Assembly: GCF_003334315.1 (NCBI RefSeq)
Contig: NZ_QOWR01000005.1
Direction: 5' to 3' (one strand)
DNA length: 64,000 bases
From: Escherichia coli
GTDB lineage: Bacteria; Pseudomonadota; Gammaproteobacteria; Enterobacterales; Enterobacteriaceae
Shown here: one piece after another, positions 1 to 64,000 of the stretch
Position numbering within the stretch: position 1 is the stretch's first letter
Layout: every line of letters begins with the position of its first letter
The notes under the pieces: generated by a model
What the model saw: the letters and a program-made list of their open reading frames with translations, nothing else
Told to the model about the DNA's origin: nothing
Databases searched by the model: none
Program-made: the position numbers and the translations under genes

Positions 1-47
1 GAACCACCTACGATCATTTCTATAATGAATATATTGTTGAGGTATCT

Positions 48-911
48 ATGCGTTGGCAAGGGCGACGTGAAAGTGACAATGTTGAAGACAGGCGCAACAG
101 CTCTGGTGGTCCGTCTATGGGCGGTCCCGGTTTTCGCCTGCCAAGCGGTAAAGGCGGGCTGATTTTACTGATAGTCGTGCTGGTTGCAGGCTACTATGGC
201 GTTGATTTAACCGGGTTGATGACCGGGCAGCCGGTTTCTCAACAGCAATCAACGCGGTCAATTAGCCCAAATGAGGACGAAGCCGCAAAATTCACCTCAG
301 TGATTCTGGCAACCACGGAAGATACCTGGGGACAACAGTTCGAAAAGATGGGTAAGACCTATCAGCAACCGAAGCTGGTCATGTACCGTGGAATGACGCG
401 TACCGGATGCGGGGCGGGCCAGTCCATAATGGGGCCGTTCTATTGCCCGGCGGATGGCACGGTTTATATCGATCTCTCCTTCTATGATGACATGAAAGAC
501 AAACTTGGCGCGGATGGCGATTTTGCCCAGGGGTACGTTATCGCCCATGAAGTCGGTCATCATGTGCAGAAACTGTTAGGCATCGAGCCGAAAGTTCGTC
601 AACTGCAACAAAACGCGACGCAGGCGGAAGTGAACCGCTTATCTGTGCGTATGGAACTCCAGGCCGACTGTTTTGCCGGTGTCTGGGGGCATAGTATGCA
701 GCAGCAAGGCGTTCTGGAAACCGGCGATCTGGAAGAGGCGCTGAATGCGGCGCAGGCCATCGGCGATGACCGTTTACAACAGCAAAGTCAGGGGCGAGTA
801 GTACCAGACAGTTTCACTCATGGCACTTCTCAGCAACGCTACAGCTGGTTTAAACGTGGTTTCGACAGCGGCGATCCGGCACAATGCAATACTTTTGGTA
901 AAAGCATTTAA
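48..911 (+). CDS. ypfJ: Putative zinc metallopeptidase YpfJ
   Basis: 287 aa ORF; HExxH zinc motif ([10 protein letters not shown]); N-terminal TM segment; synteny next to tmcA. Confidence 0.85.
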
Positions 912-925
912 CTTCCGGGGCAGGG

Positions 926-2941
926 ATGGCTGAACTGACTGCGCTTCACACATTAACAGCGCAAATGAAACGTGAAGGGATCCGCCGCTTACTGGTGTTG
1001 AGCGGGGAAGAGGGTTGGTGTTTTGATCATGCGCTTAAGTTACGTGATGCCTTACCTGGCGACTGGCTGTGGATTTCGCCGCAGCCAGATGCTGAAAACC
1101 ACTGTTCTCCCTCGGCACTACAAACTTTACTTGGGCGCGAGTTCCGGCATGCGGTATTCGACGCCCGCCACGGCTTTGATGCCGCTGCCTTTGCCGCACT
1201 TAGCGGAACGTTGAAAGCGGGAAGCTGGCTGGTTTTGTTACTCCCTGTATGGGAAGAGTGGGAAAACCAACCTGATGCCGACTCGCTGCGCTGGAGTGAT
1301 TGCCCTGACCCTATTGCGACGCCGCATTTTGTCCAGCATTTCAAACGCGTACTTACGGCGGATAACGACGCTATCCTCTGGCGGCAAAACCAGCCGTTCT
1401 CGTTGGCGCATTTTACTCCCCGTACTGACTGGCACCCCGCGACCGGCGCACCACAACCAGAACAACAGCAACTCTTACAGCAGCTACTGACCATGCCGTC
1501 GGGCGTGGCAGCGGTAACTGCTGCGCGTGGGCGCGGTAAATCGGCGCTGGCAGGGCAACTCATTTCTCGTATTGCGGGCAGTGCGATTGTCACCGCGCCC
1601 GCAAAAGCGGCAACGGATGTACTGGCACAATTTGCGGGCGAGAAGTTTCGCTTTATTGCGCCGGATGCCTTGTTAGCCAGCGATGAACAAGCCGACTGGC
1701 TGGTGGTCGATGAAGCCGCAGCCATACCTGCGCCGTTGTTGCATCAACTGGTATCGCGTTTTCCTCGAACGTTGTTAACCACTACGGTGCAGGGCTACGA
1801 AGGCACCGGACGTGGTTTTTTGCTGAAATTTTGCGCTCGCTTTCCGCATTTACACCGTTTTGAACTGCAACAGCCGATCCGCTGGGCACAGGGATGCCCG
1901 CTGGAAAAAATGGTTAGTAATGCACTGGTTTTTGACGATGAAAACTTCACCCATACACCACAAGGCAATATCGTCATTTCCGCATTTGAACAAACGTTAT
2001 GGCGAAGCGAGCCAGAAACGCCGTTAAAGGTTTATCAGTTATTGTCTGGTGCGCACTACCGGACTTCGCCGCTGGATTTACGCCGGATGATGGATGCACC
2101 AGGGCAATATTTTTTACAGGCGGCTGGCGAAAACGAGATTGCCGGAGCGCTGTGGCTGGTGGATGAGGGGGGATTATCTCAACAACTCAGTCAGGCGGTA
2201 TGGGCAGGTTTTCGTCGCCCGCGGGGTAATCTGGTGGCCCAGTCGCTGGCGGCGCACGGCAGCAATCCACTGGCGGCGACATTGCGTGGACGGCGGGTCA
2301 GCCGGATAGCAGTTCATCCGGCTCGTCAGCGGGAAGGCACAGGGCGGCAACTTATTGCTGGTGCTTTGCAATATACGCGTGACCTCGACTATCTTTCGGT
2401 GAGTTTTGGTTACACCGGGGAGTTATGGCGTTTCTGGCAACGCTGCGGTTTTGTGCTGGTGCGAATGGGTAATCATCGTGAAGCCAGCAGCGGTTGCTAT
2501 ACGGCGATGGCGCTGTTACCGATGAGTGATGCGGGTAAACAGCTGGCTGAACGTGAGCATTACCGTTTACGTCGCGATGCGCAAGCTCTCGCGCAGTGGA
2601 ATGGCGAAATGCTTCCTGTTGATCCACTAAACGATGCCATCCTTTCTGACGACGACTGGCTTGAACTGGCCGGTTTTGCTTTCGCTCATCGTCCGCTATT
2701 AACATCGTTAGGTTGCTTATTGCGTATGCTACAAACCAGTGAACTGGCATTACCGGCGCTGCGTGGGCGTTTACAGAAAAACGTCAGCGACGCGCAGTTA
2801 TGTACCACACTTAAACTTTCAGGCCGCAAGATGTTACTGGTCCGTCAGCGGGAAGAGGCCGCGCAGGCGCTGTTCGCACTTAATGATGTTCGCACTGAGC
2901 GTCTGCGCGATCGCATAACGCAATGGCAATTTTTTCACTGA
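926..2941 (+). CDS. tmcA: tRNA(Met) cytidine acetyltransferase TmcA
   Basis: 671 aa; P-loop (ARGRGKS) helicase-like domain plus C-terminal GNAT region; synteny. Confidence 0.9.
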   Translation: MAELTALHTLTAQMKREGIRRLLVLSGEEGWCFDHALKLRDALPGDWLWISPQPDAENHCSPSALQTLLGREFRHAVFDARHGFDAAAFAALSGTLKAGSWLVLLLPVWEEWENQPDADSLRWSDCPDPIATPHFVQHFKRVLTADNDAILWRQNQPFSLAHFTPRTDWHPATGAPQPEQQQLLQQLLTMPSGVAAVTAARGRGKSALAGQLISRIAGSAIVTAPAKAATDVLAQFAGEKFRFIAPDALLASDEQADWLVVDEAAAIPAPLLHQLVSRFPRTLLTTTVQGYEGTGRGFLLKFCARFPHLHRFELQQPIRWAQGCPLEKMVSNALVFDDENFTHTPQGNIVISAFEQTLWRSEPETPLKVYQLLSGAHYRTSPLDLRRMMDAPGQYFLQAAGENEIAGALWLVDEGGLSQQLSQAVWAGFRRPRGNLVAQSLAAHGSNPLAATLRGRRVSRIAVHPARQREGTGRQLIAGALQYTRDLDYLSVSFGYTGELWRFWQRCGFVLVRMGNHREASSGCYTAMALLPMSDAGKQLAEREHYRLRRDAQALAQWNGEMLPVDPLNDAILSDDDWLELAGFAFAHRPLLTSLGCLLRMLQTSELALPALRGRLQKNVSDAQLCTTLKLSGRKMLLVRQREEAAQALFALNDVRTERLRDRITQWQFFH

Positions 2942-3014
2942 CTCCTTCAATTTTCTCCCATGGTCATTGTGAGTCAGCGGCGTAAAATTAATGACATCAG
3001 TTAAGGAGTTCGCC

Positions 3015-3713
3015 ATGAAACATGACCATTTTGTTGTTCAAAGCCCGGATAAACCTGCGCAACAGTTGTTACTGCTTTTCCACGGTGTCGGGGATAACCC
3101 GGTGGCAATGGGGGAAATAGGTAGCTGGTTTGCACCGCTGTTTCCTGATGCGCTGGTGGTGAGTGTCGGTGGCGCGGAGCCGAGCGGTAATCCGGCGGGG
3201 CGTCAGTGGTTTTCGGTGCAGGGTATTACGGAAGATAATCGCCAGGCGCGTGTGGATGCGATCATGCCGACGTTTATTGAAACGGTGCGCTACTGGCAGA
3301 AACAGAGCGGAGTAGGGGCTAACGCCACGGCGCTAATCGGTTTCTCTCAAGGCGCGATTATGGCGCTGGAGAGCATTAAAGCCGAACCGGGCCTTGCTTC
3401 GCGCGTCATTGCCTTTAACGGACGCTATGCGAGCCTGCCGGAAACCGCGTCTACAGCAACGACAATTCACCTGATTCATGGTGGTGAAGATCCGGTTATC
3501 GATCTGGCGCATGCGGTTGCGGCGCAGGAAGCGTTAATCAGTGCCGGTGGTGACGTGACGCTGGATATCGTGGAGGATTTAGGCCATGCGATCGACAATC
3601 GCAGTATGCAATTTGCCCTGGATCACTTGCGTTATACCATTCCTAAACATTATTTCGACGAAGCGCTAAGTGGCGGTAAGCCTGGCGATGATGATGTGAT
3701 TGAAATGATGTAA
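3015..3713 (+). CDS. ypfH: Alpha/beta-hydrolase esterase YpfH
   Basis: 232 aa from ATG 3015 with AAGGAG SD at 3003-3008 (ORF track starts upstream at 2991); GxSxG nucleophile elbow (GFSQG). Confidence 0.85.
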   Translation: MKHDHFVVQSPDKPAQQLLLLFHGVGDNPVAMGEIGSWFAPLFPDALVVSVGGAEPSGNPAGRQWFSVQGITEDNRQARVDAIMPTFIETVRYWQKQSGVGANATALIGFSQGAIMALESIKAEPGLASRVIAFNGRYASLPETASTATTIHLIHGGEDPVIDLAHAVAAQEALISAGGDVTLDIVEDLGHAIDNRSMQFALDHLRYTIPKHYFDEALSGGKPGDDDVIEMM

Positions 3714-3727
3714 AAGACAGATTACCA

Positions 3728-3808
3728 GGCCTGATAAGACGCGTGAGCGTCGCATCAGGCATCGTTCACCATTGCCGGATGCGGCGTGAACGCCTTATCC
3801 GGCCTACG
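3728..3808. repeat. REP (repetitive extragenic palindrome) pair between convergent ypfH and ypfN
   Basis: gcctgataagacgc...gcgtcgcatcaggc and gccggatgcggcgtgaacgccttatccggcctac palindromic units. Confidence 0.8.
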
Positions 3809-3822
3809 GTTGAGCACTCAGC

Positions 3823-4023
3823 TTACTTCTTCGGTTGATCCTTTTTCGGCCAGTCGTCGTCATCGTCCCACTTATCGTTGAAATCACGATGCGGGGGAAG
3901 CTCCGGCTTGTTGGCGAGAAATTTCTTATGGTCGACGCGCTTGAGATCTTTAATCACGTTCAGCAGGACGCCTACCAAAAAGACAATCACCAGAATCCAC
4001 CAATATTTAGCCAGCCAGTCCAT
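3823..4023 (-). CDS. ypfN: Small UPF0370 membrane protein YpfN
   Basis: 66 aa from internal ATG ([18 protein letters not shown]...); single TM helix then acidic/lysine-rich tail; SD GAGGAA upstream. Confidence 0.8.
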
Positions 4024-4050
4024 GCTTATTTCCTCTTGCAGAACCACTCA

Positions 4051-5178
4051 TCAGGCGACGAGCTGTTCCATGATACGTTGATACATACGGGCAAGTAGCT
4101 GCAGGTCGGCAGCGTTCACACATTCATTAATTTTATGAATAGTGGCATTGACCGGCCCGAGTTCCACCACCTGCGCCCCCATGCGGGCAATAAAGCGCCC
4201 GTCGGACGTTCCGCCTGTGGTCAGTAGCTGCGGTTTAATTTCATTATAGTGCTCAACCGCGTTAACGACCGCATCCACCAGTTTACCGCGCGCGGTCAAA
4301 AATGGCTGCCCGGAAAGCCACCAATCCACCGTATAGCGCAGTTGATGTTTTTCAAGCAGGGCAAGCACCTGCGCTTTGATCATCTCATCAGTCAGTTCGG
4401 TGCTGAAGCGGAAGTTAAACTGCACAAACAGTTCACCCGGAATAACGTTGTTACTGCCCGTTCCCGCCTGAATATTGGCAATCTGCATACTGGTCGCCGG
4501 GAAGAATTCATTGCCCTGATCCCACTCAATAGCCACTAATTCATTAAGGAAAGGTGCTGCGCGATGTACCGGATTGTCAGCCAGATGTGGGTAGGCAACA
4601 TGCCCCTGAACGCCATGAATGGTAAGGTTGCAGGTTAATGATCCGCGACGACCATTTTTCACCACATCACCTACCACTTCGATACTCGACGGTTCGCCAA
4701 CCAGGCAGTAATCGAGACGCTCATTACGTGCCATTAACGCTTCGACGACTTTTACCGTACCGTTGTGGGCACTGGCTTCTTCATCAGAGGTGATCAGAAA
4801 TGCCAGTCGCCCCGTATGGTTGGGATGTTGTGCGACAAAACGTTCTGCCGCCACCACCATCGCCGCCAGCGAGCCTTTCATATCTGCCGCACCGCGCCCG
4901 AATAACATGCCGTCACGAATGGTGGGTTCAAACGGGGGATTGATCCAACGATCGGCGTCGCCAGGCGGCACCACGTCGGTATGCCCGGCAAAGGCTAACG
5001 TTTCACCCTGCCCACGCCATGCCCAAAAATTCTGCGTATCGGCAAAGTCCATGCGTTCAACGGTAAAACCGATCGCCTGCAAACGTTCAATCAACAAAGC
5101 CTGGCATCCTGCATCATCAGGACTCAGGGAAGGGCGGCGAATAAGCTGTTGTGTCAGCTCAATAACCGGGCACGACAT
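4051..5178 (-). CDS. dapE: Succinyl-diaminopimelate desuccinylase
   Basis: 375 aa; M20 peptidase family sequence; synteny yffB-dapE-ypfN. Confidence 0.93.
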
Positions 5179-5181
5179 AGA

Positions 5182-5556
<375 letters not shown>

Positions 5557-5913
5557 TTATGAGAATAAATACTCATTTAAGGGTGAAAACATTTTGCCTG
5601 CAAATGATTATCAGGAAATATAACATTATCGAAGTATTCAAATTAACAACTATTAAATAATATTAAACATTTTTAACGTAAACATTAAGAATATTCATCT
5701 TGTTATCTGTCTGTATTTTAACCAGAATTAAATCAGTATTAGATGCCGTATGAATATCTCGAAATGTTGCTGTGTATCACATACAAATCATCACCGCAGG
5801 ACCATAGTATTTACATAAGATTTGTCCCCCGGAGGTAGTCATCGCAGCAATCGAGTAAATTAGCTTCACCACGGTATATTGTTTCCGTAGAATACCCATA
5901 ATTAGAGGTTGTT

Positions 5914-5973
5914 ATGATTGAACGTGAACTGGGGAACTGGAAAGACTTTATCGAAGTTATGCTTCGTAAGTAA
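5914..5973 (+). CDS. ypfM: Small protein YpfM (19 aa)
   Basis: ATG...TAA encodes MIERELGNWKDFIEVMLRK; SD AGAGG 6-10 nt upstream; lies in AT-rich intergenic region; below the ORF-track size cutoff. Confidence 0.7.
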   Translation: MIERELGNWKDFIEVMLRK

Positions 5974-6043
5974 TTCCTGAGACAAAGTACAAACAGCAAG
6001 AACCCGCTGAGCAGGTTCTTAATCGGAAAGTTGAAAAAGGCGA

Positions 6044-6068
6044 CACATTGGCATGTCGCCTTTTTTAT
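6044..6068. terminator. Bidirectional Rho-independent terminator between ypfM and acrD
   Basis: hairpin ggcgacacattggcatgtcgcc flanked by A-run upstream and T-run downstream. Confidence 0.8.
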
Positions 6069-6071
6069 TGC

Positions 6072-9000
6072 TTATTCCGGGCGCGGCTTCAGCGGGAAGC
6101 GGCGGCGCACCAGCACAAAGAACAGCGGCACGAAGTAAATAGCCAGAATAGTGGCCGAAATCATCCCGCCCATTACGCCAGTACCCACCGCATGCTGACC
6201 ACCGGAACCGGCACCCGTGCTGGTTGCCATTGGCAATACGCCGAAGATAAATGCCAGCGAGGTCATCAGAATCGGGCGTAAACGCTGACGGCAGGCGTGG
6301 AGCGTCGCTTCAAACAGGTCGTGGCCTTTTTGGTTCATCTCGTTAGCAAACTCGACGATCAGGATGGCGTTTTTCGCCGATAAACCAATGACCGTTAACA
6401 GGCCCACCTGGAAGTAAACGTCGTTTTCCAGCCCGCGCATCCAGGTTGCCAGCAGCGCGCCGATTACCCCCAGCGGCACGACCAGCATTACCGAGAACGG
6501 CACCGACCAGCTTTCATACAACGCAGCCAGACACAGGAATACCACCAGCAAGGAAATGGCGTACAGCGCCGGAGCCTGCGCGCCGGAAAGCCGCTCCTGA
6601 TACGACATCGCCGTCCACTCCAGACCAAAGCCGTTTGGCAGCTGCTTCACTAACGATTCCATAATATCCATCGCCGTACCGGTACTGACCCCCGGTGCGG
6701 CTTCCCCAACAATCTCAACCGCAGAATAACCGTTATAGCGTTCCAGACGCGGCGAGCCTGTTTCCCAGCGTGAGGTCGCGAAAGCAGAGAAGGGCACCAT
6801 GCCGCCATCTTTATTTCGGACATACCAGAGATTGATGTCATCTGGCAGCATGCGATACGGCGCAGCTGCCTGCACATAGACTTTCTTCACGCGACCGCGA
6901 TCCATAAAGTCATTCACATAGCTCGAACCCCAGGCGGTTTGCAGTGTGTCGTTAATATCGTCGATAGCAACGCCCAGCGCCTGAGCTTTACGCTGGTCGA
7001 TATCAATCTGCAACTGCGGACTGTCGTCGAGGCCGTTATGGCGCACACGGGTTAGCTCCGGGTTTTCCGCCGCCAGCGCCAGCAACTGATTACGTGCTGC
7101 CATCAGCGCATCGTGACCCGCTCCAGCGTGGTCCTGCAACTCCATATCAAAACCCGCAGAACTACCAAGACCGCTAATTGCTGGCGGGCTGCTGGCGATA
7201 ACGCGAGCTTCTTTAATCTTGTTAAACGCCTTCGTTGCACGCTCGATAATGGCAAATGAGGTGCCGGTCTTACTGTCGCGTTCGCTCCAGTCTTTCAGGC
7301 GGATAAACATTCGCGCCACGTTTTGCCCGTTGCCCCCAGGGCCAGAGCCAACGGTGGCAAACACCGACATGATGTTGTCTTTTTCATGGGTGAAGTAATA
7401 TTTCTCGATTTGCTCAACGACTTTCAGGGTCTGTTGTTGGGTTGAACCGCTGGGCAATTGTACCGAGGTAGTAAACATGCCCCGGTCTTCCAGCGGTAAG
7501 AACGACGTCGGCAAACGCAGGAACAGGAACACCATGCCGCCAAGCAGCAGGACATAAATCACAATCCAGCGCAGGCTACGGTGGAGAATTTTCGCCACCC
7601 CTTTTTCGTAGCGTTCGGCGTTGCGGTTAAACATCTGGTTAAACCAGGCAAAAAAGCCTTTTTGCCCATGATGCTCACCTTTTTTCAGTGGCTTAAGTAG
7701 CGTGGCACACAGAGCCGGAGTGAGGATCATCGCTACCAGTACTGACAGCACCATCGCCGCAACAATGGTAATAGAGAACTGGCGATAGATGGCACCGGTG
7801 GTGCCGCCGAAGAAGGCCATTGGTACAAATACCGCCGAAAGCACCATCGCAATCCCGACCAGTGCCCCCTGGATCTGCCCCATCGATTTACGTGTGGCTT
7901 CGCGAGGAGTGAGTCCTTCCTCACTCATAATACGTTCGACGTTTTCTACCACCACGATGGCATCATCCACCAGCAGACCGATCGCCAGCACCATCGCGAA
8001 CATGGTTAAGGTGTTGACGCTGTAACCGAAGGCGTAAAGTACGGAGAAGGTTCCCATCAACACCACCGGCACGGCGATAGTGGGTATCAGCGTGGCGCGG
8101 AAGTTTTGCAGGAACAGATACATAACGAGGAAAACCAGAGCGATAGCTTCCAGCAGCGTTTTCACCACGTCTTCAATGGAGGCTTTAACAAACGAGGTGG
8201 TTTCATACGCCACCTTGTATTCCAGTCCATGCGGGAAATACTGCGCCAGCTCGTCGAGACGATTGAGCACCAGCTCCGCTGTCGCCATTTCGTTTGCGCC
8301 GGAGGCCAGTTTTACCCCCAGCCCGGAGGCTGGCTTACCATTGAAGCGGCTAAGATAATCGTATTTCTCCGCCCCCATTTCGACGGTGGCGACATCGCCC
8401 AGCCTTACCTCTGAGCCGTCTTGATTCACCCTCAAGGTGATATCGCGGAACTGTTCTGGTGTTTGCAGCAGTGACTGGGCGTTAATGGTGGCGTTGAGCG
8501 CCTGCTTATCGACGGAAGGTGTACCACCAAGTTGCCCAACCGCAATCTGCGCGTTCTGTGACTCAATGGCATCAGTGACATCTTTAGCTGTCATCTGGAA
8601 ACTGTTGAGTTTCGCCGGGTCCAGCCAGATACGCATGGAATATTGCGAACCATAGGCATCAATATCCCCGACGCCATTTACGCGGCTTAACGGGTCCTGA
8701 ATATTACTGGCAACATAATCAGCAATATCCTGTTTATCCATCGAACCATCGGTAGAGACGAAGGCAATGGTCAGAATGTTGGTATCGCCGGTTTTACGCA
8801 CCGTCACGCCCTGATTTTGCACCGCCTGCGGTAACTTTCGCATGGCTGATTGCAGCTGGTTTTGTACTTGCTGCACGGCTTCGTCCGGATCGGTGCCTGC
8901 TTTAAAACTTAAAGTGACAGATGCCTGACCGGTGCCACTGCTCTGAGATGACATATACATGAGATTATCGAGGCCGGTCATATTTTGCTCGATAACCTGG

Positions 9001-9185
9001 GTCACGGTGTTTTCCAGCGTCTGGGCCGATGCGCCGGGATAGTTAGCGGTCACTCGCACATTCGGTGGCGCGAGATCGGGGTATTGTTCAACGGGCAATG
9101 AAAAAATCGCCAGGGTACCTGTCAGACACAACAGGATTGCCAGCACCCAGGCAAAAATGGGGCGATCAATAAAGAAATTCGCCAT
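6072..9185 (-). CDS. acrD: RND-family aminoglycoside/multidrug efflux pump AcrD
   Basis: 1037 aa; 12-TM RND transporter with two large periplasmic loops; synteny beside narQ. Confidence 0.93.
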
Positions 9186-9348
9186 TAAAAGAGGACCTCG
9201 TGTTTCTGCGTATCGTTGTAGGCTTGACTTGCTTCACTGTAGCGGCAAGGTACGAGCCAATCGTGGAGAAAAAAAGGAGTTAATGTAAATTATCATGCCC
9301 TTTTATACTGAACCTTAAGTGCAAGTATTCTTTGGTCAGTAGGAGGCA

Positions 9349-11049
9349 TTACATTAACTGACTTTCCTCACCCTCCGCAGAGCGAAAGCTAATACTCACT
9401 AACGTGCCGCCGCCGGAAGGTTGTGAAAAAGTCAGCGTCCCACCTAGCCGTTCCGCGCGTTCGCGCATGATATTCAGACCATAATGACCTTCGGGTTCTT
9501 TCGGTTCACCGATACCAATCCCGTTATCACGGATATAAACCGTGTGATTGCCGTCCGGCGCGGTGACGCAACTGACGGCGATTTCGCTGGCGTTGGCGTG
9601 CTTCATCGCATTCAGCACTGCTTCGCGAATAATTTGCAACAAATGCACCTGCATTTGCGCATCCAGTGCCAGGGTTGGCAGACGGCAGTCGAGGGTCAGT
9701 TTGGCGCTGGTTTGATTTTGTAACGTATCCAGCATTTCCCTCAATGCGGAGGGGAGATCCGCCTGCTGCAGCGTCAGGCGGAAAGTAGTCAACAGCTCGC
9801 GTAACTGCCGATAAGCATCATTCAACGCCTGGGAAAAATCGGCCATGATACTTTGTGCGGTGGCGTTATCTTCCGGTATCGAACGCTTCAGTAACGTCAA
9901 CTGGATACGTAAGTAAGAAAGTACCTGAGCCAGCGAGTCGTGCAATTCGCGGGCGATGGTCGCACGTTCTTCCATCAACAATAATTGCTGAAAATGCTTC
10001 TGCGCCTGATTAAAGTACAAACCGCGTCCCAGCATCGACGAAACGCTGTTAAGCAGCGGTTCTGATGATGAAACGTGACTATTTTGCCAGTGCAGTTCGC
10101 CGTAAACCGTCTCTTGCATTGTCACCGGTAAAATCTGCATCGGCAATTCCGGGTTTGGTTGCCCTTCGCTAATCCGCCAGTTTTCACCGACATTTAACTC
10201 CAGATATTCAGCCGCTTCATTGTCGCGAACAATCTGCAAAATATGGCGGAAACAATGCACATCAATCTGGCTAGTGTTCAGCGCCTGCGAACACTGATAC
10301 AACACCTCCAGACGACGCTTGGCCTCGTGGAGATCGCGGGTCTTTTCTTCTACTGACGCTTCCAGCGAACGGTACAATTTATGCAGCTCGCTCGACATCT
10401 GGTTAAAGGTTTTTGCAAGCAGACCAAGCTCATTCGGCAGGTTGGTATCCAGCGGCGGCGAGTCGAACTGCCCGTGTTCAATACGCTGACTGGCGGTAAC
10501 CAGCTGATTCAGCGGGGCAACCACCTGATGGCGTATGCGGCGCAAAGTAAAAAAGACCAGCGTGAAAATACCGATGCCGCCAGCCAGGGAAATCGCCACC
10601 ACCAGCAGCATTTTGCGTTCAGCGTAGTGCTGTAAAGCCAGTACGAACAGGTCTATCTGATTAACATAATTATTAATATTGGCCTGATACCACGGCAAAT
10701 CGCCCTTGCTGAGCCGATTATTCATCTCCAGCCAGTTGGCATTCAGATGCGCATAGCGAGTTTTTACTGCTTCTGGCACATACCAGACGTTGAGGTTGGT
10801 TAATACCGGTGAATGCAGTGCCTGCTGAAATAACTGGCGATGTGCATTGAGTTGTGGACTGCCACTTTGCAAGTCGTAGCCCAGGCGGTAACTCTGCATA
10901 CGCAGCGATCCGGCAATATTGATAGCCTCAGCGTCGCGCAAACTGCTCGCCAGAGTTAGCAGAGCGATACCCGTGGAAAGAATCGACAGCAGCACAATGT
11001 AAAAAAAGGCCCGGGCCAGACTGGCCGAGACGGGTCGTTTAACAATCAC
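9349..11049 (-). CDS. narQ: Nitrate/nitrite sensor histidine kinase NarQ
   Basis: 566 aa from GTG at 11049 (protein MIVKRPVSASLARAFF...); H-box ELHDSLAQ, HAMP and ATPase domains; ORF track starts 5 codons upstream. Confidence 0.9.
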   Translation of the reverse strand: MIVKRPVSASLARAFFYIVLLSILSTGIALLTLASSLRDAEAINIAGSLRMQSYRLGYDLQSGSPQLNAHRQLFQQALHSPVLTNLNVWYVPEAVKTRYAHLNANWLEMNNRLSKGDLPWYQANINNYVNQIDLFVLALQHYAERKMLLVVAISLAGGIGIFTLVFFTLRRIRHQVVAPLNQLVTASQRIEHGQFDSPPLDTNLPNELGLLAKTFNQMSSELHKLYRSLEASVEEKTRDLHEAKRRLEVLYQCSQALNTSQIDVHCFRHILQIVRDNEAAEYLELNVGENWRISEGQPNPELPMQILPVTMQETVYGELHWQNSHVSSSEPLLNSVSSMLGRGLYFNQAQKHFQQLLLMEERATIARELHDSLAQVLSYLRIQLTLLKRSIPEDNATAQSIMADFSQALNDAYRQLRELLTTFRLTLQQADLPSALREMLDTLQNQTSAKLTLDCRLPTLALDAQMQVHLLQIIREAVLNAMKHANASEIAVSCVTAPDGNHTVYIRDNGIGIGEPKEPEGHYGLNIMRERAERLGGTLTFSQPSGGGTLVSISFRSAEGEESQLM

Positions 11050-11254
11050 ACGCGTCTTCTCCACAAAAAATCATTAATGTTCCAGTTCGCTGAAACGCAA
11101 TTTAGTCAGTGATGGGATTATTTGATCTGCCACAGTTTATAGCGAAATAGTTACTTATTCTGGGCACATGAACATTGCCGATTCCCCTGTAAGTCGGGTA
11201 ATAACAACACTCATATAAAGAATAAGGTTTTTACAACCAAAAAAGAAGGTCGTT

Positions 11255-13234
11255 ATGAATCGTTTTATTATGGCCAACAGTCAGCAATGTCTGGGTTGTC
11301 ATGCTTGTGAAATCGCCTGTGTCATGGCTCACAATGATGAGCAACATGTCCTGAGCCAACACCATTTTCATCCCCGAATTACGGTTATCAAACATCAACA
11401 GCAACGTAGTGCAGTGACCTGTCACCATTGTGAAGATGCGCCCTGCGCCCGTAGCTGCCCTAATGGCGCAATCAGCCACGTTGATGACAGCATTCAGGTC
11501 AATCAGCAAAAGTGTATTGGCTGTAAATCCTGCGTGGTGGCCTGTCCTTTTGGTACGATGCAAATCGTCCTGACACCCGTCGCGGCAGGAAAAGTAAAAG
11601 CCACGGCGCATAAATGCGACCTTTGTGCGGGGCGCGAAAACGGTCCTGCCTGTGTTGAGAATTGCCCGGCGGACGCGCTGCAACTGGTCACTGACGTCGC
11701 ACTCTCCGGCATGGCGAAATCCCGCCGCTTGCGCACCGCGCGTCAGGAACATCAACCGTGGCATGCCAGTACCGCGGCGCAAGAAATGCCGGTAATGAGT
11801 AAAGTCGAACAAATGCAGGCAACGCCCGCGCGTGGCGAGCCGGATAAACTGGCGATTGAAGCGCGCAAAACCGGTTTTGATGAAATTTATCTGCCATTTC
11901 GCGCCGACCAGGCACAACGGGAAGCCTCGCGCTGCCTTAAGTGCGGCGAGCACAGCGTTTGTGAATGGACCTGCCCGCTGCATAACCATATACCGCAGTG
12001 GATTGAACTGGTGAAAGCCGGAAACATCGACGCCGCCGTCGAGCTTTCTCACCAGACCAACACCCTGCCGGAAATTACCGGACGCGTTTGTCCGCAAGAC
12101 CGTTTGTGTGAAGGTGCCTGTACTATTCGCGATGAGCACGGCGCGGTAACTATCGGCAACATTGAACGCTACATTTCAGATCAGGCGTTGGCGAAAGGTT
12201 GGCGTCCTGACTTAAGCCATGTCACCAAAGTGGACAAGCGGGTGGCGATTATCGGTGCAGGTCCGGCAGGGCTGGCCTGTGCGGATGTTCTGACCCGCAA
12301 TGGCGTGGGGGTGACGGTGTACGATCGCCATCCAGAAATCGGTGGCTTGCTCACTTTCGGCATTCCTTCTTTCAAACTGGATAAATCCCTGCTGGCACGC
12401 CGTCGGGAAATCTTCAGCGCGATGGGGATTCACTTCGAACTCAATTGTGAAGTGGGTAAAGATGTCTCTTTGGATTCGCTTTTGGAACAATACGACGCGG
12501 TCTTCGTTGGCGTAGGCACTTACCGTTCCATGAAAGCGGGTTTACCCAATGAAGATGCGCCGGGCGTTTATGACGCGCTGCCGTTCCTCATCGCCAACAC
12601 TAAACAGGTGATGGGGCTCGAAGAGCTACCGGAAGAGCCGTTTATCAATACCGCCGGACTTAACGTCGTGGTACTGGGCGGCGGCGACACCGCGATGGAC
12701 TGTGTGCGTACTGCGCTGCGCCACGGCGCGAGTAACGTCACCTGCGCTTATCGTCGTGATGAAGCTAACATGCCAGGCTCGAAGAAAGAGGTGAAGAACG
12801 CCCGCGAAGAGGGGGCCAACTTCGAATTTAACGTCCAGCCGGTGGCGCTTGAGCTGAATGAACAAGGTCACGTTTGCGGGATTCGTTTCCTGCGTACGCG
12901 TCTTGGCGAGCCGGATGCCCAGGGGCGTCGGCGTCCAGTACCGGTGGAAGGCAGTGAATTTGTCATGCCAGCCGACGCGGTGATTATGGCGTTTGGCTTC
13001 AATCCGCACGGGATGCCGTGGCTGGAGTCGCACGGTGTAACGGTAGACAAATGGGGCCGCATCATCGCGGATGTGGAAAGCCAGTACCGTTACCAGACCA
13101 CCAATCCGAAAATCTTCGCCGGTGGCGACGCCGTGCGTGGTGCGGATCTGGTGGTTACCGCAATGGCAGAAGGACGTCATGCGGCACAGGGGATTATTGA
13201 CTGGCTGGGGGTAAAATCAGTCAAATCTCACTGA
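11255..13234 (+). CDS. aegA: Fe-S cluster-containing oxidoreductase AegA
   Basis: 659 aa; N-terminal ferredoxin-like CxxCxxCxxxCP motifs; C-terminal GltD-like FAD/NAD(P) domain (GAGPAG). Confidence 0.9.
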   Translation: MNRFIMANSQQCLGCHACEIACVMAHNDEQHVLSQHHFHPRITVIKHQQQRSAVTCHHCEDAPCARSCPNGAISHVDDSIQVNQQKCIGCKSCVVACPFGTMQIVLTPVAAGKVKATAHKCDLCAGRENGPACVENCPADALQLVTDVALSGMAKSRRLRTARQEHQPWHASTAAQEMPVMSKVEQMQATPARGEPDKLAIEARKTGFDEIYLPFRADQAQREASRCLKCGEHSVCEWTCPLHNHIPQWIELVKAGNIDAAVELSHQTNTLPEITGRVCPQDRLCEGACTIRDEHGAVTIGNIERYISDQALAKGWRPDLSHVTKVDKRVAIIGAGPAGLACADVLTRNGVGVTVYDRHPEIGGLLTFGIPSFKLDKSLLARRREIFSAMGIHFELNCEVGKDVSLDSLLEQYDAVFVGVGTYRSMKAGLPNEDAPGVYDALPFLIANTKQVMGLEELPEEPFINTAGLNVVVLGGGDTAMDCVRTALRHGASNVTCAYRRDEANMPGSKKEVKNAREEGANFEFNVQPVALELNEQGHVCGIRFLRTRLGEPDAQGRRRPVPVEGSEFVMPADAVIMAFGFNPHGMPWLESHGVTVDKWGRIIADVESQYRYQTTNPKIFAGGDAVRGADLVVTAMAEGRHAAQGIIDWLGVKSVKSH

Positions 13235-13301
13235 TAGCCTGCGCAGACAAACCCGACTTCACAGCGTAATATAATTGTTCATTTCGCGCTGTGGAGTCGG
13301 T

Positions 13302-13877
13302 ATGACGCAACAAATCACCCTCATTAAAGACAAAATTCTCTCCGATAACTATTTCACCCTGCACAACATTACTTACGATCTCACGCGCAAAGATGGCGAA
13401 GTTATCCGCCATAAACGTGAAGTTTACGATCGCGGTAATGGTGCGACGATCCTCCTGTACAACGCGAAGAAAAAGACCGTGGTTCTGATTCGTCAGTTCC
13501 GTGTCGCTACCTGGGTTAATGGCAATGAAAGCGGGCAGCTGATTGAAACCTGCGCCGGGCTGCTGGATAACGACGAACCGGAAGTGTGCATTCGTAAAGA
13601 AGCGATTGAAGAGACGGGCTATGAAGTGGGCGAAGTGCGCAAATTATTTGAACTGTATATGTCGCCAGGCGGTGTGACTGAGCTAATCCACTTTTTTATC
13701 GCCGAATACAGTGACAATCAGCGCGCTAACGCCGGTGGCGGTGTCGAAGATGAAGATATTGAAGTGCTCGAGCTGCCGTTCAGCCAGGCGCTGGAGATGA
13801 TCAAAACCGGCGAGATACGTGACGGTAAGACGGTGTTATTGCTTAACTATTTGCAAACGTCACATTTAATGGACTGA
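13302..13877 (+). CDS. nudK: GDP-mannose pyrophosphatase (Nudix hydrolase) NudK
   Basis: 191 aa from ATG 13302 with GGAG SD; Nudix box [24 protein letters not shown]. Confidence 0.88.
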
Positions 13878-14002
13878 AAAATAACAATAATATTTCGTTG
13901 TTTATTATTGGCTCAATCCGACAAATCTGATTGAGCCGCGCTACCTGCGCAACGAAGATACGACTTGTGCTGTTTGTTTGAACTTCTGGGGTCGTACCGT
14001 CC

Positions 14003-15046
14003 ATGCGCTATCGCATTTTCCTTCTCTTTTTTTTCGCTTTGTTGCCGACGTCTTTGGCGTGGGCGGCACCAGCGCAACGGGCGTTTTCCGACTGGCAGGT
14101 CACCTGTAATAACCAAAACTTCTGCGTGGCGCGCAATACGGGCGATCATAATGGACTGGTGATGACCCTGAGCCGCAGCGCCGGGGCGCATACCGATGCC
14201 GTTTTACGTATTGAGCGCGGCGGGTTGAAGTCGCCGGATGCGTCTGAAGGGGAGATAGCGCCACGGCTGCTGTTAGATGGTGAGCCGTTGGCGTTAAGTG
14301 GTGACAAGTGGCGGATTTCACCATGGTTATTAGTAACCGATGATACGGCAACCATCACCGCGTTTTTGCAGATAATTCAGGAAGGGAAGGCGATTACCTT
14401 ACGCGACGGCAATCAGACCATTTCTCTGAGCGGCTTAAAAGCGGCGTTGTTGTTTATTGATGCTCAGCAAAAGCGCGTTGGCAGTGAAACCGCCTGGATC
14501 AAGAAAGGGGACGAACCGCCGCTCAGCGTACCGCCCGCGCCTGCGCTGAAAGAGGTCGCGGTGGTTAACCCAACGCCGACGCCACTCTCACTCGAAGAAC
14601 GCAACGATTTGCTGGATTATGGAAACTGGCGGATGAATGGTCTGCGCTGCTCGCTTGATCCATTGCGTCGTGAGGTGAATGTCACTGCGCTGACTGATGA
14701 TAAAGCGCTGATGATGATTAGCTGTGAGGCAGGGGCCTATAACACCATTGATTTGGCATGGATTGTGTCGCGTAAAAAGCCACTAGCCTCGCGCCCGGTT
14801 CGGTTGCGTTTGCCGTTCAACAACGGGCAGGAGACGAATGAACTGGAACTGATGAACGCAACATTTGATGAGAAATCGCGTGAACTGGTGACCTTAGCGA
14901 AAGGGCGCGGATTAAGCGATTGTGGCATTCAGGCGCGCTGGCGCTTTGACGGTCAGCGTTTTCGCCTGGTGCGTTACGCCGCAGAACCCACCTGCGATAA
15001 CTGGCATGGGCCAGACGCCTGGCCCACGTTGTGGATCACCCGTTAA
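14003..15046 (+). CDS. ypfG: Secreted DUF1176-family protein YpfG
   Basis: 347 aa; cleavable signal peptide (LLPTSLAWAAP); synteny. Confidence 0.8.
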   Translation: MRYRIFLLFFFALLPTSLAWAAPAQRAFSDWQVTCNNQNFCVARNTGDHNGLVMTLSRSAGAHTDAVLRIERGGLKSPDASEGEIAPRLLLDGEPLALSGDKWRISPWLLVTDDTATITAFLQIIQEGKAITLRDGNQTISLSGLKAALLFIDAQQKRVGSETAWIKKGDEPPLSVPPAPALKEVAVVNPTPTPLSLEERNDLLDYGNWRMNGLRCSLDPLRREVNVTALTDDKALMMISCEAGAYNTIDLAWIVSRKKPLASRPVRLRLPFNNGQETNELELMNATFDEKSRELVTLAKGRGLSDCGIQARWRFDGQRFRLVRYAAEPTCDNWHGPDAWPTLWITR

Positions 15047-15067
15047 ACAAAATGGCGGGGACATGTA

Positions 15068-15166
15068 GACCGGATAAGACGCTGTAGGCCGGATAAGACG
15101 CGTCAGCGTCGCATCCGGCAATCAGCATCCGGCAATCAGCATCCGGCAATCAGCATCCGGCGATCA
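15068..15166. repeat. REP elements followed by a 14-bp tandem array (gcatccggcaatca x3 plus one variant copy)
   Basis: two ccggataagacgc REP cores at about 15071-15103; tandem copies at 15111-15124, 15125-15138, 15139-15152 and variant 15153-15166. Confidence 0.85.
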
Positions 15167-15169
15167 CCA

Positions 15170-17173
15170 TCAGGCACCTTTCACTCCCAGCACCTTATGC
15201 GCTTTTGCCACAATATTCTCGGCGGTAAAGCCAAAGAACGGGAACAGCTTATCCGCCGGAGCAGATTCCCCGTAACCCGTCATCCCGACAATTGCCCCTT
15301 TCAGACCAACATACTTGTACCAGTAATCGGCAATACCTGCTTCCACCGCCACGCGAGCCGCAACGTTAGAAGGCAACACCGACTCCCGATATTCCTCATC
15401 CTGGGCGTCGAAAATATCGGTCGAGGGCAGGGAAACTACGCGTACATTGCGACCTTCTCCCGCTAATTTCTCTGCCGCTTGCAGGGTGATTTCCATCTCT
15501 GAACCGGTGGCAATCAAAATAATATCTGGCTTACCGCCGCTGTCTTTCAGCACATAACCGCCACGAGCAATCTCTTTAACCTGATCCGGCGTACGTTCCA
15601 CCTGGGCCAGATTCTGCCTGGAGAGGATCAGTGCCGTCGGTCCGTTGTGGCGCTCAACCGCCAGCTTCCAGCCCACCGCTGCTTCCACCTGATCGCACGG
15701 TCGCCAGGTGCTGAAATTTGGCGTTAAGCGCAGGCTGGCCAGTTGCTCAACAGCCTGGTGCGTCGGACCATCTTCGCCCAGGCCAATTGAGTCGTGGGTA
15801 TAAACCATAATCTGCCGCGCTTTCATCAGTGCCGCCATCCGCGCGGCGTTACGGGCGTATTCAACAAACATCAGGAACGTCGCGGTATACGGCACAAAGC
15901 CGCCGTGGTGCGCGATGCCGTTGGCGATAGCGGTCATGCCAAATTCACGCACCCCGTAGTGAATGTAGTTGCCCGCCGGATCTTCCTTCAGCGAAACAGA
16001 ACCTTTCCAGATGGTCAGGTTGCTGGGAGCCAGATCCGCCGAACCGCCGAGCAGCTCCGGTAGCATAGGCCCGTAAGCGTTAAGCGTATTTTGCGAAGCC
16101 TTACGGGTAGCGATTTTCGCCGGATTTGCCTGTAACTCATTGATATACTTCTGAGTCGTTTTCTCCCAGTCCTTCGGTAAACCACCGCTCATCCGACGGG
16201 TAAACTCTTCTGCCAGTTGCGGATGAGCCTTTTTATAGGCGGCAAACTTCTCATTCCAGCTCTGCTGCGCTTTTTCGCCTTTTTCGCGGGCATCCCAGGC
16301 GTGATAAATCTCTTTAGGGATCTCAAATGGCGGATGGTGCCAGCCCAGTTTTTGCCGTGCCAGCGCCACTTCTTCTTCCCCCAGAGGTGCGCCGTGCGCC
16401 TCTTCCTTACCTGCTTTATTCGGCGAACCAAAGCCAATCACCGTACGGCAGATAATCAGCGACGGCTTATCTTTCACGCTTTGCGCTTCAAGGATCGCTT
16501 CCTTCACCGCCTGCGGATCGTGACCGTCGATTTCATGGATCACATGCCAGTGATAGGCTTCAAAACGTTTTGCCGTATCGTCGGTAAACCAGCCTTCGGT
16601 TTCTCCATCAATCGAAATACCGTTGTGATCGTAAAAACCAATCAGCTTGCCCAGTCCCAGCGTGCCCGCCAGCGAACAGACTTCGTGGGAAATACCTTCC
16701 ATCAGGCAGCCGTCGCCCATAAACACATAGGTGAAGTGATCGACAATTTCATGATCCGGCTGGTTAAACTGCGCCGCCAGTGTACGCTCTGCTATCGCCA
16801 GTCCGACGGCGTTCGCCAAACCTTGTCCAAGCGGGCCGGTGGTGGTTTCAACACCTGGCGTATAACCAATCTCCGGGTGGCCTGGGGTTTTCGAATGCAA
16901 CTGACGGAAGTTCTTCAGTTCTTCCAGCGGCAGGTCGTAACCGGTCAGATGCAGCAAACTGTAGAGCAGCATCGACGCGTGACCGTTGGAAAGAATAAAG
17001 CGGTCGCGATCATACCAGGTTGGGTCGGTGGGGTTATGTTTAAGAAAATCGTTCCACAGCACTTCGGCAATATCAGCCATGCCCATCGGCGCGCCGGGAT
17101 GACCAGAATTGGCTTTTTGTACCGCATCCATACTGAGTGCGCGAATCGCATTGGCAAGGTCATTTCGGGACAT
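15170..17173 (-). CDS. tktB: Transketolase 2
   Basis: 667 aa from ATG 17173 ([14 protein letters not shown]...); TPP-binding motifs; ORF track extends 21 codons upstream. Confidence 0.93.
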
Positions 17174-17192
17174 ATAACACTCCGTGGCTGGT

Positions 17193-18143
17193 TTATAGTT
17201 TGGCGGCAAGAAGATCTTCCAGTTTGCGTTGATCAACGGCGAACAGACGAATGCCTTCAGACAGTTTTTCTACCGCCATCGCATCCTGATTGTGCTCCCA
17301 ACGGAACTCCGCTTCGCTCATGGGAGCTGGGTGTGGGAACGTCTGAGAAGGTGGGATTAATTTACGTACCACTGGCGAAACTTTTTCCTGCAGCTCCTTC
17401 AGCAAATTCGGTGCGATAGTCAGTCGATCGCAGCCGGTTAAGGCGAGGATTTGTTCGGTGCGACGGAAGCTCGCGCCCATCACAATGGTTTCATAGTGGT
17501 GTTGCTTATAGTAGTCGTAGATATTGCGCACCGATTTAACGCCCGGATCTTCTTCCACCACATACGGGTCCATCGGCTTGCGTGCCTGATACCAGTCATA
17601 AATACGCCCGACAAACGGCGAAATCAGAAAAACGCCTGCTTCCGCACAGGCCCGGGCCTGTGCAAAAGAAAACAGCAGCGTCAGGTTGCAGTTAATACCT
17701 TCTTTTTCCAGCTCTTCTGCCGCGCGAATTCCTTCCCAGGTCGAAGCCAGCTTGATCAGAATGCGTGATTTCTCAACGCCTTGTTGCTGATACAAGTCCA
17801 CCAGATGGCGCGCCTTCTCAATACTCTTTTCTTTATCAAAAGAGAGGCGTGCATCAACTTCTGTTGACACGCGACCGGGTACGATTTTGAGAATTTCAGC
17901 ACCGAAATTGACCGCCAGTTTGTCACACGCTGCGACCACCTGTTGTTCCTGGGTCTTGCCATTTTTTTTACCCCAGGCGATAGCATCGTCTATTAAATGC
18001 TCATATTGTGATAATCCGGCAGCCTTGAGTAACAGCGAAGGATTGGTGGTGGCATCCTGGGGATGATAATGGCGAATGGACTCAATATCGCCGCTGTCTG
18101 CCACGACAGTGGTGAACTGTTTGATGCCGTCTAACTCGTTCAT
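17193..18143 (-). CDS. talA: Transaldolase A
   Basis: 316 aa; transaldolase family; talA-tktB operon arrangement. Confidence 0.93.
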
Positions 18144-18431
18144 AGGAAATACTCCTTGAAAAGTAAAGTGTTAGATGAGTGCGTTAATTCACACTTCTGA
18201 GAAATTTCGCTAAACGCATCAAAAAAGCATAGCAGACAGGCATGGTATTGCTGGATTAAGCAGGTAACATCAGTGTTATAGGATTATTACCAAAACATTA
18301 TATTAATGGTGAGAGTTTGGACTTGCTCAAAGTCTGTAGACTCCGGCAAGGTAATAATGTGCGCCACGTTGTGGGCAGGGGCTGTTGCCCACACACTTTA
18401 TTTGTGAACGTTACGTGAAAGGAACAACCAA

Positions 18432-20711
18432 ATGGATGACCAGTTAAAACAAAGTGCACTTGATTTCCATGAATTTCCAGTTCCAGGGAAAATCCAGGTT
18501 TCTCCAACCAAGCCTCTGGCAACGCAGCGCGATCTGGCGCTGGCCTACTCACCAGGCGTTGCCGCACCTTGTCTTGAAATCGAAAAAGACCCGTTAAAAG
18601 CCTACAAATATACCGCGCGCGGTAACCTGGTGGCGGTGATCTCTAACGGTACGGCGGTGCTGGGGTTAGGCAACATTGGCGCGCTGGCAGGCAAACCGGT
18701 GATGGAAGGCAAGGGCGTTCTGTTTAAGAAATTTGCCGGGATTGATGTATTTGACATTGAAGTTGACGAACTCGACCCGGACAAATTTATTGAAGTCGTC
18801 GCTGCGCTCGAACCGACCTTCGGCGGAATCAACCTCGAAGACATTAAAGCGCCAGAATGTTTCTATATTGAACAGAAACTGCGCGAGCGGATGAATATTC
18901 CGGTATTCCACGACGATCAGCACGGCACGGCAATTATCAGCACAGCCGCCATCCTCAACGGCTTGCGCGTGGTGGAGAAAAACATCTCTGACGTGCGGAT
19001 GGTGGTTTCCGGCGCGGGCGCCGCAGCAATCGCCTGTATGAACCTGCTGGTAGCGCTGGGTCTGCAAAAACATAACATCGTGGTTTGCGATTCAAAAGGC
19101 GTTATCTATCAGGGCCGTGAGCCAAACATGGCGGAAACCAAAGCCGCATATGCGGTGGTGGATGACGGCAAACGAACCCTCGATGATGTGATTGAAGGCG
19201 CGGATATTTTCCTCGGCTGTTCCGGCCCGAAAGTGCTGACCCAGGAAATGGTGAAGAAAATGGCTCGTGCGCCAATGATCCTGGCGCTGGCGAACCCGGA
19301 ACCGGAAATTCTGCCGCCGCTGGCGAAAGAAGTGCGTCCGGATGCCATCATCTGTACCGGCCGTTCCGACTACCCGAACCAGGTGAACAACGTCCTTTGC
19401 TTCCCGTTCATCTTCCGTGGCGCGCTGGACGTTGGCGCAACCGCCATCAACGAAGAGATGAAACTGGCGGCGGTACGCGCGATTGCAGAACTGGCCCATG
19501 CGGAACAGAGCGAAGTGGTGGCTTCAGCGTATGGCGATCAGGATCTGAGCTTTGGTCCGGAATACATCATTCCAAAACCGTTTGATCCGCGCTTGATCGT
19601 TAAGATCGCTCCTGCGGTCGCGAAAGCGGCGATGGAGTCGGGCGTGGCGACGCGTCCGATTGCTGATTTCGACGTCTACATCGACAAGCTGACTGAGTTC
19701 GTTTACAAAACCAACCTGTTTATGAAGCCGATTTTCTCCCAGGCTCGCAAAGCGCCGAAGCGCGTAGTTCTGCCGGAAGGGGAAGAGGCGCGCGTTCTGC
19801 ATGCCACTCAGGAACTGGTAACGCTGGGACTGGCGAAACCGATCCTTATCGGTCGTCCGAACGTGATCGAAATGCGCATTCAGAAACTGGGCTTGCAGAT
19901 CAAAGCGGGCGTTGATTTTGAGATCGTCAATAACGAATCCGATCCGCGCTTTAAAGAGTACTGGACCGAATACTTCCAGATCATGAAGCGTCGTGGTGTC
20001 ACTCAGGAACAGGCGCAGCGTGCGCTGATCAGTAACCCGACAGTGATCGGCGCGATCATGGTTCAGCGTGGGGAAGCCGATGCAATGATCTGCGGTACGG
20101 TGGGCGATTATCATGAACATTTTAGCGTGGTGAAAAATGTCTTTGGTTATCGCGATGGCGTTCACACCGCAGGTGCAATGAACGCGCTGCTGCTGCCGAG
20201 TGGTAACACCTTTATTGCCGATACCTACGTCAATGACGAACCAGACGCAGAAGAGCTGGCGGAGATCACCTTGATGGCGGCAGAAACTGTCCGTCGTTTC
20301 GGTATTGAACCGCGCGTTGCTCTGTTGTCGCACTCCAACTTTGGTTCTTCTGACTGCCCGTCGTCGAGCAAAATGCGTCAGGCGCTGGAGCTGGTCAGGG
20401 AACGTGCGCCAGAACTGATGATTGATGGTGAAATGCACGGCGATGCAGCGCTGGTGGAAGCGATTCGCAACGACCGTATGCCGGACAGCCCTTTGAAAGG
20501 TTCTGCCAATATTCTGGTGATGCCGAACATGGAAGCTGCCCGCATTAGTTACAACTTACTGCGCGTTTCCAGCTCGGAAGGTGTGACTGTCGGTCCGGTG
20601 CTGATGGGCGTGGCGAAACCGGTTCACGTGTTAACGCCGATCGCATCGGTACGTCGTATCGTCAACATGGTAGCGCTGGCCGTGGTTGAAGCGCAAACCC
20701 AACCGCTGTAA
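18432..20711 (+). CDS. maeB: NADP-dependent malic enzyme
   Basis: 759 aa; malic-enzyme domain fused to C-terminal phosphotransacetylase-like domain. Confidence 0.93.
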
Positions 20712-20729
20712 TTCTTTTTTTAACTCTCA

Positions 20730-20757
20730 CGCTTACCCTGAATATTCAGGGTAAGCG
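20730..20757. other. Perfect 28-bp palindrome downstream of maeB (candidate terminator or operator)
   Basis: cgcttaccctgaatattcagggtaagcg is its own reverse complement; T-run immediately upstream. Confidence 0.6.
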
Positions 20758-20762
20758 GTTTA

Positions 20763-21004
20763 GCTGCAATATATTAGTAAAGCTTATTACTGAGTTTGCG
20801 AATAATAAAAAAAGCAGTATATAAAATATCTCGAGATTATTTTATTTATATTCATGCGTCGCATATGAAAGTTTATTCATAACAGTAAATATCTCTCCAT
20901 TCTTAGTGATCTACCTCACCTTTTAAACGCGCTTGCCGAATTTTGTTATTTACTCTGACGAAAAATTGTCACGATACACGAAAGTTTTTCACAGGCGGCG
21001 ACTC
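20763..21004 (+). promoter_or_regulatory. AT-rich eut operon promoter region upstream of eutS
   Basis: about 240 bp AT-rich non-coding DNA preceding the first eut gene; exact sites not resolvable by eye. Confidence 0.5.
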
Positions 21005-21340
21005 ATGGATAAAGAACGCATCATTCAGGAATTTGTGCCCGGCAAACAGGTCACGCTGGCGCATCTCATCGCGCATCCCGGCGAGGAACTGGCGAAGAAA
21101 ATCGGCGTTCCGGATGCTGGCGCAATCGGCATTATGACGCTAACTCCCGGCGAAACGGCGATGATCGCCGGTGATTTAGCATTGAAAGCCGCTGATGTGC
21201 ATATCGGTTTTCTCGACCGTTTTAGCGGCGCGCTGGTGATTTATGGCTCGGTGGGTGCAGTAGAAGAAGCGTTATCACAAACCGTCAGTGGTTTAGGTCG
21301 CTTATTAAATTATACGCTTTGTGAAATGACCAAAAGTTAA
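21005..21340 (+). CDS. eutS: Ethanolamine microcompartment shell protein EutS (BMC domain)
   Basis: 111 aa from ATG 21005 ([10 protein letters not shown]...); ORF track starts 24 codons upstream. Confidence 0.9.
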
Positions 21341-21352
21341 TACGAGGCATTC

Positions 21353-21832
21353 ATGAAACGAATTGCGTTTGTGGGTACCGTCGGGGCAGGGAAAACAACG
21401 TTATTTAATGCGTTGCAGGGGAATTATACCCTCGCCAGAAAAACACAGGTCGTGGAATTTAATGATAAGGGCGATATTGATACGCCGGGTGAATATTTTA
21501 GCCATCCCCGCTGGTATCACGCCTTAATTACCACGCTACAGGATGTGGACATGCTGATCTATGTCCACGGCGCGAATGACCCGGAAAGTCGGTTGCCTGC
21601 CGGGTTGCTGGATATTGGCGTCAGCAAACGGCAAATCGCCGTTATCAGTAAAACGGACATGCCGGATGCTGACGTCGCCGCAACGCGAAAGTTATTGCTT
21701 GAGACGGGCTTCGAAGAGCCGATTTTCGAGCTAAACAGCCACGACCCGCAAAGCGTGCAGCAACTGGTGGATTATCTGGCATCTCTCACCAAACAGGAGG
21801 AAGCAGGTGAAAAAACTCATCACAGCGAATGA
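21353..21832 (+). CDS. eutP: Ethanolamine utilisation P-loop NTPase EutP
   Basis: 159 aa; Walker A GTVGAGKTT. Confidence 0.9.
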   Translation: MKRIAFVGTVGAGKTTLFNALQGNYTLARKTQVVEFNDKGDIDTPGEYFSHPRWYHALITTLQDVDMLIYVHGANDPESRLPAGLLDIGVSKRQIAVISKTDMPDADVAATRKLLLETGFEEPIFELNSHDPQSVQQLVDYLASLTKQEEAGEKTHHSE

Positions 21833-22496
21833 TATTCGTGAAGCACACGCGCGCGGCGAACAGGCAATGTCCGTGGTTCTGCGCGCCAGCATTATTACCC
21901 CGGAAGCCCGTGAAGTGGCAGATCTGTTGGGTTTTACCATCACCGAATGCGAGGAATCGACACCAGCAACGGTATCTGTGCCCGTAGAGAAAACCGAAAG
22001 CCAGCGTATCCGCGAAACCATTATCGCCCAGCTACCGGAAGGCCAGTTTACCGAAAGCCTGGTCGCGCAGCTGATGGAAAAAGTGATGAAGGAAAAACAG
22101 TCGCTGGAGCAGGGCGCAATGCAGCCGAGCTTCAAATCGGTGACCGGCAAAGGCGGCATCAAAGTGATTGATGGCAGTAGCGTCAAGTTTGGTCGTTTCG
22201 ATGGCGCACAGCCACACTGCGTCGGATTAACGGATTTGGTTACCGGAGACGACGGCAGCAGCATGGCCGCCGGTTTTATGCAGTGGGACAACGCCTTCTT
22301 CCCGTGGACCCTGAACTACGACGAAATCGACATGGTGCTGGAAGGGGAGCTGCATGTTCGCCACGAAGGCGAAACCATGATCGCCAAAGCAGGCGACGTG
22401 ATGTTTATCCCGAAAGGCTCCAGCATCGAATTTGGTACGACATCCAGCGTGAAATTCCTGTATGTCGCCTGGCCAGCTAACTGGCAATCCCTATGA
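21807..22496 (+). CDS. eutQ: Ethanolamine utilisation cupin-family protein EutQ
   Basis: 229 aa from GTG 21807, the first start codon after an in-frame stop; AGGAGG SD at 21795-21800; overlaps eutP by 26 nt. Confidence 0.85.
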   Translation: MKKLITANDIREAHARGEQAMSVVLRASIITPEAREVADLLGFTITECEESTPATVSVPVEKTESQRIRETIIAQLPEGQFTESLVAQLMEKVMKEKQSLEQGAMQPSFKSVTGKGGIKVIDGSSVKFGRFDGAQPHCVGLTDLVTGDDGSSMAAGFMQWDNAFFPWTLNYDEIDMVLEGELHVRHEGETMIAKAGDVMFIPKGSSIEFGTTSSVKFLYVAWPANWQSL

Positions 22497-47396: not shown

Positions 47397-48229
47397 TGTT
47401 TGCAGTTTCATCAAGACGCGTGCTTCCGGGCTTTACCTTAAGCCTCGGCACCAGTCTGCTGTTTGTTTGCCTGATTTTGCTCCTGCCACTCTCCGCGCTG
47501 GTGATGCAGCTGGCCCAGATGAGCTGGGCGCAGTACTGGGAGGTGATCACCAACCCGCAGGTGGTCGCAGCCTACAAAGTGACGCTGCTGTCGGCGTTTG
47601 TGGCATCGATTTTTAACGGCGTTTTCGGTCTGCTGATGGCGTGGATCTTAACTCGTTATCGCTTCCCTGGCCGCACGCTGCTTGATGCGCTGATGGATTT
47701 ACCCTTTGCGCTGCCAACGGCAGTCGCCGGTTTAACGCTGGCCTCGCTCTTTTCCGTGAACGGTTTTTACGGTGAATGGCTGGCGAAGTTTGATATCAAA
47801 GTCACCTACACCTGGCTTGGGATTGCGGTGGCGATGGCCTTTACCAGCATTCCGTTTGTGGTGCGTACCGTGCAGCCGGTGCTGGAAGAGTTAGGCCCGG
47901 AATATGAAGAAGCGGCGGAAACGCTTGGTGCAACGCGCTGGCAGAGTTTCTGCAAAGTGGTGCTGCCGGAACTTTCTCCGGCGCTGGTGGCGGGTGTGGC
48001 GTTGTCGTTTACCCGTAGTCTTGGTGAGTTTGGCGCGGTGATATTTATCGCCGGGAACATCGCCTGGAAGACGGAAGTGACGTCGCTGATGATTTTTGTG
48101 CGCTTGCAGGAGTTTGATTACCCGGCGGCGAGCGCGATTGCTTCGGTGATCCTCGCGGCATCTCTGCTGCTGCTGTTCTCAATTAACACTCTGCAAAGTC
48201 GCTTTGGTCGGCGTGTGGTAGGTCATTAA
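47396..48229 (+). CDS. cysU: Sulfate/thiosulfate ABC permease CysU (CysT)
   Basis: 277 aa; TAATG overlap with cysP. Confidence 0.92.
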   Translation: MFAVSSRRVLPGFTLSLGTSLLFVCLILLLPLSALVMQLAQMSWAQYWEVITNPQVVAAYKVTLLSAFVASIFNGVFGLLMAWILTRYRFPGRTLLDALMDLPFALPTAVAGLTLASLFSVNGFYGEWLAKFDIKVTYTWLGIAVAMAFTSIPFVVRTVQPVLEELGPEYEEAAETLGATRWQSFCKVVLPELSPALVAGVALSFTRSLGEFGAVIFIAGNIAWKTEVTSLMIFVRLQEFDYPAASAIASVILAASLLLLFSINTLQSRFGRRVVGH

Positions 48230-49104
48230 TGGCGGAAGTTACCCAATTGAAGCGTTATGACGCGCGCCCGATTAACTGGGGCAAATGGTTTCTAATTGGC
48301 ATCGGGATGCTGGTTTCGGCGTTCATCCTGCTGGTGCCGATGATTTATATCTTCGTACAGGCGTTCAGCAAAGGGCTGATGCCGGTTTTACAGAATCTGG
48401 CCGATCCGGATATGCTGCACGCCATCTGGCTGACGGTGATGATCGCGCTGATTGCCGTACCGGTAAACCTGGTGTTCGGCATTCTGCTGGCCTGGCTGGT
48501 GACGCGCTTTAACTTCCCTGGACGCCAGTTACTGCTGACGCTACTGGACATTCCGTTTGCCGTATCGCCGGTGGTTGCCGGTCTGGTGTATCTGCTGTTC
48601 TACGGCTCTAACGGCCCGCTGGGCGGTTGGCTGGATGAACATAATCTGCAAATTATGTTCTCCTGGCCGGGAATGGTGCTGGTCACCATCTTCGTGACGT
48701 GTCCGTTTGTGGTGCGCGAACTGGTGCCGGTGATGTTAAGCCAGGGCAGTCAGGAAGACGAGGCGGCGATTTTGCTTGGCGCGTCTGGCTGGCAGATGTT
48801 CCGTCGTGTCACATTGCCGAACATCCGCTGGGCGCTGCTTTATGGCGTAGTGCTGACCAACGCCCGCGCGATTGGCGAGTTTGGCGCGGTGTCGGTGGTT
48901 TCCGGCTCGATTCGCGGCGAAACACTTTCGCTGCCGTTACAGATTGAATTGCTGGAGCAGGACTACAACACCGTCGGCTCCTTTACTGCCGCCGCGCTGT
49001 TGACGCTGATGGCGATTATCACCCTGTTTTTAAAGAGTATGTTGCAGTGGCGCCTGGAGAATCAGGAAAAACGCGCGCAGCAGGAGGAACATCATGAGCA
49101 TTGA
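48229..49104 (+). CDS. cysW: Sulfate/thiosulfate ABC permease CysW
   Basis: 291 aa; TAATG overlap with cysU. Confidence 0.92.
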
Positions 49105-50191
49105 GATTGCCAATATTAAGAAGTCTTTTGGTCGCACCCAGGTGCTGAACGATATCTCACTGGATATTCCTTCAGGTCAGATGGCCGCGTTGCTGGGGCC
49201 GTCCGGTTCCGGGAAAACCACGCTGCTGCGCATTATCGCCGGGCTGGAGCATCAAACCAGCGGGCATATTCGCTTCCACGGCACCGACGTGAGCCGCCTG
49301 CACGCGCGCGATCGTAAAGTCGGTTTCGTGTTCCAGCATTACGCGCTGTTCCGCCATATGACGGTATTCGACAATATCGCTTTTGGCCTGACGGTGCTGC
49401 CGCGTCGCGAGCGCCCGAATGCCACAGCCATCAAAGCGAAAGTGACAAAATTGCTGGAAATGATCCAGCTTGCGCATCTGGCGGATCGTTATCCGGCGCA
49501 GCTTTCCGGCGGCCAGAAACAGCGTGTGGCGCTGGCGCGCGCGCTGGCTGTAGAACCGCAAATTCTGCTGCTTGATGAACCGTTTGGCGCGCTGGATGCG
49601 CAGGTGCGTAAAGAGCTGCGTCGCTGGCTGCGTCAACTGCATGAAGAGCTGAAATTCACCAGCGTGTTTGTGACCCACGACCAGGAAGAGGCGACCGAAG
49701 TAGCCGATCGTGTAGTGGTGATGAGTCAGGGGAATATTGAACAGGCTGATGCGCCGAATCAGGTATGGCGCGAACCAGCGACCCGTTTTGTACTCGAATT
49801 TATGGGCGAAGTGAACCGCCTGCAGGGAACCATTCGCGGCGGGCAGTTCCATGTTGGCGCACATCGCTGGCCGCTGGGCTACACACCTGCTTATCAGGGG
49901 CCGGTGGATCTCTTCCTGCGCCCGTGGGAAGTGGATATCAGCCGCCGTACCAGTCTCGATTCGCCGCTGCCGGTACAGGTACTGGAAGCCAGCCCGAAAG
50001 GTCACTACACCCAATTAGTGGTGCAGCCGCTGGGGTGGTACAACGAACCGCTGACGGTCGTGATGCATGGCGACGATGCCCCGCAGCGTGGCGAGCGTTT
50101 ATTCGTTGGTCTGCAACATGCGCGGCTGTATAACGGCGACGAGCGTATCGAAACCCGCGATGAGGAACTTGCTCTCGCACAAAGCGCCTGA
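49094..50191 (+). CDS. cysA: Sulfate/thiosulfate ABC transporter ATPase CysA
   Basis: 365 aa; Walker [10 protein letters not shown], signature LSGGQKQR, Walker B LLLDEPF; overlaps cysW by 11 nt. Confidence 0.93.
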
Positions 50192-50212
50192 TAGGTTGAG
50201 TGAATGTTAAAC

Positions 50213-50301
50213 GCCCGGAGGCGCTTCCCGCGATCCGGGCTTTTTAATGGCAAGGTTTGTAACCTGTAGACCTGATAAGACGCGCAAGCGTCGCATCAGG
50301 C
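50213..50301 (+). terminator. Terminator-like hairpin plus REP between cysA and cysM
   Basis: cccgga...tccggg stem followed by cttttta (about 50213-50245); REP gtagacctgataagacgcgcaagcgtcgcatcaggc (about 50265-50301). Confidence 0.6.
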
Positions 50302-50324
50302 AACACCACGTATGGATAGAGATC

Positions 50325-51236
50325 GTGAGTACATTAGAACAAACAATAGGCAATACGCCTCTGGTGAAGTTGCAGCGAATGGGGCCGGATAACGGCAGTG
50401 AAGTGTGGTTAAAACTGGAAGGCAATAACCCGGCAGGTTCGGTGAAAGATCGTGCGGCACTTTCGATGATCGTCGAGGCGGAAAAGCGCGGGGAAATTAA
50501 ACCGGGTGATGTCTTAATCGAAGCCACCAGTGGTAACACCGGCATTGCGCTGGCAATGATTGCCGCGCTGAAAGGCTATCGCATGAAATTGCTGATGCCC
50601 GACAACATGAGCCAGGAACGCCGTGCGGCGATGCGTGCTTATGGTGCGGAACTGATTCTTGTCACCAAAGAGCAGGGCATGGAAGGTGCGCGCGATCTGG
50701 CGCTGGAGATGGCGAATCGTGGCGAAGGAAAGCTGCTCGATCAGTTTAATAATCCCGATAACCCTTACGCCCATTACACCACTACCGGGCCGGAAATCTG
50801 GCAGCAAACCGGCGGGCGCATTACCCATTTTGTCTCCAGCATGGGAACAACCGGCACTATCACCGGCGTTTCACGCTTTATGCGCGAACAATCCAAACCA
50901 GTAACGATTGTTGGCCTGCAGCCGGAAGAAGGCAGCAGTATTCCCGGCATTCGCCGCTGGCCTGCGGAATATCTGCCGGGGATTTTCAACGCTTCTCTGG
51001 TGGATGAGGTGCTGGATATTCATCAGCGCGATGCAGAAAACACCATGCGCGAACTGGCAGTGCGGGAAGGAATATTCTGTGGCGTCAGCTCCGGCGGCGC
51101 GGTTGCCGGAGCACTGCGGGTGGCAAAAGCTAACCCTGGTGCGGTGGTGGTAGCGATCATCTGCGATCGTGGCGATCGCTACCTTTCCACCGGGGTGTTT
51201 GGGGAAGAGCATTTTAGCCAGGGGGCGGGGATTTAA
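50325..51236 (+). CDS. cysM: Cysteine synthase B (O-acetylserine sulfhydrylase B)
   Basis: 303 aa from GTG 50325 (MSTLEQTIGNTPLVKL...); PLP lysine motif SVKDR; ORF track extends 26 codons upstream. Confidence 0.9.
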   Translation: MSTLEQTIGNTPLVKLQRMGPDNGSEVWLKLEGNNPAGSVKDRAALSMIVEAEKRGEIKPGDVLIEATSGNTGIALAMIAALKGYRMKLLMPDNMSQERRAAMRAYGAELILVTKEQGMEGARDLALEMANRGEGKLLDQFNNPDNPYAHYTTTGPEIWQQTGGRITHFVSSMGTTGTITGVSRFMREQSKPVTIVGLQPEEGSSIPGIRRWPAEYLPGIFNASLVDEVLDIHQRDAENTMRELAVREGIFCGVSSGGAVAGALRVAKANPGAVVVAIICDRGDRYLSTGVFGEEHFSQGAGI

Positions 51237-51238
51237 GA

Positions 51239-51607
51239 TTATTGCGCAGGCACCGTTTTATCCGTCTGCGCAATTAGCGCATGTAAAAAAGGCTGTGCGT
51301 TCTCATCGCTCTTACCGGGGATCTTCACAATATACGGCTTCCCGGTAATCGATGACGACGAAGCAACCTTATCAATAAACTGCTCGGCAGTGTCAATGCG
51401 GTTACGGGTATTGCCGAGCTTCAGACGCAGATGAGAAACCGCTTCATAGCAGGTATGTTCATCACCGTTGCGCACAAATATCAAATCCTTTTTCTGTGCT
51501 AATCCCTCCAGCATGGCGTTGATGCGGGCTTCTTCATGGGCAGTTAACTTCGCGTAAACGGGGAGTGTCATTAGTAGTGTAATGACCAGACAAATGATTT
51601 TCTTCAT
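51239..51607 (-). CDS. yfeK: Secreted protein YfeK
   Basis: 122 aa; signal peptide ([19 protein letters not shown]); stop 2 bp from the convergent cysM stop. Confidence 0.75.
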
Positions 51608-51632
51608 TGAATTACCTTATCCTTGTTTTGTG

Positions 51633-51675
<43 letters not shown>

Positions 51676-51711
51676 TTACGATGAGGATCATCGGCAAGGA
51701 GAAAAAATTAA

Positions 51712-52563
51712 ATGAGTAGTTTGTTGTTGTTTAACGATAAGAGTAGGGCACTGCAGGCGGATATCGTCGCCGTGCAGTCGCAGGTGGTTTACGGCAGCGT
51801 GGGCAACAGCATTGCCGTGCCTGCTATCAAACAGAACGGCCTGAATGTCTTTGCCGTGCCGACGGTATTGCTGAGCAATACGCCGCATTATGACACTTTC
51901 TACGGTGGTGCGATTCCGGACGAATGGTTTAGCGGCTATTTGCGTGCGCTTCAGGAGCGTGATGCGCTGCGCCAACTTCGTGCTGTAACCACGGGCTATA
52001 TGGGAACGGCATCGCAAATCAAAATCCTTGCCGAGTGGCTGACTGCGCTACGCAAAGACCATCCTGACCTATTGATCATGGTCGATCCGGTGATTGGCGA
52101 TATTGATAGCGGAATTTATGTCAAACCTGACCTTCCCGAAGCGTATCGACAATATTTACTGCCGCTGGCGCAGGGAATTACCCCCAATATCTTTGAGTTG
52201 GAAATCCTGACCGGTAAAAATTGCCGCGATCTCGACAGTGCCATTGCTGCCGCAAAAAGTCTGCTTTCAGACACATTAAAATGGGTGGTGGTTACCAGCG
52301 CCTCCGGTAATGAAGAAAATCAGGAGATGCAGGTTGTGGTGGTCACTGCCGACAGCGTGAATGTCATTTCCCATTCACGGGTAAAAACCGACCTGAAAGG
52401 GACTGGCGACCTGTTTTGTGCTCAGCTCATCAGTGGCTTGCTGAAAGGGAAGGCGTTAACCGATGCAGTGCACCGAGCGGGGTTGCGCGTACTGGAAGTG
52501 ATGCGCTACACCCAGCAGCATGAGAGCGATGAATTGATTTTGCCGCCGCTGGCGGAAGCATAA
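51712..52563 (+). CDS. pdxK: Pyridoxine/pyridoxal/pyridoxamine kinase
   Basis: 283 aa; ribokinase-superfamily PdxK sequence. Confidence 0.9.
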
Positions 52564-52594
52564 AAAAATGGCGCCGATGGGCGCCATTTTTCAC
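52562..52594. terminator. Bidirectional Rho-independent terminator between convergent pdxK and crr
   Basis: aaaaaaa-tggcgcc-gatg-ggcgcca-ttttt. Confidence 0.85.
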
Positions 52595-52605
52595 TGCGGC
52601 AAGAA

Positions 52606-53115
52606 TTACTTCTTGATGCGGATAACCGGGGTTTCACCCACGGTTACGCTACCGGACAGTTTGATCAGTTCTTTGATTTCGTCCATGTTGGAGATAACAA
52701 CCGGAGTCAGGGTAGACTTGGCTTTCTCTTCCAGCAGCGGCAGATCAAATTCAATGACAGTATCGCCAACTTTCACGCGCTGACCTTCTTCAGCAATACG
52801 CTTGAAGCCTTCGCCTTTCAGTTCAACGGTGTCGATACCGAAGTGGACGAACAGTTCAACGCCGCTATCAGATTCGATAGAGAATGCGTGGTTGGTTTCA
52901 AAGATTTTACCAATGGTGCCGTCTACTGGCGCGACCATTTTGTTACCCGTTGGTTTGATAGCAATACCATCACCAACGATTTTTTCCGCAAAAACGACAT
53001 CCGGCACGTCTTCGATATTGACGATCTCGCCAGAGAGCGGAGCAATGATCTCAATAGTTCCGGTATCCTTCTTGTCGTCGGAAACCAGAGATTTCAGTTT
53101 ATCGAACAAACCCAT
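52606..53115 (-). CDS. crr: PTS glucose-specific EIIA (Crr)
   Basis: 169 aa; EIIA-Glc sequence. Confidence 0.95.
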
Positions 53116-53155
53116 GATCTTCTCCTAAGCAGTAAATTGGGCCGCATCTCGTGGA

Positions 53156-54883
53156 TTAGCAGATTGTTTTTTCTTCAATGAACTTGTTAACCAGCGTCAT
53201 TAACTCGTCCGTTGTCGGTTGAGCAAGAGCCTGCTCTGCTAACACCTTCGCATCTTCGAAGTTCGTGTTACGGATAATCTTCTTAATGCGCGGGATAGAA
53301 ATGGCGCTCATAGAGAATTCGTCCAGACCCATCCCCAGCAACAGAAGTGTAGCACGTTCATCGCCAGCAAGCTCACCACACATGCCAGTCCATTTGCCTT
53401 CAGCATGAGAAGCATCAATAACTTGCTTGATCAAGTTCAGCACGGACGGTGACATTGGCTGGTAAAGGTGTGAAATCATATCATTACCACGGTCAACTGC
53501 CAGAGTGTACTGCGTTAAATCATTGGTGCCGATACTAAAGAAATCAACTTCTTTGGCTAAATGACGTGCAATTGTTGCGGCAGCCGGTGTTTCCACCATT
53601 ACGCCGATTTCAATTGACTCGTCAAACGCTTTACCTTCGTCGCGCAGTTCCTGTTTGTAGATTTCGATCTCTTTGCGCAGTGCACGCACTTCTTCAACAG
53701 AGATGATCATCGGGAACATAATGCGCAATTTACCGAAAGCCGAGGCACGCAGGATAGCGCGGAGCTGATCGCGCAGGATCTCTCTACGATCCATCGCGAT
53801 ACGGATAGCGCGCCAGCCGAGGAACGGGTTCTCTTCTTTCGGGAAGTTCATGTATGGCAGCTCTTTGTCGCCGCCGATGTCCATGGTACGAACGATAACC
53901 GCTTGCGAGCCACACGCTTCAGCCACTGCTTTGTAAGCAGCAAACTGTTCTTCTTCAGTGGGCAGTGCGTCGCGGTCCATGAACAGGAACTCAGTACGAT
54001 ACAGACCAACGCCTTCAGCGCCGTTACGCTCTGCACCTTCAACGTCACGAACCGTACCAATGTTAGCGCATACTTCTACCTGGTGACCGTCCAGCGTAAT
54101 AGCTGGCAGATCTTTCAGTTTAGCAAGCTCTGCTTTTTCAGAAGCCACTTGCTCCTGAACAGCGCGCATTTTATCAATAACTTCGTTGGTTGGATTGACG
54201 TAAACCTGATTATTTACGGCATCCAGAATCAGATAGTCGTCATTTTTCACCTGAGAGGTGACGCTACCGGTACCCACGATAGCAGGTAGTTCCAGAGAAC
54301 GCGCCATGATAGAGGTGTGGGAAGTACGGCCACCCGCGTCGGTGATGAAACCCAGCACCTTCTTCAGGTTCAGCTGTGCGGTTTCGGACGGCGTCAGGTC
54401 AGCGGCAACCAGAATGACTTCATCCTGAATGGCGCTCAGGTCGATAATCTTCAGGCCCAGGATGTTGCGCAGCAGGCGCTTACCGATATCACGTACGTCA
54501 GCCGCACGTTCTTTCAGGTATTCATCATCCAGCTCTTCCAGGGCAGAAGCCTGACCTTCGATAACTTCATGAGCAGCTGCGTCAGCTGTCATGTGCTTAT
54601 CTTTAATCAGGGCTATGATTTCCTGCTCCAGCTCCTCATCTTCGAGCAGCATAATATGCCCTTCAAAGATGGCTTCTTTTTCTTCACCGAACGTTTCACC
54701 AGCTTTCGTTTTGATCGTTTCCAGCTGGGCTGATGCCTTGGCACGACCGCTCAGAAAACGTTCAACTTCCTGATCAACCTGGTCGGCAGAAATTTTTTTC
54801 CGGTCAATGACAATTTCGTCTTCTTTCAGAAGCAGAGCTTTACCGAAAGCGATACCCGGGGATGCTAAAATGCCTGAAATCAT
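53156..54883 (-). CDS. ptsI: PTS Enzyme I
   Basis: 575 aa; PEP-utilising enzyme with active-site His region ([12 protein letters not shown]). Confidence 0.95.
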
Positions 54884-54927
54884 AACCCTACCTTACTTGT
54901 GACTGATTTTTAAAAGAACCCGGGAAA

Positions 54928-55185
54928 TTACTCGAGTTCCGCCATCAGTTTAACCAGATGTTCAACCGCTTTCTGCTCGTCTTCGCCTTCTGCGGAGATA
55001 GTCACAACGGTACCTTGAGTCAGGCCCAGAGTCTGCAGTTTAAACAGGCTTTTCGCGCTGGCGCTTTTGCCGTTGGAAGTCACAGTAATTTCAGAAGTGA
55101 AGCCCTTAGCTTCTTTTACAAACTGGGCAGCAGGGCGGGTGTGCAGACCGTTCGGAGCGGTAATGGTAACTTCTTGCTGGAACAT
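54928..55185 (-). CDS. ptsH: Phosphocarrier protein HPr
   Basis: 85 aa; His15 motif GLHTRPAA. Confidence 0.95.
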
Positions 55186-55189
55186 TGTA

Positions 55190-55510
55190 TTTCCCCAACT
55201 TATAGGTTTAGTGTTGTGGAACTAAAGTCTAGCCTGGCGGTTCGACTTTAGCCTGTATTGTTAGCGCCAGTTTTTAACAGACGCGACGCACGAAGAGCGC
55301 AATACAGTCCATTGCTGGCGGGTGTTGACCGCTGACGTTTCGTACGTCATTAAACATTATGCCGCTAAAGGAAGAATTGAACCAAATCATAAAATCGATT
55401 CAGCTTTGGCTTTTCCTGTAACGATTAATTTCGCGCATCAAAATAATTAGTCTGGTTAAATACCAGTTCCGACAGGCTGAATCAATGCCAGGAGGGGCGA
55501 AAGTTTGAAG
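55190..55510 (-). promoter_or_regulatory. ptsHI promoter region
   Basis: about 320 bp non-coding AT-rich region upstream of ptsH; individual promoters and CRP sites not resolved by eye. Confidence 0.45.
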
Positions 55511-55517
55511 CAGGCCA

Positions 55518-55546
55518 CAAAAAAGCACCTAAAAAGGTGCTTTTTT
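55518..55546 (-). terminator. cysK Rho-independent terminator (bidirectional geometry)
   Basis: aaaaaa-gcacc-taaaaa-ggtgc-tttttt just downstream of the cysK stop. Confidence 0.8.
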
Positions 55547-55568
55547 ACGCATTTTTAACAAGCTGGCA

Positions 55569-56540
55569 TTACTGTTGCAATTCTTTCTCAGTGAAGAGAT
55601 CGGCAAACAATGCGGTGCTTAAATAACGCTCACCCGATGATGGTAGAATAACCACAATATTCTTGTTGGTAAAGCTTTCATCTTCTTGTAGTTTCAACGC
55701 CGCGGCAACAGCTGCTCCAGAAGAGATACCTGCAAGAATACCTTCTTCTTCCATCAGACGACGCGCGGTAGAAATCGCTTCTTCATTGGTGATGCCAATG
55801 ACTTTATCGACCAGCTTGAGATCGAGGTTAGCCGGGATAAAACCAGCGCCAATACCCTGAATTTTATGCGGGCCAGGTTTAATCTCTTCACCTGCCAGCG
55901 CCTGGGCGATAACTGGAGAATCGGTTGGCTCAACGGCGACAGAGATAAGATCGGTCTTGCCTTTGGTGCCTTTAATGTAGCGGCTGACGCCAGTCAGCGT
56001 ACCGCCAGTCCCAACGCCAGCAATAAATACATCAACCTGACCGTCGGTATCTTCCCATATCTCCGGACCGGTGGTCTTTTCGTGAATTTCAGGGTTTGCC
56101 GGATTGCTGAATTGTTGCAGCAGCAGGTATTTCTCTGGATTGCTGGCGACAATTTCTTCTGCTTTTTGGATTGCGCCTTTCATGCCTTTAGCACCTTCCG
56201 TCAGCACCAGGTTTGCACCTAACGCTTTCAGCAGCTTGCGGCGTTCAATACTCATGGTTTCTGGCATGGTCAGGGTGAGTTTGTAACCGCGAGCGGCAGC
56301 TACATAGGCCAGTGCAATCCCGGTATTACCGCTGGTCGGTTCAACCAGTTCAACGCCTGGTTTCAGCACGCCGCGCTTTTCGGCATCCCAAATCATGTTG
56401 GCACCGATACGGCACTTAACGCTGAAGCTGGGGTTACGAGATTCCACCTTCGCCAGAATGCGTCCGTTACCGATGCGATTCAGGCGAACCAGCGGCGTGT
56501 GACCGATAGTCAGCGAGTTATCTTCAAAAATCTTACTCAT
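55569..56540 (-). CDS. cysK: Cysteine synthase A (O-acetylserine sulfhydrylase A)
   Basis: 323 aa; PLP lysine motif SVKCR. Confidence 0.95.
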
Positions 56541-56724
56541 GGCCTGTCCTTAACTGTATGAAATTGGGATACAACAGGTAGCATACCCGCTCAGAGAATA
56601 TGCGGAAGTAAGGATTTAGCATATCTATATACAGAAGGGAAATAATGACATGCAAGATGGAATAAGGGGCGGCATAAGCCACCCCTGTTTCACACAAACG
56701 GTTTACAAAATAACCGGTAGATTG

Positions 56725-57486
56725 TTACCGCCACATCGCGTGTTTATCGCGATAGCAATCGACCCACATCGCCGTCGCGCCACAAACGGCAACGGGCATG
56801 ATGAACAGATTAAGCAGCGGGATCATCGTAAACAGGCTGGTTAAAGCACCAAACTGCATATTGGTGATTTTGCGTGTGCGCAGGGCGGTGCGCATCTCTT
56901 TAAACGGCACTTTGTGGTTATCGAAGGGGTAATCGCAATACTGGATGGCTAACATCCAGGCGCTAAACAGGAACCACAGTACCGGCGCGACGGTTTGCCC
57001 AATACCAGGGATGAAGTAAAGAATTAGTAATACAATTGCGCGCGGCAGATACCAGGCAAATTTTTGCCATTCGCGTTTCATGATTCGCGGCACATCTTTC
57101 ATGATACCGAAAATCCCGGTATCTGGCGGTGTAGCGCCAGTCAATCGTGCTTCCAGTTGTTCAGCCAATAAACCGTTAAACGGAGCGGCAATCCAGTTAG
57201 CAATCGTGGAGAAGAAATAGCCAAACACTAACAGCACAGAGATGACAGCCAGAGGCCACAACAGATAACTCAGCCATTGTAGCCAGTCCGGAACGTAACT
57301 CATGAGAGTCGGGATCCAGACATCGAGCTGTGTAAAGAGCCACCAGAATGCGCCCCCCATCAACAAAATATTGACCAGCAGCGGTAAAATAACGAAACGC
57401 CGAATCCCAGGTTGCGAGACGAGCTTCCAGCCTTGCGCAAAATAGTAAAAACCGCTGCGTGGGGCAGATGTGAATGATGAAACCAT
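56725..57486 (-). CDS. cysZ: Sulfate transporter CysZ
   Basis: 253 aa; polytopic membrane protein; divergent from zipA. Confidence 0.9.
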
Positions 57487-57715
57487 AATCAGGATGAGCT
57501 CCTTTTGACCAATCCCAGGAAAATTCTGCGTATTTTACCGGGTAATTGCGCAATGGACAGTTAGGATATGTTCGAAAAAACAGCAAAAAGCACGATTTCA
57601 TCTATCTTTGTGCTGTGAAAGTTAATAGTGCACTTGCACTTGAGGTAATCGGCAAATACTCTTAGTGAGTAAATGTTTGCCGTGGTGGCAAGGTGTTAGA
57701 ACAACAGAGAATATA

Positions 57716-58702
57716 ATGATGCAGGATTTGCGTCTGATATTAATCATTGTTGGCGCGATCGCCATAATCGCTTTACTGGTACATGGTTTCTGGACCAGCC
57801 GTAAAGAACGATCTTCTATGTTCCGCGATCGGCCATTAAAACGAATGAAGTCAAAACGTGACGACGATTCTTATGACGAGGATGTCGAAGATGATGAGGG
57901 CGTTGGTGAGGTTCGTGTTCACCGCGTGAATCATGCCCCGGCTAACGCTCAGGAGCATGAGGCTGCTCGTCCGTCGCCGCAACACCAGTACCAACCGCCT
58001 TATGCGTCTGCGCAGCCGCGTCAACCGGTCCAGCAGCCGCCTGAAGCGCAGGTACCGCCGCAACATGCTCCGCATCCAGCGCAGCCGGTGCAGCAGCCTG
58101 CCTATCAGCCGCAGCCTGAACAGCCGTTGCAGCAGCCAGTTTCGCCACAGGTCGCGCCAGCGCCGCAGCCTGTGCATTCAGCACCGCAACCGGCACAACA
58201 GGCTTTCCAGCCTGCAGAACCCGTAGCGGCACCACAGCCTGAGCCTGTAGCGGAACCTGCTCCAGTTATGGATAAACCGAAGCGCAAAGAAGCGGTGATT
58301 ATCATGAACGTCGCGGCGCATCACGGTAGCGAGCTAAACGGTGAACTGCTTCTTAACAGCATTCAACAAGCGGGCTTCATTTTTGGCGATATGAATATTT
58401 ACCATCGTCATCTTAGCCCGGATGGCAGCGGCCCGGCGTTATTCAGCCTGGCGAATATGGTGAAACCGGGAACCTTTGATCCTGAAATGAAGGATTTCAC
58501 TACTCCGGGTGTCACTATCTTTATGCAGGTACCGTCTTACGGTGACGAGCTGCAGAACTTCAAGCTGATGCTGCAATCTGCGCAGCATATTGCCGATGAA
58601 GTGGGCGGTGTCGTGCTTGACGATCAGCGCCGTATGATGACTCCGCAGAAATTGCGCGAGTACCAGGACATCATCCGCGAAGTCAAAGACGCCAACGCCT
58701 GA
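57716..58702 (+). CDS. zipA: Cell division protein ZipA
   Basis: 328 aa from ATG 57716 ([18 protein letters not shown]...); N-terminal TM anchor, long P/Q-rich linker, C-terminal FtsZ-binding domain. Confidence 0.92.
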
Positions 58703-58732
58703 TACACTTAAGGCAAATTAACTCCTCTTCGA

Positions 58733-58756
58733 ACCCCCGCTTGTCGGGGGTTTTTA
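58733..58756 (+). terminator. Hairpin plus T-run after zipA
   Basis: cccccgc-ttgt-cggggg-ttttt. Confidence 0.7.
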
Positions 58757-58763
58757 GCATTGA

Positions 58764-60788
<2,025 letters not shown>

Positions 60789-60789
60789 G

Positions 60790-61008
60790 ATGGAAAAAGA
60801 GCAGCTGATTGAAATAGCCAATACGATAATGCCGTTTGGCAAATACAAAGGGCGTCGCTTAATCGACCTGCCGGAGGAGTATCTGCTGTGGTTTGCCCGC
60901 AAAGATGAGTTCCCGGCAGGGAAGCTCGGTGAGCTAATGCAAATCACGCTGCTGATTAAAACCGAGGGGCTGACGCAACTGGTCCAGCCCCTGAAGCGTC
61001 CGCTTTAA
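60790..61008 (+). CDS. ypeB: Small DUF3820-family protein YpeB
   Basis: 72 aa from ATG immediately after ligA stop (MEKEQLIEIANTIMPFGKYKG...); ORF track extends upstream inside ligA. Confidence 0.75.
   Translation: MEKEQLIEIANTIMPFGKYKGRRLIDLPEEYLLWFARKDEFPAGKLGELMQITLLIKTEGLTQLVQPLKRPL

Positions 61009-64000: not shown

Follow-up and report, generated by a model that had tools for sequence, protein, structure and literature searches.

The convergent Escherichia coli genes ypfG and tktB are separated by a REP element against which a run of abutting 14-bp units is set. This raises the questions of whether the run is a genuine tandem array, whether its unit number differs amongst strains, by which process it was made and resized, and whether its length matters for the neighboring tktB gene. 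The sequence analyzed here is a stretch of 64 kb, which is referred to throughout as the window. The genes ypfG and tkt/tktB were identified from two RefSeq annotations, that of K-12 MG1655 and that of a genome matching the query at 100% identity, and the spacer between the two genes measures 123 bp. The K-12 MG1655 RefSeq record, as displayed, carries no repeat feature between tktB and ypfG, an observation from which no conclusion was drawn. Sequence and RefSeq annotation together bear out the original prediction that a tandem array is fused to a REP element between these two genes, and the features of the region are the following:

14003-15046, plus strand: ypfG (DUF1176 protein), converging on the repeat region; from the open reading frame list and the RefSeq annotation of identical and sister genomes
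15064-15101, plus strand: REP 5'-arm tandem array, 2 x 19 bp (TGTAGACCGGATAAGACGC, TGTAGGCCGGATAAGACGC); from Tandem Repeats Finder (period 19, 2.0 copies, score 69) and a repeat search
15084-15119, plus strand: the sole complete REP palindrome, GTAG-GCCGGAT-AA-GACGC / loop GTCA / GCGTC-GC-ATCCGGC; from an inverted-repeat search and folds
15111-15166, plus strand: REP 3'-arm tandem array, 4 x 14 bp (3 x GCATCCGGCAATCA + GCATCCGGCGATCA), with 1-7 copies in other genomes; from the sequence, Tandem Repeats Finder and a repeat search
15167-15180, plus strand: degenerate fifth copy, CCATCAGGCACCTT; from the reach of Tandem Repeats Finder to 15176 and the repeat search at 75% identity
15170-17173, minus strand: tktB (transketolase 2), stop codon at 15170-15172; from the open reading frame list, RefSeq tkt (2004 nt) and K-12 b2465

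The array had been described as three perfect units and one with a single substitution, and this description agreed with the sequence, Tandem Repeats Finder and the repeat search. Reading of the sequence places GCATCCGGCAATCA at 15111-15124, 15125-15138 and 15139-15152, followed at 15153-15166 by GCATCCGGCGATCA, which differs by one A>G change. Tandem Repeats Finder reported the array at 15111-15176 (period 14, 4.7 copies, 92% matches) with a score of 111, the highest amongst the six arrays that it found in the window. A separate repeat search returned the identical 14-bp register and a fifth copy at 75% identity, extending to 15180 (copy at 15153-15180). A chance origin of the array can be ruled out, because 28 consecutive period-14 matches have a probability of about 4^-28 per site, or about 1e-12 across the whole window by our own arithmetic. 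The gap between the end of the array and the tktB stop codon (15170-15172, minus strand) is 3 nt and not 4 bp as initially stated; the array forms the first nucleotides of the tktB 3' untranslated region. The degenerate fifth copy (CCATCAGGCACC) runs over the tktB stop and the two codons before it, where the translation ends in ...VKGA*, and its minus-strand reading, GGTGCCTGATGG, includes a REP-head-like GCCTGATG motif with the tktB stop codon.

A single REP hairpin lies between the convergent ypfG and tktB, and the 14-bp unit is its 3' arm. As had been proposed, the unit corresponds to a half-site of the REP palindrome, with GCATCCGGC (the 3' half) pairing with GCCGGAT..GC of the 5' arm. The two REP cores that were thought to precede the array turned out to be two tandem copies of the 19-bp REP 5' arm, followed by one loop. 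Positions 15064-15101 hold two tandem 19-bp copies of TGTAGRCCGGATAAGACGC, each of which (15064-15082 and 15083-15101) comprises a GTAG foot and the left stem half, and these are followed by GTCAGCGTC and then by the first 14-bp unit. The locus thus contains one complete palindrome rather than two REP cores, because a 5' arm repeated twice and a 3' arm repeated four times (five with the degenerate copy) surround a single loop. This palindrome, at 15084-15119, has an imperfect stem with an asymmetric bulge. The lower part of the stem pairs as GCCGGAT/ATCCGGC and the upper part as GACGC/GCGTC, with AA as the bulge between them and a loop of 4 nt. The repeat search scored the inverted repeat of the palindrome as 75% complementary with arms 4 nt apart, and all folds, RNA and DNA alike, had this hairpin innermost. 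Altogether, the locus has an unusual architecture, in which two mutually complementary arm arrays are arranged about one loop.

The published definition of REPs, including the 5' GTAG foot and the hairpin features, is matched at 15084-15119 (PMC3333891). The core hairpin is extragenic, flanked by the stops of ypfG (15046) and tktB (15170), and it folds as an imperfect palindromic stem-loop with mismatched stem bases. The GTAG foot is found as TGTAGG at 15083-15088 and as TGTAGA at 15064-15069. Additionally, the arm motif GCCGGATAAGRCG, allowing at most one mismatch, is dispersed, occurring 7 times in the window against 0.10 expected, and a 381-bp query spanning the locus matched 6,962 places in 5,429 E. 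coli records, the surplus being REP-only matches. A tandem-repeat scan of the window found no other REPs with tandem arms.

Several other observations were made in the window. Opposite-strand REP arm motifs 62 bp apart lie between ypfH and ypfN, at 3729-3741 on the plus strand and 3791-3803 on the minus strand, and from its sequence the pair at 3729-3803 looks like an ordinary REP/iREP (BIME-like) pair. Tandem Repeats Finder also reported weak tandem repeats at 6463-6523 within acrD (period 24, about 2 copies, 77-80% matches) and at 49590-49651 within cysA (period 33, 1.9 copies), both of which are probably internal coding repeats. At about 5900-5905, just upstream of the ypfM start, the window is 5 bp shorter (ATAATTAGAGG vs ATAATTATAAGAGAGG) than its close relatives 8GC, W5-6 and CP53, and this gap adjoins the 5' side of the ypfM ribosome-binding region.

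The proposal that this is a variable-number locus was addressed by comparing copy number across E. coli genomes, and the comparison revealed neither invariance nor a miscount of the units. All 5,426 complete E. coli genomes had a match to the 381-bp locus query, and the locus spans 333-381 bp in them. Alleles were read directly and counted in a census based on BLAST coverage thresholds, for which synthetic queries with over-long arrays ranked the genomes by copy number; alleles with divergent left flanks (of the L002 type, described below) may be missed by this procedure. Amongst these 5,426 genomes, the 14-bp unit was present in 1-7 copies and the 19-bp unit in 1-3 copies, which, together with the head-to-tail arrangement of the short units (period 14 x 4.7 and period 19 x 2.0), is the strain-to-strain difference expected of a VNTR. 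The modal allele has two 5' arms and two 3' units (2x2), the modal 14-bp count being 2. The allele types encountered were the following:

K-12 and O157:H7: two 5' arms, two 3' units
other alleles: two 5' arms, with 3, 4, 5, 6 or 7 3' units
L009 and L022 alleles: one 5' arm, two 3' units
L007 allele: one 5' arm, three 3' units
O111 RM9322: three 5' arms, two 3' units
strain DAM: three 5' arms, four 3' units
L008 allele: one 5' arm, one 3' unit and a diverged stop-proximal copy
L010 allele: REP swapped for a different 78-bp element, one 3' unit (beside tktB)

Expanded 14-bp arrays were rare. The maximum of seven copies was found in one of the 5,426 genomes (strain 8GC), six copies in 5 and five copies in 66. 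At least five units were present in 72 genomes and at least four in 102 (1.9%), from which it follows that the four-copy state of the window occurs in about 30 genomes (0.6%). Two or more perfect CAATCA units were detected in 1,614 of the 5,426 genomes, and two or more tandem 5' arms in 3,278, at one place per genome, with every listed position being the ypfG-tktB locus. In a systematic sample of 59 chromosomes, approximately 56% carried the 2x2 allele, 20% had one arm and two units, 15% had the REP replaced, 3% were of the L008 type and 3% had at least four units. Two units were present in every K-12 derivative and O157:H7 strain sampled. Separately, the 29,168-bp record NZ_CP019906.1 (strain MDR_56), which is counted among plasmids, ends at 29129-29168 in the ypfG 3' end, next to upp, and is probably a chromosomal fragment and not a plasmid.

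An assembly artefact, either in the array itself or in its variation, is extremely improbable as an explanation of these counts. The sole seven-copy genome is an unreplicated, chromosome-level shotgun assembly, and this one genome could be an assembly error; the five- and six-copy alleles each recur, in 66 and 5 genomes. The whole array measures at most 98 bp, which is below typical read length, and the four-, five- and six-copy alleles come from about 30, 66 and 5 independent complete genomes that originated in different laboratories and hosts. The two-copy allele is, moreover, identical over dozens of K-12 assemblies.

Two further allele types were observed at the locus. In the first, a 78-bp element (...CTCGCCCCTCTGGGGAGAGGGTTAGGGTTAGGGGAA...) replaces the REP hairpin and leaves a single 14-bp unit beside tktB; it is complete in 817 of the 5,426 genomes (15%), for example in L010 (NZ_CP095448.1), where it is equivalent to positions 15047-15152 of the window. 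This element is a dispersed repeat, since diverged copies occur at several other intergenic sites per genome, K-12 included, and it presumably resembles Box C. The second is the four-unit allele L002 (NZ_CP027579.1), equivalent to window positions 15064-15082 and 15168-15176, whose outer 5' arm belongs to the GCCTGAT type (TGTCAGCCTGATAAGACGC). This arm is exactly complementary to the ATCAGGC that overlaps the tktB stop, and the outermost stem tier of L002 could thus take in the stop codon.

The process behind the variation can be approached through the sequences that flank the arrays. The alleles with 4-7 copies sit on one flanking haplotype, with a common tkt protein (WP_023281409.1) and 0-3 substitutions over 6.1 kb of flanks. 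Strains 8GC (7 copies) and W5-6 (5 copies) have 0 substitutions in 49,043 bp of flanks, a change in whole units on an otherwise identical background and the mark of a VNTR array that mutates faster than its flanks acquire point substitutions. The sole difference between their flanks is a 1-bp indel, which matches the annotated maeB frameshift in W5-6 (L144, 18446-20726); a sequencing error may underlie this frameshift. Over about 49 kb of flanks, the window (4 copies) has 17 substitutions relative to both 8GC and W5-6 and 20 relative to CP53 (6 copies). In the expansions the internal CAATCA unit was the only one added, and the tktB-proximal CGATCA unit was retained.

These observations make it likely that the locus is a compound minisatellite, derived from both arms of one ordinary REP hairpin and resized by slippage. 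Slipped-strand expansion of a REP arm, as suggested by the original prediction, is the best-supported mechanism, with whole internal CAATCA units gained on a common haplotype and a difference of five versus seven copies without substitutions in 49 kb. Copy number would shift in whole units through strand misalignment during replication, and the rate of slippage would climb with the length of the array. Such length dependence fits the data, since five and seven copies occur on flanks identical over 49 kb, 4-7 copies occur on one haplotype, and the two-copy K-12 and O157:H7 alleles are uniform. Every 5' arm is able to pair with every 3' arm, and the many out-of-register single-strand hairpins that this makes available would aid slippage. 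At the tktB end, an imperfect direct repeat spaced at 14 bp, GCATCCGGCA / CCATCAGGCA, probably gave rise to the first 14-bp duplication. On inspection of the sequence, one observation speaks against slippage for the founding event, namely that the 19-bp arm duplication has no flanking microhomology, a feature that would be favored in classical slippage.

RecA-dependent unequal crossing-over or gene conversion, between sister chromosomes or with incoming DNA, could produce similar length changes in place of slippage. Arrays of 4-7 units provide 42-84 bp of perfect identity, which is within the reach of RecA, and the presence of a four-unit allele on the divergent left flank of L002 could reflect recombination between alleles. 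The common two-unit alleles, however, offer just 14-28 bp of identity, which is at or below the minimum that RecA usually needs, and the flanks of the five- and seven-copy strains are identical, so that no imported tract is visible. Taken together, these points make a RecA-dependent origin very improbable.

The arrays could also have been made or resized by a REP-associated tyrosine transposase (RAYT, TnpAREP), which would cleave single-stranded DNA at C|T and, on rejoining, add or remove the intervening segment. Both the GTAG foot and the imperfect stem that are required for TnpAREP binding are present here (PMC3333891), and Nunvar et al. held slippage alone unlikely to explain length differences of BIMEs (PMC2817692). 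On the minus strand, potential cleavage sites occur once per unit, as each 19-bp unit has the canonical cleavage context CC|TACA and each 14-bp junction has GC|TGAT. This spacing is nevertheless uninformative, since in a tandem array every dinucleotide is bound to reappear with each unit. Published models, moreover, rely on the addition of whole REP or BIME units and on an inverted REP partner, and this locus has no such partner. The steps of one and two units on identical backgrounds are an outcome of slippage. A RAYT could in principle be involved but is not required, and we regard its involvement in these arrays as distinctly improbable. An origin of the 19-bp duplication at RAYT sites was rejected, as a duplication of a one-arm allele between two C|T sites predicts ...CCGGCCTGAC... 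and the sequence observed was ...CCGGCCTACA....

Single-strand folds of the alleles are consistent with slippage. With DNA parameters, the K-12 2x2 allele gave one dominant two-tier hairpin, with centroid and MFE structures in agreement and a z of -4.8. The window allele gave z values of -3.1 to -4.1, a diffuse ensemble and an MFE frequency of 0.0006-0.03, a low value indicating that many registers compete. In the folds of this allele, the two loop-proximal units were predicted to pair and the remaining units to compete. Similarly, in a model grid of 21 arm combinations, the loop-proximal 3' arm paired with P >= 0.99 and the others with P = 0.3-0.97. These per-arm pairing probabilities alone were retained from the grid; its metric for the distance from the stop to the first stable run was discarded, since weak pairings with coding sequence dominated it. 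Neither a promoter nor an intrinsic terminator was predicted on either strand at 14800-15400, and no T-run, as an intrinsic terminator would have, follows the stem.

By analogy with REPs at 3' ends, which generally form protective stem-loops (PMC12306157), the hairpin probably protects the talA-tktB and ypfG transcripts from exonucleases by forming a stem-loop at their 3' ends. Extra arms would add tiers or unpaired spacer to this structure and no new activity, and we assume that variation in copy number is most likely neutral or nearly so.

A role for the array length in tktB expression was weighed against this assumption of neutrality. Because the array starts 3 nt past the tktB stop, copy number alters the distance from the stop to the stable stem, and according to Liang, Rudd and Deutscher (2015), as summarized in PMC12306157, protein output falls when a REP stem lies within 15 nt of a stop codon and stalls the terminating ribosome. 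Copy number could thus act as a selected, heritable rheostat on tktB expression, in which surplus 3' arms move the stem away from the stop and relieve ribosome stalling. The position of the array, the location of the stop inside a REP-head-like motif and the predicted stem positions agree with this idea: for the K-12 2x2 allele the stem is predicted to start 8 nt past the stop, versus 22 nt for the first strong stem in the RNA centroid of the 2x4 allele of the window. The expanded alleles are, however, rare (1.9% of genomes with at least four units) and confined to one haplotype, a pattern like that of drift combined with mutability. The numbers of 5' and 3' arms also vary independently, with no visible compensation, and the predicted ensembles are diffuse, with a distance metric that is noisy across the modelled alleles. 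On balance, we consider a rheostat unlikely. The related proposal, that the paired arm arrays might form a mutable, heritable and contingency-like switch that tunes the levels of TktB and of talA-tktB mRNA 3' ends, with gains and losses of 14-bp arms resetting how near the REP stem lies to the terminating ribosome, appears quite unlikely.

Altogether, the locus is a real but ordinary REP-derived VNTR rather than an element of a novel kind, and the allele present in the window is one of its rare expanded forms. As a strain marker it would be modest: it can be sized by PCR in 14-bp steps (1-7) and additional 19-bp steps, and within one phylogroup-A-like haplotype it separates strains that are identical over 49 kb apart from it. 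In K-12, in O157:H7 and in most other lineages it carries no information. The locus also provides a clean natural case of a REP hairpin seeding minisatellites from its own arms, and its allele series allows slippage and RAYT models of REP/BIME length change to be tested at one locus. If the proximity of stem and stop matters as reported for other REPs, the natural alleles would represent a ready distance series for tktB. The current understanding of REPs is unchanged by these observations unless a functional effect is shown.

Comparison with known systems places the locus amongst the E. coli REPs (y, z1 and z2 types), with which it shares the extragenic site, the GTAG foot, the GCCGGAT/ATCCGGC lower stem and the asymmetric bulge, as well as the GC-rich upper stem, the 4-nt loop, the position at the 3' ends of convergent genes and the recurrence of the motif in the window. 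A normal REP has one copy of each arm, whereas here the 19-bp arm is present twice and the 14-bp arm four times around one loop, with the outermost 3' copy lying over the tktB stop. As with the stop-proximal REPs of Liang et al. (2015), in the account given by PMC12306157, REP-arm sequence begins close to a stop codon, in this case 3 nt past that of tktB. Set against the limit of 15 nt given in that account, the predicted stem lies at 8 nt in the 2x2 allele and at 22 nt or more in the four-unit allele of the window. The REP hairpin consensus is also common to naRNA4 (Rfam RF02564), a nucleoid-associated RNA derived from REP325. The Rfam search returned no family but naRNA4, and that below threshold: the best match (15087-15147, minus strand) reached 39.2 bits against a gathering threshold of 59.5, which is generic REP similarity only. 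A CRISPR array was likewise rejected, as the units abut without spacers.

That strains differ in how many whole BIME units they carry is well established (PMC3333891, PMC2817692), and the number of tandem units in BIME-2 and atypical BIME arrays varies among E. coli strains (Bachellier et al.; Ton-Hoang et al. 2012, PMC3333891). Like these arrays, the ypfG-tktB locus is REP-derived, tandem and length-polymorphic at a fixed position. BIME units, however, consist of a REP and an inverted REP with linkers and measure from tens of bp to about 100 bp, whereas the tandem units here are half-REPs of 19 and 14 bp, a difference that sets them apart from BIME tandem units as well. The 5' arms all have one orientation, the 3' arms are complementary to them and there is a single loop; the locus is not a BIME because it has no inverted REP partner.

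A genome-contig scan for GCCGGATGC N2-10 x3 returned at least 120 loci, nearly all of them (GCCGGAT)n microsatellites or coding repeats in GC-rich bacteria, and was uninformative on REP-arm arrays. Amongst the matches listed (L023-L142), (GCCGGAT)n heptamer microsatellites were widespread in GC-rich bacteria, including Streptomyces, Microbacterium and others. In the Acidobacteriota MAG JAUWTT01 (L088-L100), (GCCGGAT)n was found at many contig ends beside a conserved ...TTTTC..GGTGACA... flank, pointing to a family of repeats at which assemblies break off.

Literature searches, incomplete in their coverage, found no paper that describes tandem arrays of REP half-arms and none that treats the ypfG-tktB locus as a repeat, VNTR or marker; the array was in none of the E. 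coli MLVA schemes found. Typing by the length of REP-like clusters has been used in Stenotrophomonas (PMC2613905). The ypfG-tktB array resembles MLVA VNTR loci in being an intergenic head-to-tail repeat that gains and loses whole units, is more variable at higher counts and can be sized by PCR. Unlike those loci, it consists of two adjacent, mutually complementary arrays and has low diversity in most lineages, where it is fixed at 2. We thus assign the locus to intergenic VNTRs and REP length polymorphism, since its sequence has the properties of both a REP and a VNTR and lacks those of a BIME, an intrinsic terminator, a CRISPR array and naRNA4.

Follow-up and report, generated by a model that had tools for sequence, protein, structure and literature searches.

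The stretch of Escherichia coli DNA analysed here (64 kb, referred to below as the window) contains maeB and, downstream of it on the same strand, eutS. Between these two genes, at 20730-20757, lies the sequence CGCTTACCCTGAATATTCAGGGTAAGCG, a 28-nt palindrome that is 100% self-complementary. The earlier note had described a perfect 28-bp palindrome that lies between maeB and the eut promoter, 19 bp behind the maeB stop, and this description was accurate in each particular: the first base of the palindrome is the 19th after TAA, leaving a gap of 18 bases, and both the eutS start (21005) and the conserved promoter block (about 20900-20975) lie further downstream. A run of seven T occupies 20715-20721, the palindrome beginning 8 nt further downstream, and GTTTA, absent from the earlier description, follows the palindrome directly at 20758-20762. 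The region is composed of the following features.

18432-20711, plus strand: maeB coding sequence (NADP-dependent malic enzyme), stop codon TAA at 20709-20711; taken from the open reading frame list, with the annotation maeB in every matching E. coli genome
20712-20729, plus strand: 3' UTR leader, including the T-run 20715-20721; polymorphic (TTCTTTTTTT, TTCTTTTTT, TTTTTTTT, TTCATTCTT)
20730-20741, plus strand: 5' arm of the hairpin, CGCTTACCCTGA; invariant in the sampled E. coli except for C7->T in BL21(DE3), which gives G·U
20742-20745, plus strand: loop AUAU, 4 nt in the E. coli fold
20746-20757, plus strand: 3' arm of the hairpin, TCAGGGTAAGCG; the K-12/BL21 lineage has A in place of the final G and hence a stem of 11 bp
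20758-20762, plus strand: short U-tract GUUUA; probable maeB mRNA 3' end at 20761/20762, by homology to MG1655 positions 2576050/2576049
20763-20837, plus strand: AT-rich, C-poor (C 9-10%), weakly structured spacer, specific to Escherichia (alignment A1)
20838-20975, plus strand: C>G-rich stretch (C/G 1.6-2.3), candidate Rho-loading region; overlaps the conserved block 20900-20975, presumably the eut promoter/operator
21005-21340, plus strand: eutS, gene 1 of the eut operon; start placed by homology to the annotated K-12 gene

Folded as RNA, the palindrome gives a stem of 12 bp, 7 of them G-C pairs, closed by a 4-nt loop; its energy is -20.4 kcal/mol (z = -7.8), a stability that none of 200 shuffled sequences reached. 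The chance expectation of a perfect 14+14 palindrome is about 2e-4 per 64 kb by an arithmetic estimate, and no second long perfect palindrome occurs in the 64-kb window; the 28-nt palindrome is not due to chance.

The region 20600-21100 is 100% identical to that of E. coli strain CP53 and is present in 5,424 of 5,426 complete genomes, with a median of one place per genome for this 501-bp segment; about 145 of the 5,424 do not reach 80% coverage of it. The palindrome itself was found in about 5,410 of the 5,426 genomes, at one site in each, and the BLAST median of '2 places' per genome arises from the palindrome matching itself on the opposite strand, an effect that we reproduced locally. Searching the 64-kb window for the half-site or core with up to 3 mismatches gave no copies beyond the shuffle expectation. 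In Rfam, searched with 20300-21300 and E-values up to 10, only noise was found (best match 22 bits against a gathering score of 49, all E-values at least 2), and the hairpin sequence was not found printed in the literature searched. The recurrence as a generic repeat element, with further copies of the half-site, which the earlier note had taken into account, was therefore not observed, and the palindrome is single-copy.

IS1 elements have entered this place in two strains. In E. coli PRO_A-1482-6W-A_ESBL (locus L088, 2040-2810), IS1A lies inside the 3' arm of the hairpin (window 20747-20755), flanked by a 9-bp target duplication CAGGGTAAG, and splits maeB from that arm and from eut. In E. coli 19AR0656 (locus L082, 3100-3880), IS1B is joined to the last maeB codons (…CCG CGG TGA), the stop coming from the IS1 end, and a deletion corresponding to window 20706-21482 has removed everything from the hairpin through the eut promoter and eutS into the 5' part of eutP.

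Within E. coli the stem hardly varies. A 36-nt core is identical in 4,047 of 5,411 records, while 1,205 carry one mismatch and 159 carry two. The change was G28->A, in the outermost pair, in all four one-mismatch records examined, and the one two-mismatch record examined, BL21(DE3), combines it with C7->T; apart from these two substitutions all E. coli sequences read share one stem. At window position 20757 (K-12: NC_000913.3 2576054) the K-12/BL21 lineage has A for G, in about 1,200-1,360 of the 5,411 records, and since this is the last base of the palindrome, the K-12/BL21 element is a 26-nt perfect palindrome with an 11-bp stem. Both flanks of the hairpin are variable, and the tail 3' of it occurs as GTTTAGC, GTTTTCC, GTTTGGC or GTCCAGC, the last with a single U. 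A long-range pairing of the upstream T-run with an A-run about 85 nt downstream was considered and rejected, because the lengths of the two runs do not co-vary among strains.

Mapping of the maeB mRNA 3' end, by which the earlier note had proposed to check its suggestions, is available for MG1655 in published work. In SMRT-Cappable-seq, transcripts with a 5'-triphosphate are caught and read at full length (Yan et al. 2018, PMC6131387). For b2463 (maeB), on the reverse strand of NC_000913.3, Supplementary Data 1 of that study gives three TSS-TTS pairs, each labelled 'novelTTS'. In M9 medium, for the TTS at 2576050 (TSS 2578498), 11 reads end at the site, 12 end within 50 nt and none pass it by at least 50 nt; in rich medium, the TTS lies at 2576049, and the corresponding numbers are 37, 2 and 3 for TSS 2578443, and 21, 7 and 4 for TSS 2578531 (PMC6131387). 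Read-through of at least 50 nt past the site thus amounts to 0/23, 3/42 and 4/32 reads, or 0%, 7% and 12.5%. The same data set contains five maeB start sites (2578443, 2578498, 2578517, 2578531 and 2578917, corresponding to about 17890-18370 of the window, upstream of maeB), and the apparent read-through varies with start site and medium (PMC6131387).

In MG1655 coordinates, maeB ends with its stop at 2576098, the 28-nt element runs from 2576081 to 2576054, and G-U-U-U-A follows as the tail at 2576053-2576049. The mapped ends thus fall on the final U of GUUUA and on the A next to it, directly after the stem and 4-6 nt past it. As A-tailing leaves ends at A ambiguous by at least one base (PMC6131387), the 3' end of maeB mRNA is effectively ...GCAGUUU-3'. 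It lies 18 nt from the hairpin centre, and the corresponding distance for known terminators is 14-22 nt in the part of the table examined (PMC6131387). In K-12, 3' ends therefore fall in the U-tract and most transcripts stop there, although a rare maeB-eutS-eutP transcript variant is also recorded (PMC6131387). Ethanolamine with B12 induces Eut proteins and not MaeB (PMC11334477). The suggestion of the earlier note that the element may insulate eut from maeB read-through is thus supported by transcripts ending at GUUU(A), by read-through of 0-12.5% and by the lack of co-induction of MaeB with eut. All experimental data come from K-12, where the outermost stem pair is C·A, as against C-G in the strain of the window. 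No maeB or eutS 3' end was found by gene name or coordinate in the Term-seq tables of Adams et al. 2021 (PMC7815308), and TERMITe holds no entry for the maeB 3' end.

Of the features of an intrinsic terminator, a stable, G+C-containing stem-loop lies in the sense orientation shortly after the stop codon, but a U-rich tract immediately 3' of the stem (about 7-9 nt, with at least 5 U in 8) is missing in E. coli. Under a mechanical rule that calls a terminator when a stem-loop is followed by at least 5 T in 8, the E. coli tail GUUUAGCU, with 4 T in 8 and 3 consecutive, is not called, the scan finding 0 terminators; its score is 2.3-2.8, whereas most terminators at the orthologous position score 5.0-5.9. 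By this rule the homologous hairpins of E. whittamii (locus L003, tail ATTTTTATAT) and of Escherichia sp. MOD1 (locus L001, tail GTTTTATTGC) are called as terminators. In Escherichia the hairpin thus has the look of a true intrinsic terminator, and in E. coli its U-tract seems to have eroded and become polymorphic. The remark that the T-run lies on the wrong side for a plus-strand terminator is correct for the long T-run, but the short GTTT tail on the proper side was overlooked. In classical intrinsic termination the transcript is released 7-9 nt from the stem; the 4-6 nt found here is shorter and compatible with trimming, and a GUUU directly at the stem can still permit some release.

A hairpin is a constant requirement at this position, its sequence is not. 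Eighty species-representative loci were collected with the C-terminus of MaeB as an anchor, irrespective of whether eut follows. In 26 of them eutS follows maeB: three are from Escherichia, all with the same hairpin, and 23 from other genera. In about 20 of these 23, from Citrobacter, Klebsiella, Pseudocitrobacter, Yokenella and Salmonella, there is instead a canonical intrinsic terminator of unrelated sequence, typically GGCGCGGG-loop-CCCGCGCC with T5-7 behind it. It begins 17-20 nt after the maeB stop, as compared with 17-18 nt for the E. coli hairpin, and abuts a block conserved across genera that reaches the eutS ATG (window about 20900-20975). Where eut is not adjacent to maeB, other terminators or REP-like palindromes occupy the same place. 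Conservation of position with change of sequence fits a terminator and not an operator, and since the Escherichia stem is unrelated to the Citrobacter/Klebsiella terminator, the hairpin appears to have been replaced in Escherichia. Both the hairpin and an AT-rich spacer of about 140 nt behind it (20763-20895) exist only in Escherichia (alignment A1); the spacer, with about 72-76% A+T, is absent from Citrobacter, Klebsiella, Yokenella and Pseudocitrobacter in the same alignment, and in one Escherichia lineage (locus L002) about 56 nt of it are deleted.

Judging by its sequence conservation, the block 20900-20975 is presumably the eut promoter/operator, with the EutR operator. It contains GTGA-N6-TCAC (GTGATCTACCTCAC) at 20906-20919, which we take to resemble the core of a CRP site. 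The sigma-70 scan called no promoter at 20900-20975, and the reviews and the CsrA paper searched offered nothing usable on the position of the EutR operator. In Salmonella enterica subsp. diarizonae (locus L057, 3100-5207), about 2.1 kb separate the maeB terminator (GGCGCAGG…CCTGCGC + T6) from eutS. This stretch has a 413-aa open reading frame on the opposite strand, whose CNLNCAYC (CX3CX2C) motif is suggestive of a radical-SAM enzyme.

Further evidence comes from a bicyclomycin experiment, in which a Rho termination region was reported on the maeB strand at 2575860, with a score of 5.5 and p of 1.5e-13 (Adams et al. 2021, PMC7815308). The 3'-end reads upstream/downstream of this coordinate were 161/21 in untreated cells and 195/140 with bicyclomycin, counted in 800-nt windows (PMC7815308), so the downstream RNA may start at the maeB promoters, at spurious promoters or at eut promoters. 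Position 2575860 corresponds to about 20950 of the window, so that 55 nt separate it from the eutS ATG downstream and about 189 nt from the end of the hairpin upstream. The C/G ratio at 20838-20975 is 1.6-2.3, in the 95th-100th percentile of the window, and the first 80 nt or so after the hairpin are C-poor. The published Rho coordinate, at about 20950, falls at the edge of this C>G-rich stretch, which also extends over the eut promoter block. In the spacer after the hairpin no significant RNA structure was found, and a backup hairpin at 20823-20849, where the few read-through reads seem to end, was rejected, as its fold is no better than those of shuffled sequences. A class of Rho-terminated transcripts has been described that are trimmed to U-poor stem-loops without upstream A-tracts, with rut sites immediately downstream of the stem-loops (Dar & Sorek 2018, PMC6061677). 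The maeB hairpin has the structure of this class, namely a stable stem-loop at the 3' end, a U-poor (though not U-free) tail and no upstream A-tract.

The short, polymorphic U-tract, taken together with a Rho-dependent region about 190 nt downstream beside a C>G-rich stretch, makes a composite mechanism most likely, and we favour it with some reserve: some release at GUUU driven by the hairpin, Rho acting as a backstop in the spacer, and exonucleases being halted by the hairpin. According to this proposal, a hairpin of 12 bp and -20 kcal/mol would form in the nascent RNA 18 nt beyond the maeB stop as RNA polymerase leaves. Together with the short GUUU it would act as a weak, U-poor intrinsic terminator, releasing a fraction of the polymerases. 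Those that escape would transcribe about 190 nt of untranslated, poorly structured RNA, C>G-rich in its distal half, and would be stopped by Rho before or around the eut promoter. The longer products could then be cut back to the hairpin by 3'->5' exonucleases, the hairpin also stabilising the message. As a net result, maeB mRNA would end sharply at ...GCG-GUUU, and eutS would receive little transcription independent of EutR. While the hairpin, the 3' end at it, the low read-through and the Rho-sensitive RNA downstream are observations, we infer how the work is divided between intrinsic release and Rho with trimming. The poor U-tract and the missing scan call speak against the intrinsic part, as does the lack of a Term-seq 3' end at this place in Adams et al., and in the lineages with GTCCAGC, judged by the single U of the tail, a pure exonuclease-barrier role may fit better than intrinsic release.

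One can also imagine that Rho alone terminates transcription, 100-250 nt downstream, and that PNPase/RNase II trim the product to a protective hairpin, as in the class described by Dar & Sorek. Such a mechanism is possible but, in our opinion, rather unlikely. Much at this locus agrees with it: the poor and polymorphic U-tail and the U-run rather than an A-run upstream of the stem (the Dar & Sorek stem-loops have reduced U content and no upstream A-tract; PMC6061677), a significant Rho region on the same strand in the maeB-eutS intergenic region, the C>G bubble downstream of the hairpin, the 3' overhang of just 4-6 nt, and, in M9, no fewer reads that end in the 50 nt beyond the site (12) than on it (11). 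However, bicyclomycin did not lower the 3'-end count in the 800-nt window that holds the hairpin (161 to 195), and the C-poor first 80 nt or so past the hairpin contrast with the immediate rut sites of the Dar & Sorek transcripts (PMC6061677). Moreover, the same hairpin bears a canonical T-tail in sister lineages and canonical terminators stand at this position in other genera, which indicates that hairpin-driven release is the ancestral function. A GUUU placed directly at the stem can, moreover, support some release.

Conversely, the hairpin and GUUU might be sufficient, with the bicyclomycin signal derived from unrelated transcripts, either from spurious promoters in the AT-rich spacer or from basal eut activity that is normally shortened by Rho. 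Indeed, 88-100% of the reads that reach the site have stopped by 50 nt from it, the 3' end coincides exactly with the end of the U-run, the homologous hairpins of sister lineages are called terminators, and the upstream 3'-end count was unaffected by bicyclomycin. Nevertheless, purely intrinsic termination appears to us quite improbable. The U-tract is weak and variable, the GTCCA allele being included, a Rho region on the same strand with a rut-like bubble is most simply fed by maeB read-through, and the rare maeB-eutS-eutP transcript exists.

A separate problem is whether the symmetry acts in DNA, as a dimeric protein-binding site, which the earlier note had considered possible in view of its AT centre. 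In our small sample of five distinct Escherichia variants, which includes neither E. albertii nor E. fergusonii, there are five variable stem positions and no double compensatory change. Four of the five give G·U on the plus strand and a mismatch on the minus strand, and the outermost pair is the sole one changed in the opposite direction. Across the five variants 96.7% of the cells are paired in maeB-sense RNA compared with 91.7% in antisense RNA, and the fold energies, sense versus antisense, are -16.3 vs -7.5 kcal/mol for Escherichia sp. MOD1 (L001) and -19.6 vs -15.6 kcal/mol for E. whittamii (L003). Both lineages show C->T and A->G changes in the arms, and their loop measures 5 nt rather than the 4 nt of E. 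coli when read in the 12-pair register of the E. coli stem (alignment A2); left to fold freely, L001 gains one additional pair and its loop is 3 nt. A search of contigs with EutS yielded only E. coli-type sequences and no further stem variants. This strand asymmetry is suggestive of a structure in plus-strand RNA, as far as alignments can tell, and the one-sided stem changes and the altered loop length argue against a dimeric protein operator of fixed spacing.

A DNA operator for a dimeric transcription factor regulating eut or maeB thus seems highly improbable. The perfect palindrome with its CTGAAT/ATTCAG half-sites and the strong conservation of the stem inside E. coli would suit such a site, and the half-sites presumably recall those of the ARG-box and of Cra, but with the wrong spacing, so that they serve as a lead only. 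Against an operator, sister species lose the symmetry by one-sided changes, and the centre, longer by 1 nt in L001 and L003, shifts the half-site spacing; half-sites and spacing are therefore not conserved across species that share the promoter. The sequence is missing from other genera with the conserved eut promoter block, where an unrelated hairpin takes its place. The palindrome follows the maeB stop and precedes that block by about 145 nt; the 64-kb window contains no second copy of it, full or partial, each genome has one site, and the literature searched does not print the sequence. The suggestion of a protein-binding site was accordingly not borne out.

That the element is a generic repeat, a relic of a mobile element or a recombination site (REP-like element or IS target) is hardly credible and already effectively refuted by copy number, for although REP-like palindromes do follow maeB in other genera and IS1 inserted in or beside the hairpin in two strains, the sequence is single-copy in 5,410 genomes, its apparent second place being a self-match on the reverse strand, and it is unlike those REP-like palindromes. 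We conclude that the palindrome is very probably the 3'-end hairpin of maeB mRNA, and not a DNA operator or a repeat.

On the evolutionary side, one may picture a remodelling in which an ancestral canonical maeB terminator, kept in Citrobacter, Klebsiella and Salmonella, where it abuts the eut promoter, gave way to a new hairpin and a spacer of about 140 nt, and in which decay of the U-tract in E. coli made termination partly Rho-dependent. The tail alleles GUUUA, GUUUU, GUUUG and GUCCA, together with growth conditions (read-through of 0% in M9 and 7-12% in rich medium), would then tune a trickle of EutR-independent, maeB-driven eutS-eutP transcription. As a whole, this scenario seems to us unlikely.

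Published genome-wide tables already contain the 3' end (2018) as well as the Rho region (2021), although the locus is discussed in neither paper. The significance beyond annotation is small: the maeB transcription unit gains a defined 3' end, and it becomes understandable why constitutive or acetate-induced maeB promoters do not drive eut, kept under the control of EutR (ethanolamine + B12). Two points are more general. A terminator missed by predictors based on the U-tract can still set a sharp 3' end in vivo, and terminator hairpins turn over between close genera while their position is kept. The natural polymorphism of the tail also offers a cheap test of what a 3-U tract contributes given a Rho backstop.

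Among known elements, REP/BIME repeats share with the hairpin the character of an intergenic palindrome 3' of a stop codon, able to stabilise the upstream mRNA, and REP-like elements fill the 3' region of maeB in Enterobacter, Raoultella and Leclercia; the E. coli hairpin differs in being single-copy and has no resemblance to those REP-like palindromes. In Enterobacter, Leclercia, Lelliottia, Pluralibacter and their relatives, maeB is followed by at least one copy, often in tandem, of a CCCTCTCCC-loop-GGGAGAGGG palindrome family, and further genera carry GCCGGATAAGCG/CCCGAC-type REP-like elements 3' of maeB. Such repeats were recorded within the first 100 nt after maeB in loci L025, L038, L043, L050, L053, L056, L058, L060, L062-L064, L071, L072, L075 and L077. 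The palindromes after maeB in those genera are evidently dispersed repeats, unlike the E. coli hairpin.

Closer parallels are found among transcript ends. With the stem-loops of Dar & Sorek the maeB hairpin shares the reduced U content, the absence of an upstream A-tract, a precise 3' end, and Rho-sensitive RNA with a C>G stretch downstream. It differs in that the C>G stretch of E. coli starts about 80 nt after the hairpin and not at once, in that GUUU is present, and in having sister homologues with full T-tails. The concept of 3' UTRs in which Rho backs up a weak intrinsic terminator (bioRxiv 10.1101/2022.07.21.500918) is similar too, in that an inefficient-looking terminator is followed by Rho and insulation is tight; it is applied to the maeB locus by analogy only. 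From the maeB terminator of Citrobacter and Klebsiella the E. coli hairpin departs in the length of the stem (12 bp vs 8-9 bp) and its unrelated sequence, in the polymorphic 3-U tract, in having no upstream A-tract, and in the spacer of about 140 nt that follows. The likeness lies in the offset of 17-20 nt from the stop, the same strand, and a stable stem-loop upstream of the eut promoter block, in E. coli with a 4-nt loop, 7 G-C pairs and in vivo 3' ends at the U's after the stem. The element, in short, works like an ordinary enterobacterial terminator or 3' stabiliser.

Follow-up and report, generated by a model that had tools for sequence, protein, structure and literature searches.

In the eut operon of the Escherichia coli strain analysed here, eutQ starts at a GTG codon that lies 26 nt inside the preceding gene, eutP, and we consider it quite probable that this arrangement is explained by normal operon compaction in a well-known enterobacterial eut operon. 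Both the overlap and the GTG start are already known: they are annotated, and a 2025 Salmonella paper describes the eutP/eutQ overlap (PMC12487888). We propose that eutQ is translated from this GTG by means of its own strong Shine-Dalgarno (SD) sequence, embedded in the last codons of eutP, and that the 26-nt overlap arises incidentally, from the position at which the eutP frame next meets a stop codon. The EutP tail would then be free to vary beyond the conserved core of the protein, and eutQ codons 1-9 would be under purifying selection. A preliminary description of this DNA had taken the overlaps of the operon as an indication of translational coupling; this is reasonable at the junctions that overlap by 4 nt, best of all at eutQ/eutT, and weakest at the 26-nt eutP/eutQ junction.

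The window, a stretch of 64,000 nt, holds an intact 17-gene operon, eutSPQTDMNEJGHABCLKR (21005-35778, + strand, as are all eut features located below), according to the RefSeq annotation of strain CP53, which also places maeB upstream and hemF and amiA downstream of it. The window strain is E. coli and is 100% identical to CP53 over 1.3 kb around the eutP/eutQ junction (window coordinates equal those of the CP53 locus, L001, plus 6799). The same 1.3 kb was matched in 5412 of 5426 complete E. coli genomes, at an identity of at least 99% in only 106 of 5413 records and of ~95-96% in most. Gene order and content are identical to those of the 17-gene operon of Salmonella enterica and E. coli. Membership in the eut operon is evident from the gene order on one strand and from EutP and EutQ passing their NCBIfam equivalog models over their full length: EutP scored 349.7 bits against NF012011 (cut-off 258, residues 1-159) and EutQ 484.4 bits against NF012001 (cut-off 193, residues 1-229), with EutT likewise above its equivalog cut-off. 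The EutP/PduV subfamily model TIGR02528 covers residues 2-144 of EutP only, leaving the last ~15 residues outside the conserved core, and a search of the PDB by sequence returned no solved EutP structure. The operon is uninterrupted in the window strain, with eutA and eutB only 11 nt apart at their junction (within 31217-31229); in K-12 MG1655 the CPZ-55 prophage presumably sits inside the eut operon.

According to RefSeq, the eutP coding sequence occupies 21353-21832 (159 aa, stop TGA at 21830-21832) and that of eutQ 21807-22496 (GTG start, 229 aa), so the coordinates and the annotation alike bear out the 26-nt overlap and the GTG start. The overlap (21807-21832) comprises eutQ codons 1-8 and part of codon 9, and encodes the eutP residues (G)EKTHHSE followed by the stop. 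An identical 26-nt overlap is annotated in MC4100, which we take to be a K-12 derivative, and in a divergent clinical strain. The eutP/eutQ junction hardly varies over 5409 E. coli genomes: 5228 of 5410 records show an identity of 99% or more along its 111 nt. In MC4100 and RMDEC465, the EutQ allele is 233 aa long, compared with 229 aa here, due to a short deletion in the flexible EutQ linker (window 21945-21990, roughly residues 47-61).

It had further been claimed that eutQ can only start at GTG 21807. Indeed, the nearest upstream stop in the eutQ frame lies at 21732, with no ATG, GTG or TTG between it and 21807, and this start is well supported. From sequence alone, however, "can only" is overstated, because ATG 21867 (codon 21), GTG 21873 and GTG 21915 lie downstream in frame, and it is comparative evidence, not the logic of the open reading frame, that excludes them. 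We scanned one genome per species and obtained 57 related loci; the homologous codon is the start codon in 55 of them, out to Pseudomonas, the two exceptions being a disrupted C. koseri operon (L048) and a short fragment (L058). This codon is GTG in Escherichia, Salmonella, Citrobacter, Klebsiella, Pseudocitrobacter and Intestinirhabdus, and ATG in Buttiauxella, Yokenella, Entomohabitans, Pluralibacter gergoviae, Morganella, Serratia, Telmatospirillum and Pseudomonas. The N-terminal peptide MKKLITAND(I/V)R is kept throughout, and EutQ residues 1-20 are conserved. Moreover, among 31 distinct sequences of the GTG clade, third positions of eutQ codons 1-20 vary far more often (18/20) than first and second positions (8/40; Fisher p = 2e-7), a pattern from which it follows that the DNA is coding in the eutQ frame from the GTG onward.

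The GTG is also well placed for initiation. An AGGAGG SD (21795-21800) lies inside eutP (codons Q-E-E), 6 nt before the GTG, and its duplex with the 16S rRNA 3' end, at -10.3 kcal/mol, is the second-strongest in the operon; only 0.3% of the operon's 20-mers, used as background, pair equally well or better. A similar purine-rich motif (AGGAGG, GAGGA or the like) precedes the eutQ start in nearly all related loci. The fold of the eutQ initiation region was not significant, and comparison with shuffled sequence disclosed no sequestering structure around the start (z = +0.46). A literature search for ribosome-profiling work mentioning eutQ found none. Taken together, the comparative sequence evidence makes GTG 21807 a secure assignment as the eutQ start.

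The competing possibility, that eutQ starts at ATG 21867 (Met21) and the overlap is an annotation artefact, is hardly credible: an ATG is indeed present there in frame, but residue 21 varies among the relatives (M, V, I or L) and is V, I or L in many of them, codons 2-20 carry third-position substitutions and are conserved out to Pseudomonas, and distant genera have ATG at the GTG position. Experiments in Salmonella LT2 bear on the same segment (Yang et al. 2025, PMC12487888). There, eutQ codons 1-9 overlap eutP and were retained when the EutQ N-terminal region was deleted, and this region was found to be needed to link shell and cargo. That deletion of Salmonella EutQ residues 9-21 disrupts microcompartment assembly also speaks against a Met21 start, although on its own it is non-discriminating, as it removes Met21 too.

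Having placed the eutQ start, we turned to the length of the overlap, which varies among the related loci: the eutQ start is fixed and the eutP stop shifts from genus to genus. The overlap is 26 nt in Escherichia, C. sedlakii, Yokenella and Entomohabitans, and 23 nt in Salmonella (all loci examined), most Citrobacter, Klebsiella and Pseudocitrobacter; it shrinks to 4 nt (ATGA) in Buttiauxella, Telmatospirillum and Pseudomonas, and is replaced by a gap of 4-15 nt in Morganella, P. gergoviae, Serratia and Intestinirhabdus. As read from the sequence contexts, the difference between 23 and 26 nt is a single synonymous base in eutQ codon 7, GCT versus GCG. GCT followed by AA creates a TAA stop in the eutP frame, whereas with GCG the corresponding codon is GAA and eutP continues to the TGA formed by AAT-GAT.

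Within eutQ codons 1-8 of the GTG clade, variable positions number none of eight first, one of eight second and six of eight third positions. Since the eutQ wobble positions in the overlap are first codon positions of eutP, where the changes are non-synonymous, the EutP tail varies (GEKTHHSE, GEKTYHS, GEETNHS, GEKTHYR). The relative frame of eutP and eutQ also differs between the ATGA type and the 23/26-nt type. This difference in frame suggests, without proving it, that the long overlap arose from an ancestral ATGA junction through a small indel close to where eutP ends. We infer that the length of the overlap in itself serves no function. The retention of a 23-26 nt overlap across the Escherichia, Salmonella, Citrobacter and Klebsiella loci could nevertheless reflect selection rather than shared ancestry. 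In practical terms, overlap length can drift through synonymous changes as the downstream start stays fixed, and therefore a long overlap is not in itself evidence of coupling. We also observed that eutP is apparently truncated in two C. amalonaticus loci (L025, L016), and that many eut genes of C. koseri NCTC10786 (L048) are broken matches with irregular spacing, which suggests that this operon has decayed.

Could the 26-nt overlap nonetheless couple EutQ synthesis to that of EutP? Ribosomes terminating at UGA 21830 would have to back up by ~23 nt and, with the help of the SD, start again at GUG 21807. It is accepted that ribosomes can reinitiate at nearby starts (2025 review), backward reinitiation over ~23 nt is physically possible, EutP and EutQ are both annotated as acetate kinases of one pathway, and the overlap, with the SD just upstream, is kept in the core enteric genera. 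We nevertheless judge such coupling unlikely. In the account given in the 2025 review of the reporters of Tian and Salis, which were synthetic constructs, coupling weakened as the overlap was lengthened from -4 nt and had disappeared at -25 nt. According to the same review, most gene overlaps (more than 80%) measure less than 30 bp, with -4, -1 and -8 as the enriched classes, and both eutP/eutQ (-26) and eutJ/eutG (-11) lie outside these. The short stop-to-start distance of termination-reinitiation pairs is found at eutQ/eutT, eutT/eutD and eutH/eutA, and not at eutP/eutQ. The length of the overlap is, moreover, not conserved: it becomes 4 nt or a gap in other genera with the eutQ start unchanged, and a lone synonymous change in eutQ moves the eutP stop by 3 nt. 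Lastly, independent initiation of eutQ is the simpler reading, because its SD is strong and its initiation region has no significant structure. Among the junctions that overlap, the headline one of the preliminary description is thus where the case for coupling is weakest.

The overlap might instead act by interference, with ribosomes finishing eutP occluding the eutQ ribosome-binding site and so limiting or buffering EutQ output. The eutQ SD and GTG do lie within the last 13 eutP codons, and GTG is in general a weaker start codon than ATG, but the occurrence of ATGA or small gaps in relatives indicates that no particular geometry is apparently required, and we hold this to be very improbable. 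Next to no weight attaches to the idea of a +1 frameshift, promoted by the A6 run within the overlap (GTGAAAAAAC), that would yield an EutP-EutQ fusion protein. eutQ is in the +1 frame of eutP, and the window has an A6 run, as do 29 of the 56 loci counted; on the other hand, the run is interrupted in many loci (GTGAAGAAA, ATGAAAACG and similar), genera differ in the frame that eutQ takes relative to eutP, and a search for a known stimulatory element found none. With slippery run and relative frame both unconserved, we rejected a programmed frameshift site at this junction. A broader proposal, that the long overlap is a selected device fixing the EutP:EutQ ratio by occlusion or backward reinitiation and that, separately, the eutM-eutN spacer is an uncharacterised attenuator or RNA-processing element setting shell-to-enzyme stoichiometry, we regard as decidedly unlikely.

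To return to operon compaction, the reading that we prefer, we compared all 16 junctions of the operon, as derived from the sequence and the lists of open reading frames (minus for overlaps, plus for gaps). Besides eutP/eutQ, overlaps occur at eutQ/eutT (-4 nt, ATGA, 22493-22496), eutT/eutD (-4 nt, ATGA, 23293-23296, with an SD-like GGGGGA upstream), eutJ/eutG (-11 nt, 27287-27297, from the eutG ATG at 27287 to the eutJ end at 27297, with a GGAGG SD upstream) and eutH/eutA (-4 nt, GTGA, 29814-29817, where eutA has a GTG start preceded by a GGAGG SD). These four had been described in the same terms, and they match both our coordinates and RefSeq; the RefSeq/PGAP annotation of CP53 uses every one of the starts at the named junctions. 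The remaining junctions are gaps: eutS/eutP +12, eutD/eutM +38, eutM/eutN +106 (with hairpins), eutN/eutE +11, eutE/eutJ +10, eutG/eutH +116 (with a REP element), eutA/eutB +11, eutB/eutC +20, eutC/eutL +9, eutL/eutK +12 and eutK/eutR +45 nt (with a hairpin). The longest open reading frame of eutM begins at ATG 24306, which makes an ATGA with the eutD stop. We rejected an N-terminally extended EutM from this codon as not a real start: in 31 related loci the reading frame is closed by a stop 15 nt ahead of the annotated ATG (24348), and the upstream ATG is essentially confined to Escherichia loci.

The overlaps of the eut operon (5 of 16 junctions) are not more frequent than usual and are typical of tightly packed bacterial operons: outside eut, 4 of the 12 tight same-strand pairs in the window (gap below 30 nt) overlap as well. 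These are ypeA/yfeZ (14 nt, 38182-38195), cysW/cysA (11 nt, 49094-49104), and cysP/cysT and cysT/cysW (1 nt each, near 47396 and 48229). Because the first two exceed 4 nt, such lengths are not special to eut. For E. coli as a whole, Huber et al. (2023) place 24% of same-strand pairs at -8 to +6 nt; spacings of +9 to +12 nt make up 7%. The former class is not enriched in eut (3 of 16 junctions). By comparison with the genome-wide 7%, the latter accounts for six of the 16 (eutS/P, eutN/E, eutE/J, eutA/B, eutC/L and eutL/K; binomial p = 4e-4). These six resemble, with no difference of note, E. coli pairs at +9 to +12 nt that carry an SD in the spacer, and Huber et al. regard pairs of this spacing as initiated independently or coupled only loosely.

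We infer the initiation mode at each eut junction as follows. By sequence, eutQ/eutT, eutT/eutD and eutH/eutA belong to the same class as the coupled NTGA pairs at -4 (Huber et al. 2019, 2023). At eutQ/eutT, there is no SD upstream of eutT in the window (-1.5 kcal/mol); among the related loci, all 18 of the ATGA type likewise lack an SD (-1.5 to -2.3 kcal/mol), whereas all loci with a gap of 4-13 nt have one (-5.2 to -11.2 kcal/mol). This alternation, ATGA without SD versus gap with SD, is the pattern predicted by obligatory termination-reinitiation, and it makes the SD-less eutQ/eutT ATGA the best candidate in the operon for a strict form of this mechanism. As eutT has no SD of its own, eutQ deletions are likely to be polar on eutT.

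At the other two -4 junctions, eutT/eutD and eutH/eutA, coupling in addition to independent, SD-driven initiation is plausible, and the same perhaps holds at the -11 junction eutJ/eutG. At these three junctions, overlap and SD are both retained across most genera. Every related locus scored has a eutT/eutD spacing of -4 or -11 nt, and the -11 spacing of eutJ/eutG is kept from Escherichia to most Morganella loci. The eutH/eutA junction is GTGA in the enteric genera, ATGA in most Morganella loci and in Telmatospirillum, and a gap of 9-11 nt in Pseudomonas. A search of the literature for work linking the eut operon with translational coupling found none.

The overlapping enzyme genes had also been contrasted with hairpin-separated shell and regulator genes, and part of this contrast stands: hairpins do follow eutM and eutK, and all five overlaps lie between non-shell genes, at 5 of 9 non-shell junctions versus 0 of 7 that touch a shell gene (post-hoc one-sided Fisher, p = 0.03). 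No shell gene overlaps a neighbour in the window or in the relatives scored, and that overlaps are confined to non-shell junctions may point to some principle of organisation. The shell genes are not, however, generally separated by hairpins. For each of eutS, eutN, eutL and eutK, at least one adjacent gene is only 9-12 nt away, and the spacers eutS/eutP (12 nt), eutN/eutE (11 nt), eutC/eutL (9 nt) and eutL/eutK (12 nt) therefore leave no room for one. Shuffled versions of the eutD/eutM spacer fold just as well as the spacer itself (z = -0.3). We suggest that each shell gene has its own SD, placed 9-12 nt after the preceding stop.

Only three eut spacers are structured: eutM/eutN, eutG/eutH and eutK/eutR. 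The 45-nt eutK-eutR spacer harbors a 12-bp stem-loop (34690-34719; fold -22.7 kcal/mol, z = -4.1), and eutR is without an SD (-1.7 kcal/mol); in Salmonella, a weak constitutive promoter, P2, precedes eutR (PMC5821096). The structured eutG-eutH spacer (28475-28590) counts against the proposed contrast, as it lies between two non-shell genes and its structure is a REP-type dispersed repeat, not specific to eut and of variable presence. The 26-nt REP core recurs at 3776-3801 and 40347-40372; with the copy in this spacer, its degenerate 26-nt pattern thus has three exact matches in the window versus 0 expected, the recurrence characteristic of REP/BIME elements. Among the relatives, the spacer ranges in length from 27 to 474 nt. 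An Rfam match to naRNA4 (RF02564) at 28529-28569 reached 39.9 bits, below the gathering threshold of 59.5, and we accordingly rejected membership in this family and regard the element as a related REP sequence.

The most elaborate spacer is that between eutM, the major shell gene, and eutN (24642-24747, 106 nt; fold -43 kcal/mol, z = -3.2). Its first hairpin (24649-24674, 10 bp) is the top terminator-like match in the operon and was flagged by a consensus terminator scan, its tail being a mixture of C and T; the second (24676-24716) is followed by a conserved motif, TTTTACCTGAA (24718-24728). We compared 18 non-REP spacers from related loci (L004-L046) of Escherichia, the Citrobacter freundii group, K. 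spallanzanii, Buttiauxella, Entomohabitans, P. gergoviae and Morganella. The layout of two hairpins is conserved: the first hairpin is kept in all 18, with two pairs changed on both sides (compensatory), and the motif is nearly invariant. In Morganella, T5-T7 runs follow both hairpins. In Salmonella, Klebsiella and several Citrobacter, the spacer is filled by REP-like sequence in place of the native hairpins found in the window. A stable RNA structure after eutM thus seems to be kept by different means.

REP elements and stable 3' hairpins are known from the malE-malF paradigm to stabilise upstream mRNA segments. The eutM spacer resembles stabilisers of this type in that a stable hairpin directly follows the major shell gene and in that Salmonella and Klebsiella carry REP-like sequence at this position, a REP being present after eutG in the window; it differs from them in that its hairpins look terminator-like too. 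The eutM hairpins probably serve the major shell gene as a leaky terminator or as a 3' stabiliser of its mRNA. No Rfam family covers them, a scan of the operon at E-values up to 1 yielding only one sub-threshold REP-related match and one at chance level, and searchable literature contained no paper on the structure of this spacer.

These findings are of practical value for engineering eut strains and for expressing Eut microcompartments in other hosts, and mean little beyond careful annotation otherwise. In particular, eutP deletions must spare ~38 nt of the 3' end, which hold the eutQ SD and eutQ codons 1-9.

Two further observations were made in the window. Residues 1-37 of EutQ (21807-21917) and of EutT (22493-22603) have a motif in common, MKxxIT..R..H....(I/L)TPxARE, with 14 of 37 residues identical (pairwise E = 4e-5). 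Since the N-terminal region of Salmonella EutQ binds shell and cargo, EutT might possess a similar targeting segment. Downstream of the operon, yfeR (62093-63019), which encodes a LysR-family regulator, is annotated in CP53 as a pseudogene with an internal stop.

Follow-up and report, generated by a model that had tools for sequence, protein, structure and literature searches.

Several E. coli operons carry an internal attenuating terminator, examples being T1, between rpsU and dnaG in the rpsU-dnaG-rpoD operon, and the attenuator between rplL and rpoB. REP elements between genes have been given two further roles. The intercistronic REP between malE and malF reportedly stabilises the mRNA, a finding credited to Newbury, Higgins and co-workers in 1987, and Espeli et al. 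are said to have described, in 2001, transcription attenuation associated with BIMEs.

Here we analyse the spacer between cysA and cysM of the cysPUWAM operon in a stretch of E. coli DNA of 64,000 nucleotides (contig NZ_QOWR01000005.1), referred to as the window, and find that it resembles each of these systems in part. As in rpsU-T1-dnaG and rplL-rpoB, a hairpin with a U-tract lies between genes that would be co-transcribed, with the downstream gene predicted to be lowered, and cysM shares poor start signals with dnaG, in its case a GTG codon and a weak Shine-Dalgarno sequence. It differs from these internal attenuators in that the stem contains an internal loop and is followed by five Us, and in that its termination is a prediction, absent from the one table of RNA 3' ends that was checked by coordinate. 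The likeness to malE-malF lies in an intercistronic REP that forms a stable mRNA hairpin downstream of genes expected to be the more highly expressed. In contrast to malE-malF, the cysA-cysM spacer has one REP and not a pair. A distinct hairpin of terminator-like form precedes this REP, which was inserted recently and only in Escherichia, the hairpin being the conserved part. With BIME-associated attenuation the locus shares repeated palindromes between co-directional genes, which would lower downstream transcription and which are paired in Enterobacter, Pluralibacter and related genera. In E. coli, however, the spacer holds a single REP and no BIME, and the candidate for attenuation is the unique hairpin with its T-run.

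A 901-nt segment around the cysA-cysM junction is 100% identical to that of E. coli strain 120899 and is found in 5426 of 5426 complete E. coli genomes. The gene order that RefSeq annotates for the matching locus is ucpA, cysP, cysT (cysU), cysW, cysA, cysM, yfeK (minus strand) and pdxK, and the features considered below are listed in Table 1. A reading made earlier from the sequence alone had described tightly overlapping transporter genes, followed by a GC-rich hairpin, a T-run and a REP between cysA and a cysM that starts at GTG. Each of these elements is where that reading had put it, and the ORF list gives overlaps of 1 nt (cysP/cysU), 1 nt (cysU/cysW) and 11 nt (cysW/cysA). The spacer spans 133 nt (50192-50324), and the CysM protein of 303 amino acids encoded from the GTG agrees with the RefSeq annotation of the identical E. 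coli sequence. The same spacer of 133 nt is present in K-12, on the minus strand, and x in window coordinates becomes 2589908 - x in those of K-12. The codon that follows the cysA stop is TAG, TAA or TAT in most of the Enterobacterales spacers that we extracted.

Table 1. Positions of genes and sequence elements around the cysA-cysM spacer (window coordinates)
Feature	Position	Strand	Basis
cysP	46380-47396	+	ORF list and RefSeq annotation of the matching E. coli locus
cysU (cysT)	47396-48229	+	ORF list and RefSeq; 1-nt overlap with cysP
cysW	48229-49104	+	ORF list and RefSeq; 1-nt overlap with cysU
cysA	49094-50191	+	ORF list and RefSeq; 11-nt overlap with cysW
cysA stop TGA (50189-50191) and following in-frame TAG (tandem stops)	50189-50194	+	Sequence
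GC-rich hairpin GCCCGGA-ggcgcttcccgcga-TCCGGGC, in full GCCCGGAggcgcttcccgcgaTCCGGGC	50213-50240	+	Sequence, fold
T-run TTTTTAAT, abutting the stem	50241-50248	+	Sequence
65-nt Escherichia-specific insertion carrying the REP	50251-50315	+	Spacer comparison
Single REP, presumably Z2-type, imperfect palindrome	~50265-50302	- (consensus orientation)	Fold, copy count
cysM translation start region, weak Shine-Dalgarno, GTG at 50325	50305-50327	+	Anti-SD pairing
cysM, cysteine synthase B (O-acetylserine sulfhydrylase B)	50325-51236	+	ORF list and RefSeq

The hairpin begins 21 nt past the cysA stop codon and is composed of a 7-bp outer stem (GCCCGGA/TCCGGGC, with six G-C pairs), a small internal loop, three inner pairs and a 5-nt loop. 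Its folding energy is -17.7 kcal/mol alone and -20.4 kcal/mol together with the flanking A- and U-rich arms (z = -2.7), a value that 2 of 200 shuffled sequences equalled. Both hallmarks of an intrinsic terminator, a GC-rich stem-loop and a U-tract directly 3' of the stem on the sense strand only, are present; the opposite strand of the hairpin reads GTTTAACA, with no T-run. Both strands of the window were searched for single hairpins with a T-rich tail directly behind them, and each was given a d'Aubenton-Carafa score. The hairpin ranks fifth (d = 14.6) among 521 terminator-like candidates, of which only 12 reach a d above 0. Ranked next to it are genuine terminators at operon ends, namely the bidirectional pdxK/crr terminator at 52569-52586 and the cysK terminator at 55525-55540, the latter agreeing in sequence with a 3' end that Adams et al. 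2021 report from Term-seq. It is missing from a simple terminator scan because that scan takes only loops of up to 8 nt. The 71-nt segment carrying the hairpin occurs once per genome, with an identity of at least 95%, in all 5426 E. coli genomes. Variants within the species are few, namely a T to A change in the loop and a C to T change of the last stem base; the latter, seen in some E. coli strains and in E. albertii, keeps the stem through a G-U pair and lengthens the T-run to six Ts.

Given these features, we hypothesized that the hairpin and T-run (50213-50248) form a leaky intrinsic, Rho-independent terminator within cysPUWAM, which, together with the GTG codon and weak Shine-Dalgarno sequence of cysM, sets CysM below the transporter proteins. 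On balance we regard this reading as probable, if only just. RNA polymerase coming from the cysP promoter would meet the hairpin and U-tract 22-57 nt past the cysA stop codon. A fraction of the polymerases would stop there and release a cysPUWA mRNA ending in a protective 3' hairpin, while the remaining ones would read through into cysM. On the read-through RNA, cysM would be poorly translated from its GTG codon and weak Shine-Dalgarno sequence, so that the net outcome would be a fixed step-down of CysM relative to the transporter. By analogy with malE-malF, the REP hairpin on this RNA would probably form a second barrier to 3'->5' exonucleases and favour survival of the upstream part. Both the occurrence of termination at the hairpin and the fraction of polymerases that stop there are what we infer from the sequence; owing to the internal loop in the stem and a U-tract of five Us followed by AA, the efficiency may be low.

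To place the spacer in a wider context, we compared it across Enterobacterales. A scan of species-representative genomes with CysM yielded 80 loci, with Salmonella and Klebsiella not among them, and cysA lies directly upstream of cysM in about 60 of the Enterobacterales loci. Spacers were cut from the cysA stop to the cysM start, and a hairpin was counted if its dG was -8 kcal/mol or lower and a T-run followed it directly. Among the 58 spacers of up to 400 nt, which come from related species and are not independent observations, 52 carry such a hairpin and T-run on the sense strand, compared with 3 of 58 for the reverse complement and 88 of 1160 (7.6%) for mononucleotide-shuffled spacers. Several of the six misses lie near the threshold, as in Serratia oryzae (aaggcaaccctggggttgcc followed by ttttgaca).

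The hairpins fall into about 20 unrelated sequence classes. Cedecea, Shimwellia and Siccibacter share GCGGCC-loop-GGCCGC, Serratia has AGGCAACCC-GGGTTGCCT, Pantoea and Mixta have GGGCGGG-CCCGCCC, Photorhabdus has GCTCATCTC-GAGATGAGC, and Yersinia has GGTGGCC-GCCACC. The E. coli hairpin occupies the position of the single Citrobacter hairpin cgcccggtggcgctacgcttaccgggctttttt, and in Enterobacter, Pluralibacter and related genera this palindrome is found as an inverted pair with CCTAC tails, the second copy being followed by the T-run. Judging from their form, the Citrobacter and Enterobacter palindromes appear REP-like, and part of the conservation pattern of the hairpin could reflect where REPs tend to settle. 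Covariation was also sought in the Escherichia, Citrobacter and Enterobacter hairpins; their outer stem GCCCGG/CCGGGC is invariant and says nothing either way, and for this reason the turnover of whole hairpins between lineages is used as evidence instead.

The position of the hairpin is kept more widely than its sequence. In many lineages it lies a fairly constant 20-30 nt past the upstream stop codon, and the nucleotides in between are not conserved from family to family. In most Enterobacteriaceae, 17-25 nt separate the T-run from the GTG codon. A promoter cannot fit into this distance, and polymerase must therefore pass the hairpin to make any RNA that encodes CysM. In Photorhabdus, Rouxiella, Hafnia and Proteus the hairpin is 50-114 nt from the cysM start and the T-run still abuts it. 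The T-run thus tracks the hairpin and not the start codon, which argues for termination over a function at the ribosome site.

In addition to the hairpin, cysM has conserved weak initiation signals, as judged from sequence. Of 60 loci, 58 start cysM with GTG, two with TTG and none with ATG. The pairing energy with the anti-SD sequence, calculated for the 20 nt upstream, is -3.1 kcal/mol in E. coli, with a median of -3.7 kcal/mol over 59 species; elsewhere in the window it is -10.3 for cysA, -8.5 for pdxK and -5.1 to -6.2 for cysP, cysU and cysW. An alternative start was considered at the ATG at 50247, just past the T-run, from which, both here and in K-12, the cysM frame stays open across the REP to give a 329-aa ORF. 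An N-terminal extension of CysM from this codon was rejected, as the frame is broken by a 1-nt indel in other E. coli strains, no Shine-Dalgarno sequence precedes the ATG, and the segment is absent from relatives. In the predicted fold of the spacer (50309-50327), a CACG motif of the REP-carrying insert pairs with the CGTG that includes the cysM start codon, by which the insertion may slightly mask the start.

The REP has a history of its own. The palindrome itself lies at 50271-50300 and carries a CTACAG-type tail, and it is presumably of the Z2 type. It folds with -19.4 kcal/mol on the plus (mRNA) strand and -21.3 kcal/mol on the minus strand (z about -4.7). Every one of the 5426 E. coli genomes has matches, with at least 40 places per genome in 5245 records (median at least 40), so that this is a sequence with many dispersed copies. 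The hairpin is single-copy and the REP is dispersed, and the two elements thus differ in kind; both are far beyond chance. A second Z2-type REP, with 2 mismatches over 31 positions, lies at 3730-3760 of the window, in a REP cluster (3730-3800) where it is followed by a Y-type REP (gccggatgcggcgtgaacgccttatcc…).

According to the spacer comparison, the REP came in later, and only in Escherichia, at a point between the T-run and the ribosome site of cysM. The inserted segment is bordered by ATGG direct repeats (50247-50250 and 50312-50315). When it is removed in silico, a 68-nt spacer results that equals the 67-68-nt Citrobacter spacers in length and layout, and its last 23 nt, gggctttttaatggatagagatc (gggctttttaatggatagagatcGTG), differ at two positions from those of 'Escherichia sp. 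ESNIH1'. The insertion site is common to E. coli, E. albertii and one Pseudocitrobacter genome. The sequence-only reading had treated hairpin and REP as parts of one module; the comparison instead separates a conserved hairpin from a REP that arrived downstream of it later and in Escherichia only. One REP is present here in E. coli and E. albertii, which falls short of the two or more inverted REPs of a BIME; REP pairs are present in the Pseudocitrobacter locus and in several Enterobacter-type spacers. In Pseudocitrobacter faecalis DSM 27453 (positions 1401-1571 of locus L005) the site holds a cluster of two REPs, one Y-like and one Z2-like. The CysM protein of this locus (98% identity) and its spacer are E. 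coli-like, with an identical hairpin, and the two-REP cluster could reflect REP turnover at one site or horizontal transfer.

Rfam naRNA4 (RF02564), a nucleoid-associated RNA derived from REP325, matches the spacer REP in part (model positions 44-76; 34.1 bits against a gathering score of 59.5). Only one REP unit of the model is covered, and the spacer REP is not a member of that family. The copy of the K-12 record that was examined contains no repeat features, not even at the site of RIP1, which we take to be an annotated REP-type repeat in K-12; its silence is uninformative.

Published RNA 3' ends bear directly on the efficiency of the putative terminator. The curated Term-seq tables of Adams et al. 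2021, which cover LB at OD 0.4, LB at OD 2.0 and M63 glucose, list no 3' end in K-12 2539500-2539799, a range that covers the whole spacer, and have no entry for cysA or cysM. This argues against an efficient terminator; as only strong peaks enter the tables and expression of the operon in LB is weak, the absence is a weak negative. The supplements of TRS and SMRT-Cappable-seq, in which gene names and coordinates may follow other conventions, gave no match for cysA, cysM or coordinates beginning 25395 or 25396, and those of TERMITe gave none for cysA, cysM, b2421 or b2422. Among the papers searched, none mentions cysPUWAM together with a terminator, or cysA and cysM together with a REP. The suggestion in the sequence-only reading that cysM could be uncoupled or attenuated at this spacer is thus carried by the terminator-grade score, the conservation in 52 of 58 spacers and the weak cysM start, whereas the 3' end that it would lead one to expect at the spacer does not appear in the thresholded tables of Adams et al. 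2021. The same study reports a strong Rho-dependent termination region at K-12 2543521 on the minus strand (score 17, p = 6e-46). This position corresponds to about window 46387, 7 nt into cysP, and hints that in rich medium transcription of the entire operon is ended early.

That Term-seq lists no sharp peak at the U-tract would also fit a purely post-transcriptional explanation, in which polymerase does not stop and, once an endonuclease has cut within cysM, the hairpin and REP hold up the 3'->5' exonucleases PNPase and RNase II, so that the cysPUWA segment outlives cysM in the manner reported for the malE-malF REP. On the mRNA strand the hairpin (-17.7 to -20.4 kcal/mol) and the REP (-19.4 kcal/mol) both fold stably. 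According to the literature, transcripts that contain a REP are stabilised in a way that depends on RhlB and PNPase, and REP-dependent mRNA stability has been described (PMC10100675). However, an exonuclease barrier needs no T-run, yet a T-run on the sense strand only accompanies unrelated stems in 52 of 58 spacers. Furthermore, processed 3' ends would be expected in Term-seq at a stable barrier and none are listed, and the REP is confined to Escherichia. We consider this explanation unlikely, while giving it more weight than those that follow.

The papers on this locus disagree: some give cysPUWA and cysM as distinct operons, and others treat cysPUWAM as one. An lsrR mutant showed a roughly ninefold rise of cysUWA with no change in cysM or cysP, so cysM did not track cysUWA. 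We count the disagreement and this expression difference as hints of uncoupling that speak for the leaky terminator. Both the separate naming and the expression difference would also be accommodated if the hairpin were an efficient terminator of cysPUWA and cysM were transcribed from its own promoter. Against this, a consensus scan of the plus strand found no sigma-70-like promoter in 48416-52000, and thus no candidate in the spacer or at the end of cysA. Moreover, with 17-25 nt between T-run and GTG in most relatives, a promoter upstream of the hairpin would still need read-through. A methionine producer strain was also designed as PtrcF-cysPUWAM, with cysM driven from a promoter upstream of cysP, and is described as overexpressing cysM, a claim that presumes read-through and in this sense hints at it. 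Taken together, these points make separate transcription units improbable.

We attach similarly little credence to the view that the spacer elements are without function, the hairpin being a decayed REP-like palindrome or a leftover ancestral cysPUWA terminator and the REP a selfish insertion. The REP is clearly mobile and lineage-specific, the hairpin looks like the REP-type palindromes found in Citrobacter and Enterobacter, and the spacer has taken other insertions, namely IS200C in strain AST205 and longer inserts in Yersinia and Serratia. A neutral relic should decay, though, whereas a hairpin with a T-run persists or is replaced, in about 20 classes across the order, and the hairpin structure is invariant in 5426 E. 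coli genomes.

These other insertions can be described as follows. In E. coli AST205 (locus L083), an IS200C copy occupies positions 1555-2265, with tnpA at 1698-2156, and lies right after the TTTTT of the hairpin. The insertion point corresponds to 50245/50246 of the window, and the hairpin is set about 700 nt from the REP and cysM. The longer spacers of Serratia plymuthica (L053, ~2300-2470) and Yersinia (L035 and L040, ~2300-2450) contain an insert of about 130-150 nt with the shared sequence …gcgctccg(a/g)cgg…ccg(c/t)tacgaccc…cggcac…, and in the S. plymuthica locus the hairpin aggcaaccccagggttgcct stands on both sides of it. The insert is possibly a small mobile repeat with the hairpin as its target.

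Loci in which cysM is not preceded by cysA raise the question of whether the hairpin belongs to cysM. In one Pectobacterium locus (L063), cysP, cysU and cysW are followed directly by cysM, with no cysA, and a hairpin and T-run precede the GTG codon; in a second one (L061) no obvious hairpin with T-run is seen before cysM. Hairpin, T-run and GTG also recur where the gene upstream of cysM encodes a Dyp-type peroxidase (two Dickeya loci) or is a rhamnosidase-like ORF of 787 aa (Kluyvera and strain RIT691). Hairpin, U-tract, leader poor in Shine-Dalgarno sequence and non-ATG start could then form one conserved cysM module that travels with cysM, the U-tract serving, besides its part as terminator tail, as a single-stranded landing site for ribosomal protein S1 on the read-through RNA and read-through perhaps being conditional. 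If this were true, conditional read-through would set the amount of the thiosulfate-pathway enzyme per transporter. The hairpins in loci without cysA may simply be terminators of whichever gene sits upstream, and we find the module doubtful.

Least credible of all is a conditional attenuator, with read-through set by sulfur status, by a protein or small RNA, or by the distance of the ribosome on cysA behind the polymerase: the fairly constant 20-30 nt from the upstream stop in many lineages and the behaviour of cysM, unlike cysUWA, in one transcriptome would agree with it, but the hairpin stays in both the MFE and centroid folds with 110 nt of upstream context, in which neither antiterminator pairing nor an exclusive antiterminator fold is predicted, this longer region folds no better than shuffles (z = 0.11), the sequence between stop and hairpin is unconserved across families, and no Rfam family, and hence no known aptamer, reaches its gathering score in the E. 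coli spacer, which has only the sub-threshold REP-type match, or in 20 related loci, which have none.

A leaky terminator, if this preferred reading is true, would account for the disagreement among papers over placing cysM in the cysPUWA operon, and would explain how less cysteine synthase B than transporter could be made from one promoter. It would add a comparative example of an intra-operon terminator whose shape and position are kept across an order while its sequence turns over, next to a conserved non-ATG start. It would also matter in practice to strain engineers who place cysPUWAM under a synthetic promoter and count on cysM being expressed along with the rest. As far as the sequence allows us to judge, the cysA-cysM hairpin would represent ordinary operon fine-tuning, of a familiar kind and at a well-studied locus, and would leave general principles unchanged.

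The region downstream of cysM also differs between the window strain and K-12. In K-12, a Rho termination region lies downstream of cysM and antisense to yfeS (Adams et al. 2021). The window strain is without yfeS and without a two-REP cluster, both of which are found downstream of cysM in K-12. In the window, the stop codons of cysM (51236) and of yfeK on the minus strand (51239) are 2 nt apart; no terminator fits between them, so cysM transcription must run antisense into yfeK.

Follow-up and report, generated by a model that had tools for sequence, protein, structure and literature searches.

The tight cysM-yfeK junction of an Escherichia coli strain: a common allele without yfeS at a locus where K-12 carries an accessory gene

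The DNA considered here is a stretch of 64,000 nucleotides from an Escherichia coli contig (NZ_QOWR01000005.1; referred to below as the window), and the locus of interest is the point at which two convergent genes, cysM and yfeK, meet almost stop codon to stop codon. The first of these, cysM, encodes cysteine synthase B and occupies 50325..51236 on the + strand. According to the ORF list and to the annotation of a RefSeq genome that is 100% identical (L002 1126-2037), it specifies 303 amino acids from a GTG start at 50325 to a TAA stop at 51234-51236, and its product is 99.3% identical to K-12 CysM by tblastn. The cysA-cysM spacer on its upstream side contains a REP-type palindromic element (50255-50305), at which a partial, sub-threshold match to the Rfam family naRNA4 was recorded on the - strand (50270-50302). 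The program-made ORF list prolongs cysM upstream through this element to an ATG at 50247, which differs from the annotated start. On the other side of the junction yfeK lies on the - strand at 51239..51607 and encodes a 122 aa protein of the YfeK family (ORF list, NCBIfam NF007646, Pfam DUF5329) with the C-terminus ...KTVPAQ-stop; its TAA stop codon is read from the - strand at 51239-51241. Read directly from the sequence, the spacer between the two stop codons is the dinucleotide GA (51237..51238), and the separation of only 2 bp reported in an earlier note on this DNA is borne out by sequence and ORF list alike. Beyond yfeK, on its far side, pdxK follows on the + strand (51712..52563), and the ORF list and tblastn agree that its product is 100% identical to K-12 PdxK. 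When the K-12 proteins were used as tblastn queries, CysM, YfeK, PdxK and Crr were matched in the expected order, and YfeS gave no match anywhere in the 64-kb window. The earlier note was thus right that yfeS is missing: cysM and yfeK are contiguous, no yfeS homologue lies between them and the YfeK encoded is the 122-aa form ending in PAQ-stop, the features by which the yfeS-less allele discussed below is recognised.

A 9-bp inverted repeat lies next to the junction at 51241..51274, its arms ATTGCGCAG (51241-51249) and CTGCGCAAT (51266-51274) being 16 nt apart and complementary at 9/9 positions, with a stem of 11 bp in RNA. It had been described as imperfect and as spanning the junction, but the pairing of the arms is perfect and the repeat lies wholly on the side of yfeK, inside the final 12 codons of that gene and starting at the last base of its stop codon. 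One suggestion is that the tight junction and the repeat together constitute a bidirectional terminator, maintained by selection for the benefit of both convergent genes. The hairpin does begin 5 nt after the cysM stop, K-12, with TTcCGCAG, has a shorter arm than the yfeS-less allele, and the G+C-rich stem of at least 5 bp that is looked for in an intrinsic terminator is provided by the 9-bp arms and the 11-bp RNA stem. An isolated 42-nt fragment, moreover, is predicted to fold as RNA at -16.3 kcal/mol on the + strand and -14.0 kcal/mol on the - strand, with z values of -3.7 and -3.1. In a context of 76 nt, however, the z values shrink to -0.6 (+) and -0.9 (-), and the fold is no better than that of shuffled sequences. 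The loop is 12-16 nt long, where 3-8 nt would be expected of an intrinsic terminator, and there is no U-run in the tails that follow the stem (UUAGCGCAUG on the + strand, AAUCUUAAAU on the - strand); given this lack of a U-tract, the repeat is not a canonical terminator. A scan for the terminator consensus called no site at the junction, and an Rfam search of 50100-51800 returned only the sub-threshold partial naRNA4 match in the cysA-cysM spacer and a chance match to a miRNA. Both arms are also coding sequence, specifying IAQ and PAQ-stop of YfeK, and, because TGCGCA is itself palindromic, coding constrains the two of them; a synonymous change from CCT to CCC in the GTDB representative genome of E. 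coli (L003) breaks one of the base pairs. Inverted repeats of similar size are frequent locally, five of 7-9 nt having been found in the 201 bp examined, so that the presence of a 9-bp pair is in itself unremarkable. Termination as the function of this repeat is accordingly improbable and, with a negative scan, a fold that is ordinary in context and no U-tract, was rejected. The repeat is most likely incidental; that it acts as a 3' stabiliser of both convergent transcripts is possible but unsupported.

The annotated gene order in K-12 MG1655 is cysA, cysM, yfeS, yfeK, pdxK, crr, ptsI. The earlier note had placed a yfeS of roughly 240 aa between cysM and yfeK on the K-12 map, and the MG1655 record agrees, with a yfeS of 735 bp encoding 244 aa and annotated as a 'WGR domain-containing protein', and a yfeK of 375 bp. 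In the region from cysM to pdxK (b2421-b2418) the flanking genes, their order and their orientation are as in the window, and K-12 and the window are 100% identical in pdxK, crr and the greater part of yfeK, the identity extending rightwards from 51345 for 12.5 kb. Pairwise alignment of the interval with MG1655, a check that the earlier note had proposed, showed collinearity as far as one base past the cysM stop codon and again from CGCAGGCACC, inside yfeK, onwards. Between these points the window has an allele-specific 7 bp, ATTATTG (51238..51244), and K-12 has 966 bp. The inserted K-12 DNA is made up of palindromic elements of the REP/BIME type together with yfeS, a spacer of 32 bp and an alternative yfeK 3' end, whereas the window has neither the REP/BIME elements nor yfeS at the junction. 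It is because the insert brings this alternative 3' end that the YfeK C-termini differ, ...VPAQ-stop (122 aa) in the window and ...VPAEGN-stop (124 aa) in K-12, and YfeK thus exists in two natural C-terminal forms, one per allele. The shorter form is a normal intact protein, as it matches the NCBIfam equivalog NF007646 end to end (122/122 positions; 277 bits, the cutoff being 171), and Pfam DUF5329 is matched as well, with E = 5e-31.

As regards the gene that is missing, residues 9-71 of K-12 YfeS constitute an N-terminal WGR domain (Pfam PF05406, E = 1.2e-17) and residues 1-68 match an uncharacterised Bacteroides fragilis protein, PDB 2ra8_A; the remaining 170 or so residues matched no family. 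It has been reported that yfeK and yfeS form one operon with a sigma-E promoter and that a K-12 yfeS deletion mutant is sensitive to boric acid (PMC11502571). Set against this description of K-12 as having both genes in one operon (PMC11502571), yfeK in the window is alone, and in yfeS-less strains there is no second gene after yfeK, which converges directly on cysM. From 51345 through pdxK the window is identical to K-12 and the upstream region of yfeK, including any such promoter, is therefore unchanged; judged from the sequence, the sigma-E promoter would drive yfeK alone in a yfeS-less strain. The existence of the two alleles may bear on studies of the sigma-E-linked yfeK-yfeS operon or of the boric-acid sensitivity of the K-12 yfeS mutant (PMC11502571).

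The distribution of the two alleles was observed directly by tabulating them, as the earlier note had suggested should be done for yfeS, across 5426 complete E. coli genomes. A query of 90 bp with the junction at its centre was counted as contiguous if at least 80% of it was covered in one place, and on this basis 4037 genomes (74%) have the tight junction. The yfeS segment, scored as present when at least 80% of a K-12-specific 955-bp query was covered, was found in 1381 of the 5426 (25%), and in other genomes it is only the REP portion of this query (positions about 16-162) that matches, at many unrelated sites. Taken together the tight-junction class and the yfeS class account for 5418/5426 genomes. 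It had been proposed that the absence might be strain-specific, a proposal that cannot be maintained when it is K-12 that falls in the minority. With yfeS absent from about three quarters of E. coli, its absence is ordinary gene-content variation, a part of the pan-genome that is already known, and it is K-12 that is unusual. The K-12 map is consequently not the species default at the cysM-yfeK locus and, as only about one complete E. coli genome in four has yfeS, the lack of the gene in a strain ought not to be interpreted as a deletion. The yfeS-less genomes sampled include those of O103:H2, O104:H4, O157:H7, O25b:H4-ST131 and Nissle 1917, and the yfeS-bearing ones K-12 derivatives, BL21 and several small-genome isolates. 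The junction sequences of two RefSeq strains, E. coli ES1 and O103:H2 FWSEC0007, are identical to that of the window, the yfeS-less arrangement is the same in O104:H4, ST131 and Nissle 1917, and in the RefSeq annotation of the yfeS-less genomes cysM abuts a yfeK of 369 bp; there is no difference of substance between the window and this class, to which it belongs. The idea that the missing yfeS is an artefact of assembly or sequencing can be given practically no credence, since many complete genomes, independent of one another, have exactly the same bases at the junction, 1625 records match the 90-bp query at an identity of at least 99%, and several strains are 100% identical to the window over the surrounding 24.8 kb.

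Two variant genomes were examined, those of strains HYM1 and HCP17S3_I4, and each has an IS element at the junction locus. In HYM1, which is a yfeS-bearing strain, the element is IS1397 and lies between yfeS and cysM, in the REP/BIME region (L032 6752-8101), and in HCP17S3_I4, which is otherwise identical to the window, it is an IS1 near the tight junction. A further variant was seen in O157:H7 JEONG-1266, where yfeK is annotated as a frameshifted pseudogene (L027 2040-2407).

It was considered whether yfeS could be ancestral and have been deleted, either in the lineage of this strain or once early in the history of E. coli, by recombination between short direct repeats. An 8-bp direct repeat, GGATTAAT, is found exactly at both ends of the yfeS cassette in 4/4 yfeS-bearing alleles (K-12, Z226-6, BL21 and a Pseudocitrobacter MAG); one copy lies right after the cysM stop (L001 2038-2045 in K-12) and the other overlaps the yfeK stop (2990-2997 in K-12). 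The empty site holds one similar motif, GATTAT, which as a related copy could reflect an old deletion followed by divergence, and the right flank of the window is identical to that of K-12 for 12.5 kb, so that the recent relatives of the strain include strains with yfeS. The product predicted for a deletion between the repeats is, however, TAAGGATTAATTTCCTTCCGCAGG, that is TAA-GGATTAAT-TTCCTTCCGCAGG, with a YfeK ending PAEGN-stop, and the sequence observed is TAAGATTATTGCGCAGG, that is TAA-GATTAT-TGCGCAGG, with PAQ-stop. The clean deletion that the earlier note offered as one explanation is hence at odds with the alignment, in which 7 bp stand against 966 bp and the YfeK C-termini are different. 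The repeats themselves carry less weight than they might, 8-base direct repeats being common locally by chance (7 families in 996 bp of AT-rich sequence), and one junction sequence is common to 74% of E. coli and to Pseudocitrobacter faecalis. Two further observations, described below, also argue against deletion, namely that yfeS is compositionally foreign and that the abrupt change in SNP density at the indel suggests replacement of an allele rather than loss in situ. Deletion of an ancestral yfeS is therefore regarded as unlikely. Nor would the K-12 sequence be obtained by simple duplicative insertion into the empty site as it is observed and, as neither simple deletion nor simple insertion fits, the two alleles are old relative to each other.

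The nature of the cassette was also considered. There is no inverted-repeat pair joining its ends and no transposase, yfeS being its sole annotated gene in K-12. A transposon or MITE origin, for which terminal inverted repeats and/or a transposase would be looked for along with a target-site duplication, was rejected, although the 8-bp direct repeat is present. The GGATTAAT pair, found in K-12 and at loci L025, L029 and L005 (the last of these the Pseudocitrobacter MAG), may be a scar resembling a target-site duplication or a chance match.

The substitutions that distinguish the window from K-12 are very unevenly distributed around the junction. A cluster of 26 (50747..51344) brackets the indel: there are none in 49955-50746, 24 in 50747-51188, corresponding to the cysM 3' half (in which the two differ at 24/491 positions), 2 in the first 100 bp of the shared part of yfeK and none from 51345 onwards. 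With the comparison extended to 50 kb, 51245-63797 has only the same 2 yfeK mismatches to K-12 over 12.5 kb (99.98% identity), and 31195-51241 is 98.2% identical (1.8% divergence), with 2-38 mismatches per kb. When the comparison was made with an O103:H2 strain, 49955-51344 of the window proved identical to it, whereas from 51345 rightwards the window is the same as K-12, with 17/1156 positions differing from the O103:H2 strain. The indel is thus situated at a sharp haplotype boundary, which indicates allele exchange by homologous recombination. The simplest reading of these sequence comparisons is that in one of the two lineages a homologous-recombination tract, carrying the alternative yfeS state, terminated within the 3' part of yfeK. 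A single flanking haplotype linked to yfeS was looked for and rejected: the three yfeS-bearing strains K-12, Z226-6 and BL21 all differ in their cysM 3' haplotypes, that of K-12 with many private SNPs, and no simple donor tract emerged from the comparison. Over 31195-63797 as a whole the window is a mosaic, relative to K-12, of SNP-free and SNP-dense kilobases, indicating recombination tracts.

The state of the junction outside the strains discussed so far was determined by scanning a genome collection with YfeK, which gave 22 loci (Salmonella and E. fergusonii not being among them), annotated by tblastn and by the position of both stop codons. The GTDB representative of E. coli (L003) has the same tight junction as the window and is without yfeS. 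Pseudocitrobacter faecalis DSM 27453 (L006) also has a tight junction (...CCTGCGCAATAA, 2 bp, TTA...) together with a PAQ-stop YfeK and without yfeS, so the 2-bp spacer length of the window recurs in both of these genomes. In Escherichia sp. E1V33, a member of a cryptic clade, cysM and yfeK overlap by 12 bp, and in Citrobacter amalonaticus and Superficieibacter sp. 1612_C1 they are separated by spacers of 31-32 bp; yfeS is absent from all three. The G+C content of yfeS is 39%, compared with 56.5% for cysM, 46% for yfeK and 52% for pdxK. In a Pseudocitrobacter MAG (L005 5408-6139) yfeS was found at the same site, with the K-12-type PAEGN-stop end of YfeK, and its DNA is 95-99% identical to K-12 yfeS; on the same contig pdxK is only 61-79% (about 65%) and the 5' half of yfeK 57-82% identical to K-12. 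A near-identical gene between diverged flanks is the mark of a cassette recently exchanged laterally between genera. Outside the enterobacterial cluster, YfeS has its nearest full-length relative in a metagenomic sequence with 65% identity, and the named relatives, at 54-58% identity or lower, come from Paenibacillus, Dysgonomonas, Lysinibacillus and Clostridium.

Taken together, the outgroup junctions, the low G+C content and the near-identity of the MAG copy favour the view that yfeS is a laterally acquired accessory gene and that the tight junction is probably the older state, the polarity being what we infer from comparing sequences. Of the two options left by the earlier note, ancestral absence is the one better supported by allele frequency, outgroups, composition and the MAG copy, and it stands to that extent; the direction of change that the word 'ancestral' implies is a matter of probability. 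Both states occur in Escherichia and in Pseudocitrobacter (L005 with yfeS, L006 empty), so an older polymorphism or repeated loss is still conceivable. With these points weighed, we consider it quite probable that the strain carries the common yfeS-less allele by inheritance or exchange, and not as the result of a recent local deletion, and that yfeS was acquired laterally in a minority of E. coli. The gene would have arrived in a low-G+C segment of ~0.96 kb, together with the REP/BIME elements, at the junction in that minority, K-12 and BL21 included. The segment would then have moved from strain to strain, and even across genera, by homologous recombination in the conserved flanking genes cysM and yfeK, and the present strain would differ from K-12 through inheriting, or receiving in exchange, the alternative allele. 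It is the gain of yfeS rather than its loss, and recombination as the route of its spread, that we infer in this account.

Genes other than yfeS are found at the same position elsewhere. In E. albertii (L009 5370-6749) two ORFs of 280 and 175 aa, unrelated to yfeS, lie at the junction, in C. sedlakii (L011 5431-9142) there are two ORFs of 628 and 654 aa, and in S. electus (L012 5473-5895) there is an ORF of 140 aa that is SgcJ/EcaC-like, the NCBIfam match being borderline. An NCBIfam search with YfeS and the other cargo proteins matched only the WGR-like N-terminus of YfeS and the S. electus ORF. A defence-system identity for YfeS or the other cargo was considered and set aside, no family among the PADLOC-DB profiles having been matched at E <= 0.01 by the 7 proteins (YfeS and the other cargo). 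The position resembles accessory-gene insertion sites between enterobacterial core genes in that the cargo is different and unrelated from species to species, and differs from them in being without integrase, tRNA or transposase and in the small size of the cargo (0.5-3.8 kb). It might be supposed that the yfeK-cysM junction is a recurrent insertion site in the Enterobacteriaceae and that the yfeS cassette is a one-gene unit which inserts there by a site-directed, non-homologous mechanism. Such a mechanism would put a WGR-domain protein, on a cassette bounded by GGATTAAT, downstream of the sigma-E promoter reported for yfeK, and it would take the place of the simple spread of the cassette by homologous recombination; we regard it as speculative and rather improbable. 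Of some mild interest, nevertheless, are the variety of cargo across the Enterobacteriaceae and the near-identity of the yfeS cassette in two genera.

A second difference in gene content from K-12 was seen at the eutA-eutB junction of the window (~31195-31217), which is without the 6.8-kb CPZ-55 prophage of K-12 (intZ to yffS). This prophage interrupts the eut operon in MG1655, the extra K-12 DNA corresponding to 34113-40885 of locus L030, and the window is contiguous at that point.
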